Notes under the pieces: model-generated
The model's database searches: none
What the model saw: the letters and a program-made list of their open reading frames with translations, nothing else
What the model was told of the DNA's origin: nothing
Part shown: positions 1 to 64,000 of the stretch, piece after piece
How positions within the stretch are numbered: position 1 is the stretch's first letter
Layout: each line of letters starts with the position of its first letter
Program-made: the position numbers and the translations under genes
Origin: an uncultured delta proteobacterium
Lineage (GTDB): Bacteria; Desulfobacterota; Syntrophobacteria; Syntrophobacterales; Syntrophobacteraceae
NCBI GenBank assembly: GCA_963808625.1
Contig: CAWEHK010000033.1
Location: 96,001-160,000, forward strand
DNA: 64,000 nucleotides
Direction of reading: 5' to 3'

Positions 1-1561
1 CACATACCCGTCAGCAGGAGTGGATTGGCGGCCAGTTCATCCAGGCCGCGCTGGCCCTGCAGGTGGTCGATCATTTCGGCGGCCTTTTTGAGCCCATGTT
101 CCCTGGTATCGCTCAGACGCACGAACCAGCGGCGGACCAGCAGCGTCTGCAGCTCCGGGTCCAGCCCTGGATGGGGGCGGGCAGCAGATGAAGCTTCTGT
201 TGCTGATGCGCATCCAGTCCGTAGGGCCGGCTGGTAACCAGCACCCGATTGTTCGCCTTGGTCCAGCGCCCGACCGCATCGGCCAGCACCTCAAGGAGCA
301 TGGTGCGAGGATACCACTCGCCGTCATTCTTCGTATGGAGGGATGGGACTTCGTCGACACCGTCCAGCATCAGCAGGGCCGAGCCGTTATCGAGATGGGC
401 CTTCACACAGGCCCAGTCAAGGCCGGGTGGCTTTTGGTCCATGACCCAATTGTCCAGTGCCTTCTCGAGACCAGCGAGGCCGACTGAAGGTGCACCGGAC
501 GGCCCCAGATGGGGCCAGAAATCCCGCAGGGGCACGAGCACCGGCAACCGCCCGCGTAAGAGGTCGGGAAATTTCTCCTGATAAGGTTCGGGCGCCGGGA
601 CGTCCATAGGCGGCATAATGCCATTGCAGATGAGCCAGGTTGCCCAACGGCAGAAGGTGGACTTGCCCGTACCCGGATCACCCGAGACATACAGCGACTC
701 TTTGTTGAGCAAATCGAGGAGAGATTGAGGAGCTTTGTGCGGTTCCTCAAGCAGTTCGCTGTCGAACTTCCGACCGCGAGGAGTATCGCGTTCCGGCCGG
801 ACGGCAGTCGTGAGAGGCGTGTAGACATGGTTCAGACATACGGCTGCACCGTGCTTGGGCTGAAGCCCCAGCAGATCAACGTCGCAGCACTGGTCGAGCA
901 GCCAGGCAGTGTATTCGGGCGGGACGACAGGCTTGCTTGGGGTTTTTTTCTTTTTTGACGCTTCCGGCGGCTCTCCGGTTGCGGTTTTCAATTCGGGCAA
1001 TTGGAACAGGATCTGCCGCAGGTGTTCGCCCACCTTTTCATAAAAGCCGTCTTTGTCGCCACGCACACCCCTGTAACTGCTCACCAGCCCCAAGTCATTC
1101 AGCGTCTCGCGAAACCGGCAAACCCCGAGATACTGCTCCACGTCCGCAGGCTTAGTCGAGAGTGGCGGGTCGTCTCGAAAGTAGAAGGTGATCCACGGCG
1201 TGCCCGCTTTTTTCCACTTCTTCACGGCGTCGTTGAACTCTTTCTCGGTGCCGCTTCCGCAGCCGTCGGTGGGCGTGCCGAAACGGGTGGACATGATGCC
1301 CAGGTAGATGTTGTAGACGGGGGTCTGCCGGTCGACGACCTGCTGCGGCTTCGGGCCGATTTGGCGGGCGACGTCGTGCTCCCAGCGGAAGAGCTCCAAC
1401 CGGAAGCGGCGGGCTCGGCCTTCGGTGCGGTTGATGGAGGCGCAGATTTCATCCATTACGGCGCGCTCCTCAGAGACATCGCCCGGCGAGGAGACGAAGA
1501 CGGTGATGATTTGAACGGGGTTCGAGGTTTCGGGAGAGGCGTCGGTGGTTTTCTTGGTCAT
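1..1561 (-). CDS. DUF4062-like N-terminal domain + NACHT NTPase (runs off left edge; frameshift near 165)
   Basis: N-terminal VFVSSPGDVSEER...RFGTP...SGTEKEF; Walker A GDPGTGKST; Walker B LLMLDGVDE; after a 1-nt shift the frame continues to LAANPLLL at the window edge. Confidence 0.8.
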
Positions 1562-1583
1562 GAGCTTAACTCCGCAATGAGCT

Positions 1584-1724
1584 TCAAATATTGAGGCGGC
1601 TCTCTGCAAAGCTCACCGGCGAGACTTTGCGCCAGAGAGCTAACTGCGATTCCTTGTCTTTGACGGCCTGATCAAGGAGTGATGCGAGATTCTGCCTGGC
1701 TTTCGAATAGGTGTAGACAGCCAT
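1584..1724 (-). pseudogene. Phd/YefM-type antitoxin remnant
   Basis: MAVYTYSKARQNLASLLDQA; ATG overlaps the stop of the upstream PIN fragment (TGATG). Confidence 0.6.
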
Positions 1725-1885
1725 CAGGTTACCTCCATAATTTTGACTTTCATCTTCTTTGCGCAAAAGCTCAGTTCGCGATCGAGGGTAATCAAAGGAA
1801 ACCTGCACTTCAAGGCGCATCGGATGATATAGGCATCGTAAGCGTAAAGGTTAAGCGTCTCGGCGATCTCGATGGATTGCTCCAG
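1724..1885 (-). pseudogene. PIN/VapC toxin C-terminal remnant
   Basis: Manual translation LEQSIEIAETLNLYAYDAYIIRCALKCRF/PLITLDRELSFCAKKMKVKIMEVT*; N-terminal half not found. Confidence 0.6.
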
Positions 1886-2523
1886 TGTAGCAGATCAGAT
1901 TGTATTCAGCAAGTAGCGTGGAAACACTCCGGTCAAGCCTCTTTGGGGGGCTGCAATGGGAGTGTGGCTCTGCCCCTTTTTTCGGAGGGCAAGAGCTGTC
2001 ATTATACTGCCGAGAGAGCATCAAATTGATTCCAATTGGTTTGAGGAGCTATTTATGAGACGTTCTCTTTAGAAATCTCGGGATCTCTGACATGTGCTTT
2101 CTTGCATTATTCCTCGATCTTATGAGGCTGACCCGCCTGGTTCCAACGTTTGACTCAAAATGAACAATGAGAGAGAAACTACTTGAACATGAAAAAATAT
2201 TGTATAGTCTAGGAAATTTTTTGCTGCTCTAATTGACCGTGAATGATGCAAGGGAGAAGATTCAAGGGGCTGTTTGGAGAGAAAATGAATCGAACGGGAT
2301 GGCGGTCTTCAGGGTGGATGGCGGTGATCCAGTAAAGACGAAGGGGATTGTAAAGAGAAGGTAAGAACGGTTTTTAAAGAGCGGGCTTTGCATGTTAAGA
2401 AAATTGAGTCTGGAAAGGGGGGATGTGATAGTTCAATTATCTCTGCGAAAGTGTTACATAGGCGCGACAAATCGGGGTTTTCTTAAATAGATCGAGTCAA
2501 GTGAGTAAAACAAGGAGAACGAT

Positions 2524-4283
2524 ATGAACGCAGCAATTCTTATGATCGTAGCAGCTGCTTTTTTCTGGTTCGCTTACCGTTTTTACGGAAGATACATTTC
2601 AAAGGTCTTTGAAGAAAATGATGACAATCCGACACCGGCATGTTGTCATGAAGGATGACTGTGATTATGTGCCGACCAAACCGATTGTCCTCTTCGGACA
2701 CCATTTTGCCAGCATCGCCGGCGGCGGGCCGATCATCGGTCCTACCGTCGCGATGATGTTCGGATTCATCCCCGTATGGCTGTGGGCGGTGTTCGGGAGT
2801 ATCTTTATCGGCGCCGTGCATGACATGACGACGCTTTTTGCCAGCGTCAGGGAGAAGGGACATTCGGTTGCCGAGATCGCCAAATCGACCTTGGGAAACA
2901 CGGGATTCTTTCTCTTTATCTCGTTTACCATATGCGTGCTGTTACTGGTGACCTCGGCGTTTCTGGGCCTGACGGCAACGGCTCTGACGTCTTTGCTGCC
3001 CCTGGACGTCCTCAAGCTGGATCCTTCGCAAACGGTGGTGAAGACCATCGAGGCCGGAGGAGTGGTCAAGGCCCAGATCGGCGGTATCGCCTCCACGTCC
3101 GTCATCATTATTACCTGCTTTGCACCGATTATCGGCTTCCTGGTGTATAAGAAGGGAATCAATGTTTATCTTGCCTCCGGAATCGCGATCGTTGTGTGCA
3201 TCCTTTCCGTTATCGTTGGAATGGAATATCCGATTTCCATCGCAGCCAATACCTGGATGATCATCCTCTGTTTTTATACCTTGCTGGCCGCGGGCATTCC
3301 CGTCTGGATTATTCTGCAGCCGCGGGACTTTACCAACTCGTTTTTGCTCTACGCCGGAGTTGCGGCATTGTTTATTGCAAGTATTGCGGCAGGCCTCAAA
3401 GGGGTTACCTTCAACGCCCCCATTACGAATATCGCGGCAGGGACAAGCAAGTTGGGTCCCATCTGGCCGTTTTTGTTCATTACCGTAGCCTGTGGCGCCA
3501 TTTCAGGCTTCCATTGCCTGGTTGCCGGCGGCACTTCATCAAAACAGGTTTCAAAAGAATCGGATATTATTAAAGTCGGCTACGGCGGGATGTTATTGGA
3601 AGGTTTGCTTGCCATCGGCGTCCTGGTTGCCGTCGGCTGCGGCCTCACGTTTCAGGATTACATGAATATTGTGTTCCCGACAGCCGCCGGGGCAAAGTCA
3701 AACCCGATTCTGGCCTTTGCCGCCGGCGCCGGCGGTTTGCTTGACAAAGGGTTGGGGATAGCACCCGTGTACGGGACCATTTTCGGAATTCTTCTCGTGG
3801 AAGGCTTTGTGGTCACCACCCTGGATACGGCCGTGCGGCTCAACCGATATTTATTCGAAGAGCTGTGGCAGGTTATGTTCACGAATGTTCCGAAGATAAT
3901 GAAAGGATATCTATTCAACTCGGCACTCTGTGTGATTCTCATGTACCTTCTGGCCTACAACAATGCGTTTTTGGCTCTCTGGCCCGCATTCGGCTCCGCG
4001 AATCAATTGCTTGCCTCTTTGGCGCTGATCGCCGTATCCGTGTGGCTGGTGAATAAGGGGAAAAGTGCCGTGTTTACCGTAATCCCGGCGATATTCATGA
4101 TGGCAACAACGTTATATTCACTGGTTAGTTTGCTTATTGAGACAATATCTTCCCAAGGGAGATTATATGCTAGCCGCCTTTGCGGTATTGTTGATTGTTC
4201 TTTCCATCGGTGTCATTGCATTATCATTCAAGAAATGGAGAGAAATAAGAAAGAATGGCGTAGTAGCACCAAGTGCGGCATAA
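2524..4283 (+). CDS. cstA: Carbon starvation protein A family transporter (frameshifted)
   Basis: DYVPTKPIVLFGHHFASIAGGGPIIGP, ITVACGAISGFH, TTLDTAVRL, FGSANQL motifs; SD AGGAG before ATG 2524. Confidence 0.9.
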
Positions 4284-4389
4284 TATGAGGGTAATAAGAA
4301 ACAGATGTATTATCGTATGTGGGTACTCATTGTATGAGAGCAAACTCATATTAGCGGAAAGTGTTCTCTCAGATATACCGTGCTCTGTT

Positions 4390-4420
4390 AGAGGGACAGC
4401 TTAAACTGTCCCTCTTTTTT
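4390..4420 (+). terminator. Intrinsic terminator after cstA
   Basis: AGAGGGACAG-cttaaa-CTGTCCCTCT followed by a T run. Confidence 0.75.
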
Positions 4421-4554
4421 CGGATGGTGTGTCTTTCATAACCCTCATTTCGCCCAAATCAGCAAACTTGAGTGATTTAGATTGCCCTCTAATACTTCGC
4501 TTGTTAGCGCGGTATTTAGAGAGGCAACCTCTGGCCCTATAGTTTAGACTGCCC

Positions 4555-4872
4555 CTAGCGAACGATCAAGAGGTTGTTGACCTTATGCACACCATAAATG
4601 CTCTGGGCCAATTCCGTCGCGCGATTCTTGGCAAATTCCGATTCCACCGCCCCCGTGAGGGTAACCTCACCCTGGAAAGTGTCCACGGAGACCGCGAAGC
4701 CGCTCAGATAAGGATCGTTGAAGATCTTGCTTTTGATGGTTGTCGTAATATTCATGTCATCGAGGACTTGGCCAGGGGTCCTGCCTGCGGCGGTCATGCA
4801 GGAGCTGACACTCAAAAGCAGCAAGACAGACGAGGAAGGCACAGGGAGTTCTTTCGATGTCGCATCAGGCAT
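4555..4872 (-). CDS. BON-domain lipoprotein
   Basis: DDMNITTTIKSKI...VSVDTFQGEVTLTGAV...GVHKVNNLL. Confidence 0.85.
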   Translation of the reverse strand: MPDATSKELPVPSSSVLLLLSVSSCMTAAGRTPGQVLDDMNITTTIKSKIFNDPYLSGFAVSVDTFQGEVTLTGAVESEFAKNRATELAQSIYGVHKVNNLLIVR

Positions 4873-4949
4873 CCTCCTTTGTTTATTTAGCGTGCGAACC
4901 CAGCACGATACCGGTGCTGAGCGCGAGCAAAAGTTGCGATTTTAAAAAC

Positions 4950-5324
4950 CAAGCAGCGCCATAAGCGCACACCAGGACGCCCGTACCATTAATCTGATCG
5001 CGTTTAAGTTTCAAGAGGGCATCATTGGCCAGCTCCAGGGGGAAGAGCTGGACTTTCGGGCGGATGGGGATTTCGGCTGCGAGTTCCAGTAATTCTACGG
5101 CGTCTTGCCATGGTGTTCGCGGTGACGCTATCGAACGTTCTTCTCGTAAAAGAGGTGCTCCTCATAGTTCAGTTCGGGGATGGCGGTCATGTATATTCCC
5201 GCAAGCGCCAGCGTCCCCCCTTTGCAAGGCGGGCCAAGGGCACGGGCTGGGGATCCGGCCAATCCGACCAGTCGAGCGGGGCCTTTTCCACCGGCGCGCA
5301 ACCTTTAAGAACCATCGCTTTCAT
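4950..5324 (-). pseudogene. Zn-dependent alcohol dehydrogenase with internal deletion
   Basis: N-terminal MKAMVLKGCAPVEKAPL..PDPQP joined directly to C-terminal LAKGG..IYMTAIPELNYEEHLFYEK..SVTANT..ANDALLKLKRDQINGTGVL; left coordinate approximate. Confidence 0.7.
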
Positions 5325-5359
5325 GGTCTTTCCTCGAAGAAGGCAGACTCTTAGTTCTT

Positions 5360-5431
5360 CACCGCAGAGTCGCAGAGGACGCAGAGATTCAAAGCAAAGA
5401 GCTTTCTCTGCGCTCTCAGAGTCTCTGCACC
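5360..5431. repeat. Palindromic element of 9-mer units (CGCAGAG.. / ..CTCTGCG)
   Basis: caccgcagagtcgcagaggacgcagag ... ctctgcgctctcagagtctctgc; related copies at 15910, 23099 and 51732. Confidence 0.7.
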
Positions 5432-5662
5432 GAAAAGTCATCGTGCGCAGGCCACCTTCAAAGACCGACTCGGTTTGGAAACCGAGTCGGTCTGGTCACC
5501 ACCGTACAGCTTTTCATGTGTCTTCGGGTGTCCCGAAGGGACATGAGGGACTGCGGTAAATTTAAAAATGAAAAATATCCGTAAAAGAGCTGTAGTTGAT
5601 TTGTCTCAGCAATTCCTTCATAATGCAGCACAAGCGAATCATTTTGTAAATGGGGATTTATC

Positions 5663-8600
5663 TTGCTGCGACCGAAAAAAACCGTCAGAGGAAAGCGTCC
5701 TGACAACACCCATTTTGTGTTCAGGCTTTTTGCCTGGGCCCTTTTAGGCCTCTTCCTCATCTCCCTGACCTTAGTCCTGGCCCTGCATATCCCGGCGGTG
5801 CAGCAGTACTTGTTCAAAGAGGCGGCCCGCAGGCTTGAAAGCTCCGCCGGCATCGCGGTTCAGCTCGATTCCTTTCACTGGTCGCCGTTTCGCGAATTGC
5901 GTCTCCTTAACCTGAAGGTGAAGTCGCGGGGAAAAATTTTCTCGAATGTGAGGAGGCAAGGCTCGCCTATCGCCTCTCCTGGTCATGGCCTTATCTCCGC
6001 CCGGGAAAGCTTTCCTTGGAAAAGCCCTGGCTGCAACTTCAGCGCGATTCACAGGGGGATTTTCAACTTCCTGCCGAAAAATCGCCCGGAACTCGAGATT
6101 CCCAGGGGAGCAAGCCTTTTCCCTGGGCCGGTTTTCCCTGGCCGCAGGTGCGCATCGTTTCCGGAAACATTGTGGCCTACCAGGATGGTCAGGTTGTGCT
6201 TTCCGTCCGGGATGTGAATGCGACCGTTTCTTTGCAGGAGGTTTCCGGGAGCGATGGTCCGAAGCTCAAGATCAATTTTGGTCAGTGGCAGGGCTGCGCA
6301 GAGGTCCCGGAGCTCGGCGAATGGCAACTCACCGGCGAGGCGGAAATCCGGAAAGAAACGCTTCTTGTCAGGCAATTGGAGCTGAACATCCCGAACGTGG
6401 CTCAACTCTTCACTCACGGCAGCTGGGAACTGGCACCGCCCTTTGACGGTACGCTGGAAATCCAGGTGGCACAGTTATCAACGGCCATTTTCCCGCCGCT
6501 TCAGAAAAGCCTTCCCGCACTCCGAGAGATCACGGGATCGTTGCGCCTCACCAGGCAAGCGGGAACCTGTCCCTTGACCATGACTTGCAAAGCAACCTTG
6601 GAAATCTGCAGGGGACGCTTCTGATCGCGCCCAACGCCGCGGGCACCAGGTTCGTTCAGCTCCTTTCCCGCTTTGCCGACCTTCATGTACCCGTTTCAAG
6701 ACAACCTTCCGAATCCCATCTTTTCGGCCAGGTGGCGCTTACTTTGGAGGGAACGGAGCTTCGCACGGCAGAGGCCACCTTGCACGCCCTGGTGGAATCC
6801 TCGCGGTGGGGAGACCAGACCATTCACCGCGGCGAGGTGACGGGAACCTACGGACAGGGAATGGTGCAAGTGAAGTCGTCAAAGATTCAGAGCTCTCTTG
6901 GGGATTTCGATTTTTCCGGTGCTGCCGACCTCAGAGGATTATGGGACAACCAGCACTCCGGCGGAGTAAAATTCGATCTGCGCGCCGAACGGGCCAGCCT
7001 GCAAAAAGTGCTCCCGGGGGCTGCGCCGCGCTTTGGGGGGAGCATTGTCTACGAAGGCCATTACGGGGCTGGGGACTTCAGCAGGTGGGAGCGATGGCAG
7101 AGCAACATGGAAGCCAATATTTCCCTGCCCGCGTTCTTGACGCTAAAAGCATCAGGAAAGCAGAAGAATGAATCTCTGGCTCTCGATTACGACCTCGAAG
7201 CCAGCGATCTTCAAGGACTTGCCTCATTGTTTCCGTCGCTGGCGCGGCAAGGGCAAGGTAACATCACGGGGAAGCATCAAGGGAAGATGGCCCGATTGGG
7301 TGTGGGAGGGCGTCGTCAGCTCCCCGGCGTTCCAGGCCGGACCGGTGCTGGGAGAACAGGCATCGTTGAAGGGTAAGGGAAAGATCATCGGCAAAGAAGC
7401 CCAGCGAGAGTTGACCCTCAAGGTTCAAAACCTCAGTGTCGATGGCAAGAAACTGGGGGCCTTGAACCTTGACCTGCAGCAGGAGGCGGATACCTGTCGT
7501 TTCACCATCAGGAGTGAAGGCGTCTTGACTCATGGCGGGGCCAGGCTTTCGGGACGCGTTGAAAAAATCTGGGGGCCGGTAAGGACCCTGCTGGTCAATC
7601 AAAGTGCGCTCGCATGGAAGAATCAAAGCGCAGCACTTGATGCCAAAATTGAGGCAGGGAGCGAGGGGATTCGGGTACCATCCCTGACGATGCAGCACAA
7701 CAAGGAAAAGCTTCAGCTCGCGGGAGAAGTCCGGTTTGATGCCCGGAGTGACCTGAAGCTTACCTTTGAAGGGATTGACCTGGGTCAGTGGTCTCAGGTC
7801 CTCGCTCCCGAGCACCAGGTGTCAGGGACGGCGTCCGGGCAGATTGCGCTAAGGGGCCGCGCCGACCAGCCCGAAGCATCGCTCAACCTGCAGTTGACTC
7901 GAGCTTCGATCAAGCTCCCGAAAGATTCCGGCCGCGCTTTGGATGCTTCCCCTCAAAGTAAAAGGACCAGCGACGCGCTGTCGATCGAGCGGCTGCAGCT
8001 CCAGGGTGCCTTCGCCGGGAAGATTTTGAGCATTCAAGGTGACCTCGAGAGCTCGTCGGTGCAAACCCCCGTTCACTTTTCGGCAAAAGTACCGGTGCAT
8101 ATCAGTCTTCGGCCTCCTCTGCTGGAACTTTCCCGCACCGAGCAGTGGTCCTTTTCCTCGAAGGTGGCCGGGTTCCAGGTGGCGAGCCTCCTGCCTTACC
8201 TTACTTTCCTGGAAACACTTGGGGGCAGGATCGACCTCGATGTCCAGGGCGGAGGAACGATCAATCAACCACTTGTTGCCGGCTGTCGGCTCCTGGCAGA
8301 ATGGTTCGATGAAAATCAAGAAATGGCCGCACCTGATCGAAAATATCAAGGTCGAATGGCAGGCGGATGCCCGGCAAATCACCATTCAAAAAGGCGTGAT
8401 GGAACTCCTCGGGGGCCATCTGGAACTGAAGGGCAGGGTCGCTTACCCGTCCTTTGAGGAGATGACTTTGAGGCTCACGGCACCGACTTGGAGGCGAAGG
8501 ATATTTATGGCACCACGGGAAAGGTGTCAGGCCATGCCCAGTTGACTGGGACGAGCGCGGGAAGCAAACTTACGGGCGACTCTCCACCTGGCCAAAGGGG

Positions 8601-9395
8601 AAATGAATCTCGCGCAGCTCGAAACCAACCTGGCCCGAAGCATTCGCGTGATTGATGGGGAGAGCAAGGGAGAAGTCATTGAAGTCCGGAAAGAAGCACC
8701 GGGTCAAGGTAACTTTTTCAGCAAGCTGGAAATGGACCTCACCATTCATCTCCCTCCGTCCGGGACCTGGGTGCGCGGAATGGGACTGGATGCCGAAATA
8801 ACGGGCTCCCTCAAAATTGAAAAGCGACCATTCGCAGAAGTGAAGCTGCGCGGAGGATTCCAAACGCTTGCGAGGCGAATATCGGTTCCAGGACTATAAA
8901 CTCAAAATCGTCAGCGGTGAAGTGGTCTTCCCCGAGTCTCCGCAGCCTGACCCCCAGCTAAAAATCATTTGTCAAAAGGATGTGAAGGATGCCATCATAC
9001 AGGTACAGGTTACGGGACCGCTGAAGCAACCGAAGCTGGTCATGAGCAGTATGCCCTCGATGAACCAGGTGGATATCCTCTCTTATCTGCTTTTTGATCG
9101 GGCCGCAGGGGATTTGAGCTCCAAAGAGAGCTTTCAGCTCCAGGATAAGGCGGCTCATGGCTTGGGTCACAAACCTCGCAACTGCTCAAAAGGGTCCTCG
9201 GAGACACCCCGTTTACTCCGGATACCATCGAATATCGGAAAGGCCAGCTCAAGCCGACGGGCACTTCGGGGAGTGAAAACAGAAGGTGGGTGTTGTGGCG
9301 ATTGGAAAGTACCTCACTCCGGACTTGTATGTGAACTTCGAAAAGAGCGTTACCGGGGAAGAAGGGAACCAGGTCGAATGTTGAATACAGGTTGA
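5663..9395 (+). CDS. tamB: TamB/AsmA-like translocation-assembly protein (several frameshifts)
   Basis: N-terminal TM anchor, long beta-rich body over successive ORFs, C-terminal TamB-like GMGLDAEITGSL..VTGPLKQPKLVMSSMPSMNQVDILSYLLF..GKYLTPDLYV. Confidence 0.75.
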
Positions 9396-9490
9396 ACCGT
9401 CATCTTTCGATTCAGACGCAATTCGGTGGGACGCAACAGAGTGGAATCGACGTCTTCTGGCGCCACGATTTCGGCAAATAGGGGCGAGGA

Positions 9491-9627
9491 TTTCGGATTC
9501 GGATGCGGATGTCGGATTGTCGGATGGCGGATGTTGGATTGCGGATGTTGGATTGCGGATGTTGGATGCGGATGTCGGATGGCGGATTTCGGTTTCGGAT
9601 TGGATGTGAAATTTCGGGTGTCGGATG
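9491..9627. repeat. Degenerate heptamer tandem repeat (CGGATTT/CGGATGT-like)
   Basis: ttcggat tcggatg cggatgt cggattg ... directly after tamB. Confidence 0.8.
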
Positions 9628-9813
9628 TCGAAGGTCAGAATTTGGGATTCAGGCTGAGGAATGGATGCGCAATTTTGATGTTATGATAGTTACCCGAAGT
9701 TCATTTTGGGATAGCAAAATAAGCATGGAAGTATCGGTTTGGAGGTCGGTGTTGTTTCTTTTTCTGGCCACTGACCACTAACCACTGACCACTATTTTTT
9801 AGGAGCAGTCTTC

Positions 9814-10008
9814 ATGAAGATGCAGGAAATTCGCCAGATGGCAAAGAAAATGGGGATCAATTCCTTCGGTAAGACCAAGATCGAATTGGTCCGGGAGATC
9901 CAGCGCAAGGAAGGTAATTTTGACTGTTATGGAACAGGTGCGGAGCAATGTGATCAACTGGAATGCCTGTTTCGATCCCCATGCCTTGAAAAACCTGCTG
10001 GTAAGTAG
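9814..10008 (+). CDS. Small SAP/Rho-N-like protein with Cys-rich tail
   Basis: MKMQEIRQMAKKMGI..KIELVREIQRKEGNFDCYGT..CDQLECLFRSPC; SD AGGAG. Confidence 0.7.
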   Translation: MKMQEIRQMAKKMGINSFGKTKIELVREIQRKEGNFDCYGTGAEQCDQLECLFRSPCLEKPAGK

Positions 10009-10029
10009 CAGAGGAAAGGATCAACCCTG

Positions 10030-10377
10030 ATGAAGGACCCTGTTGTGCTGCAAGATCAAGACGTTCTGCTCAGGATTCAAAACAACAAGAATCCCGACCA
10101 GGGGATCTTTCTGGTCATCGATGCATCCCGTGAACACCTCCAGACCCAGGGCCTGCAGGCGCTTTTTGGCTTGAAGGAAATCCGCATGGCGACGCAAGAT
10201 GTGGTGCAATCTCTTCATGAATACGCGCAAGTGCTCTCCTTCATTCTCGAAACCATCTCGACCGCTGAAGAGCTGGGATTGCCGTACCGCTACCAGAATG
10301 AATTTCAATTCGGCGACGCCAACTATACTCTCTATGAGGAAGGGGAGCACCGGATGCTGAGAAAGGTGGAAGCATAG
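10030..10377 (+). CDS. Hypothetical protein
   Basis: 115-aa ORF with SD, co-oriented with the upstream gene. Confidence 0.6.
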   Translation: MKDPVVLQDQDVLLRIQNNKNPDQGIFLVIDASREHLQTQGLQALFGLKEIRMATQDVVQSLHEYAQVLSFILETISTAEELGLPYRYQNEFQFGDANYTLYEEGEHRMLRKVEA

Positions 10378-10396
10378 GGCTCGTTTCCTCCACCTC

Positions 10397-11059
10397 TCAT
10401 TTTGACATTTCGGGGTGGGAGAGCCCCTGTGCTATCCGCTTTACTTCGTCTGCGAGGCCCACTTTGACTTTATCCCAGTCAATGTTCCAGAGGAGTATCG
10501 GGGAAGCGTCCCTTTCTGCTTCTTCAAAATCGACCAGCCCTTTCAGAAAAAGCAAGCGGCTGAAGCGAAGTGTTCCTTGTTCTTCCATAGCCTGCAGCAG
10601 AAGTTCCTCCAGAGAAATTGCAGAGCGGGTAAGACAGTAGAGATCGACAAAATCCTTTCTGCTGCCGCGGCTGGCTATGGCGTGGAGCTTCATCCGGCCG
10701 ATATCCTTGAGATCGGCCATTTGAAACGTGCCGCTTTCAGAGGCTATGGTCTTGAGTGGAAACTTGGGCGGAATCCGCTCCCGTAAGTAATCCACTTTGA
10801 TTGTCTCGATGACCATTTCGCAATGGTGGGGCGTCTGGTTGATCACCGTGGAGTTCATCCCGAGATCCCGCATCTCGCGCATCAGAGCCGAATAATCAAA
10901 ATCTTCGGGGACGAAGAAATCCAGATCAGCGGAGATCCGATGCCCCATCTGTAGGGCCAGAGCTGTGCCCCCACCGAGATAGACTGATTGCATCGACTTG
11001 AGAAGGCTCAATCCCAGGAGCAATCTCCAAACGGGGTCGGGTATCGCTTCACGGTGCAT
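10397..11059 (-). CDS. AbiEii-like nucleotidyltransferase
   Basis: YLGGGTALALQMGHRISADLDFF, MKLHAIASRGSRKDFVDLY. Confidence 0.85.
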   Translation of the reverse strand: MHREAIPDPVWRLLLGLSLLKSMQSVYLGGGTALALQMGHRISADLDFFVPEDFDYSALMREMRDLGMNSTVINQTPHHCEMVIETIKVDYLRERIPPKFPLKTIASESGTFQMADLKDIGRMKLHAIASRGSRKDFVDLYCLTRSAISLEELLLQAMEEQGTLRFSRLLFLKGLVDFEEAERDASPILLWNIDWDKVKVGLADEVKRIAQGLSHPEMSK

Positions 11060-11331
11060 GATTCCTCCTTGGCGCCCAGGAGAAGGGCCCAGAATTTCCG
11101 CGATCTCCGGGATATCGACCGGCTCACCTTGAGTGTCTCCAGGAGCTCTTCTGCGGCGTAGGTCTGCAAGAGAAAACGCAAAGCGGCTTCATCACCATGT
11201 TCCATAAGCCGGCTGATGATGAAATGGGAGAAGTCGCCCAAAGAGAAAGTGTCAAAGTCGACGTCCCAGAAGAAGGGCTTCAAGGACGTCGGCAGATCTT
11301 TGGCCATTTTCAAGGACTCCGGTTCTTTCAT
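11008..11331 (-). CDS. DUF6922-like partner (putative antitoxin)
   Basis: LKPFFWDVDF..FIISRLMEHGD; overlaps the nucleotidyltransferase start. Confidence 0.7.
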   Translation of the reverse strand: MKEPESLKMAKDLPTSLKPFFWDVDFDTFSLGDFSHFIISRLMEHGDEAALRFLLQTYAAEELLETLKVSRSISRRSRKFWALLLGAKEESCTVKRYPTPFGDCSWD

Positions 11332-11355
11332 TTGCGGAACCCGCGCTGGATCGCA

Positions 11356-14300
11356 TTAATCATCTGACGGTGCAAATCCCCTGCGCAGGGTGTTCTCCAC
11401 GATGTTGCGGGGCACCATGAATTGCAGCAGATAGTCAGGGCCGCCGGCCTTGGAACCGATCCCGGACATCTTGAAACCGCCGAACGGATGGCGCTGCACC
11501 AGCGCCCCGGTGCAGCCTCGATTGAGATAGAGGTTGCCGACGCGAAATTCCCTTCGCGCCCTGGCGATATTTTCAGGACTTCGCGAAAACACCGCTCCCG
11601 TCAGGGCATATTGTGTGCTGTTTGCCACCTGCAGAGCTTCCTCAAAGTCCTTCACCTTCATAATGGCGAGAACCGGTCCGAAGATCTCCTCTTGCGCCAG
11701 GCGATGTTCCGGGCGGATATCGGTAAAGATGGTGAGGGGAACGAAGAGGGAGTGATGAGTGATGAGTGATGAGTGATGAGTGGCGGTTGCGGGGTGCTGA
11801 TTCTTGAGTGTTGAGTGCTGGGTGCTGAGTGCTGGGTGCTGGGTGTCAGGAAGGTAGTCGCGCTGGAGGAGGAGGGTGCCTTCCTCTTTGCCGATGGCGA
11901 TGTAATCGAGGATTTTTTGTCTGGCAGCGGGTTCGATCACCGCTCCGATGATGTTTTTAGGATCTTCGACCGGTCCGAGAGGGATGCTTTCCGCCGCAGA
12001 TACTAAACGTTCCACCAGGCGGTCGTAATTTTCTTCGAGGACGATCAAACGGGAGCAGGCGGAGCATTTCTGACCCTGGTAGCCAAACGCTGAGTGCAAA
12101 ATGTGCAGAACCGCCTCATCGAGGTCCGCGTCGGCATCCACAATGATGGCGTTCTTGCCCCCCATTTCCGCGATCACGTGTTTGACCCCTCGTGCGCTCC
12201 GGCCGGTTTTGGCTGCCAGCTCAACGATGTGGAGGCCGGTTTCTTTGCTTCCGGTGAAGGCAATGAGAGCCACCTCGGGATGGCTCACCAGGTAATCGCC
12301 AATTTCACTGCCGGGCCCGGGCAGGAAATTCAAGACGCCGGGCGGCAGCTTCGCCTCCCGGAACAACTCGGAAACCATGGAACCGATCACGGGAGACTGG
12401 GAGGCGGGTTTGTAGACGACCGTGTTGCCGGTAACGATGGCGGCGGAAGTCATTCCCATCGAGATCGCGAGAGGAAAATTCCAGGGAGCGATGACCACGC
12501 AGACGCCTCTTGGTTCGTAGATGAGATGGCTCAGTTCACCCGGAGCGTGCCCCATGCGCCGCGGCGGCCCGAGCCGCAGCATCTCGCGGCCGTAGTATTC
12601 GAGAAAATCAATCGCTTCACAGACATCGGCATCCGCTTCGCCCCAGGCCTTTCCTACTTCAAAAACCTGCAGCGCCGCAAGATCGTAGCGCATCTTGCGC
12701 GCTCGCCATGCGGCCTGAAAAAGAAACTCGGCACGCTCCCGGTAGGGGGTGTCCCGCCACCCTGGAAAAGCCTCGCTTGCGGCCCGAACCGCCGCTTCCG
12801 CCTCCGCTCTGCCCGCCGCCGCCACGACTCCCACCACTTCATCCGGCGCGTTCGGGTTTACCGAGGAGATGGACCTGCCGGTTTCAAGCGTCTTGCCGCC
12901 AATGACCAGAGGGACCTTTCGCGGAAAGGTCTTGCGCAGGCGCTTCAGGGTCTCGCCGAAGCGCTCACGGGGTCCCCCAAGCGTCCAATCCCACAGGGGC
13001 TCGTTTTGGAAAGGGCCCTTGTCTTCGTATTCGGGCGCCTCCTGCCGGGGTCCCTGGGGCGGGGGTTGCTCCTGCAGCATTTCTTTTGGATTGCGGAGCA
13101 ACGCTTCGACCGGGATGCCTTGGACAAAGCTCTGGCGGAGAAAGGACTCGTTGGAGGTATTTTCAAGCAGGCGGCGAACGAGATAAGCCATACCCTGGAG
13201 CATCTCGCCAATGGGCGCATAGACGCGCAGCGGCAGGCCCGCTTTCCGCAGGGCGTTCCTTATGGGCTCCCCCATGCCGTAGATGACCTGATATTCGACC
13301 TGCTCGGCGGGGACACGCAGTTCTTTCGCGGCTTCGATCACGAAGGCGAGCGACCGCAGGTTATGCGAGGCGCATGCCAGTCGGACGCGTTCATGGTGCT
13401 GCAGAATAATGCGGGCCAGTCTTTCAAAATGGGCATCGGTTTCAGGCTTACTGGTAAAGACCGGGATCGGCCAATTGTTCTGACGCGCCCAGATGACCTC
13501 CGAATCCCAGTAGGCCCCTTTCACGAGGCGGATGGTAAAGGGGATTTTGCGGGTTCGCGCCCACTGGAGCAGGTCCTCGAGGTCCGCTTCACTATCCTGA
13601 CGATAGCACTGAAGAGCAATGCCGGTGTGGGGGTAATCGTGGAACTCGGGTTCATCCATAAGGCTGCGGTAGAGCGCCAGGGTGAGGTTTTTGAGCCCAT
13701 GGTGTTCCATGTCCAGATTAACAAAGGCCCCCATCGCGACCGCCTTCCTGAAGAGAGGACGCAGCCGTTCTTTCGCCATCGCTACGGAATGTTCGAAGGC
13801 GGTTGCCCGCAACTGGGAATACATGGCGGAAGCCTTGATGGAAACGTTGACCTTGGGCGAATGTCCCCAGTCCAGGTCGGTAGAGCCTTCACCAAGGGCG
13901 GGCCAGCCATGCTGGACCCCGTCCAGCACGTCGAAGAGTTCGAGATAGCGGTCATAATAGTCGTTGGCTTCATTCTCCGAAACCACCGCTTCGCCGAGCA
14001 AATCGGCGGTAAATCCGACACCCAGCGAACGCAGACGCTCCAGGGCGGGAAGGGCTTGCTCCGGAGTGCTTCCCAGGACGAATTGCCGGGCCATGCTGGT
14101 GATGTTATCGGTGAAGCTTTTCGCCACCATCTTTGCCGTGAACGAGGTCGACGAGCCCAATTTGATTCCCCACTGCAATGCCGAAGGGAGTTTCAATTCC
14201 GGCCGCCCGAAGTATTCCTGAAGGTGTCTGGCGATGGACTCAGGCTGGGTGAGGTAGGGAAAGACATCGATGAAGCGAAACATTTGCACCCGAAACGCAT

Positions 14301-14436
14301 CGTCGCGCATGCACCAGTCGAGCACCTTGCCGATCCAGTACTGCTTTTGAAAGAGGGTAGGGGACTCCCCTTCGAGCAACTGGTAGAGCCCTCTTCCCGT
14401 CTCCTGAACGCGTTCTTCAAGGTCGGCCGCCATCAT
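11356..14436 (-). CDS. putA: Bifunctional proline dehydrogenase / P5C dehydrogenase
   Basis: IRLVKGAYWD, YLVRRLLENTSN, IAPWNFP, EMGGKNA, GQKCSACS, EEIFGP. Confidence 0.95.
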   Translation of the reverse strand: MMAADLEERVQETGRGLYQLLEGESPTLFQKQYWIGKVLDWCMRDDAFRVQMFRFIDVFPYLTQPESIARHLQEYFGRPELKLPSALQWGIKLGSSTSFTAKMVAKSFTDNITSMARQFVLGSTPEQALPALERLRSLGVGFTADLLGEAVVSENEANDYYDRYLELFDVLDGVQHGWPALGEGSTDLDWGHSPKVNVSIKASAMYSQLRATAFEHSVAMAKERLRPLFRKAVAMGAFVNLDMEHHGLKNLTLALYRSLMDEPEFHDYPHTGIALQCYRQDSEADLEDLLQWARTRKIPFTIRLVKGAYWDSEVIWARQNNWPIPVFTSKPETDAHFERLARIILQHHERVRLACASHNLRSLAFVIEAAKELRVPAEQVEYQVIYGMGEPIRNALRKAGLPLRVYAPIGEMLQGMAYLVRRLLENTSNESFLRQSFVQGIPVEALLRNPKEMLQEQPPPQGPRQEAPEYEDKGPFQNEPLWDWTLGGPRERFGETLKRLRKTFPRKVPLVIGGKTLETGRSISSVNPNAPDEVVGVVAAAGRAEAEAAVRAASEAFPGWRDTPYRERAEFLFQAAWRARKMRYDLAALQVFEVGKAWGEADADVCEAIDFLEYYGREMLRLGPPRRMGHAPGELSHLIYEPRGVCVVIAPWNFPLAISMGMTSAAIVTGNTVVYKPASQSPVIGSMVSELFREAKLPPGVLNFLPGPGSEIGDYLVSHPEVALIAFTGSKETGLHIVELAAKTGRSARGVKHVIAEMGGKNAIIVDADADLDEAVLHILHSAFGYQGQKCSACSRLIVLEENYDRLVERLVSAAESIPLGPVEDPKNIIGAVIEPAARQKILDYIAIGKEEGTLLLQRDYLPDTQHPALSTQHSTLKNQHPATATHHSSLITHHSLFVPLTIFTDIRPEHRLAQEEIFGPVLAIMKVKDFEEALQVANSTQYALTGAVFSRSPENIARARREFRVGNLYLNRGCTGALVQRHPFGGFKMSGIGSKAGGPDYLLQFMVPRNIVENTLRRGFAPSDD

Positions 14437-14641
14437 CTTCCTCCATCAGGCCAGGCAGTCATAAAAGAAACAACATCACAACTTTTTGGCCAATACAAAC
14501 TCATTATATCATCTACACCGAAGTTGACACAAAGGGGGTTCCCTGTTATTTTTCGCATACTTCTGTAAAGGAGTGTGGAAAGAGGCCTGGCGGATTTCAT
14601 TTGGTTGCCATCTGTTCTTATCTACAAAAGGGGAGGGTTCC

Positions 14642-15760
14642 ATGAAAAAGCTGCTTTTTCTTGCTCTGGTTTTGTCCTTTATCATGGGTCAAGCTTATGC
14701 CGCGGATACCGTTAAGATCGGCCTCATGGGTCCGATGACGGGTTCGTGGGCCAGCGAGGGACAGGAAATGAAACAGGTCCTGGATCTGCTGGCGGAAGAA
14801 TTGAATGCCAAAGGCGGAGTGATGGGAAAAAAGGTGGAGGTGATCAGCGAGGACGACGGCGGTGATCCGCGCACCGCTTCGCTGGCCGCCACGCGACTGT
14901 CCACCCAGGGCATTGTCGGCGTTATCGGAACTTACGGCTCAGCCGTGACCGAAGCCACCCAGAACATCTACAATGAAGCCAAGATCCCTCAGATTGCCAA
15001 TGGTTCTACCGCGATTCGCCTGACCGAAAAAGGCTTGCCCATGTTCTTCAGGACCTGTCCCCGTGATGATGAGCAGGCCAAAGTAGCGGCTCAGACGGTC
15101 CAGAAGCTGGGCGTGAAGAAGCTCGCGATCCTGCATGACAACAGCACCTACGCCAAAGGCCTCGCCGACGAAACCAAGGCGCTGCTTCAGGGAAAGGGTG
15201 TAGACATCGTTTTCTTCGATGCCCTGACGCCCAAGGAACAGGATTACACCACTATTCTCACCAAGATGAAGGCGGCCCAGCCTGATTTCGTCTTCTTCAC
15301 CGGCTACTATGGAGAAGGCGGATTGCTCCTCAAGCAGAAAAAAGACATGAATTGGAATGTCCCCTTTATGGGTGGCGATGCGACCAACAATCCGGATCTG
15401 GTTAAGATCGCCGGGAAAGATGCCGCGGCCGGCTTCTACTTCCTCAGCGCGCCCCTGCCCAAGGACCTTCCTTTTGAAGAAGCAAAGGCTTTCCTTGCCG
15501 CGTTCGCCAAAAAATACGGAAATCCTCCCAGTTCGGTTTATGCGGTGCTGGCTGGAGACGGGTTCCGAGTCCTCGCCTATGCCATCGACCAGACCAAATC
15601 TACTGACACCTCCAAGCTCTCCGATTACCTGCACAAAGATCTCAAGGATTTTCCGGGCCTGACGGGGAAGATTTCCTTTAACGACAAGGGCGACCGCGTC
15701 GGAGAAGTCTACAAAGTTTACCAGGTCAATCCGGACGGACAGTTCATTCTGCAGCCTTAA
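14642..15760 (+). CDS. livK: Branched-chain amino acid ABC substrate-binding protein
   Basis: Signal peptide, VKIGLMGPMTG, GLTGKISFNDKGDR; operon context. Confidence 0.9.
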   Translation: MKKLLFLALVLSFIMGQAYAADTVKIGLMGPMTGSWASEGQEMKQVLDLLAEELNAKGGVMGKKVEVISEDDGGDPRTASLAATRLSTQGIVGVIGTYGSAVTEATQNIYNEAKIPQIANGSTAIRLTEKGLPMFFRTCPRDDEQAKVAAQTVQKLGVKKLAILHDNSTYAKGLADETKALLQGKGVDIVFFDALTPKEQDYTTILTKMKAAQPDFVFFTGYYGEGGLLLKQKKDMNWNVPFMGGDATNNPDLVKIAGKDAAAGFYFLSAPLPKDLPFEEAKAFLAAFAKKYGNPPSSVYAVLAGDGFRVLAYAIDQTKSTDTSKLSDYLHKDLKDFPGLTGKISFNDKGDRVGEVYKVYQVNPDGQFILQP

Positions 15761-15778
15761 GTTGCCCGCTTCGCTTCG

Positions 15779-15822
15779 AAACCAGCGCATGGGAAATCAT
15801 CTGATCATGCGCTGGTTTTTTT
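15779..15822 (+). terminator. Stem-loop/terminator after livK
   Basis: AAACCAGCGCATG...CATGCGCTGGTTT followed by a T run. Confidence 0.7.
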
Positions 15823-15966
15823 GGTACGTTTCCTCTAGGATTTCAACGGTGGAGACTTTTCGTTGCGAGAGCGCCACACGCACGGTACGCGGAAGGTTGT
15901 TTAAAGGCCTTTCTCTGCGTTCTCTGCGACTCTGCGGTGGGCTTTTTGACGTAAGAAGCATAGGCC

Positions 15967-16872
15967 ATGGAACAATTTTTTCAGCAATTGACCAACGGCT
16001 TGGCGGTCGGCGGGATCTATGCGCTGATCGCCCTGGGCTACACCATGGTCTATGGCGTTCTCAAGCTGATCAACTTTGCCCACGCGGATCTCTTCACTCT
16101 CGGAGCGTATCTCGGCTTGACGCTCCTGACCTCGATGGCTCTGACCAACCACCTGGGACCGCTCTGGGGAACACTGCTGCTGGCGCTCATGGTGATGGGA
16201 CTGATCGCTCTCGTGGGCGCGCTCCTGGACCGTGTCGCCTATCGCCCGCTGCGGGCGTCACCGCGCCTCTCCGCCGTGGTTTCGGCGCTGGGCGCCTCGA
16301 TCTTTCTGCAAAACACGGTCATGCTGGTCTACGGGGCCCGCTTCCAGGTCTATCCCCAAAACATTCTGCCCAAGGCCGCTCTCGACGTGGCGGGACTGTC
16401 CATCCCCGTGGTGCGGCTCATGGTCCTTGCCACCTCGTTGATCATGATGGCGGCGCTCTACCTTTTTATCCAAAAAACCAAGATCGGCACGGCGATTCGG
16501 GCTGCCGCCATCGATCAGGGAGCCGCGAGGCTCATGGGGATCGATGTCAACCGCGTCATTCTGATGGTGTTTCTGGTCGGCCCTGCACTCGGTGGTCTGG
16601 CCGGCCTGATGGTCGGGCTCTATTATGGCCAGATCAATTTCACCATGGGCTGGGGATACGGCCTCAAGGCCTTTACCGCAGCCATCCTCGGGGGCATCGG
16701 CAACATTCCGGGAGCCATGGTCGGGGGCCTGCTCCTTGGCATCGTTGAAGCCATGGGAGCGGCTTATCTCTCCATGGCGTGGAAAGACGCCATCGCGTTT
16801 TGCGTGCTGATTCTTATTCTTATTGTTCGTCCGACGGGACTCCTGGGCGAGCGGGTTGCCGAAAAAGTATGA
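15967..16872 (+). CDS. livH: BCAA ABC permease
   Basis: QQLTNGLAVGGIYALIALGYTMVYG, KAFTAAILGGIG, RPTGLLG. Confidence 0.92.
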   Translation: MEQFFQQLTNGLAVGGIYALIALGYTMVYGVLKLINFAHADLFTLGAYLGLTLLTSMALTNHLGPLWGTLLLALMVMGLIALVGALLDRVAYRPLRASPRLSAVVSALGASIFLQNTVMLVYGARFQVYPQNILPKAALDVAGLSIPVVRLMVLATSLIMMAALYLFIQKTKIGTAIRAAAIDQGAARLMGIDVNRVILMVFLVGPALGGLAGLMVGLYYGQINFTMGWGYGLKAFTAAILGGIGNIPGAMVGGLLLGIVEAMGAAYLSMAWKDAIAFCVLILILIVRPTGLLGERVAEKV

Positions 16873-17829
16873 GCAGACAAAGAACCGTTCTGACCCTGGC
16901 GCTCACCGGCCTATTCTTTTCTTTTGCCGTCATTGCTGAATACCTACTGGGTCGACGTCCTCAATAGCATCGGCATTTATGCCATCCTCGGCGCTCAGTC
17001 TCAATTTGATCGTGGGACATGCGGGGCTTTTTAACCTCGGTCATGCCGCCTTCTATGCCGTGGGAGCTTATACCGCGGCAATTCTTAACACTCATTTCCA
17101 TATGCCTGTTCTGTGGCTCATTCCGCTTTGCGGGCTCACGTCCGGTCTTTTTGCCCTGCTCATCGCCCGTCCCATCATCCATCTGCGGGGAGATTATCTT
17201 TGCATCGTCACCATCGGGGTCGGCGAAATTGTGCGAATCGCTCTCATCAATAATGTCTTCGGCATTACCGGAGGCGCGAACGGGATTTTCGGCATCGCGC
17301 GCCCGAGCCTGTTCGGATTTGTCCTTCGCACCCCTCACCATTTCTTTTACCTCATTTGGATTTTTGTATGTGTAACCATATACTTATTCCATCTTTTGGA
17401 ATATTCCCGCTATGGCCGGGCTTTGAATTATCTCCGTGAAGACGAGGTTGCAGCGGAAGGAAGCGGCATCAATACCGCCTACTACAAGCTCGCGGCTTTT
17501 GTCGTCGGGGCCGCCTGGGCGGGGATGGTCGGCAACATCTATGCTGCGAAAATGACGATTATTTCTCCGGAATCCTTCAGTTTCTGGGAATCGGTTCTGA
17601 TGTTCGCCATCGTCATCCTGGGCGGCGCGGGAAGCATCCCCGGGGTATTGCTCGGGTCTTTCCTCATCGTCGGGTTGCCCGAAGCATTCAGAGAGTTCGC
17701 CAACGCCCGCATGCTGGTTTTCGGAGCAGCCATGGTGGTCATGATGATTTTCCGCACCCAGGGACTGCTGCCGCCGCAACCGCGCATCTACAACCTCCGG
17801 GGCCGGTGGAAGGCGAGGGCAGGGGATGA
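16869..17829 (+). CDS. livM: BCAA ABC permease (frameshifted)
   Basis: GLFNLGHAAFYAVGAY, LRGDYLCIVTIGVGEI, VILGGAGS. Confidence 0.85.
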
Positions 17830-18593
17830 GCGTTCTCAGCATCAACCGCTGACCAAGAATTTTGGAGGTCTAACGGCGGTAAGCAACGTCTCCTTCGAGG
17901 TGGATTTCGGGGGGATCGTTGGCCTCATCGGGCCCAACGGAGCCGGTAAAACAACGGTGTTTAACCTGATTACCGGGATTTATCGCCCCGATCAGGGGGA
18001 GATCACCTTTAACCAGGTTTCCGTGGTGGGTCGTCCCACCCATCGCATTATCGCGATGGGGATTGGAAGGACATTCCAGACCATCAGGCTCTTTCAAAAT
18101 CTGTCCGTGATGGAAAATGTTTTGGCCGGATGCCACTGCCAGATGAAAGTCGGGAGTCCTGTCATCGATGATTCATACTCCCGGCCAAAGGCGGAAGAAA
18201 AGAGGGCACTCGGTGAAGCTCTGCGTGTTCTCGAATTTGTCGGGCTGCGCCATGAGGTGCAGCAGCTTGCCAAGAATCTTTCTTACGGCAATCAACGTCT
18301 TCTCGAAATTGCCCGTGCTCTCGCCACTAGACCCAAGCTGCTCATCCTGGATGAACCGGCAGGGGGGATGAATGAACAGGAAACGACCCAATTGGTTACG
18401 CTGATTCAGGAAGATTCGGGACCAGGGAGTTACCATCCTGTTGATCGAGCATGACATGAGCTTTGTCATGCGCGTGTGCGAGAAAATTGTGGTACTGGAA
18501 TATGGGTCGAAGATCGCCGAAGGACCGCCCGAACAAATCAAACAGGACCCCAAAGTCATCGAAGCTTACCTGGGTGTAGAGGAAGACTGGTAG
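17826..18593 (+). CDS. livG: BCAA ABC ATPase (frameshifted)
   Basis: [42 protein letters not shown]. Confidence 0.85.
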
Positions 18594-18594
18594 C

Positions 18595-19314
18595 ATGGCC
18601 CTCCTTGAAATTGTGGATCTGCATGTTAAATACGGGAATATCGAGGTGCTCCATGGGATCGATCTTCGCGTCGACGAAGGGGAAATCGTCACGATTCTCG
18701 GTGCCAACGGTGCAGGGAAATCGACAACCCTGCTTACCCTCAGCGGATTGGTCAGAACCCTCGGAGGGTAGCATTGCTTTCGGCGGGCGGGCTATCGATA
18801 AACTGCCGGCCCATGCAATCGTCAAGCTGGGTATTGCTCAGGTGCCGGAAGGCCGACGCATTTTCAATACCCTGACGGTTCAGGAAAACCTGAATCTCGG
18901 CGCCTTTGTCTCCAAGGACTCGGGCTGGTAAAGAAGACTCAGGACTGGATCTACGGGCTTTTACCGATATTGTCCGAACGCCGCCAGCAACTGGGGGGAA
19001 CGCTGAGCGGCGGGGAGCAGCAGATGCTCGCCATCGGGCGAGCGCTGATGAGCCAACCGAAAATTCTTCTGTTGGACGAGCCCAGCCTCGGCCTGGCCCC
19101 GCTGCTGGTGAAGACCATTTTCCAGACCCTCCGGGAAATCAACGCCACGGGCGTGACCATCGTGCTGGTGGAACAAAATGCCCGCGCGGCGCTTAAGCTG
19201 GCGCACCGCGGTTACGTGATGGAACTGGGCAAGATCGTGCTGGAAGGCCCCTCGGCGGAGCTTATGGCCGATCCCGAAGTGCAGGCGGCTTATCTCGGGA
19301 CGGGAAGTCAGTAG
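18595..19314 (+). CDS. livF: BCAA ABC ATPase (frameshifted)
   Basis: [43 protein letters not shown]. Confidence 0.88.
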
Positions 19315-19425
19315 ACAGGAGACAGAAGTTGGACAGGACAGAAGTCAGTAGCAGGAGTCAGAAGTCAGGAAGGACAGAAGCAAAAAGTCAGAAGACAGGA
19401 GTCAGTAGTCAGAAATCAGCAGTCG
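19305..19425. repeat. Heptamer tandem repeat (AGTCAGA/AGACAGG-like)
   Basis: agtcagtagacaggagacagaag...agtcagaagacaggagtcagtagtcagaa. Confidence 0.75.
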
Positions 19426-19427
19426 GA

Positions 19428-20209
19428 TCACAAGGTTCTCTTGTGGCGCTCGTTTTTTGCATCTCGCTTCCAATCTCTCTTTTTTCCGCCTTTTTGCTTA
19501 TTCCCCTTGCCAGCCCCATTCTTGACCGGGGAATGAGTAGTCTGCAACTGATGGGCATCCACAAAGAAGGAGCCGGCGGAAGCCGGAAGGTCCGGTCGCG
19601 AGGGTTTCGCCTCGACCTTTTTCCGAGTGGTCAGGGCGGCGTGTTGCTCGGCGCGAATCAAAGGGAAGATCGAGGTGCCTGACAGAGATCGATTCCACCA
19701 GATACAAGGCGGCGCCTGCCCAGTGAATTCGTTCACCCTCGGCGTGGGCCCTGGCTGCGCGAATCTCGACCAGGATCGGTTCCGGATCGCGCCTCCTGCC
19801 AAGGCGGAGAGCCAGCTCTTTATCAGCGGCGACTGGGACATAGGGGCGATGCGAGCGGGCAATGCCATGTTCCTTGAGTGAGGCATATTGTTTGCGTCTG
19901 CAGGCGAAGTGAAGCCTTTCCGGAACAATATCGGCGAGCGGATAGGGGGGCTGTATCAGATCCGGCCCGCAAGCGCAACAGATTTCCCTCCAGGGCGAAC
20001 GGAAGCTCGCAGCCCGGAAGGTAGTTCAACTCCCGGACAATGCCCTCACGAACAAACCGCAGCGAGGGGTCCTCCTGCAGCGCCCAATACAGTTCCTTCC
20101 AGGGCATCGTGCCGTCGGGGTCCCAGAAGAGACCGTATTCCGCCGGTGCCTGATAAGCAATATACGACAGGGTTTTCGCCAATGTTTTTGGATTGTACTG
20201 CGCGGCCAT
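19428..20209 (-). CDS. RNA 2'-phosphotransferase (KptA/Tpt1)-like protein (frameshifted)
   Basis: LAKTLSYIAYQAPAEYGLFWDPDG resembles the KptA N-terminus; split over several frames. Confidence 0.5.
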
Positions 20210-20373
20210 CGAAGAAGCCCTCCGGTATTATGCAAGGCCCAACTTGTAGCTGAAAGCCTGCGCATCAGCGTATCACAGAATCGGTATCGAGTTGAACAGG
20301 GGAGTCGCCTCGTCAAGGTACTTCTGAGGGTCTTTGGCAATCTTCAGTGCACTCTGGAAAAGCGCTTTTCTTA

Positions 20374-20401
20374 AGTTTACATAATATATATTATCAGACG
20401 T
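20374..20401 (-). other. dif-like chromosome dimer resolution site
   Basis: Minus strand ACGTCTGATAA-TATATA-TTATGTAAACT: 11-6-11 layout with a XerD-type arm; intergenic. Confidence 0.8.
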
Positions 20402-20477
20402 TATGGCTGCGGATGCGCCTGCGTATTTTTCCCTTGACTTTCCCTGCCTTATCCATTATCTAAATCTCCGCGACTGA

Positions 20478-20552
<75 letters not shown>

Positions 20553-20566
20553 TTGGTGAAAAGCCG

Positions 20567-20595
20567 GGGTGGTAATGCAAGCCACCCTTTTTTTG
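20567..20595 (+). terminator. Terminator after tRNA-Gly
   Basis: GGGTGG...CCACCC followed by a T run. Confidence 0.65.
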
Positions 20596-20641
20596 TCATG
20601 CAAAATTCGACTGGGCGTTTTCTTTGCGATTCCAATGGAAG

Positions 20642-21668
20642 ATGAAGAAAAATAAGATAGATTCACCGGTCAGGAACGCCAACCGGCACCGCTCAAAAAA
20701 AGAAGCCCTCAAAGAGCTCTATTCCCATTTTCATCCCAAAGATCACGTTCTCATAACCATCGATCCCGACCCGGATGCCATCGCCTCGGCCCTGGCGCTC
20801 AAGCGTCTTCTCTGGCACAAGGTCCAGTCCACCACCATTGGCATGATTCGCCCCATCAGGCGCCTCAATAATCTAACCATGGTCCGGGTGTTGCGACTCC
20901 CCCTGGTGCTCCTCAGCCGGGACAAACCCGAGCGCTATGATAAATATGTTGTGGTTGATGGGCAGCCGAGCCACAACGATTTCTTCCAGCGCTTCCACTA
21001 CAACGCGGTCATTGACCACCACCCGATCACGAATTCTTTCGGCGAAGACCCTTTTCTCGATATTCGCCCCGATTACGGTTCCACTTCCACGATCCTCACG
21101 GAATACCTGAAAACCGCCCGGATTAAACCCTCTCAAACCATCGCCACCTCACTCTTATATGGCATCAAGACCGATACCCGCAACTTCGAGCGCAACACAA
21201 TTCTTGCCGATATCGAAGCCTTCCGCTATCTGTTTCCGTTGGCAAATCATAACATATTGAGAAAAATAGAGATTTCCGATTTATCCTTCGGTGATCTCAA
21301 GTTTTTTCATAAGGCGGTGGAGCGCAAGCATATTGTCAGGGACCGCCTCTTCGCTCACCTGGACGAAGTCCCTACGGCCGATATTTTGGTGGTCATTGCC
21401 GAGTTCTTTCTGAAAGTCCATGACATCTCGTGGAGCATCATCTCCGGCATCCTGGAAGGCAACTTGATTATCATCGTGCGCAGTGACGGCAGCAGGGATA
21501 CCGGCAAGATCATCCGGCGGGCCTTCGGGCACCTGGGATGCGCCGGCGGTCATCAGGCCATGGCCCGGGCCGAAATTCCCCTTGCCAACCTGAACCAGGT
21601 CCTGGAGAAGCCCACTTCGGCAGCAATCGAGGCAGTTGATCCGGAAGCGACTTTCGCCGTTCAAGTAG
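20642..21668 (+). CDS. DHH family phosphoesterase
   Basis: DPDPDAIASA, IDHH, GIKTDT, AGGHQAMA; probable indel near the 3' end. Confidence 0.85.
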
Positions 21669-21705
21669 GAGTCTTGCATGGGGGATGCCGGTTTCCGAGG
21701 ACAAA

Positions 21706-22125
21706 TCAAACCCAGGGGTTTAGTATGGTTATACCAGCATGTCTGAAATCCGCATCGTTCCGGGTGACTAAACGGCAGTGACTATGCTGTGCAGTGGCAG
21801 CCACGAGTGAGTCGATTGCTGCCATCTTCTTCCCCTTGGCTTCCAGCGAACCCGTCAGTTGCCCCCAAGTCAGAACAACTTCAATATTGATCGCTAGAAT
21901 CCGCCCACTGAACCTTGCCAGCAGTTCTTCATTGAGCCAGGCATGGAGGGTGGTTTTACGCCTGGAAACCGGCAGTTTCTCGATACCCTTCCGAATCTCG
22001 CCAATAGTAATAACACTCAGGTATGCGCTTTCGGGATCAATGCTGTCGATCCAATCGACGACCCGAGGATTCGGCCTTTTGGCAACCAACTCTGAAATCA
22101 CGCAGGTGTCGAGGAGATATTTCAT
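21706..22125 (-). CDS. vapC: VapC PIN-domain toxin
   Basis: YLLDTCVISE, LSVITIGEI, DSLVAATA, LVTRN. Confidence 0.92.
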   Translation of the reverse strand: MKYLLDTCVISELVAKRPNPRVVDWIDSIDPESAYLSVITIGEIRKGIEKLPVSRRKTTLHAWLNEELLARFSGRILAINIEVVLTWGQLTGSLEAKGKKMAAIDSLVAATAQHSHCRLVTRNDADFRHAGITILNPWV

Positions 22126-22376
22126 AGAGCGATATCCTCTCTGAGATCACTCCTGTCACGATCCAGGTCCAATTCCACGCCAACCAGCGGCGAATCCCGG
22201 AAAAAGGCAGAAAGCTTCTTCTGGGAGGCGATCATCTTCCGGTACTCAGCATAGGAAAGCAGTATTCCCACTTCAACCCCCCTCTTGGTGATGATCTGGG
22301 GTCCATGTTCAAGTGCCTCTTGAAGAACCTGACTCAGTTTGTTCTTTGCTTCCTGCAATTGCCACGCGCGTCTCAT
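22122..22376 (-). CDS. Phd/YefM antitoxin
   Basis: WQLQEAKNKLSQV..GPQIITKRG; overlaps the toxin start. Confidence 0.9.
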   Translation of the reverse strand: MRRAWQLQEAKNKLSQVLQEALEHGPQIITKRGVEVGILLSYAEYRKMIASQKKLSAFFRDSPLVGVELDLDRDRSDLREDIAL

Positions 22377-22542
22377 ATCCGGCTCCTTCTGGCTAGTCAG
22401 TCTAGATTGTATGCCCAGCTTAGCATGAGGTCAAGCAAGGATTCCTTATCTCCTGTCCCGGGTCATCAGATGGAATGTCATCGAGATTTATCCTTGGAAC
22501 TGAAAACGAAAATGCGATAGGTTGAGAGGTGAAAGAAAAACA

Positions 22543-23016
22543 ATGCCGAATCCGAAATCAGAAATCAGAAACCCAACCAAGGTCGAGGTTTTTACCGACG
22601 GAGCCTGCAACCCGAACCCTGGACCCGGAGGCTGGGGGGCCATATTGCGCTATGGGGAAGTCGAAAAGGAACTTTCCGGGTATGCTCCCATGACCACCAA
22701 CAATCGCATGGAGTTGACGGCGGTCGTGGAAGCACTCCGGGCCATCAAGAGGCCATGCCACCTGACCATTCACACCGACTCGCGCTACCTGAAAGACGGC
22801 ATCACCAGCTGGATTCTCAAGTGGAAGCGAAACGGCTGGAAGACCGCAACGGGCACAGCGGTCAAGAACAAGGACCTGTGGCTTGCCCTGGATGAGGCGA
22901 GTCGGCGCCATGCTATCGAATGGCATTGGGTCAAAGGCCACGTCGGGCACCCTGAGAATGAACGGTGCGACGAGCTCGCTCGTTCGGCAATCATTGAACA
23001 CGCCGCTGGTTCTTGA
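22543..23016 (+). CDS. rnhA: Ribonuclease HI
   Basis: [39 protein letters not shown]. Confidence 0.95.
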
Positions 23017-23430
23017 AGAATTGCCACGCAGGTCCGGACCATAATCAATGGGAATCGCAGTCCATTAACTTGATCGTATAGGAATTTCCATTTTTTTTAC
23101 CGCAGAGGACGCAGAGAAAAGCATTGGAAGCCTCCAATCGTGATTTCGGAACTCTTGAGGGGAGATCTTTACTGCATTGCTAACGTTCAAGCTCTTGAAA
23201 TTCTGTTAAGATTTTTCTCTAAGCTATTGTTCCCTCTGCGCTCTCTGCGGTGAATTTGTGTTTTGTAGTCCGCCCGAAGGGCGCTAACTCGACGGACCTT
23301 GACGATCAAGAGAACGAACCTTAATAAAACCTTTTGTCGCATTCGAGCGGGGCAACGTTGCAGCGGCCCAATTGTCGTAACCATCGAAGCCTTCCCTCCA
23401 CCGGGGCAGACGGATTTCAAAGGAAGAACC

Positions 23431-25260
23431 ATGGAAACGAAGACGAAATTCTCGCTTTGGTACGTTGTGATCGCGGTCTGGGCGATACTTATCATACAGA
23501 ATTATATCGCCTCGCAATTTACTCCGAGGGTCTTGCCTTACAGTGCGTTTATAAAAGCTCTTAAGGACAATCAGATCATCGAAGTCGTCATTACCGAGGG
23601 CCGTATTGCCGGCAAAATGAAGGTCACCGAAAACGATCAGAGCAAAGAGGTCAACTTTACGACCTATCGGGTGGATATTGATCTCTCCGAAGAGCTCGCC
23701 AAGCACAACGTCATTTTCCGGGGGCAGCCTGAGAACACCTTCCTGCGTGACCTTCTGTCGTGGGTCCTGCCCGCCCTCATTTTCTTCGGCCTCTGGTTTC
23801 TTCTCATGAAGCGGTTCAGTCCCGGCGCCGGGATGATGTCCTTCGGGAGGAACAAGGCCAAGGTTTATGCGGAAAAAGAGATCGAAACCCGCTTCGAGGA
23901 TGTCGCGGGTGCGGATGAGGCCAAAGCGGAACTGGTCGAGGTCGTGGACTATCTTAAAGAGCCCCAGCGCTATCAGCAGCTTGGGGGAAGGATGCCCAAG
24001 GGCGTTTTGCTGGTCGGCCCGCCCGGTACGGGCAAGACGCTGCTGGCGCGTGCCGTTGCCGGTGAAGCGAGTGTCCCTTTTTTTAGTATAAGCGGGTCTG
24101 AGTTTGTCGAGATGTTTGTGGGTGTTGGCGCGGCAAGGGTGCGCGAGCTCTTCCAACAGGCCCGGGAAAAGGCCCCGTGTATTATCTTTATTGATGAACT
24201 GGACGCCATCGGCAAAGCCCGGGGGGCAATGACCATCGGCGGCCACGATGAACGGGAGCAGACCCTGAACCAGCTTCTCGTTGAAATGGATGGGTTTGAT
24301 CCACGGGTGGGCGTGGTCATTCTGGCCGCGACCAACCGTCCGGAAACCCTGGACCCTGCCCTGCTCCGAGCCGGGCGGTTCGATCGGCAGGTTCTCGTGG
24401 ATCGGCCCGATGTCAACGGGCGTGAGGCTATTCTCAGGATTCATGTAAAGAAAGTCAAGGTGGCTGAGAGCGTTGACCTGAGGGTCATTGCGCAGAAGAC
24501 TCCCGGCTTCTCGGGGGCGGATCTCGCCAATGTGATCAATGAAGCCGCTCTGCTTGCGGCGCGCAAAAACAAGAGCGCCATCGAGATGGAAGACCTGGAC
24601 GAAGCGGTCGACCGCATTATCGCCGGCCTTGAAAAGAAGAACCGGGTGATCAATCCGAAAGAAAAACAAATCGTCGCCCATCACGAGACCGGACACGCCC
24701 TGGTTGCCGCTTTTACGCCCGGGGCCGACAAGGTCCACAAGATTTCCATCATCCCCCGAGGCATCGCCGCTCTCGGCTACACCCAGCAGTTGCCGACCGA
24801 GGACCGTTACCTCATGACGCGCCAGGAGCTCATGGGAAAGATCGACGTGCTCCTCGGGGGGAGGATGGCTGAGGAAATCGTCTTCGGCGACATCTCCACG
24901 GGCGCGCATAATGATTTGCAGCGGGCCACCGACATCGCCCGGGCCATGGTTTCCGAGTACGGGATGGGGAGGACGCTCGGGCTCTCCACTTATCCGCGCC
25001 AGAACCGACCGATGTTCCTGAGTCCCGAGCAGGGCCCGCTGGTCGGGAAGGAGTACAGTGAAGCAACCGCGGCCAAGCTGGACGATGAGGTCAAAGACCT
25101 GATCACGGAGAGGGCTGTCGGCGTCCGCGAACTGCTCTCGCGAAACCGCGGGCTGCTCGAGGAAATAGCCGGAGAGCTCCTGAAGAAGGAAGTAATGGAG
25201 AGCGAAGAATTTTACCGGTTGGTGGATACTCACCGAATGGTCGCGAAGCTTGACCTTTAG
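23431..25260 (+). CDS. ftsH: ATP-dependent zinc metalloprotease FtsH
   Basis: Two TM segments, [33 protein letters not shown]. Confidence 0.96.
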
Positions 25261-25271
25261 AAGTGGAGCAT

Positions 25272-26380
25272 ATGAGAGCATCGGGAATCGCTTTTCTGAT
25301 CAGCATGCTGGGGCTCATGTTTGCCTCTTCCTGCTCGCACAACCCGGCAGCTTTCGATGAGGGCAAGTGGCGCAAGCAGGTGGAGGGTCAGAGCGTCGAA
25401 AAGCTTTACGCGGCCCATTTCAGCGACGGGCAGTACGGCAATCCCTGGATGCCCTTGCAGCATGGCGGGTTCTGGCGCCTTTTGAAATGGCGGTTAGCAG
25501 GCAAGGCCAAGTATTCGGAGGAAGAGCAAAATTACCAACCGAAATTCATCCCGGAACTGAAGAAGCGGCTCGAAGCTATGCCGGAAGGGGATTTCATCGC
25601 CTGGATCGGGCACGCCACCTTTCTCCTGCGACTTCAGGGGGATTATTGGATCACCGATCCCATGTTTTCGAAACGCGCCCTTCTCCCCAAGCGTGTTACG
25701 CCACCGGCCATTACCGGCAAGGAATTGGCTGATTTGACACCGCGCTTGAACGTATTGATTTCCCATAACCATTACGATCACCTCGACGTCGAGAGCATTC
25801 GTTCCTTGCCGCCCGAGTCGCGGATCTATGTTCCCCTCGGTCTTAAGAAGTTTGTCGAGGAAATCCACAAAGGTGTGGTGAAGGAGCTCGACTGGTGGCA
25901 GGAAATCCCTTTGGGAGATGGGAAGAAGCTGGTCTGTCTGCCGGCTCAGCACTGGTCGAGGCGAATCGGGCAGGGCTACAATGAAACGCTTTGGGCCAGT
26001 TTTTTGCTGATTACCCCCGAGACCTCGGTCTATTACGGGGGCGACAGCGGTTATTTCATCGGCTACAAGGAGATCGGAAGACGCTTCCCGGGCATCGATT
26101 TCGCCCTGCTTTCGACCACCGCCTACCATCCGCGATGGTTCATGCATTACGCACACAAGAGCATTCCTGAAGCTCTCGATGCTTTTCACGATCTCGGCGC
26201 GAAGCATTTCATCCCAACCCAGTGGGGCACCTTCCAGCTCGGCGATGAGCCTCCCGGCTATGCGGCACTGGACTTGACGAGGACCATCGAAGCAAGTAAG
26301 CTCAACCCCTCCCGGTTTATCATCATGGACATTGGGGAGATTCGTCCGATGCACAAGGCGGCCATGCGGAAGGCGGGTGA
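25272..26380 (+). CDS. MBL-fold metallohydrolase (NAPE-PLD/RomA-like lipoprotein)
   Basis: WIGHATF, SHNHYDHLD, PAQHWS, GDSGY; the 3' end is uncertain because the ORF reads into a repeat. Confidence 0.8.
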
Positions 26381-26499
26381 GCGGGCGCTCCATGGTTCCC
26401 AAGCTGGAGCTTGGGAACCAGGGACGGTGAAACACGCGGGCAAACAAGTATCGTTCATGATCGTTAGTATGAAGTTGGATGAAGTGAAAGGATTTGATT

Positions 26500-28539
26500 A
26501 TGAAAAGATCTTCCGGTTTCAAACGACATTGGTGGCTGATTACTGTCGCAGTTTTGTTTTTGCTGAACCTTGGTCTTTTGGCGAACTTGACCGAAGCAGC
26601 CGGGATCAAGGACTCGGAGTCGGCCACGCACGGGGGCGAGGACGCTTTTCACCAGATTGTGGACACGTACAAGTTCCCCGGCTTTGAGATTGTGCAGTTC
26701 AATCTGCCGGTGTTGAGCCACTACTCCTACCTGCTGGTTTCCGGCAAGGAGGCGCTGGTGGTTGACCCGAACCGGGATATCAACGCCTACCTCGACCATG
26801 CAAAAAAGCACGGTCTGACGATCAAGGGCGTCTTTCTCACCCACTCCCACGCCGACTTTGTCGCCGGGCATCTGGAATTGGTACGGTCATTGAAGGTGCC
26901 GATCTACCAAAATGCGGCCAGCGGCGCGAAATATAAAATCGAAGCGCTTCAGGAAGGCTCCTCATTTAAAGTGGGCGTTGCCACGGTAAAAGTCATGGTG
27001 ACCCCCGGCCACACGCCTGACGGCATGTGCGGCTTGGTTTTCTCCGAGGGGGATGCGCAGCCAAAGGCCATTCTCACGGGTGATACCTTGTTCGTGGGCT
27101 CGATTGGAAGGCCGGATCTGCTCGAAGGGAAAATGACGGCTGCCACCCTGGCCTCCATGAGCTTCGATACCTGGCACAATAAGCTCTCCAAACTGCCGGA
27201 CACGGTCCTGGTGCTGCCTGCGCACGGTGCGGGATCTTTGTGCGGCGCCCACCTGTCCGACGATCCGGCATCAACCATCGGCAGGGAAAGGTCATCCAAT
27301 CCCTACCTGCAGCACAAGGGCCGGAGTGAGTTCATCGCGGCGGTGCTGGAAGGTCTGCCGGAAGCGCCGCAGTACTTCAAACACAACGCGGCCATGAACC
27401 GCGAAGGACCGCCGCTGGTATCCTGGGATGCCGCGCCCGCGCAGGCAAAGGTGGATGAATCCATCACCAGGGTGGAAGAACAATGGCTGGTGGACCTGCG
27501 GGACGCCAAGCTTTACGCCGACGGGCATGTGCCCGGGTCGATAAACATTGGACTGCGGGGTCGGCTGGAAAGTTGGGTGGGCATCATGGTGCCGTGGAAG
27601 CGCGCCGATGGTGCTGATCGGCTCCCCGGCGGAAATCAAGGAGGCGGTCTTTCGTCTGCATCGGGTGGCCTACACGGGATCGGTGTTGCCGTTCGAAGCC
27701 TGGACCAAAGCCGGCCTGCCTCTTGCCAAGAGCGGGACCATCAAGCCCGGCGAACTCTACGCTCAAATGCAGGACGGCACCGCTCCGATCATCGTGGACG
27801 TGCGCATGCCCAGTGAATGGATGGCTCTGCGCATCGGGACGGTGGTGAATTTGCCCATCAACCACCTGGGTGAGCTTTCCGGCAAACTCGATCCGAGCTT
27901 GCCGGTAGTGGCGGTGTGCAACAGCGCGTATCGGTCGAGTCTGGCGGTGGGCATCCTGCAGCGGAAAGGATTCAAACAGGTTTCCAGCCTCGAGGGGGGC
28001 AGCGCCGCATGGATTGAAGCGGGCTATCCGGTATTTGGCAGCGAAAAGAAAGCCGCCGTCTCCGCTTCACCCAAGCGTCAGGTTCCTCTTGCGGAGCGGA
28101 TTTCGCCGGCGGATTTGAACGACTGATGAAGGATATGCCCGGGACCTTTGATCTGGTGGACATCCGCCCGCCCGAGGCCTTTCAGGATTATGCCTTGCCT
28201 GGATCGATCAATGCCGACCTGGCAGATGTCTTGTCGAATGCTGCGTATCTTACGGGCGCAGGGCCGCTGATCATCGTGGATCGTGACGGCTCTCTGGCGA
28301 TGATGGTTGCCGGCATCCTTTCACAGAAGACGAAGCGGCCAATCAAGGCCTTGTACGGCGGGCTGGATGGCTTCTGGGAAGAGACGGAACTGAAGAGCGC
28401 GGTGCGCTCCGTGCCTCTTCCCGGCGCTGGCTCAGGACTCAAGGCGGCCCCGGCGGGATCCCCGGCCCCGCAGTCGGCAACTCCTGCACCCCCGCCGACT
28501 GCTCCTGCCGCTCCCAAGAAGAAGTCTGCCGGTTGCTGA
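26500..28539 (+). CDS. MBL-fold (persulfide dioxygenase-like) protein fused to rhodanese domains (frameshifted)
   Basis: THSHADFVAGH, TPGHTP, GDTLFVGSIGRPDL, PAHGAGSLCG, then rhodanese repeats (VCNSAYRS) and a C-terminal KKKSAGC. Confidence 0.85.
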
Positions 28540-28700
28540 GTCATTCAGCATGACCTTTCACCACGAAGAGCACCAAAGACACAAAATGATTTCTTCGTGT
28601 CTCTTCGCATCCTTCGTGTGCTTTCGTGATGAAACAACGTCGAAAGGACTGCAGGTTGTTTTTGGACGCTTGCCAACCCGTCATCGAAGAGGAATCGACC

Positions 28701-29231
28701 ATGAACCGATGCCAATCCGCTCATTCCGACGGCCCCAGGCCATACATGAACCCTTATCTGGCCGGCCTCATGTTGGGGTTTGTGCTTCTGGCCAGTTTCC
28801 TGATCCTGGGAGTCGGGCTGGGAGCTTCCTCCGGTATCGCCCGTGCCGGCGCCTATGTGCAAAGCGTTCTGATGCCGCAGCATGTTGCTGAGAGTGCATA
28901 CTTCGGTGCTTGGGGGAGGAATCCGTTGCGATACTATCTGGTCTTTATGTTTGTCGGCACCCTCATCGGGGGCTTGGTGTCCGCCATCCTGGGACGGCGC
29001 ATCCGGCCGCAACTCGAGCGTGGGCCGACGGCTTCGCCCCAACTTCGTATCGTGCTGGCGCTGGTGGGCGGGATCCTTGCGGGTTTTGCCAGCCGCCTGG
29101 CTTCCGGGTGCACCTCCGGCCAGGCCCTTACCGGTGGGGCGATGCTGACCAGCGGCAGCCTGCTTTTTCTCGTGTCTCTCTTTGCCAGTGGTTATGCGGT
29201 GGCATGGTTTGTCAGGAGGCAATGGTCATGA
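28701..29231 (+). CDS. YeeE/YedE sulfur-compound transporter subunit
   Basis: NPYLAG, GFASRLASGCTSGQAL. Confidence 0.85.
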   Translation: MNRCQSAHSDGPRPYMNPYLAGLMLGFVLLASFLILGVGLGASSGIARAGAYVQSVLMPQHVAESAYFGAWGRNPLRYYLVFMFVGTLIGGLVSAILGRRIRPQLERGPTASPQLRIVLALVGGILAGFASRLASGCTSGQALTGGAMLTSGSLLFLVSLFASGYAVAWFVRRQWS

Positions 29232-31216
29232 TCACAACCTTCTTTGGCGACGGCGCTCTGGACAGCAGCGCAGCTTTGGTGGTTTCACTGCTGGTGGGTT
29301 TCGGCTTTGGTTTTGCGCTCGAGCGGGCGGGCTTCGGGAGCTCCAAGAGGCTGGCCGGAATCTTCTATCTTCGCGACATGACCGTGCTGCGCGTCATGTT
29401 CACGGCCATGATCACGGCCATGCTCGGCCTGCAGCTGGCCCTGTTGCTGGGCGTCATAACTTTGGACCAGATCTATTTTTTACCCACCGTCTACGGTGCC
29501 CAAATTGTGGGTGGCCTGCTCTTTGGAGTCGGTTTCGCCCTGGGCGGCTGGTGTCCGGGTACGGCTGCCGTGGGATTGGCTTCGGGTCGTCTGGACGCCT
29601 TGATCTTCCTTCTGGGAGCGGCGCTTGGCAGCGTCCTCTTCAATGAGCTCTACAGCTTGCTTGAACCCCTCTACACCTGGGGCGACAGTGGTGTGAAATT
29701 CGCGTGGGCAGCTCTGGGTCTGTCCGCCTCGTTATTTGCTTTGATTTTTTCGGGTTTTGGAGTGGGCGCATTTTGGCTCTCGGAATGGATCGAGAGGAGA
29801 ACAGCAGGTGCCGGCCCCTACCTCGGCAGTCCCTTCCTGAAGGCTTTCAGCGTGGCCATTCTAGTCAGTGCGCTTGCCGTGGCGGTGCTGCCAACGGACG
29901 GCGCGCGGCAGCAACTCGCCCAAACCCGTCCCGTTAGCGATGCGACCCTCCTCCAGGCCATGGAAGCCGGAGAAGATCACCTATGAACCGGAAGAGCTGG
30001 CCGACCGTATCATGGCCGGCGACCCGGCCCTGTTGCTGGTAGATATTCGTACACCGGCCGAGTTTGCGAGCTTTCACATCAAGGGGGCGGTGAACAGTTC
30101 CGCTGCCGATCTGCCGGAAATGCTCGCTCCCCTGAAGAACAAGGGAGCCATCGTCCTTTACTCGAACGGCATGACACACCCCGCCCAGGTCAGGGACACG
30201 CTGGCACGAATGGGCTTCGGCAATGTTTATCTGCTGACCGATGGTTTGCAGGGGTTCATGCACCGCGTGCTCAAGCCCATATCGCTCCGGGAGGCGGTGC
30301 TGACGGACGACATGAAGACCAGGGTGACGGCGTGGCGGAATTTTTTCCTGAGCGATGAGGCTCCCCGGAACGCAGTCTCGGCAGCATGCCGTGGTGAATC
30401 CCCCCGGCTGGTCGAACCGGCATGGCTGAATGAAAACCTTGAACGCGGCGACCTGCGAATCATCGAGGTACGTTCCCAGCCGGCCTACAACGGCGGCCAC
30501 CTTCCCGGTTCCGTGCGGATGGACCCCGAGCACTTCCGCGGGGTGATCGGCGGCGTGTCGTCCATGTTGCTGCCCGCTGACATGATTGCTCAGCACCTTG
30601 GCCTGGTGGGAATCAAGCCGGAAACGACGGTCATCATCGTACCAAGTGAGAAGCTCCAGGACGCAACCCTCGTGGGAATCGCCCTCGAACGGGCCGGTCA
30701 CCGGCGCTACGCCATTCTCGATGGCGGCTGGGAGAAGTGGCGGGCGGAGCAGCGACCGGTCGATACCGGGCTTCCCAAAATCACCGCTACGGATTATCCG
30801 GTGCCCAAACATGCCGATTCGTTTACCGTGGATTACCTGACGGTGCTGGAATACTCGCAGCGCAGGAGTGCCGTCATTCTCGATGTGCGGCCCGCAGACT
30901 TCTACACGGGATTAAAGTCCGATGAAGCGCGTGCCGGCCATATCCCCGGCGCGGTCAACAGGCCCTTTAACGCTGATCTGACAACCATGAAGGCGTCACG
31001 AGATTCAAACCGGTCGCAGAACTCCAGGAAGCCTATGACAGACTGATCGCCTCCAAAGATGCAACGGTGGTGGTCACCTGCCGAACGGGTCATCAGGCCA
31101 GTCAAACTTGGTTTGTACTCAGGTACCTGCTGGGCTACAAAAATGTCTTGTGGTACGACGGCGGTTGGGCGGAGTGGTCCAGCCGGCCGGAGTTGCCGGT
31201 TGAGACGATTAAGTAG
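29228..31216 (+). CDS. YeeE/YedE domain fused to rhodanese/sulfurtransferase domains (frameshifted)
   Basis: GFGFALERAGF, GGWCPGT, then rhodanese domains (GHIPGA, CRTGHQAS, YDGGWAEW). Confidence 0.8.
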
Positions 31217-31237
31217 GTAAGCCTGGAACGGCAGTTG

Positions 31238-31969
31238 ATGAGAAGAGCGTCTTCCCGCACCATCCTGGTGGTCCTCATGGCAGTGATCCTCATTTCTGGA
31301 GGGGTAGCGCTGCTTTGGGACTCGCCATACCCGGCCGTGCTGGGGTCCCACCTGCGGCGGGTGTGGGCCTACCTTCAGGACAAAGAACAAATCCGCAGCA
31401 TGACGGAATCATGGGGACAGTGGGGCCCGCTCTTCCTGATCCTCTTCCAGGCCATACAGGTCGTGGTCGTTCCCATCCCCGGTGAGACCACCACCGGTTT
31501 GGTGAGCGGCTTTCTCTACGGCCCCTGGCTGGGCGCCCTTTACACCATGGTGGGCCTCACCCTGGGTTCGGTGTTGGGATTCTTTTTGGGCCACTGGCTG
31601 GGGGATCATATCATCAACCGACTGATCTCCCAGGCATCCCGGAAGCGTCTCGATGAAATGATGCGGCATCAGGGAGGTCTGGCGGCACTCCTTGTCTTTG
31701 CCCTGCCCTACTTCCCCAAGGACTATTTCTGTATAGGTTTGGGGATGGCGGGTATGCCCCTGAAAATATTTCTGGTGGCGGTGATCGCCGGCCGCCTTCC
31801 CAATGCCCTCTTGTTCAATCTCCAGGGAGCGTACCTTTACGAGGGGAATTATCTGAGCTTTTTCCTTCTCCTGAGCGGCTTTCTGACCTTTGCGGCCGTG
31901 GTCTTCCTGTGCCGGGAGCGCCTCTCCCGCTTGTTTGAGCGTTTGGGGCAGTCTTCAGACGAGAAATGA
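31238..31969 (+). CDS. TVP38/TMEM64 (DedA/VTT) membrane protein
   Basis: QVVVVPIPGE, GFLYGPWLG, PYFPKD, GRLP. Confidence 0.85.
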   Translation: MRRASSRTILVVLMAVILISGGVALLWDSPYPAVLGSHLRRVWAYLQDKEQIRSMTESWGQWGPLFLILFQAIQVVVVPIPGETTTGLVSGFLYGPWLGALYTMVGLTLGSVLGFFLGHWLGDHIINRLISQASRKRLDEMMRHQGGLAALLVFALPYFPKDYFCIGLGMAGMPLKIFLVAVIAGRLPNALLFNLQGAYLYEGNYLSFFLLLSGFLTFAAVVFLCRERLSRLFERLGQSSDEK

Positions 31970-32147
31970 CCCCCTGACACAGGGCAGTTTCTTCAGCCGT
32001 GCAGTATTGATTACAGGCTCGCACAAAAATCACCAGGGTACTTGATTGCGTCGGATTCCGGCGAAAACCGGAGTGCCATGCAGGAATGCCTGGATACCGG
32101 CTTTGCCGGTAATGACGAACTGACTTTGAGTTCATTGCTGTAATGTA

Positions 32148-33635
32148 CTAAGGACTTTTCGCCCCCAGGATGTAGCGGCAGGCTCGGCCTTTGCCAATGC
32201 GCTGCAGCACGCCCGAGTCAACCATTTCGGCCAGTTCCCGCAAGGCCTGACGCTCCGATAAGTCATTGAGCTGGGAGTAATACTTGTTCGTGATAAAGCC
32301 GTGCTCCTTAATGAAATCAATGGTCCGTAGCTGACGCGGGCGCAGGTTCCACTGCGGGAGGCGGCCGCCGTGGCTCAACTCGCTGATTGGTTTGAGCTCC
32401 ACCGGCTGCCATGTTTTCTCGGGCGGCGGCTCCCTTCGATAGTCCTCGGTTCTGGTGGGTGGAGCGGGTTCGCGGACCTCCTGGGGAAGGTCCTTGACCA
32501 AGATTTTCTCGCCATTCGAGAGAATTACGGCCCTTTCGATCACGTTCTCCAATTCCCGGACATTCCCGGGCCACGAGTAATCCAGCAGACAGCGCAGGGC
32601 TTCGGGCTCAATGGTGATCAAAGCCAGGCTGCTCTCCTGCGAATACTTGGCCAAAAAATGATTGACCAGCAGCGGAATGTCATCGGTTCTTTCCCTTAGC
32701 GGGGGAAGATGGATGTGAACGACATTGAGGCGGAAAAAGAGATCGGAGCGGAAGCGTCGCTGGGCCACTTCCTCTTTGAGGATTCGATTGGATGCGGCGA
32801 CGATGCGGACATCCACGCGAATGGTCTGGCTGCCTCCCACCCGCTCAAACTCCATTTCCTGCAGCACGCGCAAGAGCTTAACCTGCAATGGCGGTGACAT
32901 TTCACTGATTTCATCGAGGAAAAGAGTCCCTTCATGAGCCAGTTCAAACCGCCCTTTCCGCAGATTAACGGCGCCGCTGAAGGCCCCCCGCTCGTGGCCG
33001 AAGAGTTCACTTTCCAGGAGCGTTTCAGGCAGTGCCCCGCAGTTAACTGAAATAAACGGCTGCTCGCGCCTCGGACTGTTGAAATGGATGGCGCGCGCAA
33101 TCAGTTCCTTGCCCGTACCCGAGTCACCCGTGATCAGGACGGTGGCCTTGGATGGAGCTACCTTCTCAATCAACTGGTAGATGCGCTGCATGGGTGCGCT
33201 CTTGCCGATGATCTTGCCAAACTCGTAGCGTTCCTGAAGCTCGCGCGTGAGGTAGCGGTTTTTGCGGAGCAACACGTGGTGGTCGATCGCTTTGCGGATG
33301 GTGAGCTTTAGTTCCTCGTTCTTAAAGGGTTTGAGGATGTAGTCGAAGGCCCCCTTGCGCATTGCCTCCACCGCCTTTTCCACCGACCCGTAGGCGGTCA
33401 TCATGATGATCGGGAGATCGGGATTTTGCAGCTGAATGCGATCGAGGAAGGCCATACCGTCCATCCCGGGCATTTTCATATCCGTGATGACGGCATCGAG
33501 GTCATACTCCGCAACGATATCCAGGCCATTTTCCGCAGATTCCGCGGTGACGACCTGGTATCCCTCTTCGCTGAGGAGGTCTTCGAGGATCAGCAGATAA
33601 TTCTTTTCGTCATCGACAATGAGGATACTTTCCAT
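32148..33635 (-). CDS. Sigma-54-dependent response regulator (NtrC family)
   Basis: Receiver domain, [34 protein letters not shown]. Confidence 0.93.
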
Positions 33636-33801
33636 GAGTGCTTTTACCATCAATAAATCAAAAGCGTCCACGAAGGCACACGAAGGAGAAAACGAAGTCA
33701 CACGAAAACGACGGAAAATCAAGAGTTAAGAGCCAAAGCCAGGAGCCAACAACAGACGGCTAATGGTGAACCGCTAAGATCCAAGAGCTAAGAGCTAACC
33801 G

Positions 33802-35292
33802 CTAAGAGCTAACAGCCATCTCGCTGTCTTCTTCGGACCTTTCTTCTGAGTTCGGCTGAAAGAGCGGCAGGCGGATGATCATCGCGGTGCCCTTCCCTTC
33901 TGCACTATCCACCTCGATCTCACCATTATGGCTGTCGATAATGTTTCTCACAATCGCGAGCCCCAGCCCCGTACCCTTCTCGCGCGTGGTAAAGAAGGGA
34001 TTAAAGATTTTCTTCTGAACCTTCTGGGGAATCCCCGGCCCCGTGTCTTGAATGGTCAATTCTATCTGGGCGGGCTTGACCCTGCCATTGGCAAGGGCGG
34101 TCCGGACCCGCAAGATGCCTCCTTCGGGCATGGCTTGCAGAGCGTTAGCCAAAAGATTTACAAAGGCCCGGTAAAGCAAGTCGGGATCGGCTTCCAGAGC
34201 GAAACTTCCGCTCTCGTATTGGCGTTCCACTTGCACCCCAAGTCTCTGAAGTTCGGGCTCCATCACTTTGAGGTTACGCTCCAATATGTCTTCGATTCTG
34301 CATTTCATGGGATGGAGCGTTTTGGGGCGAGCAAAATCGAGGAACTCCGTCAGGGTATCGTTCAGGCGCGAAGCTTCCTCTACGATGATCGAGGAGAAGC
34401 GTTTCTGCCGCTCGCTTTCCGCACGGTCATGAAGCAGTTCCGCCGTGCTCCGAATGATCCCCAAAGGATTGCGAATCTCATGGGAAATTCCGGCGATCAT
34501 CTCTCCCAATGCGGCCAGCCGTTCCGCCTGGTGCAGCTTCTCCTCCAATTTGCGCTGCTCGGCTGCACGACCGGTTATAATCCGTTCAGCCCGGCGTGCG
34601 ATGAGGAGAATCGTCGTAAAAAGGACCCCGACGAACCCCAAAAAACTCATCGCCACAATCCACTGAAACCGACGGATGGTTGCATAATCGTGGGTGACGT
34701 CCTGAATGATCTCAAAAACCCCGAGCACCTTCCCCCGCTTCCAGCTCATGGGGCGCTCCTCCCACATGGGAAGATAGGTTTTCAGAGTGCGCATCCCGCC
34801 CTTCCATTCAATGCCCAGAAACGAGTTTTCGTCGTGAGACAGGAGCGAGACCGACTGCTCGGCCAATGCCTCCTTGAACACATCGCCGATGTCCCCTCGC
34901 GTGCCGACTTTTTCGGGGTCCGTGCTGTAGGTAAGGACTTCGTCGGGATCATAAATGTTGACGCTCTCAACCGAAAACCCATGAATCGTATTGTGCACCA
35001 CCCGATCCAGCCGTTCATACTGATTGGGGCGGCTCAACCGAATTTCACCCTCGGCAATCAGGGTCGGCAGCGTAAATTGAAAAAAAACCTGATGATTGAG
35101 GTTTTCAGCGACGAGCAGGGCATATTGTTCGCTTTTGTGGAACAGGATCTTCCTTGCTCGCTGGGAAATGAAGCCGGAAAGGAGAAGCGTGCATACCAGG
35201 ATAACCATGAGGCTGCTTAGCGACAGGTATTTAACCAGACGAAAGGGTTTGATGCCTTCGATAGTCTTTGTGCCGGTCTTTATCACTTTCAT
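33802..35292 (-). CDS. Membrane sensor histidine kinase
   Basis: Two TM segments, HEIRNPL, NALQAM, DTGPGI, FNPFFTT, GTGLGL. Confidence 0.93.
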   Translation of the reverse strand: MKVIKTGTKTIEGIKPFRLVKYLSLSSLMVILVCTLLLSGFISQRARKILFHKSEQYALLVAENLNHQVFFQFTLPTLIAEGEIRLSRPNQYERLDRVVHNTIHGFSVESVNIYDPDEVLTYSTDPEKVGTRGDIGDVFKEALAEQSVSLLSHDENSFLGIEWKGGMRTLKTYLPMWEERPMSWKRGKVLGVFEIIQDVTHDYATIRRFQWIVAMSFLGFVGVLFTTILLIARRAERIITGRAAEQRKLEEKLHQAERLAALGEMIAGISHEIRNPLGIIRSTAELLHDRAESERQKRFSSIIVEEASRLNDTLTEFLDFARPKTLHPMKCRIEDILERNLKVMEPELQRLGVQVERQYESGSFALEADPDLLYRAFVNLLANALQAMPEGGILRVRTALANGRVKPAQIELTIQDTGPGIPQKVQKKIFNPFFTTREKGTGLGLAIVRNIIDSHNGEIEVDSAEGKGTAMIIRLPLFQPNSEERSEEDSEMAVSS

Positions 35293-35346
35293 AGTGGATG
35301 CCGATGGGCGCCTCAATATTGAGTAAAGGTGAAGATTGAACAGACA

Positions 35347-36356
35347 TCACTTCAATGCATGATCGACCAGGTCTTCAAAGTCAGCGGCAGTCTCGCAGTT
35401 TCTCATTTGCCGCCACAATAAGCGCAACATTTCATGACTGCGAATCTGATGGAGTTTGTCGACGAGGCGCTGAGACGGAAGCCCGAAGCGCATTTCCATA
35501 ATTTCCAGGATTATCTCACACGCTTCTTGAAAGCCTCTCTACCTTCCAACAGCCCTCTTTTCTCACCTTCCAACAGCCCTTTTTTCTCACCCTCCTGAAA
35601 CCATTGTTCTGCAAGCGTCGGCATAATTGTCTCTCCTTCCGGCATACCGGAGATGGCTCTTTTGAAATCGTCTCTGCTCAGTTTATCCGTACCCTGAACA
35701 AGGTAGCGGAAAAGCACCTCCAGGTATTTAAGCCCTTTATCCTTTTCTGCCAAGTCCCGCAACAAATCGAGGATGCCTGGAAGTTTTTGGGGCAGCTCAT
35801 CTTTCAGGGCATATTTCATGGTGAGCAGCATCACTCGGGCTAACACGCCGCCTTTAATCTGTTCATCGCTATACTCTGAGAGGTCATAAACAATGAACTG
35901 AAAATCAGGTACATAGGGGTGTAGCGCTTGTTGGTCCAAATCCAGAAGATCCTTGAATCGATGGCCAACGTCCCACGCGCCGGTTCCCTGATAAAGCACC
36001 AATGGCAGGATGGCGGGCAGGTCTCGTTTCGTAGACTGCTGAAGATGCAGTTCCCAAATCCGGATTATGTATTTCAGAAGCTGAAAAGCGGTGTATCGAT
36101 CAGGAAAATTCTTGTGCTCAAACAATATATAAATGAAGGCGCGGCTGCCGGCCAGCTTCACCTCATAGAGCAGGTCGGAAAAGAATTCTCTGAGCTCCTC
36201 ATCGACAAACGAATCCTTCCTGATTTCCATTGTCTCGAGATCTAAAATCTGAAGAATATCTGCTGGCAGGTAATTGGCAAGGAAGTCCGCCGCCGTCTTT
36301 TTCTCAGAAAAGACCTCTTTAAAGAACTTGTCATGAGGATTCGTTATCTTGTGCAC
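35347..36356 (-). CDS. Rpn family (YhgA-like) PD-(D/E)XK nuclease; frameshift near 35530
   Basis: NPHDKFFK, FSDLLY, ILFEHK, LPLVLYQG, MPTLAEQWFQEG followed by EGEKKGLL repeats; start codon uncertain. Confidence 0.88.
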
Positions 36357-37460
36357 AGTTAAGATCCCACAGTGTTTGTCGTCGCTGCTGTTGCCAACTT
36401 TTGCCTCCATTTGGATGTTTTGCAAGGACACAACCATACGCGATATTAGCGCAATTGGTTCAAAAAAACTATTCTTCCTTCCCTTTAATTTCGGTCACCA
36501 GGGTGCTGACTTCACGGATTATGCGATGTTTGGTCGGAAGCATTTTTAGCAGCGCTGCTCGTGCGTTGTACCCAGAACGAATCCTTGACTCTTCCAAAGA
36601 ACCCGTAATATCGTGATGCTCTTTTGGTAAGTTCTTTCACTGTTCCATTGATCTGGCGTTGGGCACAACATCTGTTGACTGGCGGGCGGGTGAGGTGGTA
36701 GCTTAAATTCCCAAGAAGCATGCTTTAACCCTACTTGGTGATTCACCTGTTGCCATTCTGACTTGAGGAGGGATGCCATGATGTGCGCGCAAAGGTTTTT
36801 GTCTTCCGGCCACTCTTGGCGTTTTTCGTTCAGATCCTGGATTTTTGGGGTGAGATGCTGGGATTTTTCGTGATTTTTTGTCTCGTCCTTGGCTCTGAGG
36901 TGGGTGCATGGGTGAGCCCTCTTTGGTTCTGCCCATGCTCCGTTGAACATCGGAGAGAATCGTGAAATGTCAATGGCAGCAATTCCCGCTGGAGCAGCCA
37001 AAACGGATGTTTTTGAGGTCGAAGTGTCAACATAGAGCGTCGAGTCGGGGTAATATACCAGACACTGGGTTGATTTAAAGCTCAGATCGAGGTTTTTTCT
37101 CAAGAAGGGACGGTTGGTTGCCCAACGAAGGCAATATGACTCACCGGGAATCTGAGACCAAGCCGATCAGTAGTTTTCCAATAGTGGGTAATGACTCGTA
37201 AAAGGATTTATGGAAGCAGGTTACGATGTATCGTCAAGAAACACTGGGCGGAGATTTTGAGGTCCGGCAACTATCGCGCGGTAGAGCATTTCCATGGATT
37301 CAACGTTATTGTTCAGGGGACAAACGGGCAGGTACTTCAAGAGTGGCGCGCGCTGCCATAACCCTTAAGTGAGTTGGGACCGGGGTCCAAGTCAAAGAAG
37401 CCCGCGAGCCCGATAGTGTTTTTGGCCAGAGTCGCTCTGGCACATGACAGGGAGGGAATC

Positions 37461-39401
37461 ATGAAGCTGAGAATCAATATTCTATTATTTTTGCTTTTCG
37501 TTATGCTGACGTCTCAAGTTCTCGCAGAGCCTCTGGATCATTGGAATCTGCGGAACCCCCTGCTGGCTAACGCCCAAAGGGTACCGACCTACGTTAATAA
37601 CACCTTCATCTCCATCGGAAGTTCTGGCAGGATCACCACATCTCCTAATGGCGTAAAATGGACCAATAGAATCTCGGGCACTGAGGCGGCGCTGGATGAT
37701 ATCGCCTACGGCAACGGCCTAATTGTTGTTACCGGATCTGGCGGCACCATCCTCACATCATCAGATGGGGAGTCCTGGACGTCAAGATTATCGGGAACGA
37801 GTGAATATCTCGGAGCTGTCGTTTATGCTAATAACCTATTTGTTGTCATTGGATCTGGCGGTACCATCCTCACATCTCCTGACGGGGAGTTGTGGACCTC
37901 AAGGCAATCCGGAACGAGCGAAAGTCTCCAGGCGATAACTTATGGCAACAACACGTTCGTCGTTCATTCTTACTGGGGCAATCTCATCCTCACCTCACCA
38001 GACGCGGAGACTTGGACAGTTAGACAAACAGAAGAAAGGTTGCGCAAAATAGCTTTTGGCAACGGTACGTTTGTTGCCACAACGGTCACTGGCACCATCG
38101 TCACCTCACCAGACGGAGATACTTGGACAGTCAGATCATCGGGAAGTACTTATACTTGGAATATAACTTATGCGAATAACATATTCCTCGCTTTCGGAGA
38201 CAGTTGGAAAATCTTTACGTCCCCAGACGGAAACACCTGGACCAAGCGATCATCAGGAACATGGCAGGGGGTCACCGGCATAACTTTTGGCAATAACATG
38301 TTCGTTGCCTGGGGATATGGTGGTATTATGCTCTCATCTCCCAACGGGAATAAATGGAGAAAGCGGTCATCAGGAACTACCGCAAGTGTGGTTGGAATAA
38401 CTTACGGGAACAACACATTCGTAGCTTTGGCCAACGATGGTATTGATGAGAGGTATGAAATCCTTACATCCAAAGATGGGAAAGAATGGGTTAAAAGATT
38501 GGCAGGAACCTATGCTTCTCTCCTCGGAATAACCCATTGCAACGGTATCTACGTTGCTGTAGGACACAACATGACAATCCTTGCCTCTGCAAACGGGGAA
38601 AAATGGACAAAGATTTCTTTGGCAGGTCCCGACTGGAGCTACTACACGGAGGACTACGACCTAGGGGGCATAGCCTGCGGTAATCACACCCTCGTTGCTT
38701 TTGGTGATGGCGGCACAATTATCACCTCCCAGGATGGGAGACTCTGGACGAATACCAGTGGGGGTGAAGGATACTTCAACGCTATAGTCTATGGCAATAA
38801 GATATTTGTTGCCACGTCATCTTGGTATGGAGACAACACGGAGACGCTGTACCACGAACTTTGGACTTCCACAGACGCGAAAACGTGGACATATCGGTAT
38901 GCCACGAATCAACCACATCAAATAATGGCCTATGGCAATAAAGTATTTGTAGGTGTTAGGTACGACCGTCAGAAGAAGTGCGATACCATCGTCACATCAC
39001 CAGACGGGATACAATGGGCCAAAACATCATCAGGAATTACCAAGGGGCTCTATGACATAGCCTACGGCAACGGAATATTCGTTGCGGTTGGCCAAGAGGG
39101 CACGATTCTTACATCAAAAAACGGGAGAACGTGGACAAACAGATCTTTTGGAATCAGTGATAAAAGCATCTACCGAATTGCTTACGGGAACAAAACATTC
39201 CTTGCAATAACAGTAGACGGTACCGTCCTCACATCGCCAGACGGGAAGCTGTGGACTGAGGGATCGGCTGGAGTTGGTGCAACGTTAATGAATGCGATAA
39301 CCTATGGCAATAAATCGTTCGTTGCCGTGGGCGATCAGGGAGTCATTCTCCAGTCAGATTCTCTTAGAGAAAGTGCATCAGTTAGAGAGCTATCGCCATA
39401 G
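37461..39401 (+). CDS. Secreted beta-propeller (BNR/YCF48-like repeat) protein
   Basis: Signal peptide and many ~38-aa repeats ITYGNNTFVAVGxxGTILTSPDGxxW; visibly AT-richer than the flanks. Confidence 0.85.
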   Translation: MKLRINILLFLLFVMLTSQVLAEPLDHWNLRNPLLANAQRVPTYVNNTFISIGSSGRITTSPNGVKWTNRISGTEAALDDIAYGNGLIVVTGSGGTILTSSDGESWTSRLSGTSEYLGAVVYANNLFVVIGSGGTILTSPDGELWTSRQSGTSESLQAITYGNNTFVVHSYWGNLILTSPDAETWTVRQTEERLRKIAFGNGTFVATTVTGTIVTSPDGDTWTVRSSGSTYTWNITYANNIFLAFGDSWKIFTSPDGNTWTKRSSGTWQGVTGITFGNNMFVAWGYGGIMLSSPNGNKWRKRSSGTTASVVGITYGNNTFVALANDGIDERYEILTSKDGKEWVKRLAGTYASLLGITHCNGIYVAVGHNMTILASANGEKWTKISLAGPDWSYYTEDYDLGGIACGNHTLVAFGDGGTIITSQDGRLWTNTSGGEGYFNAIVYGNKIFVATSSWYGDNTETLYHELWTSTDAKTWTYRYATNQPHQIMAYGNKVFVGVRYDRQKKCDTIVTSPDGIQWAKTSSGITKGLYDIAYGNGIFVAVGQEGTILTSKNGRTWTNRSFGISDKSIYRIAYGNKTFLAITVDGTVLTSPDGKLWTEGSAGVGATLMNAITYGNKSFVAVGDQGVILQSDSLRESASVRELSP

Positions 39402-39566
39402 GTCCCTTTCGCGAGGCTGAAGCTCTTACCGTGGACTGATGCGAGTCTGTCGAGAACGCCGACCATTTGTTGACGATATCGTTCTGTGATCCTGAACTTT
39501 TCGTTCGCCGATTTTCTCGAAGGAAGGCAGGTATCGCCACTCTCCTAAGCTTTCGATAGACTGGTT

Positions 39567-41104
39567 GTAAGTGTTCACGGGGTCTAGTTCTAAATCCAAG
39601 AAACATCGGGAATTTGGTTTTGGCGTGCGCAGGTGAGAGCTTGAACCAGGACAGGGTACGTAGGAAGATTCCGCAGGCGGCAGGTTTCCCGCAAAGAGAG
39701 AATTCGCTCGACCCAACGGTCCCCTTTTTCGTTGAAGTTCCCCTGCATCATCCGACGCCAGAGCACCGCAAAACGAAGGGCTCTTTCCGCACGATTATTG
39801 GTGGGTTCGACGCCATCTTCCAGGAGAAAGACCCCACAGGCTGCCCATCTCGCTATCCAGCAATCGGGCAAGCCTTCCCGCCTCATCTTTACGGTCCCTA
39901 TGACAGGCGATCAGATGACACATTCGCGCATACCATGTCGCAACTTCTCCTGGCGTCGGAGGGGCATTGGCCCAATGAATCAGACGCTGAAGCTCGGAGG
40001 AAACGCGCTGTCCAAACCAGCTAATGCGCCAAGTCTTTTCTCTGGCCAAGTCCTTTCGCTGTGCGGATGAGATGGGCAAGGCAAGTTTGCCGCAGTTCTA
40101 CCCATTTGCGATATACCCCATAGTTGTCGCTTAACGAGAATCCCTGCCCAGTGTCCGATCAATTCCTCGAAAGCCGCCTTCGACCGGCTGGCCTTCACAC
40201 TGAAGAAGGCCACCGTGCTGTTGACCATTACCCACAGCCAGCCAAGCACCCCGTGCTGGTAGCAGGATGTCTCATCCACATAGTTTACTTTCGAGCTCCG
40301 AGCTTTGGCTGCGATCGCTTCGTAATAGGGAACGATTGCTTGAGACACCCGATCCACACAGCGTTGGATTCCGCCAACGCTAATGGGAATGCTGAGCACC
40401 GATTCGACAGAATTCCTTGACAGACCTACGACTGCAACGTTGGCTACCGCTCAACTCCCCAATCAGAGCTGTCAGCCGTTCACCATATCCAACCTGGAAA
40501 AGTTCCGGGACCGTGCCCCAGAGGTCCTGCCGCAATGGCGTGCAGTCCCCTTCCATCAGGATGAAATGCGTGACTTGCATCACGATTTCTGGAAACTCGA
40601 TATGTTGATGCGTATAGAATGGCCTCAGGTTCTAAAAGTCTTGACATCCGCAGCCACACGGCTTCGGCGGCGCCACCACCTCCTTGGTGGGTGCAAGAAG
40701 CGATTGCTGGTGTCCTTTGTGACCCTCCTTGGCTCCCGGCTTGCAAGTTCCTTTCGACTCTCTCTTGGCTCTCTGATCCGGACGGTCCGACGAGGGAGGA
40801 CGGTTCGAATTCTGCGAGTTCTGCCCTAGCCTCGCTTCCATTTCTCCCACGCGCTTGGTCAGTTCTATAATGAGCTCATGTTGCTGCAAGACCAACAACC
40901 GTACCGCAGATGGCGTCTCTTTCCAGTCCTCTTCGCTGATGGGAAAACCGTTGGGAAGATCCTGCAAACCATCCAGCCACACTCCAATTCCGGTTGCTTT
41001 TCGCCTCGTGTTCAATCTTTCAGTCTCCATTACACGAAAGGGTTGGATTTGTTCTCTCAAAAATGCAGAACCAGGGAAAAATTGCGTACCCCCTGAACGG
41101 TTAT
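39567..41104 (-). mobile_element. IS66-family insertion sequence (single-transposase type, frameshifted)
   Basis: Transposase 39590-41030 with NSQNSNRPPSSD, VDETS, EPTNNRAERALR; imperfect ends GTAAGTGTTCACGGGG / ATAACCGTTCAGGGGG; no target duplication seen. Confidence 0.85.
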
Positions 41105-42451
41105 GGGTTCTTCGCTTTGGCCACTTCTTGACGCCGCTCCAGGATGGTTTCCCGTTGCGTTCCTTCCCAGCCGCGCGCCGTCGGCTCATAAAAAACAGGG
41201 TTCTTCAGCGTTTCGGGTAAGTAATGTTCCGGGATCCAGGCGTCTGGATAATCGTGAGGGTACCGATAGTCTTTGCCGTAGCCAAGCTCTTTCATGAGCA
41301 CCGTCGGGGCATTGCGGATGTGCATGGGGACCGGTGCCGTGCCCGTTTTTCTCGCCAGATCCAGGGCTTTGCCGAAAGCCGTATAGATCGCATTGCTCTT
41401 CGGCGCCAGGGCGAGATAGACGACGGTCTGGGCAAGGGCCAGGTCGCCTTCGGGACTTCCCAGGAACTGATAGGATTGCTGCGCCGCGATGGCTCTGAAC
41501 CATCGCCAGGGGGTCGGCGAGGCCGATATCTTCGACCGCCATTCGCACCAGGCGGCGGGCGATATAGAGGGGGTCCTCCCCGGCGTCCAGCATGCGCGCC
41601 AGCCAATAGAGCGCAGCATCGGGATCACTGCCGCGAACGCTCTTATGCAAAGCGGAAATGAGATTGAAGTGCTCCTCTCCGCCTTTGTCATAATGGACTG
41701 CTTTACGCTGCAAAGCCTCTTCCATGGTTTTGCGATCAACCAAGCGCACGCCGTCCGGTCCCGGAGGCGTGGTCAGGGCTGCCAGTTCGAGGGCATTGAG
41801 GACGATCCGGGCATCTCCTCCCGAGGCCGCGAAGAGGTGCTCTTCCGCTTCTTCGGTGAGCCGGGCCGGGAATTTGCCGAGGCCATGCTCCTCGTCCGCC
41901 AGAGCACGCGCGATGATCCTCCGCAGGTCCTCGATTTGCAGTGGCTCCAGGACCACCACCTGAGCCCTGGAGAGCAGCGGCCGAATGACTTCAAAGGAGG
42001 GATTTTCCGTGGTGGCGCCAAGCAGCAGCAGAGTGCCACGCTCGACGTGGGGCAGGAGAGTGTCCTGTTGGGCCTTGTTCAAGCGATGGATTTCATCCAT
42101 GAACAGCCACGTCCGCTTCTTTTCTCTGGCCCAAACCCCTTGCGCCTCCTCGACTGCGGCGCGGATTTCACGCGTCCCGGCCATGACTGCCGACATGGCA
42201 ATGAGGTGGGTGTCGGTTTGGCAGGCGATAATTCGGGCCAGCGTCGTTTTTCCCGAACCGGGAGGTCCCCACAGAATAAAGGACTGCAGCCTCTGGTTGT
42301 GCAGCACGCGGTGCAGGATCTTGCCGGGACCCAACAGATGGGCCTGTCCGACAAATTCATCAAGGCGGGTCGGGCGCATCCGCTCGGCCAGTGGCGCGCT
42401 GCCCTTCAAGGCCTCTTCGGAGCGTTTCTGAAATGGGCTGAGCTGCTGCAT
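41101..42451 (-). CDS. rarA: Replication-associated recombination protein A (frameshifted)
   Basis: PLAERMRP, WGPPGSGKTT, DEIHR, GATTENP, SALHKSVRGSDPDAA, APKSN. Confidence 0.92.
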
Positions 42452-42460
42452 CAACGGCCT

Positions 42461-43162
42461 CTATTCACCGAGATAAGCCTTGCGCACGCGCTCATCCTGC
42501 AGGAGCTTCTGGCCGGGGCCTTCAAGAGTCACCCTTCCCGTCTCCAGGACATAAGCATAATCAGCCACATTGAGGGCCGCCATCGCGTTTTGCTCCACCA
42601 GCAGAATGGTTGCTCCCTGTTCGTTGATGGTCCGAATCGTCCTGAAAACCTCCTCGACCACCAGTGGCGCCAGGCCCAAAGAGGGCTCATCGAGGAGCAC
42701 CAGCTTCGGCCTGCTCATCAACGCCCGTCCCAGGGCCACCATCTGTTGTTCGCCGCCGCTGAGGGTCCCGGCCAGCTGCGTTTGACGCTCCCGAAGCCGC
42801 GGAAACAAGGAACAGACCCATTCCAATTGCGCCAGGAAGTCCTTGGGACTTTGATGGTAGGCCCCGAGCTCGAGGTTTTCGAGCACCGTCAGATTGGGAA
42901 ACACATGGCGCCCTTCGGGGCTGACCCCAATGCCCCGGCGAATGATCTGGTGAGTGGTCATCTTCCCCAGGTCTTCCTCACCAAACCGGATCGAACCCGA
43001 ACGAGGCCTTACCAGGCCAACGATGGCTCTCAGCGTGGTGCTTTTGCCGGCGCCGTTGGCCCCGATCAGAGTGACGATCCGGCCCGCCTCGACCTTGAGG
43101 TCAACGCCCTTGAGGGCGTGAATACCTCCGTAGTAGACATGGAGATCATTCACTCGAAGCAT
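42461..43162 (-). CDS. livF: BCAA ABC ATPase
   Basis: [26 protein letters not shown]. Confidence 0.92.
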   Translation of the reverse strand: MLRVNDLHVYYGGIHALKGVDLKVEAGRIVTLIGANGAGKSTTLRAIVGLVRPRSGSIRFGEEDLGKMTTHQIIRRGIGVSPEGRHVFPNLTVLENLELGAYHQSPKDFLAQLEWVCSLFPRLRERQTQLAGTLSGGEQQMVALGRALMSRPKLVLLDEPSLGLAPLVVEEVFRTIRTINEQGATILLVEQNAMAALNVADYAYVLETGRVTLEGPGQKLLQDERVRKAYLGE

Positions 43163-43928
43163 GTTTTTTGTCTCCCAGGTAGGCCTTGATCACGTCGGGG
43201 TTACTCTGGATTTCTGCCGGGGTGCCTTCCGCGATGGTGATCCCGTAATCGAGGACCTTCATGCGTTCACAGACACGCATGACGAATTTCATATCGTGCT
43301 CGATGAGGAATATGGTGAGCGCGTATTTCGGGCGCAGCTCCTGAAGCAACTCGGCCAGTTCCATGGTTTCCTGCGGGTTCATCCCCGCTGCCGGCTCATC
43401 AAGGAGGAGGAGGCTGGGGCGGGTGGCGAGGGCCCGGGCAATTTCCAAACGCCGTTGCTGTCCATAGGGCAGAGCGCCGGCCTTTTCCGAGGCCAAATGC
43501 GCCAGCCCCATCTCCTGGAGAAATTCCATGGATTCTTCGCGGATGCGGGCCTCCTCCCGGCGATACCTGGGCAACCCCAGCATCGCTTCCCAGAAATGCG
43601 CCCGAAGATCGTAATGGAAAGAGACCAGGACGTTCTCCAAAACGCTCAGATCGGTGAACAGGCGAATATTTTGAAAGGTCCGGGCAATGCCCTTTGGGGC
43701 AATTTGCTGTGGTGGCAGGCGGGTGATGTTCTCGCCGCGCCAGACAACCCGTCCGGAAGTCGGTGTAAGCGCCCCGGTAATCATGTTGAAAACCGTTGTT
43801 TTTCCGGCGCCATTCGGCCCGATCAGTCCGATCAACTCACCCGGCTCCAGGGTGATCGAGAACTTATTCACTGCGGTAAGACCGCCGAACTGCATGACCA
43901 GATGTTCCAACCTGAAAAAGGCCGTCAT
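43146..43928 (-). CDS. livG: BCAA ABC ATPase
   Basis: [29 protein letters not shown]. Confidence 0.92.
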   Translation of the reverse strand: MTAFFRLEHLVMQFGGLTAVNKFSITLEPGELIGLIGPNGAGKTTVFNMITGALTPTSGRVVWRGENITRLPPQQIAPKGIARTFQNIRLFTDLSVLENVLVSFHYDLRAHFWEAMLGLPRYRREEARIREESMEFLQEMGLAHLASEKAGALPYGQQRRLEIARALATRPSLLLLDEPAAGMNPQETMELAELLQELRPKYALTIFLIEHDMKFVMRVCERMKVLDYGITIAEGTPAEIQSNPDVIKAYLGDKKHASSE

Positions 43929-44077
43929 GAGAAAATCCGTTATTGGCTTTTGGTTGATGGTTGATGGTTAATGGTTGATAGTCGATGGGAGTTGTCCCAT
44001 ACTCTGTCCCTGCTCGCTCCCCCAACCTATTCGTGTGACTTCGCTTTCCTTCGTGTGCCTTCGTGGATGAAATGGTT

Positions 44078-45114
44078 TCATTGCCTGGAAGCCCCCACCC
44101 GCTGCAACCAGTTCCAATTGAGCTCATTGCGTCCCATGATGCCACGGCGGGCAAACACGATAACGATCATCAGGATAAGACTGAATACCACCATCCGCAT
44201 TCCCGGAATGCCCGGAATCGTGAACACGCCAAAATCCATGGGGCGTTCGACGATTCTCAGGGCCTCCCCACCCCAGGCAAAGAGGGCGGCGCCGAGGACT
44301 GCTCCGGTGGTGCTTCCCAGACCTCCCACCACGATCATGATGAGCAGATTAAAAGTGAGGAAGAAGGTGAACAGCGTCGGAGAGATGGTCGTGATCAAGT
44401 GCGCCAGGAGCCCGCCCGCCACCCCGGAAAAAAAGGCGCTGACCAAAAACCCCAGCAGCAAATGCCGATAGGGGTCAACTCCCATCGCCCGGGCGGCGGT
44501 TTCGTCTTCACGAATGGCCTTCATGGCGCGGCCCCAACTGCTGTTGATCAACCTCGCGACGAGGATTACGGTAAGCACCGCCACCCCCCAGGTCCACCAA
44601 AGATTCGTGTGCGGGGCCAATCCCTTGAGGCCGAGGGGGCCGTTGGTCACGCTCTGCAAAGCATTGCAGAAAACGCGCACCACTTCGCCGAATCCCAGGG
44701 TCACGATGGCCAGATAGTCGCCCCGGACCCGGAAAACCGGAAAGCTTATGAGATAGGCAAAGACCGTGGCCATGGCGCCCGCAACCAGGAGTGACACCAC
44801 AAAGGGGACCTGCACCACACTGAGGGGCCAGATGAGCGGCTGGATGATGAAGTTGAGCTGTTTTTCCGCGGAGTCATCGTAAGCAGGGCCGAGGCGTAGG
44901 CCCCAATGGCGATAAAGGCATTGGGACCCAGGTGCAGCACACCACAGAAACCGTTTATGAGATTGTAGCTTACTGCCAGCGTGATAAATATCCCCATGTT
45001 GTTCAGGATGCGAATCTGGTATTCGGTGCCGTAAATATTGAAGAGATAAAGGATAACGAACAAGACGATGATGGCGGCGGCATCGAACCAGGAGTTCCGC
45101 TTCTCGTTATTCAT
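44078..45114 (-). CDS. livM: BCAA ABC permease (frameshifted)
   Basis: RGDYLAIVTLGFGE, AIREDETAA, VVGGLGS. Confidence 0.85.
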
Positions 45115-45145
45115 GATCTTTCCTTTTTGCGACCAAGCCTCCAGT

Positions 45146-45402
45146 CGAAATCCGCAATCCCCCAAAAGCTCTCCACGAAGTCACACGAAGACTAACAAAG
45201 ACACACGAATTGGATTCACTGTCCAGCCATCCGAAATCCGACATCCGCAATCCGAAATCCGACATCTCCCCAAAAGCTGTCCACCAAGTCACACGAAAAC
45301 TCACGAAGACACACGAATTGGATTTACTGTCCAGCCACCCAAAATCCGACATCCGCAATCCCGACATCCGCAATCCGAAATCCGAAATCCGAAATCCGAA
45401 AT
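45146..45402. repeat. ~110-bp tandem duplication made of CACGAAG units and AATCCGA heptamers
   Basis: ccccaaaagct..cacgaag..tggatt.actgtccagcca..aaatccgacatccgcaatc occurs twice between livH and livM. Confidence 0.8.
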
Positions 45403-46295
45403 CAGTTCGTGATCGGCTCACCCATGATTCCGGTAGGTCTGAACAGCAGGACCAGGATCAGGATAACAAAAGCGAAAGCATCTCGATATTGGGCTAAACC
45501 CGGCACGAAGGCCACGATCAGGATTTCCCCGAGGCCCAGCACGAAGCCCCCGATCACGGCCCCGACGATATTCCCTATTCCGCCCAGCACGGCGGCGACA
45601 AAGGCCTTGATGCCCGGGAAGATTCCCATAAAGGGGTTGACCTGCGGGTATTTCATCGCCCACATGATGCCCCCCGCGGCGGCGAGGCTCGAGCCCAGAA
45701 GAAAGGTAATCGCAATGACCCAGTCCAGGTTGATGCCCATCAGCCGGGTGGTTTCAAAATCCTTGGACGCTGCCCGCATGGCCTTACCGACCTTGGTTTT
45801 GAACACGATATAGAGCAGTCCGAAAAGAAGGATGAGCGTAATCGCAGGGGTGTAAATGGTGAGCACTTGCACGTGCAGCCCCATGAAGACAATGACCTTA
45901 TCGAAGATCGGGGGCCTGGGAAAGGCCTTGGGAACGCCGCCAATGAACACCACCGCCAGATTTTCCAGAAGGAACGAGGCCCCGATTGCGGAAATGAGGA
46001 GCGAGATGCGAGGGGCATTGCGCAATGGTTTGTAGGCAGCGCGATCGAGGAGGATCCCCAGGAGGCCCGTCACCAGTACCGCCAGAGGAAAGCTGATGTA
46101 CCAGGGAAGAGTAAATAGCGCGATCGAATAAATCGCCACGTAAGCAGCAAACATCAGGAGATCGCCGTGAGCAAAGTTGATCAACCGCAGGATGCCATAG
46201 ACCATGGTGTAACCAATGGCCACAAGACCATAGAGACTGCCGAGGGAAATGCCATTGATCAGTTGTTGAAGGAAAATCGTCAGATCCACACGCAC
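45402..46295 (-). CDS. livH: BCAA ABC permease
   Basis: QQLINGISLGSLYGLVAIGYTMVYG, KAFVAAVLGGIG. Confidence 0.92.
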   Translation of the reverse strand: MRVDLTIFLQQLINGISLGSLYGLVAIGYTMVYGILRLINFAHGDLLMFAAYVAIYSIALFTLPWYISFPLAVLVTGLLGILLDRAAYKPLRNAPRISLLISAIGASFLLENLAVVFIGGVPKAFPRPPIFDKVIVFMGLHVQVLTIYTPAITLILLFGLLYIVFKTKVGKAMRAASKDFETTRLMGINLDWVIAITFLLGSSLAAAGGIMWAMKYPQVNPFMGIFPGIKAFVAAVLGGIGNIVGAVIGGFVLGLGEILIVAFVPGLAQYRDAFAFVILILVLLFRPTGIMGEPITN

Positions 46296-46528
46296 CTCGA
46301 TCTTGATTCTTTAGTCGGATCACCCGCAGGGTGTCATGCCCGCGAAGGCGGGAACCTGCCATAAAGCCAAATTTAAAAATCCCCGCTTGAGCAGGGATGG
46401 CGACTGGAGGCTATCAGAAGCTCACCGGGCCAATTCCCGCCACAAACATAAAAGTGATGAGCGGATATCATAAAATTTTACGCGGCACTTTCAATGCTCA
46501 AATCGAAAATACCTTACCGGCGGGACAA

Positions 46529-46566
46529 AAAGAAACAGGAAAGCATAAAACTTTCCTGTCTCTTTT
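46529..46566 (-). terminator. Stem-loop after the second livK
   Basis: AAAGAAACAGGAAAG-cataaaa-CTTTCCTGTCTCTTT. Confidence 0.6.
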
Positions 46567-46671
46567 CGCGTTCTGACACGGATGGTTGATCTCATCGCGC
46601 CCCTGACGGCCACGAACTGTCACTGCCAACCATCAACCATCAACGATCAACTATCAACCATCAACCAGACA

Positions 46672-47802
46672 TCAAGGATTGACGGTAGTGACGTAGACGA
46701 ACTTGCCGCCCTCGACTTTGTTAATCACCATGCTCTTAACCGGATTCCCGCCTTCGCCCATGGTGATGGTGCCGGAAACCCCCTGGAAGTCCTTGGTGGC
46801 GGCAAGGGCTTCACGAATCTTGGCGCCGTCTGTTGAGCCCGCGCGCTTGATGGCGTCGACCAGCAGGAAATAAGCATCAGCGCCAAGAGCATCAAAGGCG
46901 CCCGCTTCTTTCTTGTATTTTTCTTCGTAACGCTTGATGTACTCTTTAGCCCTGTCAGTGGTTGCTGCCTGTTTGTGAAAATGGCCGGTAAAGTACATAT
47001 TCTCAACGGATGCGCCACCCACCTTGATCAGCGTTTCGTCCTGAGCGCCGTCACCGGTCAGGATCGGCAGTTTGATTCCCAGGTCGCGGGCCTGTTTCGC
47101 CATCAGAGCATCTTCCGTGTAATAGTTGGGCGCATAGATGATATCCGGTTTCGCAGCCTGCACTGCGGAAAGCTGTGCGGAAAAATCCTGGTCCCCGGTC
47201 TGAATATAGGTCTTGGACACGATTTTCCCACCGAGTTTCTCGAACTCTTTTTCAAAGTAGTTGGCAAGGCCGACGCAGTAATCCTGAGCCTGGTCAATGA
47301 TCAGGGCCGCAGTCTGTGCCTTGAGCTCATTCCGGGCAAAGCGGGCGGCTACCTCACCCTGGAAGGGATCGATAAAGCAGGCGCGGAACGCATACATCTT
47401 CCCCTGGGTGACGAGAGGATTGGTTGCCGTCGGGCTCACTGAGGGAATCTTGGCCGCCTCGGAGATGGGATTCCCAGCCATGCTGTTGCCGCTGATGGCC
47501 TCTCCCAGGATGCCGACGACCTTTTCTTTTTCCACCAGAAGCGATACCGCATTTGCCGCTTCAATCTTGTCGCTCTTGGTGTCGACCAGGACCACATCGA
47601 TTTTCTTGCCCAGGACCGTGGGCTCCATATCACGGGCAATCTGGATCCCGGACCATTCCATGTCGCCATAGGCTGCCACGCCGCCGGTCATGGGCAGAAA
47701 GGCCCCGATCTTGATCGCATCCTGCGCCATACCGAGACCGGGCATTCCCAACAGAAAAACGCCCAACAACGCCACCACAGCAAGAACACTTGTCTTTCTC
47801 AT
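46672..47802 (-). CDS. livK: BCAA ABC substrate-binding protein
   Basis: Signal peptide, IKIGAFLPMTG, FRACFIDPFQG. Confidence 0.9.
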   Translation of the reverse strand: MRKTSVLAVVALLGVFLLGMPGLGMAQDAIKIGAFLPMTGGVAAYGDMEWSGIQIARDMEPTVLGKKIDVVLVDTKSDKIEAANAVSLLVEKEKVVGILGEAISGNSMAGNPISEAAKIPSVSPTATNPLVTQGKMYAFRACFIDPFQGEVAARFARNELKAQTAALIIDQAQDYCVGLANYFEKEFEKLGGKIVSKTYIQTGDQDFSAQLSAVQAAKPDIIYAPNYYTEDALMAKQARDLGIKLPILTGDGAQDETLIKVGGASVENMYFTGHFHKQAATTDRAKEYIKRYEEKYKKEAGAFDALGADAYFLLVDAIKRAGSTDGAKIREALAATKDFQGVSGTITMGEGGNPVKSMVINKVEGGKFVYVTTVNP

Positions 47803-47934
47803 TTCTCTCTCCTTCGATCTCATTGCCTGTTCATGGGAAGAATACAAAGCTTTGGTTCACTACACTCATACCGATTGCGGATAAGTGTTCTCTACTCCGG
47901 GGGAATTGTGCTGTCAACTGATTAGTGGCTAGCG

Positions 47935-48030
47935 GGTAGTGGTTGATAGTTGATGGTTGATAGTTGATGGTTGATGGTTGGTGGTTGAAAATTGATGACG
48001 AATGGTTGATGGATGATGGTTGGTGGTTGG
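47935..48030. repeat. Heptamer tandem repeat (TTGATGG)
   Basis: ggttgatagttgatggttgatagttgatgg...; same family at 43950-43990 and on the other strand at 46628-46665. Confidence 0.8.
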
Positions 48031-48235
48031 CGACTCGAGGTCCAAAAGTAGGCTCGTATGGAAGAAAATAGACTGATGAAATACTGCCCCGGCTCGACTG
48101 ACTCACTGCGTTGGGGGCTTACGGCGGGCCGTCGAGGATTGTGGCCTGCCGGGCTACTGCTTGTACCGGGTAAGAGGCGGCAGCGGGGCTTCGATGCGGA
48201 TTTCAACCCATTGGCCGACTATAAGGTCGTCAAAA

Positions 48236-49352
48236 TCAGCTGGCTTCAAACCACTTTGCAGTCCGTTGGAAAAGGGTGGTGTCCTTGTTTAGGGTGATGG
48301 AGGCCCGACCGTAAACGGCCGCACTTCCTTTTTCCTCATCCACAACCACTCTGCCGAGCCCCCCTTGACGCTGGGATTGGGCGTCAGCCCTGAAGATTTC
48401 GGCGATCTTGCCAACAATCGTCGCAGTATGTTCCTCGTTCGAGGGGACAATCGGCTCGCCGGCACCCGGCTTCTTTGTACTCTTGAAAACGACCCGGTAC
48501 TTGTCGAAAAGCCGCTGCTCAGCGTCTGCAAAGTTTGCTGGCCTGTTTCGCCTTGCGTACTCGCTTCGTAATCTCTTCCCGTGCCTCTTCGAAAGGCACC
48601 ACCTGCTCGGAAATCCTGTCCTCGAGCTTGAAGATGAGCAGGCCGCCATCAACCCTCAGGATCGAGCTGACCTCATTGATCTTCAAGTTGAACACACGCT
48701 CTTCAATCTCCGGGACCAGCCTCCCACGGGCGAAGTATTCCGGCTCCTCTTTATACCCTCGTTCGGATAATGACTCAGCGACCGCCTGGGGATTCTCTCC
48801 ACTCCGCAGCCTGGCGACCGCTTCGTTGGCCCGGGCTTCCTTCCCTGCTATTTCCTCAGGGGTGGCGTCCGCAGGGAGGTCGACAAAAATCGAGGGAGCC
48901 CGGATCCTTTCCGGGACGATAAACTGGTCTCGGTGATCATCGTAATATTGCTTCATTTCCTGATCCCCCAGAGTGACGTCGGCAAGGATCTTTTCCTTGG
49001 AGTACTCCTCCGCCAGAAGGGCCTTGGTAATGGCTCGAAGTTTCGCTTTGAAACGCTCCGACTTGTGTAAACCAAGGGACCTCGCCTTCTCGAGAAAAGA
49101 CTTCGATCCTGACCAATTCTTTGAGCAGATGCTCTTGGCCGTCATCCGATGCGAACTGTTCCCTGAAGCTGGCGGGGAGGTTCTTTAACTGATTATCGAG
49201 ATCCTCTCGGGTGATGCGGTCGTTTCCAATCGTCGCCAGGACCTCGGCCGTCTCGGCGGTCCCCGCGAGACCCTGCGCACGAGGCAACAACTCATCAAGA
49301 AGATCAGGATACCGGCCGTAAGCATCAGGCAAAAGGAATTCTTTTCAGGCAT
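48236..49352 (-). CDS. PpiC-type peptidyl-prolyl isomerase (frameshifted)
   Basis: VLATIGNDRITRED, YYDDHRDQFIVPERIRA, RGRLVPEIEERVF; boundaries approximate. Confidence 0.65.
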
Positions 49353-49371
49353 AAGGGACCCATATCGGCAA

Positions 49372-50443
49372 TCAGTTCTTGGCGACGGCCTTGTCTTTCA
49401 AATTCTTGACAGAAGTATCAAAATAGGGCGAGAAGATCTCATCGGGCGAATCAAAAAAATACATGCTGTTAACCCCATTGGCATAGTTATTTGCTCCTGA
49501 ATCTCCCGGCACAAACTTGAGAATCCAGGGTCCGCCGCTGAACCCCGGTCTCTGGCTGGTGCCAACACCCGTAGTATCTGGCGATGCGCCGGCATAGACG
49601 GTGGCGTAAGAGGCCTGCGTCTCCACCATCCACTCCCCGTTCCAAGGGGAACCTGCGGGGTAGCCGAAAACATTCCAGTGCTGCTTCCGGGAATAATTCC
49701 AGGCAAAGCCCAGCAAACCAACCGTTTTTGCCAGCGTTTTTCCCCCCTGGTTGGTGACGGTGGCGAAGCCAACGTCCCTGCCCCATTGCCCGTTGTTAAG
49801 CCAGGCGGTAAAGGTGGTCAGCCAGAAGGCGGGCCACGTTCCGTAGGGTTTGTTACCGTTCTTGTAAGCTGGAACGAAAGTCCAGTTCGTCGCCCACTTT
49901 TTCTTTCCGCCGTCGGAAACACAGTGCCCGGCAGTCAGAACGGCTTTGTTGCCGATGGACGATCCGGAGCAGACGTAATTGCTGCCGTTAAGAGAAAAAA
50001 ACACCTTACCTATGGTTCGATAAGGGTAGGTACTGTAGAGACTGCTCAACACATAGAAGGTGGTGTGAGGCGGCGGATAATCGTAGCCATCACTTGCCGA
50101 AGTCACAGAAGCCTCGAAGGCACCGGTGAAGGCCAGTGCATCGAACTCATCGTCAGACATCAACACCGAGTCCAGAGTCCGCAAACTACCCTTATCGGCA
50201 CCGGGAGGGCCAACCGGCTCGTCCTCTGTATCCGGAACCCGAGGTGGGGCTTTCCCCGGAATGCCGTTGTAGGGATAGGGTTTTGCGTTCAGCATCCGCT
50301 CCTGGGTCCAATAGGCGGGGGCCGCCTGCACGTGCCGATTGCGGTACGGTGTAGGTCGCCACGGACTCGGCAGCATGAGTCGTACATACCATCCCAGCGG
50401 CTGTCAAAAAGAGACCAAGTAGAATACAGGTTAATCTCTTCAT
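49372..50443 (-). CDS. Secreted trypsin-like (glutamyl endopeptidase-like) serine protease (frameshifted)
   Basis: YWTQERM, CSGS, LTAGHCV, GFSGGPW. Confidence 0.85.
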
Positions 50444-50722
50444 TCTTTCAACCTCCCTGGCAATTCGCCAAACCAAAGGGTTAGGTTTTCTTTAAAGACT
50501 TGTTCCCCTTTATGCCGCTGTAATTGTCTTACTGTGTTGCGCGGTTTGCAAATCATTTTTATCCTCGCGGTCTGGGGGGTTGGAGTCCATAAGGCGCTTC
50601 TAATAGGGAGCGGAAATCTGCGGTGGGAGCGTTGTGGAGTGGAGATGCCATTGCAGGCCGCGTGTGATTTTGTTATAGGAGGCGGGCGAAACTTTATCAG
50701 ACCGGATAGAAAGAAGGTTGGG

Positions 50723-51715
50723 ATGGCAACGGCTTTGGTTACCGGCGCCACGGGGTTTATTGGGAGCCACGTGGCTGTTAACTTGGTTGCGAAGGGTTGG
50801 CGTGTTCGCGCCTTGAGACGCGCAACTTCGCACCCGCCGGATATCGGAAGGCTGGATGTCGAGTGGTGTTCGGGAGACATTCGCAATTTTGACCAGGTCC
50901 GTTCAGCATTGGCCGGGTGCGATGCTGTTTTCCACGTTGCCGCGGATTACCGTCTCTGGGCGCGGAATCCTGAGGAAATATACGAAACAAATGTCGCCGG
51001 GACGGTAAATGTGCTGCGGGCAGCGCTTCAGCAGCGGGTCGAACGGTTGGTTTACACGAGCAGCGTTGGCGCCCTCGGGTCAAGGCCTGACGGAAAACCG
51101 GCTGATGAAACGACTCCGGTTTGCCTCGAGGACATGGTCGGGCATTACAAGCGCTCCAAATTCCTGGCGGAACGGGAGGCGGAGCGCTTCCTGGAGCAGG
51201 GCTTGCCGGTCATCATGGTTCACCCCAGTACGCCGGTCGGTCCCGGAGACCATAAGCCCACGCCGACCGGTAAAATCATTGTGGATTTTCTGAATGGCCG
51301 CATGCCGGCGTTTTTGGATACGGGCCTCAACTTGATCCACGTAAGCGATGTTGCGGAAGGTCATCTGCTTGCCCTCGAACGAGGCCGCGTTGGCGAAAAG
51401 TACATTCTCGGGAACCGGGACCTGACGCTCGCCGAGATCTTCGCCCTCTTGGAAAGAGTCTCCGGAGTTCCTGCCCCGCGTTTTCGCTTGCCCTATTATC
51501 CGATTTTGGGGCTTGGATATGTTTGTGAAATGCTCTCACGGATCACCGGCAGGGAACCGCTCATTCCCCTGGAAGGGGTGAAGATGGCTCGGAAGTTCAT
51601 GTTTTTTGATGCCACCAAAGCCGTGCGCGAATTGGGACTTCCGCAAACCCCCGTGGAGCTTGCGCTGGCGGAAGCGGTTGGGTGGTTCCGAGAACGTGGG
51701 TATGTGTGTCGGTGA
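50723..51715 (+). CDS. hpnA: Hopanoid-associated sugar epimerase
   Basis: VTGATGFIG, FHVAADYRLW, HYKRSK, KPTPTG; next to hpnH. Confidence 0.88.
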   Translation: MATALVTGATGFIGSHVAVNLVAKGWRVRALRRATSHPPDIGRLDVEWCSGDIRNFDQVRSALAGCDAVFHVAADYRLWARNPEEIYETNVAGTVNVLRAALQQRVERLVYTSSVGALGSRPDGKPADETTPVCLEDMVGHYKRSKFLAEREAERFLEQGLPVIMVHPSTPVGPGDHKPTPTGKIIVDFLNGRMPAFLDTGLNLIHVSDVAEGHLLALERGRVGEKYILGNRDLTLAEIFALLERVSGVPAPRFRLPYYPILGLGYVCEMLSRITGREPLIPLEGVKMARKFMFFDATKAVRELGLPQTPVELALAEAVGWFRERGYVCR

Positions 51716-51731
51716 AGAACAGTTTCTTTTC

Positions 51732-51804
51732 CACCGCAGAGACGCAGAGGACGCAGAGAATTCATTTTAATGGTTTTCTCTGCGCTCTCTGCGTCTCTGC
51801 GGTG
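51732..51804. repeat. Palindromic element of 9-mer units
   Basis: caccgcagagacgcagaggacgcagag ... ctctgcgctctctgcgtctctgcggtg. Confidence 0.8.
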
Positions 51805-51823
51805 GATATGAGAGAGGGATGGC

Positions 51824-52819
51824 ATGCGTTTTCCCGTTAGTCTCTATCTTTCGATGACGCGGTATCTGCTTCAAAAGAAGATGAAGAAGGATGACCGTTT
51901 CCCTCTCGTCCTGATGCTGGAGCCGACTCATCGCTGCAACCTGACTTGTGCGGGCTGCGGGCGCATTCGCGAGTACCGCGACACGCTTCTCGAGGAAATG
52001 ACCCTGGCAGAATGCCTCACCGCGGTTGATGAGGCCGGTGCTCCGGTGGTGACGATAACCGGCGGCGAACCCTTGCTCTACTCACAGGTGACCGAGCTCG
52101 TCGACGCCGTGCTCGCGCGGGGCAAACACATCTATTTTTGCACCAATGGTCTGCTTCTCGAAGAGTCATTGGAGCGCTTCCACCCGGACTCTCGTTTTAC
52201 CTGGAACATCCATTTCGATGGCGCCGAGACCGTGCATGACCATATCATCGGGCGTCCCGGCGGGTTCCGGAAGGCCTTCGCCGGATTGCTGGCAGCCAAG
52301 AGCAAGGGTTTCCGGGTGAGCACCAATACCACTGTTTATCGGGAAACCGATCTTGCCGACCTCGAGGACCTCTTCACGCAACTCTCCGCTGCGGGTGTGG
52401 ACGGCATCCTCGTGGCCCCCGGTTTCAGCTATGAGGACGTGGCCGGTGACGTCTTTTTGGACCGCCGGGAAATCACGCAAAAATTCAAGGAAATACGCCG
52501 GTGGGGCAGGCGTTTTCCGCTGATCAGCAATCCCCTTTACCTCGATTTCGTGGCAGGAGAGCGACCGCTCCACTGCACCCCATGGGGCAACCCCACCCGG
52601 AACCCGCGAGGCTGGAAGTCCCCCTGCTACCTCATCACCGACACCCATTACCCGACCTATCGGGAGCTTATGCAACAAACGGACTGGGACCACTACGTCT
52701 CCGGCAAGGACCCCCGGTGCGCCCAGTGCATGGTGCACTGCGGGTATGAACCGACGGTGGTCCTGCAGATGAGCGGGAAAGATCTGCTGCGGATGGTCAA
52801 GTGGAATCTTTATGTTTGA
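51824..52819 (+). CDS. hpnH: Adenosyl-hopene transferase (radical SAM)
   Basis: FPLVLMLEP..CNLTCAGCG, CTPWGNPTRN..GWKSPCYL, CMVHCGYE. Confidence 0.92.
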   Translation: MRFPVSLYLSMTRYLLQKKMKKDDRFPLVLMLEPTHRCNLTCAGCGRIREYRDTLLEEMTLAECLTAVDEAGAPVVTITGGEPLLYSQVTELVDAVLARGKHIYFCTNGLLLEESLERFHPDSRFTWNIHFDGAETVHDHIIGRPGGFRKAFAGLLAAKSKGFRVSTNTTVYRETDLADLEDLFTQLSAAGVDGILVAPGFSYEDVAGDVFLDRREITQKFKEIRRWGRRFPLISNPLYLDFVAGERPLHCTPWGNPTRNPRGWKSPCYLITDTHYPTYRELMQQTDWDHYVSGKDPRCAQCMVHCGYEPTVVLQMSGKDLLRMVKWNLYV

Positions 52820-53705
52820 TTGCGGCCGCCTGCTTCGGGGAACCATTCTTCTTCGCCCTTATGTTTTCGCGTTCTTAACCATTTACCTGGCCGCCGCTGC
52901 GGCTCATCTCGGATGGCGAAGGACCCTGCTTTTTCTCCCCCTCGGTTACAGCCTGGCCTGGCTTTCCGAATACTCTTCCATCCATTGGGGGTTTCCTTAC
53001 GGAGACTACTTCTATATCCCAAGCACCCTGGATCGGGAGCTATGGGTGTCCGGGGTGCCTTTTATGGACTCCCTGTCCTATGTTTTTTTGGCATACTGCA
53101 GTTATGCCATGGCGCTCTTTATCCTCAGCCCGCTCCTTTTGACCAAAAACCGGGTCGTCATTCTTGAAACCCACCACCTCAGGCGTTCTCGGCAGACGCT
53201 TATCCTGGGGGCTTTTCTTTTTGTGTTGCTCGATATCATTATCGACCCCGTGGCGCTCCGGGGCGATCGCTGGTTCCTGGGCCAGATCTACGGGTACCGG
53301 GAAGCCGGGTTTTACTTCGGCATCCCGATGAGCAACTTTGGCGGCTGGCTGCTGGTGGGGGCGGCGATGATCGCACTGCTCCAGGTCTTGGCTGCCCGGC
53401 GCTCTCTCGAGCCAACAAAGGCCTCGATGCTTGCCGGGATTCCTGGGATCGGGCTGCTGGGTCCCCTGCTCTACGCCGGGGTCCTCGCCTTCAACCTGGC
53501 GGTCACCTTGTGGATCGGGGAATATTTTCTGGGTATTGTAGGATGCCTTATCCTCTTTTTCCCGGGCCTGCTGGTCGCGTTTTTCACTCGGTACAAGCAC
53601 GCGAACCTGAGCCCGTCACAGATCGCCGAGCATGCCAGGGATTTTCCTCTGTCGAAGCTTAACCGCCCTCCCCTTTCCTCCGACAAATGGGGCACGTCGG
53701 TGTAA
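52812..53705 (+). CDS. Carotenoid biosynthesis (CruF/DUF422-like) membrane protein
   Basis: GFPYGDY, GVP, DIIIDPVA, GIPMSNFGGW. Confidence 0.75.
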   Translation: MFDCGRLLRGTILLRPYVFAFLTIYLAAAAAHLGWRRTLLFLPLGYSLAWLSEYSSIHWGFPYGDYFYIPSTLDRELWVSGVPFMDSLSYVFLAYCSYAMALFILSPLLLTKNRVVILETHHLRRSRQTLILGAFLFVLLDIIIDPVALRGDRWFLGQIYGYREAGFYFGIPMSNFGGWLLVGAAMIALLQVLAARRSLEPTKASMLAGIPGIGLLGPLLYAGVLAFNLAVTLWIGEYFLGIVGCLILFFPGLLVAFFTRYKHANLSPSQIAEHARDFPLSKLNRPPLSSDKWGTSV

Positions 53706-53721
53706 GTCTCTGCGCGTTTCC

Positions 53722-53975
53722 GGTGGGCACAAAGAGACGTGCCCACCCTACTCCCTGCCTCAGAGCTTCAAACATTGTAGGGTGGGCACAGCTTTTTATC
53801 GTGCCCACCAACCCCATATCCATCAACCCAGTCTTTTGCCCTGAAGGGGCTCCATAAATTAGCCCAGGGTCAGCAATAGCGCCACCCTGGGGGCTGAGCA
53901 CAACACGAATATCTACCCTGAAGGGGTTACATAAAGCGTACCGACACAACGATATATCCAACCCTTTCAGGGTAA
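53722..53975. repeat. REP-like palindromes (GTAG-type pair plus CCCTGAAGGGG-type)
   Basis: ggtgggcac..gtgcccaccctac and gtagggtgggcac..gtgcccacc; ccctgaagggg twice, plus ccctttcaggg. Confidence 0.7.
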
Positions 53976-53995
53976 GCGAAAATGGGATTCGGATT

Positions 53996-54808
53996 CTAGC
54001 CCAGATGCAGTAATCGGTTATCCTCGATTATGGTGAACAATTCCGCAGAAGAGAGACGAAGGAGACCAGACAGCGTTCTTGCCAGAGCCATTGCCGCCTT
54101 CCTGGAACGTTTCCAGGAAAGGTAATAGCTCCTGAGGAGTCGAGGGTTTTTGAGCACCGATGCTATAACGCGGGGGATTTTCACGCGACCTCGGGCATCG
54201 CTGATCGCTTCCAGATCGAAATCGATCTCATCAAAAAGACCATCGCTGATGGCGCGAAAACAGAGGAAGGGGATGTGGTTCCGGTGACACCATTGGGCCA
54301 CAAAATAACTCTCCATATCCATGATCGCGGCCGTTCCTTCAAAATCTCGGGCCATTTGCCGTTTGCTTCCAGGCTGCTTTACGGTCACTATCCGGGTCTT
54401 TCGAATCCGGTGTGCATCGCAATAACGCGCTAATCCTTCCGAAATATTTAGACTGATCCCTGGTGTGAGTTGGGAGTGAGGTTGTGGGTCATAGGCGGCA
54501 AAGCTCTCCCCTAAACAAACATCGCCCACGGTCAGGTCCTGGGTAAGGCTTCCGGCAAAACCCGCCACGATCACGAGGTCAGGCCGACTCCACCCAACCA
54601 CCCATTCCAGCGCTTGGAGCATCCGTTCATGCCCCATTCCGGTTTCTATCAGGAACAGTTCTCTTGGCCGTTCTTTGGAAGGGGCATGGCGCACGAAGGT
54701 TTTGAAAGGCCCCTGCGGCACAAGCTTCCAGGGGGCTGTGACCCGCTTGAAAACGGCATATTCCTGGGGCAGCGCAAAAAGGAGGGCCATGCGAAGATGC
54801 GCCGTCAT
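53996..54808 (-). CDS. Nucleoside phosphorylase family protein (HpnG-like)
   Basis: ETGMG, AGFAGSL, DMES, RAISD; hopanoid gene context. Confidence 0.75.
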   Translation of the reverse strand: MTAHLRMALLFALPQEYAVFKRVTAPWKLVPQGPFKTFVRHAPSKERPRELFLIETGMGHERMLQALEWVVGWSRPDLVIVAGFAGSLTQDLTVGDVCLGESFAAYDPQPHSQLTPGISLNISEGLARYCDAHRIRKTRIVTVKQPGSKRQMARDFEGTAAIMDMESYFVAQWCHRNHIPFLCFRAISDGLFDEIDFDLEAISDARGRVKIPRVIASVLKNPRLLRSYYLSWKRSRKAAMALARTLSGLLRLSSAELFTIIEDNRLLHLG

Positions 54809-55692
54809 GAGCCCTTTTTCCCGCTGACGATGGGACGAAGCAACTGGGGGAAGTCCGTGAAGATCCCGTTCACCCCCCTGGCGATCAGGGAATGCATCGT
54901 TCTTTCGTCATTTGCGACCCAGACCAGGACCGCGATGCCCCGTTCACGCAGAAGCGGAAGATCCTCTGTGTGGAGAGCAGAAACGCGTGGGTGATAGGAT
55001 GTGGCTTCCTGGTCCAGCGCGAGCCCGACAGGATTGAGAGGGCGGTGCTCGACCAGGACCCCTGTTGGAATGGCGGGATTCAAGGCTTTCACCTGCTTCA
55101 GGTAGCGGTGGTTGAATGATGAGATGAGGATGCGATCGGTCATTTCGAGCCTCGCCACCAGCCCCATGACCTTCGCGACGATCTCGCGGTCGCCGGGGCC
55201 GCCCCGCAGGTCCTTGATTTCAATGTTGACATACCATTCATGAGCCAGGGTAAATTGCAGTGCTTCGTCAAGAGTCGGCGCCCGTTCGCCTCGATAACTC
55301 TGCAAATCCTTCTCGGACACGACCCCGGCGGCAACTTGACCAAAGGGGTCCTCTTTTGCGAACCATGATCCGAAATCCAGGCGCCGGATTTCTTCGAGCG
55401 TGAATTCGCGCACCCGCCACGGCCGGCGCGATGGAAACACGTGTGCCGCATTGGACGTGCGCTTAAGGCTCTCGTCATGAATGACAATCGGCTGGCCGTC
55501 TGCCGTCATCATCACGTCCAATTCCCACAGATCCGCTCCTTCCCTCAGGGCTCTCAGCGCAGCAGACAGGGTATTCTCGGGGGCCAGGGAACGCGCTCCC
55601 CGGTGAGCGATATTTAGCATCCGGCCTTCGGCAATGGTATCGAGTAATGATTTCATGCGCGCATAAAGGGTTGTCGGTCCTGTTCGGCTCAC
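54805..55692 (-). CDS. Glycerophosphodiester phosphodiesterase
   Basis: IAHRGA..APENT, ELDV, IHD, NIEIK, GIFTDFP. Confidence 0.9.
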   Translation of the reverse strand: MSRTGPTTLYARMKSLLDTIAEGRMLNIAHRGARSLAPENTLSAALRALREGADLWELDVMMTADGQPIVIHDESLKRTSNAAHVFPSRRPWRVREFTLEEIRRLDFGSWFAKEDPFGQVAAGVVSEKDLQSYRGERAPTLDEALQFTLAHEWYVNIEIKDLRGGPGDREIVAKVMGLVARLEMTDRILISSFNHRYLKQVKALNPAIPTGVLVEHRPLNPVGLALDQEATSYHPRVSALHTEDLPLLRERGIAVLVWVANDERTMHSLIARGVNGIFTDFPQLLRPIVSGKKGS

Positions 55693-56196
55693 TCCAGCAA
55701 CTGCCGCATCTGTTCGAAGAGGGCGAGCATGTCCTTTCGGTATTGCTCGGGGAGCACCGGGAGGCGCTTCTCCGAGAGGTACACCATCTCAGCATGCCCT
55801 TCCGCCAGTTTCGTCCCCTCGGCGTCGAGGAGAGAACCTCTTGTGGAGCAACCCTTGGGAGCAAAATCGGTTTCGATTTCACCTACAGCCGTTAAGGGTA
55901 CATTCACCCGAACCGGCCGCAAATAGTGTACTCCAATGCTGCGCGTGACGAAGAAAACGCGGCGAAAGGCAAGAACCGTCCAGCCCATGATTTCATCCAG
56001 GATGGTAGAAATCATGCCGCCATGCGCAAGGTTTTCCCATCCCATGTGGTGTTTGCTCAACGTGACATCCGACCGCACCGTTTTTCCCACGCAATAGAAT
56101 GACATATTAAGCCCCAGGGGATTCTCGCTGCCACAGCCAATACAGCGGTTGCCTTTGAGTTTCGGTAGATACTTCCTTTCGGATCTGAGTCATCAT
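55689..56196 (-). CDS. PaaI/hotdog thioesterase (frameshift near the 5' end)
   Basis: CIGCGSENP.GL, AHGGMISTILDEIMG. Confidence 0.85.
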
Positions 56197-56421
56197 AACC
56201 AGGGGTCCCTCCACCTTTCAGGTCAGCTTTTCGATTCTTATAGCTCACCTTGCCGCCGATTGCGATGCTGACATAAATGGTTTATCACGCTTTTCCCAAT
56301 TGATTTGCTCCTCGATGGACAAGAAATGCTCCACGAAAAGCTTGATCAGTAATCTAAATCCTAACAGGATTTCTGAGAATCTCGCCACCCTTTTTAGGGG
56401 TCTCTCTTCTACCCAAATCTT

Positions 56422-56449
56422 GTTTGACATAAAATGCATTATGTAAATA
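56422..56449. promoter_or_regulatory. Symmetric 11-6-11 Xer-type recombination site overlapping a sigma-70-like promoter
   Basis: GTTTGACATAA-AATGCA-TTATGTAAATA; both arms read TTATGT(C/A)AA; TTGACA lies within the left arm; 70 bp upstream of the recombinase ATG. Confidence 0.6.
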
Positions 56450-56519
56450 ATCTGGAGGCGGGTTTTGGAGCGCAAAAATGCTCCTAACTGACTGCCTCCA
56501 AACCGGTTAGAAAGAAAAT

Positions 56520-57465
56520 ATGAAAACCAAAAAACAACTGCTGGTGCCGACAGCAGCACCCGGGACGGCGGCGCCGATCCCCGAAGAGTCCGTGTGGCTG
56601 AAAAATTTTGTGTCGCCACGGACCCGGCAAACCTATCTCAATGCGGTGCGCGAGTTCATCGGCTTTCATCAAATCACTGATCCCGCGGAGTTGCGGACAA
56701 TCAACCAGGCGCATGTTATCAGCTGGCGGGATTTTTTGATCGAATCCGGTGCCACCCCCAAAACTATTCACAACCGCATCTCGGCCGTGTCATCGCTCTT
56801 CAAACATTTGTGCGAGCGCCAGGTGGCGAAAAGAAACCCGACCGTGGGAGTCAAGCGCCCGCATGTCGACAGCAGCCAGGTCAAAACTCCGGTCATCACT
56901 CCCGAGCAGGTAAGAAAAATGCTCGACGTCCCTGCTCCGAAAAAACTTCAAGGGCTGCGCGACCAGGCGGTCCTCCACATTCTTTTTTACACGGGATGTC
57001 GGATCAGCGAAGTGTGTTCGCTCAAGGTCAAAGATTTCTACGAAGATGGCGGCTACTTTGTTTTGGATTTTCTGGTGAAGGGTGGAAAAAGAAATCGCCT
57101 GGCCATTCATCCAGGAGCTGCAGCTGGTTCTCAAAAACTATCTGGAGGCCTCCGGGCACCAACACAAACCGGAGGCACCTTTAATTCTCGCGGCCAAGAA
57201 GAAAACCGGCCGCAAGGAGCTCGCTCCCCTCTCCCGCCAGCAGATGCACAACCTCTTTATGCGCTATGCCCAAAAAGCCGGATTGCCCCAGGGCGTCCGG
57301 CCGCACACGGCCCGGGCAACTTTCATCACCCAAGCGCTGGAAAAGAAGTGTCCCATCGAGGCCGTCCAAAGAAGCGTCGGCCACAGCCGGATCTCCACTA
57401 CCCAGATGTATGACAAGCGGATTCTCAAACACCGGGAGAGCGCCAGCTTTGCGGTAGTTTACTAA
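56520..57465 (+). CDS. Tyrosine recombinase, full length (one extra G near 57115 relative to copy 3)
   Basis: N-terminal binding domain plus catalytic R (TGCRISE), K (VKGGK), HxxR (HTAR), H (VGHS) and Y (TQMYD). Confidence 0.92.
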
Positions 57466-57512
57466 CCGGTTTAAAGATTGGGAGAAGATACTGGTAGGTG
57501 GATTCATTTTTT

Positions 57513-57743
57513 TCAGTTGAGAATCGCAAAGAGCTGGTTTCCTCGTCTGGCCAGTCCGCAACTTTCGCCGAAGAGCGCGTAGTCCTTGAGCACGTCGCCG
57601 GCTACGGTATGGATGAGCTCGGCCAGGTGAAAGTGAGAAACAGGGGTGTAACTGTCAGTCGCCTCGGGAATCTTGATTAGGTCAAGTTCCTGCCGAGATA
57701 CTAACTTGCTGCCGTTCTTCTCGTCGATTGATAGTCCTTGCAT
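57513..57743 (-). pseudogene. Truncated DUF932-like mobile-element protein
   Basis: LVSRQELDLIKIPEATDSYTPVSH..LARRGNQLF; strong SD GGAGG; stops after 76 aa; family assigned from memory. Confidence 0.5.
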
Positions 57744-58090
57744 GGTTTACCTCCTAGATTGAGATATGCTGTTCCTTTTGGGAAAACGTGAACTTTTTCA
57801 ATCGTTCCCCCCACGGAAACAGGAATGGAGGTAACCGTGTTTGTTAAATTCTTCACTTGCTACTGTAAATTAATTCGTTCCGCTAGATACGAATATCGTT
57901 TTACGTCACTAGAAGTAATTTATTAACGACTTGATAAGTGGTTGTTGATTGATAATTGTGCCAAACATCACAAGCTATATGAAACTACAACTGCTACTGG
58001 AATGATTTTTTTGATTGAATATCGAAACTGATTCTGCTACTATGGTCCGAAATGATGAAGGTTATTATTGACGATGGAGAGGAGATGGCC

Positions 58091-58444
58091 ATGGCTTTCA
58101 AGAAATTCACTCAGGTGGGCGCGCGGTCCTTCACGCCCAAGGTGGGAATCTGGGCGAAGGGCCAGGTGGGATTCAACAAGGGAGCGGTCGAAAAATGGAA
58201 ACTCGGCCAGTACAGCTATGTGGTCCTGTACTATGACGACGACGCCAAGCAGATCGGAGTGCAGTTCACTAACGACGAAAATGCGGAAGGAGTAATTAAG
58301 ATTATCAAACGGGCAACTGGAATATCGTTCTCAGCCAACTCATTCCTGAAGCATTTCGAAATTGTCATTCCACAGGATAAGCAACAGTACGATGTGAAGT
58401 TTGACAACGAGGAGAAAATGTGTATAATCGATCTTCCAAAATAG
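58091..58444 (+). CDS. Hypothetical protein (cargo 1)
   Basis: SD GGAG; 117-aa ORF MAFKKFTQVG..VVLYYDDDAKQIGVQF. Confidence 0.75.
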   Translation: MAFKKFTQVGARSFTPKVGIWAKGQVGFNKGAVEKWKLGQYSYVVLYYDDDAKQIGVQFTNDENAEGVIKIIKRATGISFSANSFLKHFEIVIPQDKQQYDVKFDNEEKMCIIDLPK

Positions 58445-58617
58445 GAACGGCCGGGTTGACTGGCGGGTCAACTCAGCCGCTTAACGCCGTGGCGACTCTA
58501 ATTTGCCAGAGTCTCCACCGAAGCCACCCCGGTGAAGGGGTCCTATCGTATGCAAGCAGTAAGATTATAGGCACCGGGTGGGTTCGTCAAGGCCAAAATT
58601 TGGCAGATAGGAAGGAG

Positions 58618-58743
58618 GTGGCCCACCTGGCTGATAACAAGGAAAAGGACGTGATCTTCGTCCGCTACTTCCGACACTACCGAACGGGTAAGATTGTTTA
58701 CCCGAAGAAAGGTGAGTTCATTAAGATCGTAATTAAGAAATAA
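58618..58743 (+). CDS. Small basic peptide (cargo 1)
   Basis: Strong SD AGGAGGT; VIFVRYFRHYRTGKIVYPKKGEFIKIVIKK; followed by a terminator; start codon (GTG or CTG) uncertain. Confidence 0.5.
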   Translation: MAHLADNKEKDVIFVRYFRHYRTGKIVYPKKGEFIKIVIKK

Positions 58744-58792
58744 TCCTCGGCGCAATGGTCCGGACAGCCCCTTCCGGATCGCGCCTCATACT

Positions 58793-58824
58793 CCGCCCAG
58801 GTCCGCCTGGGCGGTTTCATTTTG
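58793..58824 (+). terminator. Intrinsic terminator ending cargo 1
   Basis: CCGCCCAGG-tccg-CCTGGGCGG-TTTCATTTT. Confidence 0.7.
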
Positions 58825-58870
58825 TTACTAATTTCAAAGAACTTATACTTTCCGCGCAATCTCGGGTCAG

Positions 58871-59114
58871 GCTCGCTCCCCTCTCCCGCCAGCAGATGCA
58901 CAACCTCTTTATGCGCTATGCCAAAAAAGCCGGATTGCCCCAGGGCGTCCGGCCGCACACGGCCCGGCAACTTTCATCACCCAAGCGCTGGAAAAGAAGT
59001 GTCCCATCGAGGCCGTGCAGGGAGCTCCGCCATAGCCGGATCTCCACAACACAGATGTATGATAAGCGAACTTTGAAGCACCGAGAGAGCGCCAGCTTTG
59101 CGGTGGTGTACTGA
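58871..59114 (+). pseudogene. Recombinase 3'-end copy 2 (244 bp)
   Basis: Aligns to 57219-57465 of the head recombinase and ends at the same stop position. Confidence 0.92.
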
Positions 59115-59259
59115 ACAGCTCATCAGGATGATTTGTGGCTGGTTGCAGAAATCTTAGGGGTTTGGTTTACTTGTCTGGAACAGCATTGCCCCCCCATGAA
59201 TAATCTGCTCGAAATCCTTGAAGGCCATCCGAACTCTGTCCACTCTGGAAGGAGGCTAA

Positions 59260-59469
59260 ATGTCACAAGCAAACATCAGAGAAGCACACCGGTGCGCGGT
59301 GCAATTGGACAGCCTTGGTGCGGAGTATTCAGACCGCGAAGTGATGAGGCGCTGTCTTGGCAAGTGGCGGTTTGGCATCAAATTTTGCGCTATCAATTTG
59401 GTGCGCCACATCGAAATCGCGTGGATACAAATGTTATCCATCCTTAGAGGACATATATCATCAGAATAG
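59260..59469 (+). CDS. Small hypothetical protein
   Basis: SD GGAGG; 69-aa ORF; no recognisable domain. Confidence 0.35.
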   Translation: MSQANIREAHRCAVQLDSLGAEYSDREVMRRCLGKWRFGIKFCAINLVRHIEIAWIQMLSILRGHISSE

Positions 59470-59478
59470 GAGCATGTT

Positions 59479-59770
59479 ATGCGCAAAGTCTTAGTGATCG
59501 TTTCTGTCATAGTCGCATGTTGCTGGGGCGTAGCCGAGGGTCAACTCTTGAGCAATGGCTGGGTGGTTGATGTGTCGGAGAAATATCTGACGCTAAACTC
59601 TGGCGGCGAAACCGAGAAGAAGTTCACGATCGACAGAGTTCTTACAGTCGTCCTCAATGCGAGTTGCAAAAAAACGACCTGAAAGACTATCGAGGTTGGA
59701 GGGCTTTACACTGTTCACTCGGTCGGCGGTAACGTCGCGAAAGAAATATGGCCAGGCCCCATAAGATGAT
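59479..59770 (+). CDS. Small secreted hypothetical protein (probably frameshifted)
   Basis: SD AGGAG; signal peptide MRKVLVIVSVIVACCWGVAEG; 3' end inferred. Confidence 0.45.
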
Positions 59771-59959
59771 TAAAGATTTTAATGCCTGCCCGTGCGGGGG
59801 ATGTCGGTAACGATTTATTGTAACGCGCAGGTGTTACTCGATAAAGGGGCCGATGTCGATGTTCGGGAAAAGGACGGCAATACTGCGCTGAGAGTTGCAA
59901 CCACTAAAAGAGAAACATATCAATAAATATGGTCCGTTAGGCAGAAATGGGGAAACAGG

Positions 59960-60833
59960 ATGATTAGCAAAATACGTTGGCAGCGTAGCTGTAAAGCGAG
60001 ACTGATAGCGTTGTTGGTGGCTGGCATAGCGCTGTGGACGCCCATTGCTATCGCTGGAGTGAATGAGGATTTGTTCGAAGCATCAAAGCGAGGCGATCTG
60101 CCTGAGGTCAAACGACTCATCAATAAGGGGGCCGACGTAAATGCCAAAAACAATCAAGGCTGGACCGCGTTGATGTTGGCTTCCCATAATGGCCACTTTG
60201 AAGTCGTGCAGGTGTTGCTCGATAAAGGGGCCGATGCCAATGCTAGGGAGAATAAAGGCTTTACCATATTGATGGTTGCCTGCCAGAAAGGCCACCTTGA
60301 GGTCGTGCAGACCTTGCTGGCTAAGGGTGCAGAGGTTGATGCAGAGAATGATGTGGGCGGAACCGCGTTGATGGCTGCAGCCTTCGCTGGGCACCCGGAG
60401 GTCGTGCAGGCGTTGCTCGATAAAGGGGCCGATGTCGATGCCAAGAAAAAGGCGGCAATACCGCGTTGATGGCTGCGTCCGTGAATGGCCACTTTGAGGT
60501 CGTGCAGGCGCTGATTAATAAGGGGGCGAAGGTCTATGCTAAGGAGAACAAAGGCTTTACCGCGCTGATGATGGCCGCCCAAAATGGCCACCTTGAGGTC
60601 GTTCGGATTTTGCTCCTTAAAGGTGCCGATGTCAATGCCAAGAACAACAAAGCTACAACCGCGTTGATGTTGGCTTCCCAAAATGGCCACCTTGAGGTCG
60701 TGCAGGCGCTGATTAATAAGGGGGCGAAGGTCGTAATGCTAAAACGAATGACGGCTCAACCGCATTGACGGCTGCGTCCGTGAATGGCCACCCTGAGGTC
60801 GTAAAACTGCTTGTCAAGGCGGGAGCAAAATAG
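59960..60833 (+). CDS. Exported ankyrin-repeat protein (frameshifted)
   Basis: Signal-like N-terminus; repeated GxTALMxAxxNGHxEVVQxLLxKGADVNAK across three ORFs. Confidence 0.88.
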
Positions 60834-60900
60834 TCACCCACTAGACCGAAACATTTTAGACATTTTGTTTTGTTACTCACCGAACGAGAAAGGTTTAGCA

Positions 60901-61329
60901 ATGAAAAGAATTGTAACTGTCGGTTTGATCGTTTCTATTTTTTGTATAACCTTTTTGTTCTCCGCAGTAGTGGCAGCGGGCCCAAAAGAAAGTGCGAAAG
61001 GTCATGACACTTCGACACTGCCAAAAGCACTAATAGGCCATTGGGCACCAACATCCACCACAACTCATTATTATTTTGATTCGAAATCCTTAATCACGAT
61101 AACTGATGGCAAACGCACGGCCCTAAACTACACAGTCGTGCAATCGAACGAGGCTGAAAACTCGATACATATCCGTGTAAGAACGCAAGAGGATAAAGGT
61201 CATGATAAACAATTAATATTTTCTTCTGACCGTAACTCATTTGATGAGACTATTCGAATCAGGATGGGCGATAAGGTAATGTCGTTTACTTATCAATATA
61301 AATATGTTGATTCAAATACACGCCCATGA
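60901..61329 (+). CDS. Secreted hypothetical protein
   Basis: Signal peptide MKRIVTVGLIVSIFCITFLFSAVVAA; AT-rich. Confidence 0.7.
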   Translation: MKRIVTVGLIVSIFCITFLFSAVVAAGPKESAKGHDTSTLPKALIGHWAPTSTTTHYYFDSKSLITITDGKRTALNYTVVQSNEAENSIHIRVRTQEDKGHDKQLIFSSDRNSFDETIRIRMGDKVMSFTYQYKYVDSNTRP

Positions 61330-61944
61330 TTTCATCTAACCAATAAGAATAATACTGTCTTTGATATCAAGATAAGGTAAGGCACTATAGCCGTACAGAA
61401 CCTATAATGCTAGCGATCGCACGGCGGTTGAGAAGAACATAAGCCTTTATATTTTTCATGTTCTTTATCACAACGGTCAAAATACCAAAATATTATTATC
61501 CAAGCAATAGCACAGAACGGACCCAAGGCAAGAGTTAAACCCAAAAGCGCATAACACCACTTCGTTATAGTGTCCATTCTCTCATTTTCGTATTTACGGC
61601 ATTCTTCACGGCACAGTCGCAAGTGCTTGCCGCTCTCTCCTGTTTCGCATCCAACACTAACACTAGTAAGTGTGACTAAGCCAACGAAGGTCTTAATGAT
61701 GGTTACACATGCCTCCCGCCTAGATAGGATGATGAAGTCGGGTTTGGACAATGGACACTCCCTTTCCCTTCGCATCTGCGATCAATTCGGCCAGTGAAAT
61801 AACCCGCTGATCGAGGGCATGTGCCTTTGAGAACTATACTTATTCCAGTCCAGTTATTGGCTCAGCACTGTTCCAATAAGCAACATATTCCAGAAGGACC
61901 GCCTCGGTGACACGGCCAAGCTATGGAGTTCTCACAGAATCCAT

Positions 61945-62505
61945 TTATTCTTCATTGAAATAAGGGCAGAGTCTTCTCAATTTGTCATTAGTATATGTCG
62001 AACCAGGATATAATTCCATCCTACACGAGACTGTTTTTGTCTCTCCAACTACTTGTTGCCCACCAGTTACTTGTTTTCTATACTCTGATCCTCCTGCCTT
62101 CATGGTTATACGCGTTGTTTGGGGACTGTTCCATATTTGATAAATTACGTGATCTCTGTATATAATAGTATGCTTCCCTGGCGCTAAATAAATATCTTGA
62201 GTTTCATAATCCCACGATTGGTTTAGACGTGGAAAGAAACAATATGTTTTAGGGATGTCAAATGAATCGATTTTTTGGATAATAAAACCGTTAATGATAG
62301 GAATATGTTTAATCAGCACCATGTTACCTTTTGGAATTTCACTTACAGATGAAGGAAGGTAGATAGTCACAGGACCACAAGAAGAACATCCTATTGTAAT
62401 CGTGCACACCAGTACTAGGAGACAATAATGTAGCTTAATGATTAGTTGTATGATAATAATCGTTGTATTATTTCTATCTGATTTTCTCATTTTAGACCCT
62501 TCCAA
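61945..62505 (-). CDS. Putative lipoprotein (paralog of 63433..end)
   Basis: Hydrophobic leader + IGC; IYLPSS..PKGNMVL..DIYLAPGKHT. Confidence 0.7.
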   Translation of the reverse strand: MEGSKMRKSDRNNTTIIIIQLIIKLHYCLLVLVCTITIGCSSCGPVTIYLPSSVSEIPKGNMVLIKHIPIINGFIIQKIDSFDIPKTYCFFPRLNQSWDYETQDIYLAPGKHTIIYRDHVIYQIWNSPQTTRITMKAGGSEYRKQVTGGQQVVGETKTVSCRMELYPGSTYTNDKLRRLCPYFNEE

Positions 62506-62711
62506 AAAGTAGCACGACCAATATTCTTACAAAATTACAATCTTGATAAGTTATAAGATGATGTCTCATGGTTGCGAAACTTTGTCAAGCCCTAAAGTCA
62601 GCAACGGTCAAGCACGCTAACCGTCTTCATATAGTGAGAAGTTGAAAAATGAGTCAAGTTTATGGAAAAAGGACGAACCTAACCCTTGCCTCGCAAAGAA
62701 CCTTTTTGCAA

Positions 62712-63298
62712 AGGTCAAAACTCCGGTGATCACTCCCGAGCAGGTAAGAAAAATGCTCGACTCCCCTGCTCCGAAAAAACTTCAAGGGCTGCGCGACCAG
62801 GCGGTCCTCCACATTCTTTTTTACACGGGATGTAGGATCAGCGAAGTGTGTTCGCTCAAGGTCAAAGATTTCTACGAAGACGGCGGCTACTTTGTTTTGG
62901 ATTTTCTGGTGAAGGGTGGAAAAAGAAATTGCCTGGCCATTCATCCAGAGCTGCAGCTGGTTCTCAAAAACTATCTGGAGGCCTCCGGGCACCAACACAA
63001 ACCGGAGGCACCTTTAATTCTCGCGGCCAAGAAGAAAACCGGCAGGAAGGCCTTCGCTCCCCTATCGCGCCAGCAGATGCACAACCTCTTTATGCGCTAC
63101 GCCCAAAAAGCGGGACTGCCCCAAGGGGTCCGGCCGCATACCGCCCGGGCCACTTTCATTACCCAGGCCTTGGAAAAAAAGTGCCCCATCGAGGCGGTGC
63201 AAAGAAGCGTCGGCCATAGCCGGATCTCCACAACACAGATGTATGACAAGCGGACACTCAAACACCGCGAATCCGCCAGCTTTGCGGTAGTGTACTAA
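62712..63298 (+). pseudogene. Recombinase 3' copy 3 (587 bp; entire catalytic domain, open frame from 62642)
   Basis: Aligns to 56878-57465; all catalytic motifs intact; N-terminal binding domain absent. Confidence 0.92.
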
Positions 63299-63432
63299 GT
63301 GCTCATCAGCATGATTTCCGGGGGTCGGCTCACTTTTCTCTTGACGGCATCTATCCTTCAAACATAAGATTCTTCGAGTTCAATAATTCATGATGACGCT
63401 TCGATATTCATTCATCCTAAAAGGAACTTAAG

Positions 63433-64000
63433 ATGGCGATAGCAGGAATTAGTAATCGGAATGTCTTTGCGAAACATTTAACCATTGGCACAAAGTGCCT
63501 ACTAGTAGTTATATTCATGACTACGCTAGGATGTTCTTGTGGCCGTGGCACTCTTTACATTCCATCATCAATAAATACAATGCCTAAAAGCAATATGGTG
63601 CTGGTTGCCACCCAAGACAATTTATACTTGCCTACAATAGCTAGCGTTGATGGTGTTGATATGCGTGATAGACATTGCATTTTAAAAAATACAAAAGATT
63701 ACGACATTTATTTAATGCCAGGAGCACATACCTTTCAGATTCAAACTGCTCACTGGGAATATATAGGATCATCTAATACTGTACATATATATAAAGGTTT
63801 CATACATAGCCCAGGGGTAGGAGGAGGTCCAGATATTGTATACCCTGGAGGAGCCCATTTTAAGGCGACCGTAATCACAAAACCATGCACGTTGCAATTG
63901 GACCGTCCTGGTGGGAAATATACTCAATTGGAAGTGATGAAACTCTGCGGCCTGATTTGTACACAATATGACTGTTATCCTTACTATAATACTCCGTCAG
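63433..64000 (+). CDS. Putative lipoprotein, runs off the right edge (not in the ORF track)
   Basis: Manual translation MAIAGISNRN..LGCSCGRGTLYIPSSINTMPKSNMVL..DIYLMPGAHT.. stays open to the window end. Confidence 0.75.
   Translation, partial: MAIAGISNRNVFAKHLTIGTKCLLVVIFMTTLGCSCGRGTLYIPSSINTMPKSNMVLVATQDNLYLPTIASVDGVDMRDRHCILKNTKDYDIYLMPGAHTFQIQTAHWEYIGSSNTVHIYKGFIHSPGVGGGPDIVYPGGAHFKATVITKPCTLQLDRPGGKYTQLEVMKLCGLICTQYDCYPYYNTPS

Follow-up and report, generated by a model that had tools for sequence, protein, structure and literature searches.

A recombinase gene followed by truncated copies of itself: most likely a record of repeated arrival and decay of a mobile module

Near the right end of the 64,000-nucleotide stretch of DNA analysed here (the window), a tyrosine recombinase gene is followed by blocks of other genes that are parted by copies of its own 3' end. 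How did such an array arise, and is the recombinase gene itself a landing pad for incoming DNA, as the initial annotation proposed? Three copies are present, all on the + strand, in direct orientation and ending in ...HRESASFAVVY and a stop codon. Copy 1, the head (56520-57465), is of full length, with a SAM-like N-terminal domain and a catalytic domain. Copy 2 (58871-59114) comprises the last 244 nt of the gene, beginning at gene nt 700, and is broken by indels. Copy 3 (62712-63298; 587 nt) begins at gene nt 359; its ORF (62642-63298, 218 aa) retains the entire catalytic domain in frame and intact (Pfam PF00589, 1.3e-27). Alignment and blastn/tblastn thus bear out the description of three direct copies with a common stop and differing 5' truncations. 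Copies 1 and 3 are identical at 547 of 586 positions (1 gap column), copies 1 and 2 at 222/242 and copies 2 and 3 at 206/242 (4 gap columns each); in blastn against the assembly, copy 2 was recovered at 92% identity (E 5e-94) and copy 3 at 93%. A search for further 3'-end copies had been suggested, and blastn and tblastn over the whole 4.8 Mb assembly returned none besides these three. The other tyrosine recombinases of the assembly are at most 39% identical, over short segments only, and no detached N-terminal fragment of the recombinase was found in the genome.

The head had been described as a full recombinase. It is indeed of full length, aligning end to end with relatives of 310-322 aa and showing 86-89% identity to one of them, P0002. 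As assembled it is not a single open frame: an extra G in CATCCAGGAGCTG (57108-57120), where copy 3 reads CATCCAGAGCTG, causes a +1 frameshift and splits the gene into ORFs 56520-57413 and 57082-57465. Comparison with ORFs of 250 aa or more from the same-genus genome G003 showed the assembly to be rich in indels: 10 of the 48 orthologues have frame changes, and two proteins of 1352 and 1370 aa each lie in 5 pieces. This frameshift is therefore probably an assembly artefact. Another relative, P0003, lies on a 30 kb contig and is 88% identical to copy 3; it may be an allele closer to that copy.

The closest solved chains are an XerC-like recombinase (4a8e) and XerD. The protein is not, however, an XerC or XerD of chromosomal dimer resolution, since it scores 154 bits with the XerD model (cutoff 329.6) and 134.9 with that for XerC (cutoff 335.15). 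The integron models were scored on P0002, which is 86-89% identical to the pieces of the window's recombinase; with the integron-integrase model TIGR02249 it matched as two separate segments, at 88.8 bits (cutoff 265), and with NF011946 it scored 63.4 (cutoff 435). The recombinase is therefore not an IntI, in line with the lack of an IntI-specific insertion noted before. A family member was found in 1 of 400 genomes of the same phylum, at 39-41% identity, and 209 proteins at E<=1e-10 came from metagenomes, MAGs and Marinicella. Besides Marinicella, the labels of the relatives include Competibacteraceae, Cloacimonetes/Cloacimonadota, Desulfobacter, Desulfobacula, Nitrospinaceae and Magnetococcales. 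Judged by these comparisons, the recombinase belongs to a distinct Xer-like clade that is spread over many phyla.

Upstream of the head gene is a symmetric dif-like site, GTTTGACATAA-AATGCA-TTATGTAAATA (56422-56449, + strand), with the Xer-type form of arms of about 10-11 nt, a 6-nt spacer and an ATAA/TTAT core. It lies 71 nt upstream of the recombinase start as an inverted repeat of its own, directly linked to the gene, and overlaps a sigma-70-like promoter (TTGACA-16-AATAAT, 56424-56451; 11/12 match). The site picked out in the initial annotation proved to be unique in the assembly, as its sole CATAA-N6-TTATG, and typical of the family: of 58 related loci, 29 have an ATAA-N6-TTAT palindrome within 400 nt upstream of the gene, compared with 7 among 1209 control windows, and 7 others have it 480-2000 nt upstream; its arms vary among loci. 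Because the palindrome recurs in this way, we take the site as real and, on the evidence of sequence, as the probable cognate site of the recombinase family. It would then be a putative recombination site of the recombinase, or it may be an operator alone. A possible but weak accessory half-site, TGACATAA-ATGGTT (56269-56290, + strand), stands 156 nt further upstream; it includes GACATAA as an exact 7-mer, of which the 19.4 kb scanned would by chance contain about 1.25, and matches as an 18-mer with 3 mismatches. Near the right end of the insertion described below, a weak site-like sequence at contig positions C33:170406-170426 has 4 mismatches and a gap over 19 nt (rough chance estimate 0.005-0.01). 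The arms of the main site match one arm, GTTTACATAA, of the host's chromosomal dif. We reject the main site as the dif of the lineage, since the conserved dif is GTTTACATAA-TATATA-TTATCAGAC at window positions 20375-20401, found once per genome in 16 of 25 relatives (a control pattern gave 0 matches), and since no counterpart of the site at 56422 was found in relatives.

The array forms the left third of an insertion of about 18.3 kb between GDPD and fabH. The insertion is missing from G003, where PNP-GDPD is followed by fabH after about 218 bp, and synteny with that genome picks up again at C33:170446, 10.4 kb beyond the window end. The island sits in the terminus region, and the true dif is 36 kb away. 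At its left edge is a 4HBT thioesterase gene (55689-56105, - strand; PF03061, 8e-07) whose N-terminus is apparently frameshifted (MMTQIRKE... in one frame, ...YLPKLKGNRCIGCG in another); a thioesterase beside GDPD is absent in G003 and had 1 partial match in the GDPD loci of 19 relatives. Since the 40 close genomes hold no relative of the recombinase above 36% identity, yet 209 related proteins are found across other lineages, we conclude that the island is horizontally acquired.

Behind the head, block 1 (57466-58870, about 1.4 kb) has ORFs at 57513-57743 (-), 58052-58444 (+) and 58420-58743 (+); none has a Pfam or NCBIfam match, and no longer homologue was found for its 76-aa ORF. The block closes with a strong terminator-like hairpin (58793-58814) that has 9 pairs, all but one of them GC, and a T tail. 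Block 2 (59115-62711, about 3.6 kb), with GC content down to 36-46%, includes a signal-peptide ORF, an ankyrin-repeat gene (59960-60768; Ank_2, 2.3e-41; 99-nt repeats) that is split by frame changes, and lipoprotein-like ORFs at 60811-61329 (+), 61410-61775 (-) and 61945-62505 (-). Block 3 starts at 63299, contains a lipoprotein gene (63433-64005, +) and continues to 64000 and beyond the window with the insertion. This gene and 61945-62505 (-) are paralogues (30-32% amino acid identity) that flank copy 3; apart from them, no DNA is shared among the three blocks. The copies had been seen as separators of cargo units. Since copy 3 stands between divergent lipoprotein paralogues, it instead resembles an insertion into one block. 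The annotation had also reported no tRNA target and no transposase: no tRNA gene lies in C33:150-190 kb, and the second statement holds inside the window but not for the whole insertion, which from 1.1 kb past the window end carries two serine resolvases, Tn3 transposase pieces and an IS1-like fragment. Beyond the array, the island consists of debris from mobile elements. A resolution module of the Tn3-family TnpI/IRS kind was rejected, as a Tn3 DDE domain lies within 4.5 kb of the recombinase in 1 of 11 related loci examined (L090) and the Tn3 pieces here are more than 8 kb from the recombinase, beside a serine resolvase of their own.

Several known systems share parts of this layout. XerS/difSL of streptococci and lactococci and XerH/difH of Helicobacter and Campylobacter likewise combine one Xer-type gene with an adjacent inverted-repeat site. 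There they serve dimer resolution, whereas this lineage has its own dif at 20375-20401 and relatives without the recombinase; XerS has 356 aa according to a review, against about 315 aa here, and the XerS model scores 68.2 bits against a cutoff of 267. Unlike those modules, the one described here is mobile across phyla and found at the edge of variable DNA. A single-copy, vertically inherited dimer-resolution system of the XerS/XerH type was rejected on the identity of at most 36% in 40 relatives and the 1 of 400 same-phylum genomes. In consisting of a recombinase and its own site, the module resembles Cre/loxP. The IMEX (CTX and TLC phages, the gonococcal island) integrate at dif itself, depend on host XerCD and are not known to have a recombinase of their own. 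A dif-like site on a mobile element, a position in the terminus region and several elements piled up are features common to both, but the island encodes its own recombinase and lies away from dif, so the IMEX reading was rejected. Elements also accrete at the 3' ends of target genes, as ICESt1/3 do in fda and e14 and phage 21 in icd. ICE/CIME accretion leaves the same footprint as seen here, in which direct copies of a gene's 3' end part the blocks behind it; in those cases, however, a housekeeping gene serves as target, the element carries the integrase within it and one fixed core is common to the repeats, whereas here the repeated gene is the recombinase itself and the blocks have neither an integrase nor a visible fixed core. 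A check for this arrangement found repeats but no common core, with site-like sequences at the head and, weakly, at the right end. In archaea, SSV integration splits int into N- and C-terminal parts, always at the same point, and these come to lie at the two ends of the provirus. The idea of a recombination site within the integrase gene is common to both, but an SSV-type att site was rejected, since the genome has no separate N-terminal part and the C-terminal copies start at two different points. Integrons, too, have a variable array headed by a tyrosine recombinase, and toxin-antitoxin neighbours are frequent among the relatives of the present recombinase. In contrast to integrons, the recombinase has no IntI signature and its site is upstream and oriented as the gene. 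Integron cassettes, which end in an attC, mostly hold one promoterless ORF, whereas the blocks here hold several on both strands, and blocks 1 and 2 have promoter-like and terminator-like sites of their own. The integron was rejected on the IntI models and on these multi-ORF, two-strand blocks.

Related loci, which were fetched via C-terminal peptide patterns, have variable neighbours, often toxin-antitoxin and defence genes. Downstream recombinase fragments are present in 8 of the 57 loci having at least 1.5 kb downstream, and direct C-terminal fragments, which the annotation had suggested looking for, recur in five of them. L063 has a 218-nt 3'-terminal copy 7.1 kb downstream of the head; L099, L100 and L104, of one lineage, have one of 72-76 nt behind a toxin-antitoxin pair; and L116 has one of 66 nt behind a methyltransferase and a DUF262/HNH-like gene (both named by eye). 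The fragments in L111, L112 and L129 are internal and fall short of the stop codon. A second site-like motif in L099 has a spacer unlike that of the first and may be the operator of the toxin-antitoxin operon. Copies that are 5'-truncated yet retain their own site occur in L105, L128 and L131-L133; the deletion in L105 sits between CAAAAA microhomologies, as a plain microhomology deletion would. In several locus pairs homology begins within a few nt of the site, and L111 and L114 have 2.95 kb in common at 93%, from site to stop codon, with no other common stretch longer than about 400 nt.

The copies in the window are mosaic. Copy 1 matches copy 3 at 98-99% in 56878-57191; in 57219-57365 it matches copy 2, with 20 sites grouping copies 1 and 2 against copy 3; and past 57366 all three differ from one another. 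One switch thus falls at about 57191-57219 and the other at about 57365; such differing positions fit homologous exchange and not a single core site. Beyond the stretches of near identity, divergence among the copies is 12-15%, with most of the differences at synonymous sites, and it is in the last 100 nt that they diverge most (about 85% identity).

With moderate confidence, we take the array most likely to reflect a [site + recombinase] module that was inserted repeatedly, decayed and underwent homologous recombination. The module would consist of the dif-like site overlapping the promoter, followed by the Xer-like gene, whose product presumably binds the symmetric site as a homodimer. Modules of this family would land beside or within variable DNA, and more than one copy would come to stand in direct order at one locus. 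Redundant older copies would then decay, ordinary deletions taking the site and the 5' part, and the copies would swap sequence by homologous recombination or gene conversion, giving the mosaic seen. This order of events, and a past of copies 2 and 3 as complete modules, is what we infer. The island, its acquisition, the Xer-like but distinct recombinase, the cognate site, the homology that begins at the site in several locus pairs, the frequent decay and the relics in relatives, the mosaic, the paralogues beside copy 3 and the debris all count in favour of it. Against it, no clear site remnant was found ahead of either truncated copy: a half-site-like TTATGGAAAAA (62660-62670), 42 nt from the start of copy 3, matches 9/11 of the right arm, with a chance of about 0.03 by our own estimate, and an atypical GTAA-type palindrome (58685-58704) stands 167 nt before copy 2. 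Also counting against it, the intact terminator just before copy 2 looks tidier than random deletion, and two full modules in tandem were found at none of 85 loci. The exact 3' end kept in the secondary copies here and in L063, L099, L100, L104 and L116 points to a special junction at the end of the gene, which repeated arrival and decay leaves unexplained.

The reading of the initial annotation is insertion into the recombinase gene itself as a landing pad. Circles made up of a 5'-truncated recombinase 3' end and the genes behind it would enter the head gene, whether through recombinase action at a core close to the stop codon or through one homologous crossover within the segment they have in common; the head would be regenerated and older blocks shifted downstream. 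The direct 3'-terminal copies behind gene blocks in related loci of independent lineages would suit this, as would block 1 closing with its own terminator and the mosaic, the trace expected if single crossovers had twice in succession fallen in near-identical stretches. Moreover, a head and its fragment, or two related loci, often cease to be homologous within a few nt of the stop codon; in L063 identity falls from 97-98% to none exactly there, and L066 and L067 differ only after the stop (3.4 vs 2.0 kb) before their match resumes. We nevertheless judge this origin unlikely. The varying truncation and inferred crossover points leave no fixed core, conservation is lowest in the last 100 nt, the 3' end of the gene is unlike the family's palindromic site, internal fragments elsewhere fall short of the stop, and the repeat in L099 extends 35 nt beyond it. 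The 5'-truncated relatives that retain their own site, and copy 3 with its look of an insertion into one block, speak against it as well. Diverged loci are expected to lose homology at the stop in any case, since coding DNA is conserved and flanks are not, and the apparent absence of 3'-truncated solo copies is partly ascertainment bias, because the loci were fetched with C-terminal peptide patterns. Circles bearing truncated copies also presuppose prior decay. Copies 2 and 3 are therefore likelier to be independently decayed elements, and the claim of a site-specific landing pad within the coding sequence is not upheld: the array is most likely a record of repeated module arrival and decay, and not a new gene-capture system of that kind.

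Less likely still is a single arrival followed by local duplication, with the extra copies made by unequal crossing-over or illegitimate duplication and then altered by divergence and gene conversion. The 98-99% stretches common to the head and each fragment, the lipoprotein paralogues on both sides of copy 3 and the position of all three copies within 7 kb would agree with it, but the divergence outside the near-identical stretches is too high for recent in-place duplicates and more like that of separate alleles, and the blocks have no common DNA except those distant paralogues. An artefactual array, joined from strain haplotypes during error-prone metagenome assembly, is highly improbable, even though the assembly is indel-rich. 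With differences of 7-15% between them and unique flanks around each, the copies are not the product of repeat collapse or expansion; synteny is conserved on both sides of the island within a contig of 204.7 kb, and analogous layouts are present in independent assemblies.

The recombinase gene occurs in the window in three direct copies that share the ending ...HRESASFAVVY and a stop codon, as the initial annotation had described and as ORF listing, repeat finding and a three-way alignment confirmed. Copy 1, the head (56520-57465), is full length, copy 2 (58871-59114) begins at nucleotide 700 of the gene, and copy 3 (62712-63298) begins at nucleotide 359. The copies are identical at 547/586 positions (1 and 3), 222/242 (1 and 2) and 206/242 (2 and 3), and blastn and tblastn searches of the whole 4.8 Mb assembly revealed none beyond these three. 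The head had been called a full recombinase, which holds for its length but not for its reading frame, as an extra G within 57108-57120 splits the gene as assembled. Frame changes were found in 10 of 48 orthologues of long ORFs from G003, a same-genus genome, and the genes for two proteins (1352 and 1370 aa) each lie in five pieces; this marks the assembly as rich in indel errors, and one frameshift in the 946 nt of copy 1 is the level expected from assembly noise. Copy 2, with 4 gap columns in 246, exceeds this expectation and has probably decayed genuinely. Any pseudogene call in this assembly needs support from reads. Indel-rich regions include C22:89327-97490 and C33:170554-171550 (C33 being the 204,744 bp contig of which the window is positions 96001-160000), and further split genes are fabH, the thioesterase N-terminus and the ankyrin gene at 59960-60768.

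The recombinase carries a SAM-like N-terminal domain and a Phage_integrase catalytic domain (Pfam). Among NCBIfam models it lies nearest to XerD, XerC and XerA, yet far under their cutoffs, and it scores far under the integron-integrase models, in agreement with the earlier statement that it is not an IntI. The closest solved chains are an XerC-like recombinase (4a8e) and XerD. A protein search returned 209 proteins at E<=1e-10; among the best 120 of these, identity ranged from 54 to 100% and length was mostly 300-330 aa, and the source labels of some of the matches listed were Competibacteraceae, Cloacimonetes, Desulfobacula, Desulfobacter and Proteobacteria. In the alignment, conservation extends to the C-terminal HRESASFAV.Y and to the R-H-R-Y catalytic positions, assigned by eye. 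Marinicella litoralis KMM 3900 (locus L064) carries an intact member of the family, and P0003, a 181-aa protein from a 30 kb contig, is 88% identical to copy 3 and may represent this array in another strain. Nothing above 36% identity to the recombinase was found in 40 close relatives, and within the phylum 1 of 400 genomes had members, at 39-41% identity. This near-absence marks the gene as an acquisition. A literature search, mainly at abstract level, found no description of the recombinase family or of the array layout, which is weak evidence that they are absent from print.

Comparison with G003 placed the array in a larger context. In G003 fabH comes about 218 bp after a PNP-like gene and GDPD, while here about 18.3 kb (C33:152105-170446) lies between the GDPD and fabH positions. 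Since this DNA is absent from G003, the array outlined by the initial annotation is the left third of a genomic island, in which GC drops from 54-59% to 36-50%. The thioesterase adjoining GDPD likewise lacks a counterpart in G003, and the loci of 19 relatives gave a single partial match. Past the window, the island remainder (C33:160590-170446; fetched as L004:10590-20000 and L005:1-446) is a heap of decayed mobile elements: two serine resolvases, a Tn3 transposase broken into several parts, another Tn3 C-terminal fragment, a zinc-finger fragment of IS1-like type and, by eye, a small PIN-like ORF. The reported lack of a tRNA target was borne out by zero tRNA genes in C33:150-190 kb. A sequence at the right end of the island (C33:170406-170426) resembles an attR, with 4 mismatches and a gap over 19 nt; it falls below the genome-scan threshold and is a weak lead. 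The genes between the recombinase copies have no homologues in the 85 related loci we collected (5 from genomes and 80 from metagenomes). A 76-aa ORF after copy 1, considered as a possible truncated DUF932-like gene, has neither a Pfam or NCBIfam match nor a longer homologue, and the idea was dropped. Two paralogous lipoprotein-like genes, at 61945-62505 (minus strand) and 63433-64005 (plus strand), point away from each other with copy 3 between them; they share 30-32% amino acid identity and DNA patches of 74% identity arranged as inverted repeats, which suggests that copy 3 may have inserted into one block.

The symmetric site upstream of the head (56422-56449) is present as annotated and is the sole CATAA-N6-TTATG in the assembly. 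We asked how often such a site accompanies the family, using the 58 loci in which the gene is nearly full length and preceded by 150 nt or more, and scoring ATAA-N6-TTAT with an arm symmetry of at least 8 of 10. A palindrome lay at most 400 nt upstream of the gene in 29 of 58 loci, against 7 of 1209 control windows taken from other parts of the loci. Nine palindromes fell outside the 450 nt before the gene, seven of them 480-2000 nt upstream with small same-strand genes between. The outer arm bases vary by subgroup with symmetry kept (e.g. TTAGACATAA, GTTCTGATAA, CCGTCGATAA and TTAGTGATAA), and this symmetric co-variation is the behaviour expected of a predicted homodimer-binding site. As the window site overlaps a near-consensus promoter (TTGACA-16-AATAAT), the palindrome could also be an operator. 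A half-site after the stop codon, expected if a circular form joins stop to site, is absent here and in relatives L111-L117; a recurring GTTATCGGGAAGCC motif proved to be coding sequence. On a short contig (G008:C603:70-95, locus L049), the palindrome TTGCATAA-N6-TTATGTAAAG lies upstream of a distant tyrosine recombinase (25% identity), and the pair may represent a module of this type in a different clade.

We also considered the site as the chromosomal dif and rejected this, since the dif of the lineage lies elsewhere and the site's own pattern gives chance-level matches in relatives. The chromosomal dif, GTTTACATAA-TATATA-TTATCAGAC, is at window 20375-20401 (C33:116375-116401). A 29-mer there is 100% conserved between G003 and this genome within an otherwise diverged intergenic stretch, and the core occurs exactly once in 16 of 25 relatives, this genome included, with zero control hits. 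The arms of the island site equal the GTTTACATAA arm of dif, the right arm in 9 core bases and the left arm save for one extra G. The GDPD locus thus falls in the terminus region, at 19-36 kb from dif (the lower figure, about 19 kb, being that of the single-contig genome G015); the GC skew of the contig, with a broad maximum at about 132-160 kb, fits this region and is too flat for placement.

Self-comparison of the 57 of 85 loci with at least 1.5 kb past the gene revealed that downstream 3'-end copies recur; no locus among the 85 carries two full copies. Direct 3'-end copies are found in L063 (218 nt, 7.1 kb downstream), in L099 and L100 (76 nt, 0.68 kb downstream), in L104 (72 nt) and in L116 (66 nt, 2.3 kb downstream). 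Since L104 is collinear with L099 at 81.5%, L099, L100 and L104 represent one lineage. Judged by eye, the DNA between head and fragment codes in L099/L104 for a pair resembling a toxin-antitoxin system, and in L116 for a methyltransferase and a DUF262/HNH-like protein. L111, L112 and L129 contain pieces from the interior of the gene that end short of the stop, and solo 5'-truncated copies lie inside contigs in L105, L125, L128, L131, L132, L133 and L145, with the palindrome retained just upstream in L105, L128, L131/L132 and L133. L105 has lost roughly 340 bp by a deletion between CAAAAA microhomologies, beside an intact site. Because loci were retrieved by C-terminal peptide patterns, the seeming lack of 3'-truncated solo copies is partly an ascertainment effect. 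In L131:4190-4700, L132 and L133:1-560 the palindrome, leader and start codon are retained and the N-terminal DNA-binding domain is deleted, so that a short N-terminus is fused to the catalytic domain; these forms could be dead genes or catalytic-domain-only variants.

Pairs of related loci were then compared for the limits of their homology. In most pairs the downstream end lies about 1-12 nt from the last codon and the upstream end is variable; in the group around L093 homology ends 20-60 nt beyond the last codon. L111 and L114 are 93% identical over 2.95 kb that begin 6 nt left of the site and end at the stop, and they have no other stretch longer than about 400 nt in common. L066 and L067 diverge at the stop into unlike stretches of 3.4 and 2.0 kb, after which they match again. 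The head and fragment of L063 show 97-98% identity across roughly the last 165 nt and no relation directly after the stop, and in L099 the repeat extends 35 nt beyond the stop and includes a palindrome. In the window, copy 1 parts from copies 2 and 3 at the stop, while those two remain alike for about another 20 nt. The clustering of these ends indicates that the gene end is often a sharp junction. Within the gene the three copies form a mosaic. Copies 1 and 3 are 98-99% identical from 56878 to about 57191; copies 1 and 2 are near-identical over 57219-57365, where 20 sites unite copies 1 and 2 against 3 and 2 sites unite copies 1 and 3 against 2; beyond 57366 each copy differs from the other two by about 15%. 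The second near-identical stretch begins at the 5' edge of copy 2, and the switch points lie at differing positions. This pattern shows homologous exchange among the copies, by gene conversion or by single crossovers during integration, and argues against a single fixed crossover core.

The explanation we favor, in which we place about as much trust as doubt, is that units of site plus recombinase would land more than once at the locus, that older copies would decay and that resident copies would recombine with each other. We prefer this repeated landing because the site is conserved, the array lies in an island, decay is frequent in relatives, internal fragments occur and lipoprotein paralogues flank copy 3. 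Counting against it, no clear site remnant was found before copies 2 and 3, and a tidy terminator precedes copy 2; the sharp junction at the gene end is also left unexplained. That junction, together with the 3'-terminal copies recurring in relatives, would instead favor the proposal of the initial annotation that the recombinase gene itself is the insertion point for a 3' end with its cargo. This proposal presupposes truncated copies and lacks a fixed core: any core would need to sit within the last 100 nt, the part in which the copies are least conserved. The stretch of near-identity between head and fragment has no consistent position, being at the 5' edge in the window and in the 3' part in L063. 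We regard it as unlikely.

Duplication of one module in place would fit the near-identical stretches but not the 12-15% divergence elsewhere, and is quite unlikely. A chimeric assembly is highly improbable given the unique flanks of the copies and the analogous loci in other assemblies. It is likewise doubtful that this Xer-like family stacks gene arrays behind its own gene, with the gene end, at or near the stop, as the preferred junction where units of recombinase 3' end plus cargo would be inserted and excised, and with toxin-antitoxin, defence and other genes accumulating downstream of one regenerated head. Were this so, it would amount to integron-like capture with a coding-sequence repeat in the place of attC, and the gene as landing pad would be a new bacterial way of stacking genes behind a recombinase gene.

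The nearest known kind are the XerS/difSL and XerH/difH systems, single-recombinase Xer modules with the site beside the gene as far as they are described in PMC5357621. The likeness lies in one recombinase gene with an adjoining site; unlike those systems, the module here is accessory, mobile and at the head of an island. The array is not an integron, an XerCD/dif system or of the SSV type to which it had been likened, and the island is not an IMEX in the strict sense. If repeated landing of modules is correct, they would form a widespread and apparently undescribed clade of mobile recombinases with their own dif-like site, and would mark, in many uncultured phyla, small islands that carry toxin-antitoxin, defence and other accessory genes. 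Since the sites are conserved and co-vary, they would supply a set of natural recombinase/target pairs. With the site arms resembling the host dif arm, one may also ask whether there is cross-talk with chromosome dimer resolution.

Several neighbourhoods deserve separate mention. In L091, L093 and L097 a RES-Xre toxin-antitoxin pair accompanies the site and recombinase, about 1 kb upstream of the latter; these loci are 82-87% identical from the RES stop to the recombinase stop, and their further flanks have no blastn match. Downstream of the family member in L142 (11549-15976) are genes for a ThsB-like TIR protein, a caspase-like peptidase, a Macro-domain protein and a KAP NTPase, a defence-island-like neighbourhood; a recombinase fragment upstream of that head, considered as a piece of the family, belongs to another (28% identity). 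In L116, the 3'-end fragment is immediately preceded, at 3920-3962, by a perfect inverted repeat whose arms are about 20 nt long (GCCTCACCCTTTAAAGTTAC...).

Follow-up and report, generated by a model that had tools for sequence, protein, structure and literature searches.

A mosaic array of partial recombinase genes that looks like leftovers of recombination between related mobile elements

In a 64 000-nucleotide stretch of contig CAWEHK010000033.1 from an uncultured member of the Syntrophobacteraceae (the window), a full-length tyrosine recombinase gene, the head, is followed by two partial copies of itself that are separated by unrelated cargo. The mosaic array looks like recombination leftovers of related mobile elements and not like a purpose-built gene-collecting system. 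On balance, its sequence makes it probable that the array is a scar, left where incoming modules recombined by single crossovers within the resident gene, and a by-product in a decaying island. It would thus offer a clear snapshot of cargo exchange between mobile modules, with an abundant and conserved recombinase gene as the homology anchor. The more lasting result is the family to which the gene belongs, a widespread dif-like palindrome and recombinase module with a cargo slot past the stop codon, which supplies predictable recombinase–site pairs.

Results

The recombinase and its module family

The head (56520..57465, forward strand; 314 codons if an extra base at 57114 is read through) is, from its predicted domains, a simple Xer-like tyrosine recombinase. 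It combines a SAM-like core-binding domain (Pfam SAM_4/SAM_1, residues 26-102) with a catalytic domain (Phage_integrase), lacks an arm-binding domain, and has all of R161, K187, H262, R265, H288, and Y297, which are invariant across 36 aligned sequences. We rejected identity with chromosomal XerC or XerD, given scores below every Xer cut-off (XerD, 156 bits against 330; XerC, 133 bits against 335) and no vertical presence among relatives; 80 genomes of the same bacterial family hold no member of the recombinase family, with one 29% match only. We also rejected an integron: the integron integrase profile TIGR02249 gives 84 bits against a cut-off of 265, so that the head is not IntI, and attC pairs, whose consensus is RYYYAAC...GTTRRRY, are absent by that strict consensus within 160 nt on both strands between 57401 and the point where the cargo-3 gene ends. 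The nearest relatives are 88% identical at the protein level. Relatives on plasmids reach 36–40%, in varied settings, and the viral contigs searched gave 26–30% matches only. The genome contains no copies of the gene beyond the head and the two described below.

Just 5′ of the head lies a 28-bp dif-like palindrome (56422..56449, forward strand; 11-6-11, with an ATAA-N6-TTAT core), present once in the genome, which is the probable cognate recombination site. Similar sites precede 29 of 56 family genes, the window locus counted, as compared to 53 of 1605 background windows, and 13 of the 15 genome loci of the family. Together, site and gene form a ∼1.1-kb module that occurs on plasmid-like and transposon DNA, sporadically and in multiple copies (four in genome G359); the head probably acts as a resolvase at its own palindrome on plasmids, transposons, and islands. 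A second 28-bp site that would close the island is absent from the genome, and the G359 elements likewise have no closing site at up to one mismatch, apart from two scattered matches.

The boundaries of the module are evident in relatives (L153/L154/L156, L011/L012, and L020/L024), among which homology begins near the site and stops at or just past the stop codon. Between L011 and L012 the cargo behind the stop codon is unlike, and 95% identity resumes further on; family-wide, cargo frequently switches immediately behind the recombinase stop codon. Tn3 transposases lie near family genes at L032, L039, and L088, and toxin–antitoxin pairs at L038-L040, TnpA being found in the scanned neighborhood of only 3 of 50 loci (145 of 163 neighbor ORFs scanned). 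We found no description of a dif-like palindrome plus recombinase module in the literature searched, outside which subscription papers mostly fall.

The mosaic copies

Copy 3 (62712..63298, forward strand) starts at codon 120, has an open frame and keeps the catalytic residues, and is without the N-terminal domain and the upstream site. Its start is 98% identical to segment A of the head (56878..57210, forward strand). In pairwise alignment with head positions 56878-57465, the stretch to 57210 shows 6 substitutions in 332 nt and an additional G in the head (57114), and the 255 nt beyond it show 33 substitutions, matching exactly the counts that an earlier note had made by hand. Divergence is not uniform: the max-chi breakpoint falls at 57211 (chi 28.8, not reached in any of 2000 permutations; Fisher p=1e-7). 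The late differences are, as had been claimed, nearly all synonymous, the residue changes in the last 255 nt being E233A, L234F, and I301T. Between head and copy 3, pS and pN are 0.039 and 0.012 in segment A, 0.54 and 0.025 in B, and 0.36 and 0.026 in D; with pS well above pN in B and D, the proposal that the 3′ ends derive from functional alleles is borne out, each having diverged under purifying selection. Three of the six differing sites between A and its repeat A′ are synonymous. GC3 is uninformative as a pointer to the mosaic copy (A, 64/109 versus 65/109; B, 39/50 versus 38/50).

Copy 2 (58871..59114, forward strand) is a 3′ fragment from codon 233/234 that, as compared to the head, lacks one base at each of three points. 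It is near-identical to segment B of the head (57219..57365, forward strand), with 1 substitution and 1 deletion in 147 nt, and then diverges, as the earlier alignment had it, by 16 substitutions and 2 one-base deletions ahead of the stop codon (step in divergence, Fisher p=7e-6, computed on a rounded 15/100). The head's own 3′ end, D1 (57366..57465, forward strand), is unlike that of either downstream copy. The two deletions, which the note had missed, shift the frame of D2, the 3′ end of copy 2. The reported proximity of the copy 2 start to the switch between A and C3 also stands, at 8 nt, for which the chance of coincidence is 3–7%.

Repeat B/B′ brackets unit 1 (1652 bp) and repeat A/A′ brackets units 1 and 2 jointly (5834 bp). 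The claim that each unit is bracketed by a near-identical repeat therefore stands for these two spans and not for unit 2 alone, since copies 2 and 3 are only ∼85% identical. Recombination between B/B′ or A/A′ had further been proposed to restore an earlier C-terminus, which now appears weak: a head frame running into D2 meets a stop after six codons, ahead of the catalytic H288 and Y297. C-terminus switching would matter little, because D2 is frameshifted and C3 differs by three residues, and for these reasons we rejected a shufflon-type switch. The 5′ junctions of copies 2 and 3 (codons 233 and 120) have no common motif and no hairpin; this, with the head being whole, led us to reject a suicidal integrase. 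The sequence ahead of the copy 2 junction is unmatched in 80 genomes. Past their stop codons, copies 2 and 3 have ∼20 nt in common, and a lipoprotein-like family then follows both.

Cargo and island

Cargo 1 (57466..58870) has three ORFs: a truncated one (57513-57743, reverse), a gene of ∼120–130 aa with phage-associated look-alikes (58052-58444), and a 41-aa ORF (58618-58743). Homologs of the cargo-1 gene occur in 3 of 350 genomes, and the surrounding stretches examined contain no family recombinase. Cargo 2 (59115..62711) comprises low-GC genes: a remnant related to the cargo-3 gene (59293-59354), a broken ankyrin gene (∼59960-60832), a probable secreted protein (60901-61329), and a lipoprotein-like gene (61945-62505, reverse). 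The latter product is 32% identical to the 190-aa protein of the first cargo-3 gene (63433..64000, forward strand, extending 6 nt beyond the window), which is itself without family match and appears lipoprotein-like from its N-terminus. Fifty nucleotides ahead of the copy 3 junction lies a 48-nt 3′-end remnant of an IS-like element of unnamed family (62614..62661, reverse strand), a 90% match to the end of an IS-like ORF in genome G020; in G446, two copies of the element end sharply at the same matching point. An IS-like terminus severed so close to the junction points to deletion. The IS-end pattern and ORF were not found in the viral contigs searched, nor the IS end in the plasmids searched. 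For cargo DNA, the matches in relatives were confined to ankyrin and to the IS-like end; the ESM Atlas gave only unnamed clusters, and Rfam no matches across 20 kb.

The island spans ∼18 kb, is missing from five congeneric genomes, and contains Tn3 and IS debris. A nearby Tn3 element in the window encodes a resolvase of its own, its 40-bp ends leave the head outside, and no convincing Tn3-type ends flank the head. The contig has its conserved chromosomal dif-like site at another position.

Other loci of the family

Long partial copies were found at 0 of 83 family loci (40 of which have 3 kb or more of downstream sequence) and at 0 of 19 genome loci; the array layout is therefore not a family trait. 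Short downstream remnants occur at 6 of 64 family loci, as compared to 2 of 193 control ORFs, a hint of more regularity than chance in three lineages only (p=0.09; L045/L046, L061, and L063/L064/L082), and that of the L063 lineage is a single inherited sequence. Junction codons differ case by case (120, 233, ∼290, ∼296, and ∼215). Intact alleles without an array can also differ by a step in divergence, as 5 of 48 pairs do (for example L088/L089, 3.5% then 15.6%). A gradient of constraint was rejected as the cause of the step because the more divergent side is 5′ in many pairs.

Discussion

Origin of the array

Under the reading that we favor, related modules with differing downstream cargo would have entered the cell's lineage, and twice, or once if a ready-made composite arrived, a single homology-dependent crossover, presumably by RecA, would have joined incoming DNA to the resident gene within its coding sequence. 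After each crossover the head would again be complete, now with a new 3′ end and new cargo, the former 3′ end would lie further downstream, preceded by a direct repeat, and the newest unit would end up adjoining the head. Nested direct repeats are the expected outcome of a single crossover. The displaced copies may have lost the site and their 5′ part where deletions, or the closure of circles, made non-specific joins (codons 120 and 233), and the mosaic steps would be breakpoints between alleles. We favor this reading because the junctions have no common motif, because of the breakpoints and synonymous bias, and because relatives swap cargo. Neither a donor allele nor an empty intermediate was found at the DNA level. 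The 8 nt between the copy 2 start and the A/C switch are left unaccounted for by crossovers of this kind.

The earlier note had placed the newest unit beside the head, and the map does fit crossovers within the gene with that polarity. A unique order does not follow: A and B are alike in divergence (6/332 versus 1/147, p=0.68) and so provide no clock, and one composite insertion, or module stacking with deletions, yields the same map. The insertion order is thus not proven.

Considerably less probable is that whole modules were stacked in tandem, by recombination at the 28-bp site or by transposition, that later deletions stripped the downstream copies of the site and of their 5′ part, and that conversion or crossover between neighbors homogenized A and B, in which case the nesting would be uninformative on order. 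Modules of the family do start at the site, deletion debris abounds in the island, the severed IS-like end before copy 3 included, and the sequence common to copies 2 and 3 past the stop codon, with the lipoprotein-like family behind it, is as expected of sister modules. Against stacking, the genome has a single site and none of the 83 or 19 loci has tandem full modules. Gene conversion is inefficient between copies that are 13% divergent, which disfavors the homogenizing step, and the start of both tracts would need to coincide precisely with the 5′ junctions. Head-specific differences at 57211-57218, upstream of the copy 2 start, further disfavor conversion of the head by copy 2.

That the recombinase itself inserts circles, each a 3′ gene piece with cargo, into its own gene via 100–300 bp of homology, so that the gene is made whole again each time and a polarized array grows, we regard as unlikely. 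The family as a whole has a cargo hot spot right behind the stop codon, the short remnants in other lineages would fit, the cargo is like cassette genes (small, secreted, low GC), and passages of PMC8371274 offer a precedent in IntpTN3, a tyrosine recombinase with relaxed recombination between identical 104-bp segments. Dedicated capture sits poorly with the lack of long partial copies at the other loci examined, with junction codons that never repeat, with cargo that has no attC-like site by the strict consensus, with the single inheritance of the L063-lineage remnant, and with the broken state of copy 2 and several cargo genes. We are just as doubtful of a 'reverse-suicidal' bacterial module, a simple tyrosine recombinase that would offer its own coding sequence as landing pad and, by itself or helped by RecA, would take in circles with an allelic 3′ end and cargo, stay intact, and build a polarized, excisable array without att cassettes; that its eroded record survives in the cargo slot and in the short remnants of three other lineages is equally improbable. 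If the recombinase did drive capture, it would represent an att-free route of gene collection in bacteria.

The assembly has signs of chimeric contigs. An assembly or polishing artefact, with strain variants joined in tandem or the consensus homogenized across A and B, is the least likely origin: conserved genes show ∼0.25 frameshifts per kb, and contig C33 has two inverted blocks ∼75–80% identical, with a like pattern in other contigs, but each junction is a unique join outside any repeat and calls for molecules that bridge it, the 147–332 nt repeats are short for long reads (an origin suggested by the error pattern), A and A′ keep their six differences, and copies 13% apart do not cross-map.

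Comparison with known systems

In archaeal suicidal integrases (SSV1, pTN3, and pT26-2), passages of PMC8371274 describe recombination within the integrase's own gene and chimeric genes formed via homologous recombination. Integration of those elements divides the gene at a fixed att core, into int(N) and int(C), whereas here the head is whole, the junctions are variable, and the site is outside the gene. The Rci shufflon places alternative 3′ ends behind an expressed 5′ part, using inverted repeats, short specific sites, and functionally different C-termini. Shufflons, which PMC8138268 mentions, and other C-terminal switching systems are like the array in that alternative 3′ ends line up behind an expressed 5′ part, and unlike it in that the array repeats are direct, without short specific sites, and its ends encode almost the same protein.

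For ISCR1-linked complex class 1 integrons, passages of PMC3575428 report a conserved anchor partly repeated after each cargo block, with 3′-CS duplications. The partial repetition of an anchor after cargo blocks is the likeness to our array. Circles are taken back into those integrons through homologous recombination at the anchor. The anchor here is instead the recombinase gene itself, with no integron, and no IS91-like rolling-circle transposase is found among the window ORFs scanned or, by eye only, among the island ORFs beyond the window.

The single-recombinase systems XerS/difSL and XerH/difH, and XerCD/dif, use a 28-bp palindrome of 11-6-11 form (PMC2731167), and the likeness is such a palindrome beside the recombinase; the head's family differs in being sporadic and multi-copy, not vertical. 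Tn3-family tyrosine resolvase modules, for which passages of PMC7157771 describe TnpI/irs (Tn4430 and Tn5401) and TnpS/rst as simple tyrosine recombinases with an inverted-repeat core site close upstream, differ in that the head lies outside any 38–40 bp terminal repeats with a Tn3 transposase, the 40-bp repeats of the island enclosing another element, and no TnpT-like partner of the head was seen. The head is like them in having an inverted-repeat core site near and upstream of the gene, and Tn3 transposases and toxin–antitoxin pairs are among the neighbors of its family.

Mosaic structure of the recombinase array

The array represents a recombination scar in a mobile recombinase module, and this scar is both real and well resolved. 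Its three recombinase copies lie where the earlier note had placed them, as a full-length head (56520..57465), copy 2 (58871-59114) and copy 3 (62712-63298), and are the only copies in the 4.8-Mb genome. Over the first 332 nt of their alignment, head and copy 3 differ by 6 substitutions plus an additional G in the head (57114), and over the remaining 255 nt by 33 substitutions that bring three amino-acid changes. Breakpoint analysis places the best switch at 57211 (matched in 0/2000 permutations). There, synonymous divergence steps from 0.039 in head segment A (56878..57210) to 0.54 in B (57219..57365) and 0.36 in D (57366..57465), and non-synonymous divergence stays flat at 0.01-0.03, bearing out the proposal that the 3' differences are nearly all synonymous. 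Between copy 2 and the head, the first 147 nt are near-identical (one substitution, one deletion), and the rest of copy 2 carries 16 substitutions and two further deletions. The idea that each unit is bracketed by a direct repeat stands for B and its downstream repeat B', which enclose 1,652 bp; A and A' span 5,834 bp, taking in the two inner units jointly rather than one. Copy 2 starts within 8 nt of the A/C switch, which chance would give in 3-7% of cases, and this coincidence is unexplained by the crossover model presented below.

With the extra base read through, the head encodes a 314-aa simple tyrosine recombinase with complete catalytic residues, scoring under all Xer and IntI cut-offs. 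Its database relatives at E<=0.001 number 564; among the matches listed, the best are 52-88% identical, copy 3's own product set aside. P0112, a protein of 181 aa on a 30-kb contig, is 88% identical and begins at the same methionine as the product of copy 3; it may be a further truncated copy. Conserved genes in the assembly carry ~0.25 frameshifts per kb (10/51 genes flagged in one set, one a false overlap; 7/24 entries in a second set near the window, one gene entered twice). Because error alone could explain one frameshift in the head (21% chance) and not three in copy 2 (p=3e-5), the head gene may be intact, and copy 2 has probably decayed. Its three one-base deletions total one codon, so the fragment is open end to end, probably by chance, with ~20 codons scrambled.

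The site and its module

Upstream of the head lies a 28-bp palindrome with an ATAA-N6-TTAT core (56422-56449). Such a palindrome occurs no more than 250 nt upstream in 29/56 family loci (the window counted in; four carry one core mismatch), as compared to 53/1605 background windows, and upstream in 13/15 additional genome loci. It is distinct from the dif-like site at 20374-20401 (C33:116374, C33 being the contig), which is probably the chromosomal dif site; genome G022 has 27/28 of its positions, and a near-identical site lies 2.9 kb 3' of the family gene at locus L078. Among the family copies compared, DNA homology begins close to the palindrome and stops at or just past the stop codon; L011 and L012, for example, have unlike genes after the stop and regain 95% identity further downstream. 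Neighbouring genes (145/163 ORFs scanned) are diverse and include toxin-antitoxin pairs, restriction genes and transporters, with Tn3 transposases in 3/50 loci.

In genome G359, three of the four copies of a 41% relative (L122, L124 and L125) lie immediately behind CRISPR arrays; the 28-bp site separates each array from the gene, and mobilisation-like genes follow downstream (CRISPR and gene labels assigned by eye); these elements may target or carry CRISPR leaders. At L156, a non-coding stretch behind the family gene (8661-8908, in the orientation of the 14-20 kb genome-locus comparison) recurs at 10118-10367 and 12385-12477 with 73-75% identity, possibly as a cassette-like repeat.

Genomic setting and recurrence

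An island of ~18 kb, of which the array forms the first part, separates a thioesterase gene from the following core gene; the two genes are adjacent in five congeneric genomes. Cargo, the gene blocks following each copy, has 36-49% GC in most 400-nt bins, versus 50-61% in the flank. Just beyond the window, the island holds a broken Tn3-type element (L001:10490-14854; C33:160489-164853), plus other debris. Terminal repeats of 40 bp bound this element, which contains, besides a serine resolvase-like gene, a transposase split over several frames. The 48 nt at 62614-62661, lying 50 nt ahead of copy 3, are what is left of an IS-like end (other loci: L183:7551-7984, L190 and L192); the element's large ORF belongs to no family of Pfam or NCBIfam and to no named one of the Atlas, and two copies in G446 share one end point. 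Members of an unnamed lipoprotein-like family lie at three places in the array, as divergent paralogs on either side of copy 3 (61945-62505, minus strand; 63433-64000, plus strand; 32% identical) and as a remnant after copy 2 (59293-59354). An ankyrin-repeat gene with a signal-like N-terminus (59960-60832) is split into three frames, downstream of a lone ankyrin repeat (59824-59898).

No member of the recombinase family was found among 80 same-family genomes; 1/400 genomes sampled across the phylum carries the family, with 4 copies. The array is not a trait of the recombinase family: long partial copies number 0 among 83 family loci (of which 40 extend for 3 kb or more downstream) and 0 among 19 genome loci of 14-20 kb, a few loci being common to both sets. 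Short remnants (54-112 nt) occur in 6/64 loci of at least 2.5 kb versus 2/193 control ORFs (p=0.004), collapsing to 3 lineages (p=0.09), one of which is a single inherited sequence. Mosaic steps between intact alleles appear in 5/48 non-independent pairs at p<=0.01, and no consistent 5'-3' divergence gradient runs across the 48 pairs.

History of the array

When a circle bearing a homologous segment recombines with a resident gene by one crossover, the head remains whole and acquires a new 3' end and new cargo, and the old 3' end comes to lie behind a direct repeat. Two such crossovers inside the gene would produce N-A-B-D1-cargo1-B'-D2-cargo2-A'-C3-cargo3, where N is the head's 5' part and D2 and C3 are the 3' ends of copies 2 and 3. 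The polarity proposed earlier, newest unit beside the head, is the simplest history, and we lean slightly towards it; the map is not unique to that history, and divergence of A versus B supplies no clock (p=0.68). A single insertion of a ready composite gives the same map. Stacked modules trimmed by deletion would also yield an identical map, though we regard this course as unlikely. The junctions, at codons 120 and 233, share no motif, which marks them as scars of deletion or circle closure and not as att sites. The relaxed activity of IntpTN3, according to the available text of PMC8371274, offers a precedent for capture driven by the recombinase, but such capture is improbable here, lacking both recurrence and fixed junctions. 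Assembly artefact is more improbable still: large duplicated blocks, 70-92% identical, do lie inside contigs of this assembly, but each of the two junctions is a unique join.

Core-gene blocks occur twice on C33 (36-79 kb and 147-201 kb), inverted and about 75-80% identical, and similarly within C37, C8 and C54. These contigs are probably chimeras of two related organisms, which bears on every finding from this assembly (G000).

Excision was also suggested to restore an earlier C-terminus. The suggestion is weak: excision through A/A' would alter a few residues of the protein, and excision through B/B' would attach a frameshifted end to the head. The array is not a C-terminal switching device.

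Comparison with known systems

By their respective membership tests, the array is not an integron, a suicidal integrase or a shufflon, and the head recombinase is not a chromosomal Xer. For ISCR1-linked integrons, a circle model has re-entry by homologous recombination in the anchor. Partial 3'-CS duplication in these integrons, as presented in the available part of PMC3575428, is the nearest architecture to the array. Our literature search found neither module nor array described, and the head's family is not named in the accessible portion of the recombinase classification PMC8138268. In layout, the head's module of site plus recombinase resembles TnpI/irs (PMC7157771) and XerS/difSL (PMC2731167), as far as excerpts of these sources describe them. 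The head recombinase is a putative resolvase. The module is a newly found example of an already known type of mobile recombinase module.
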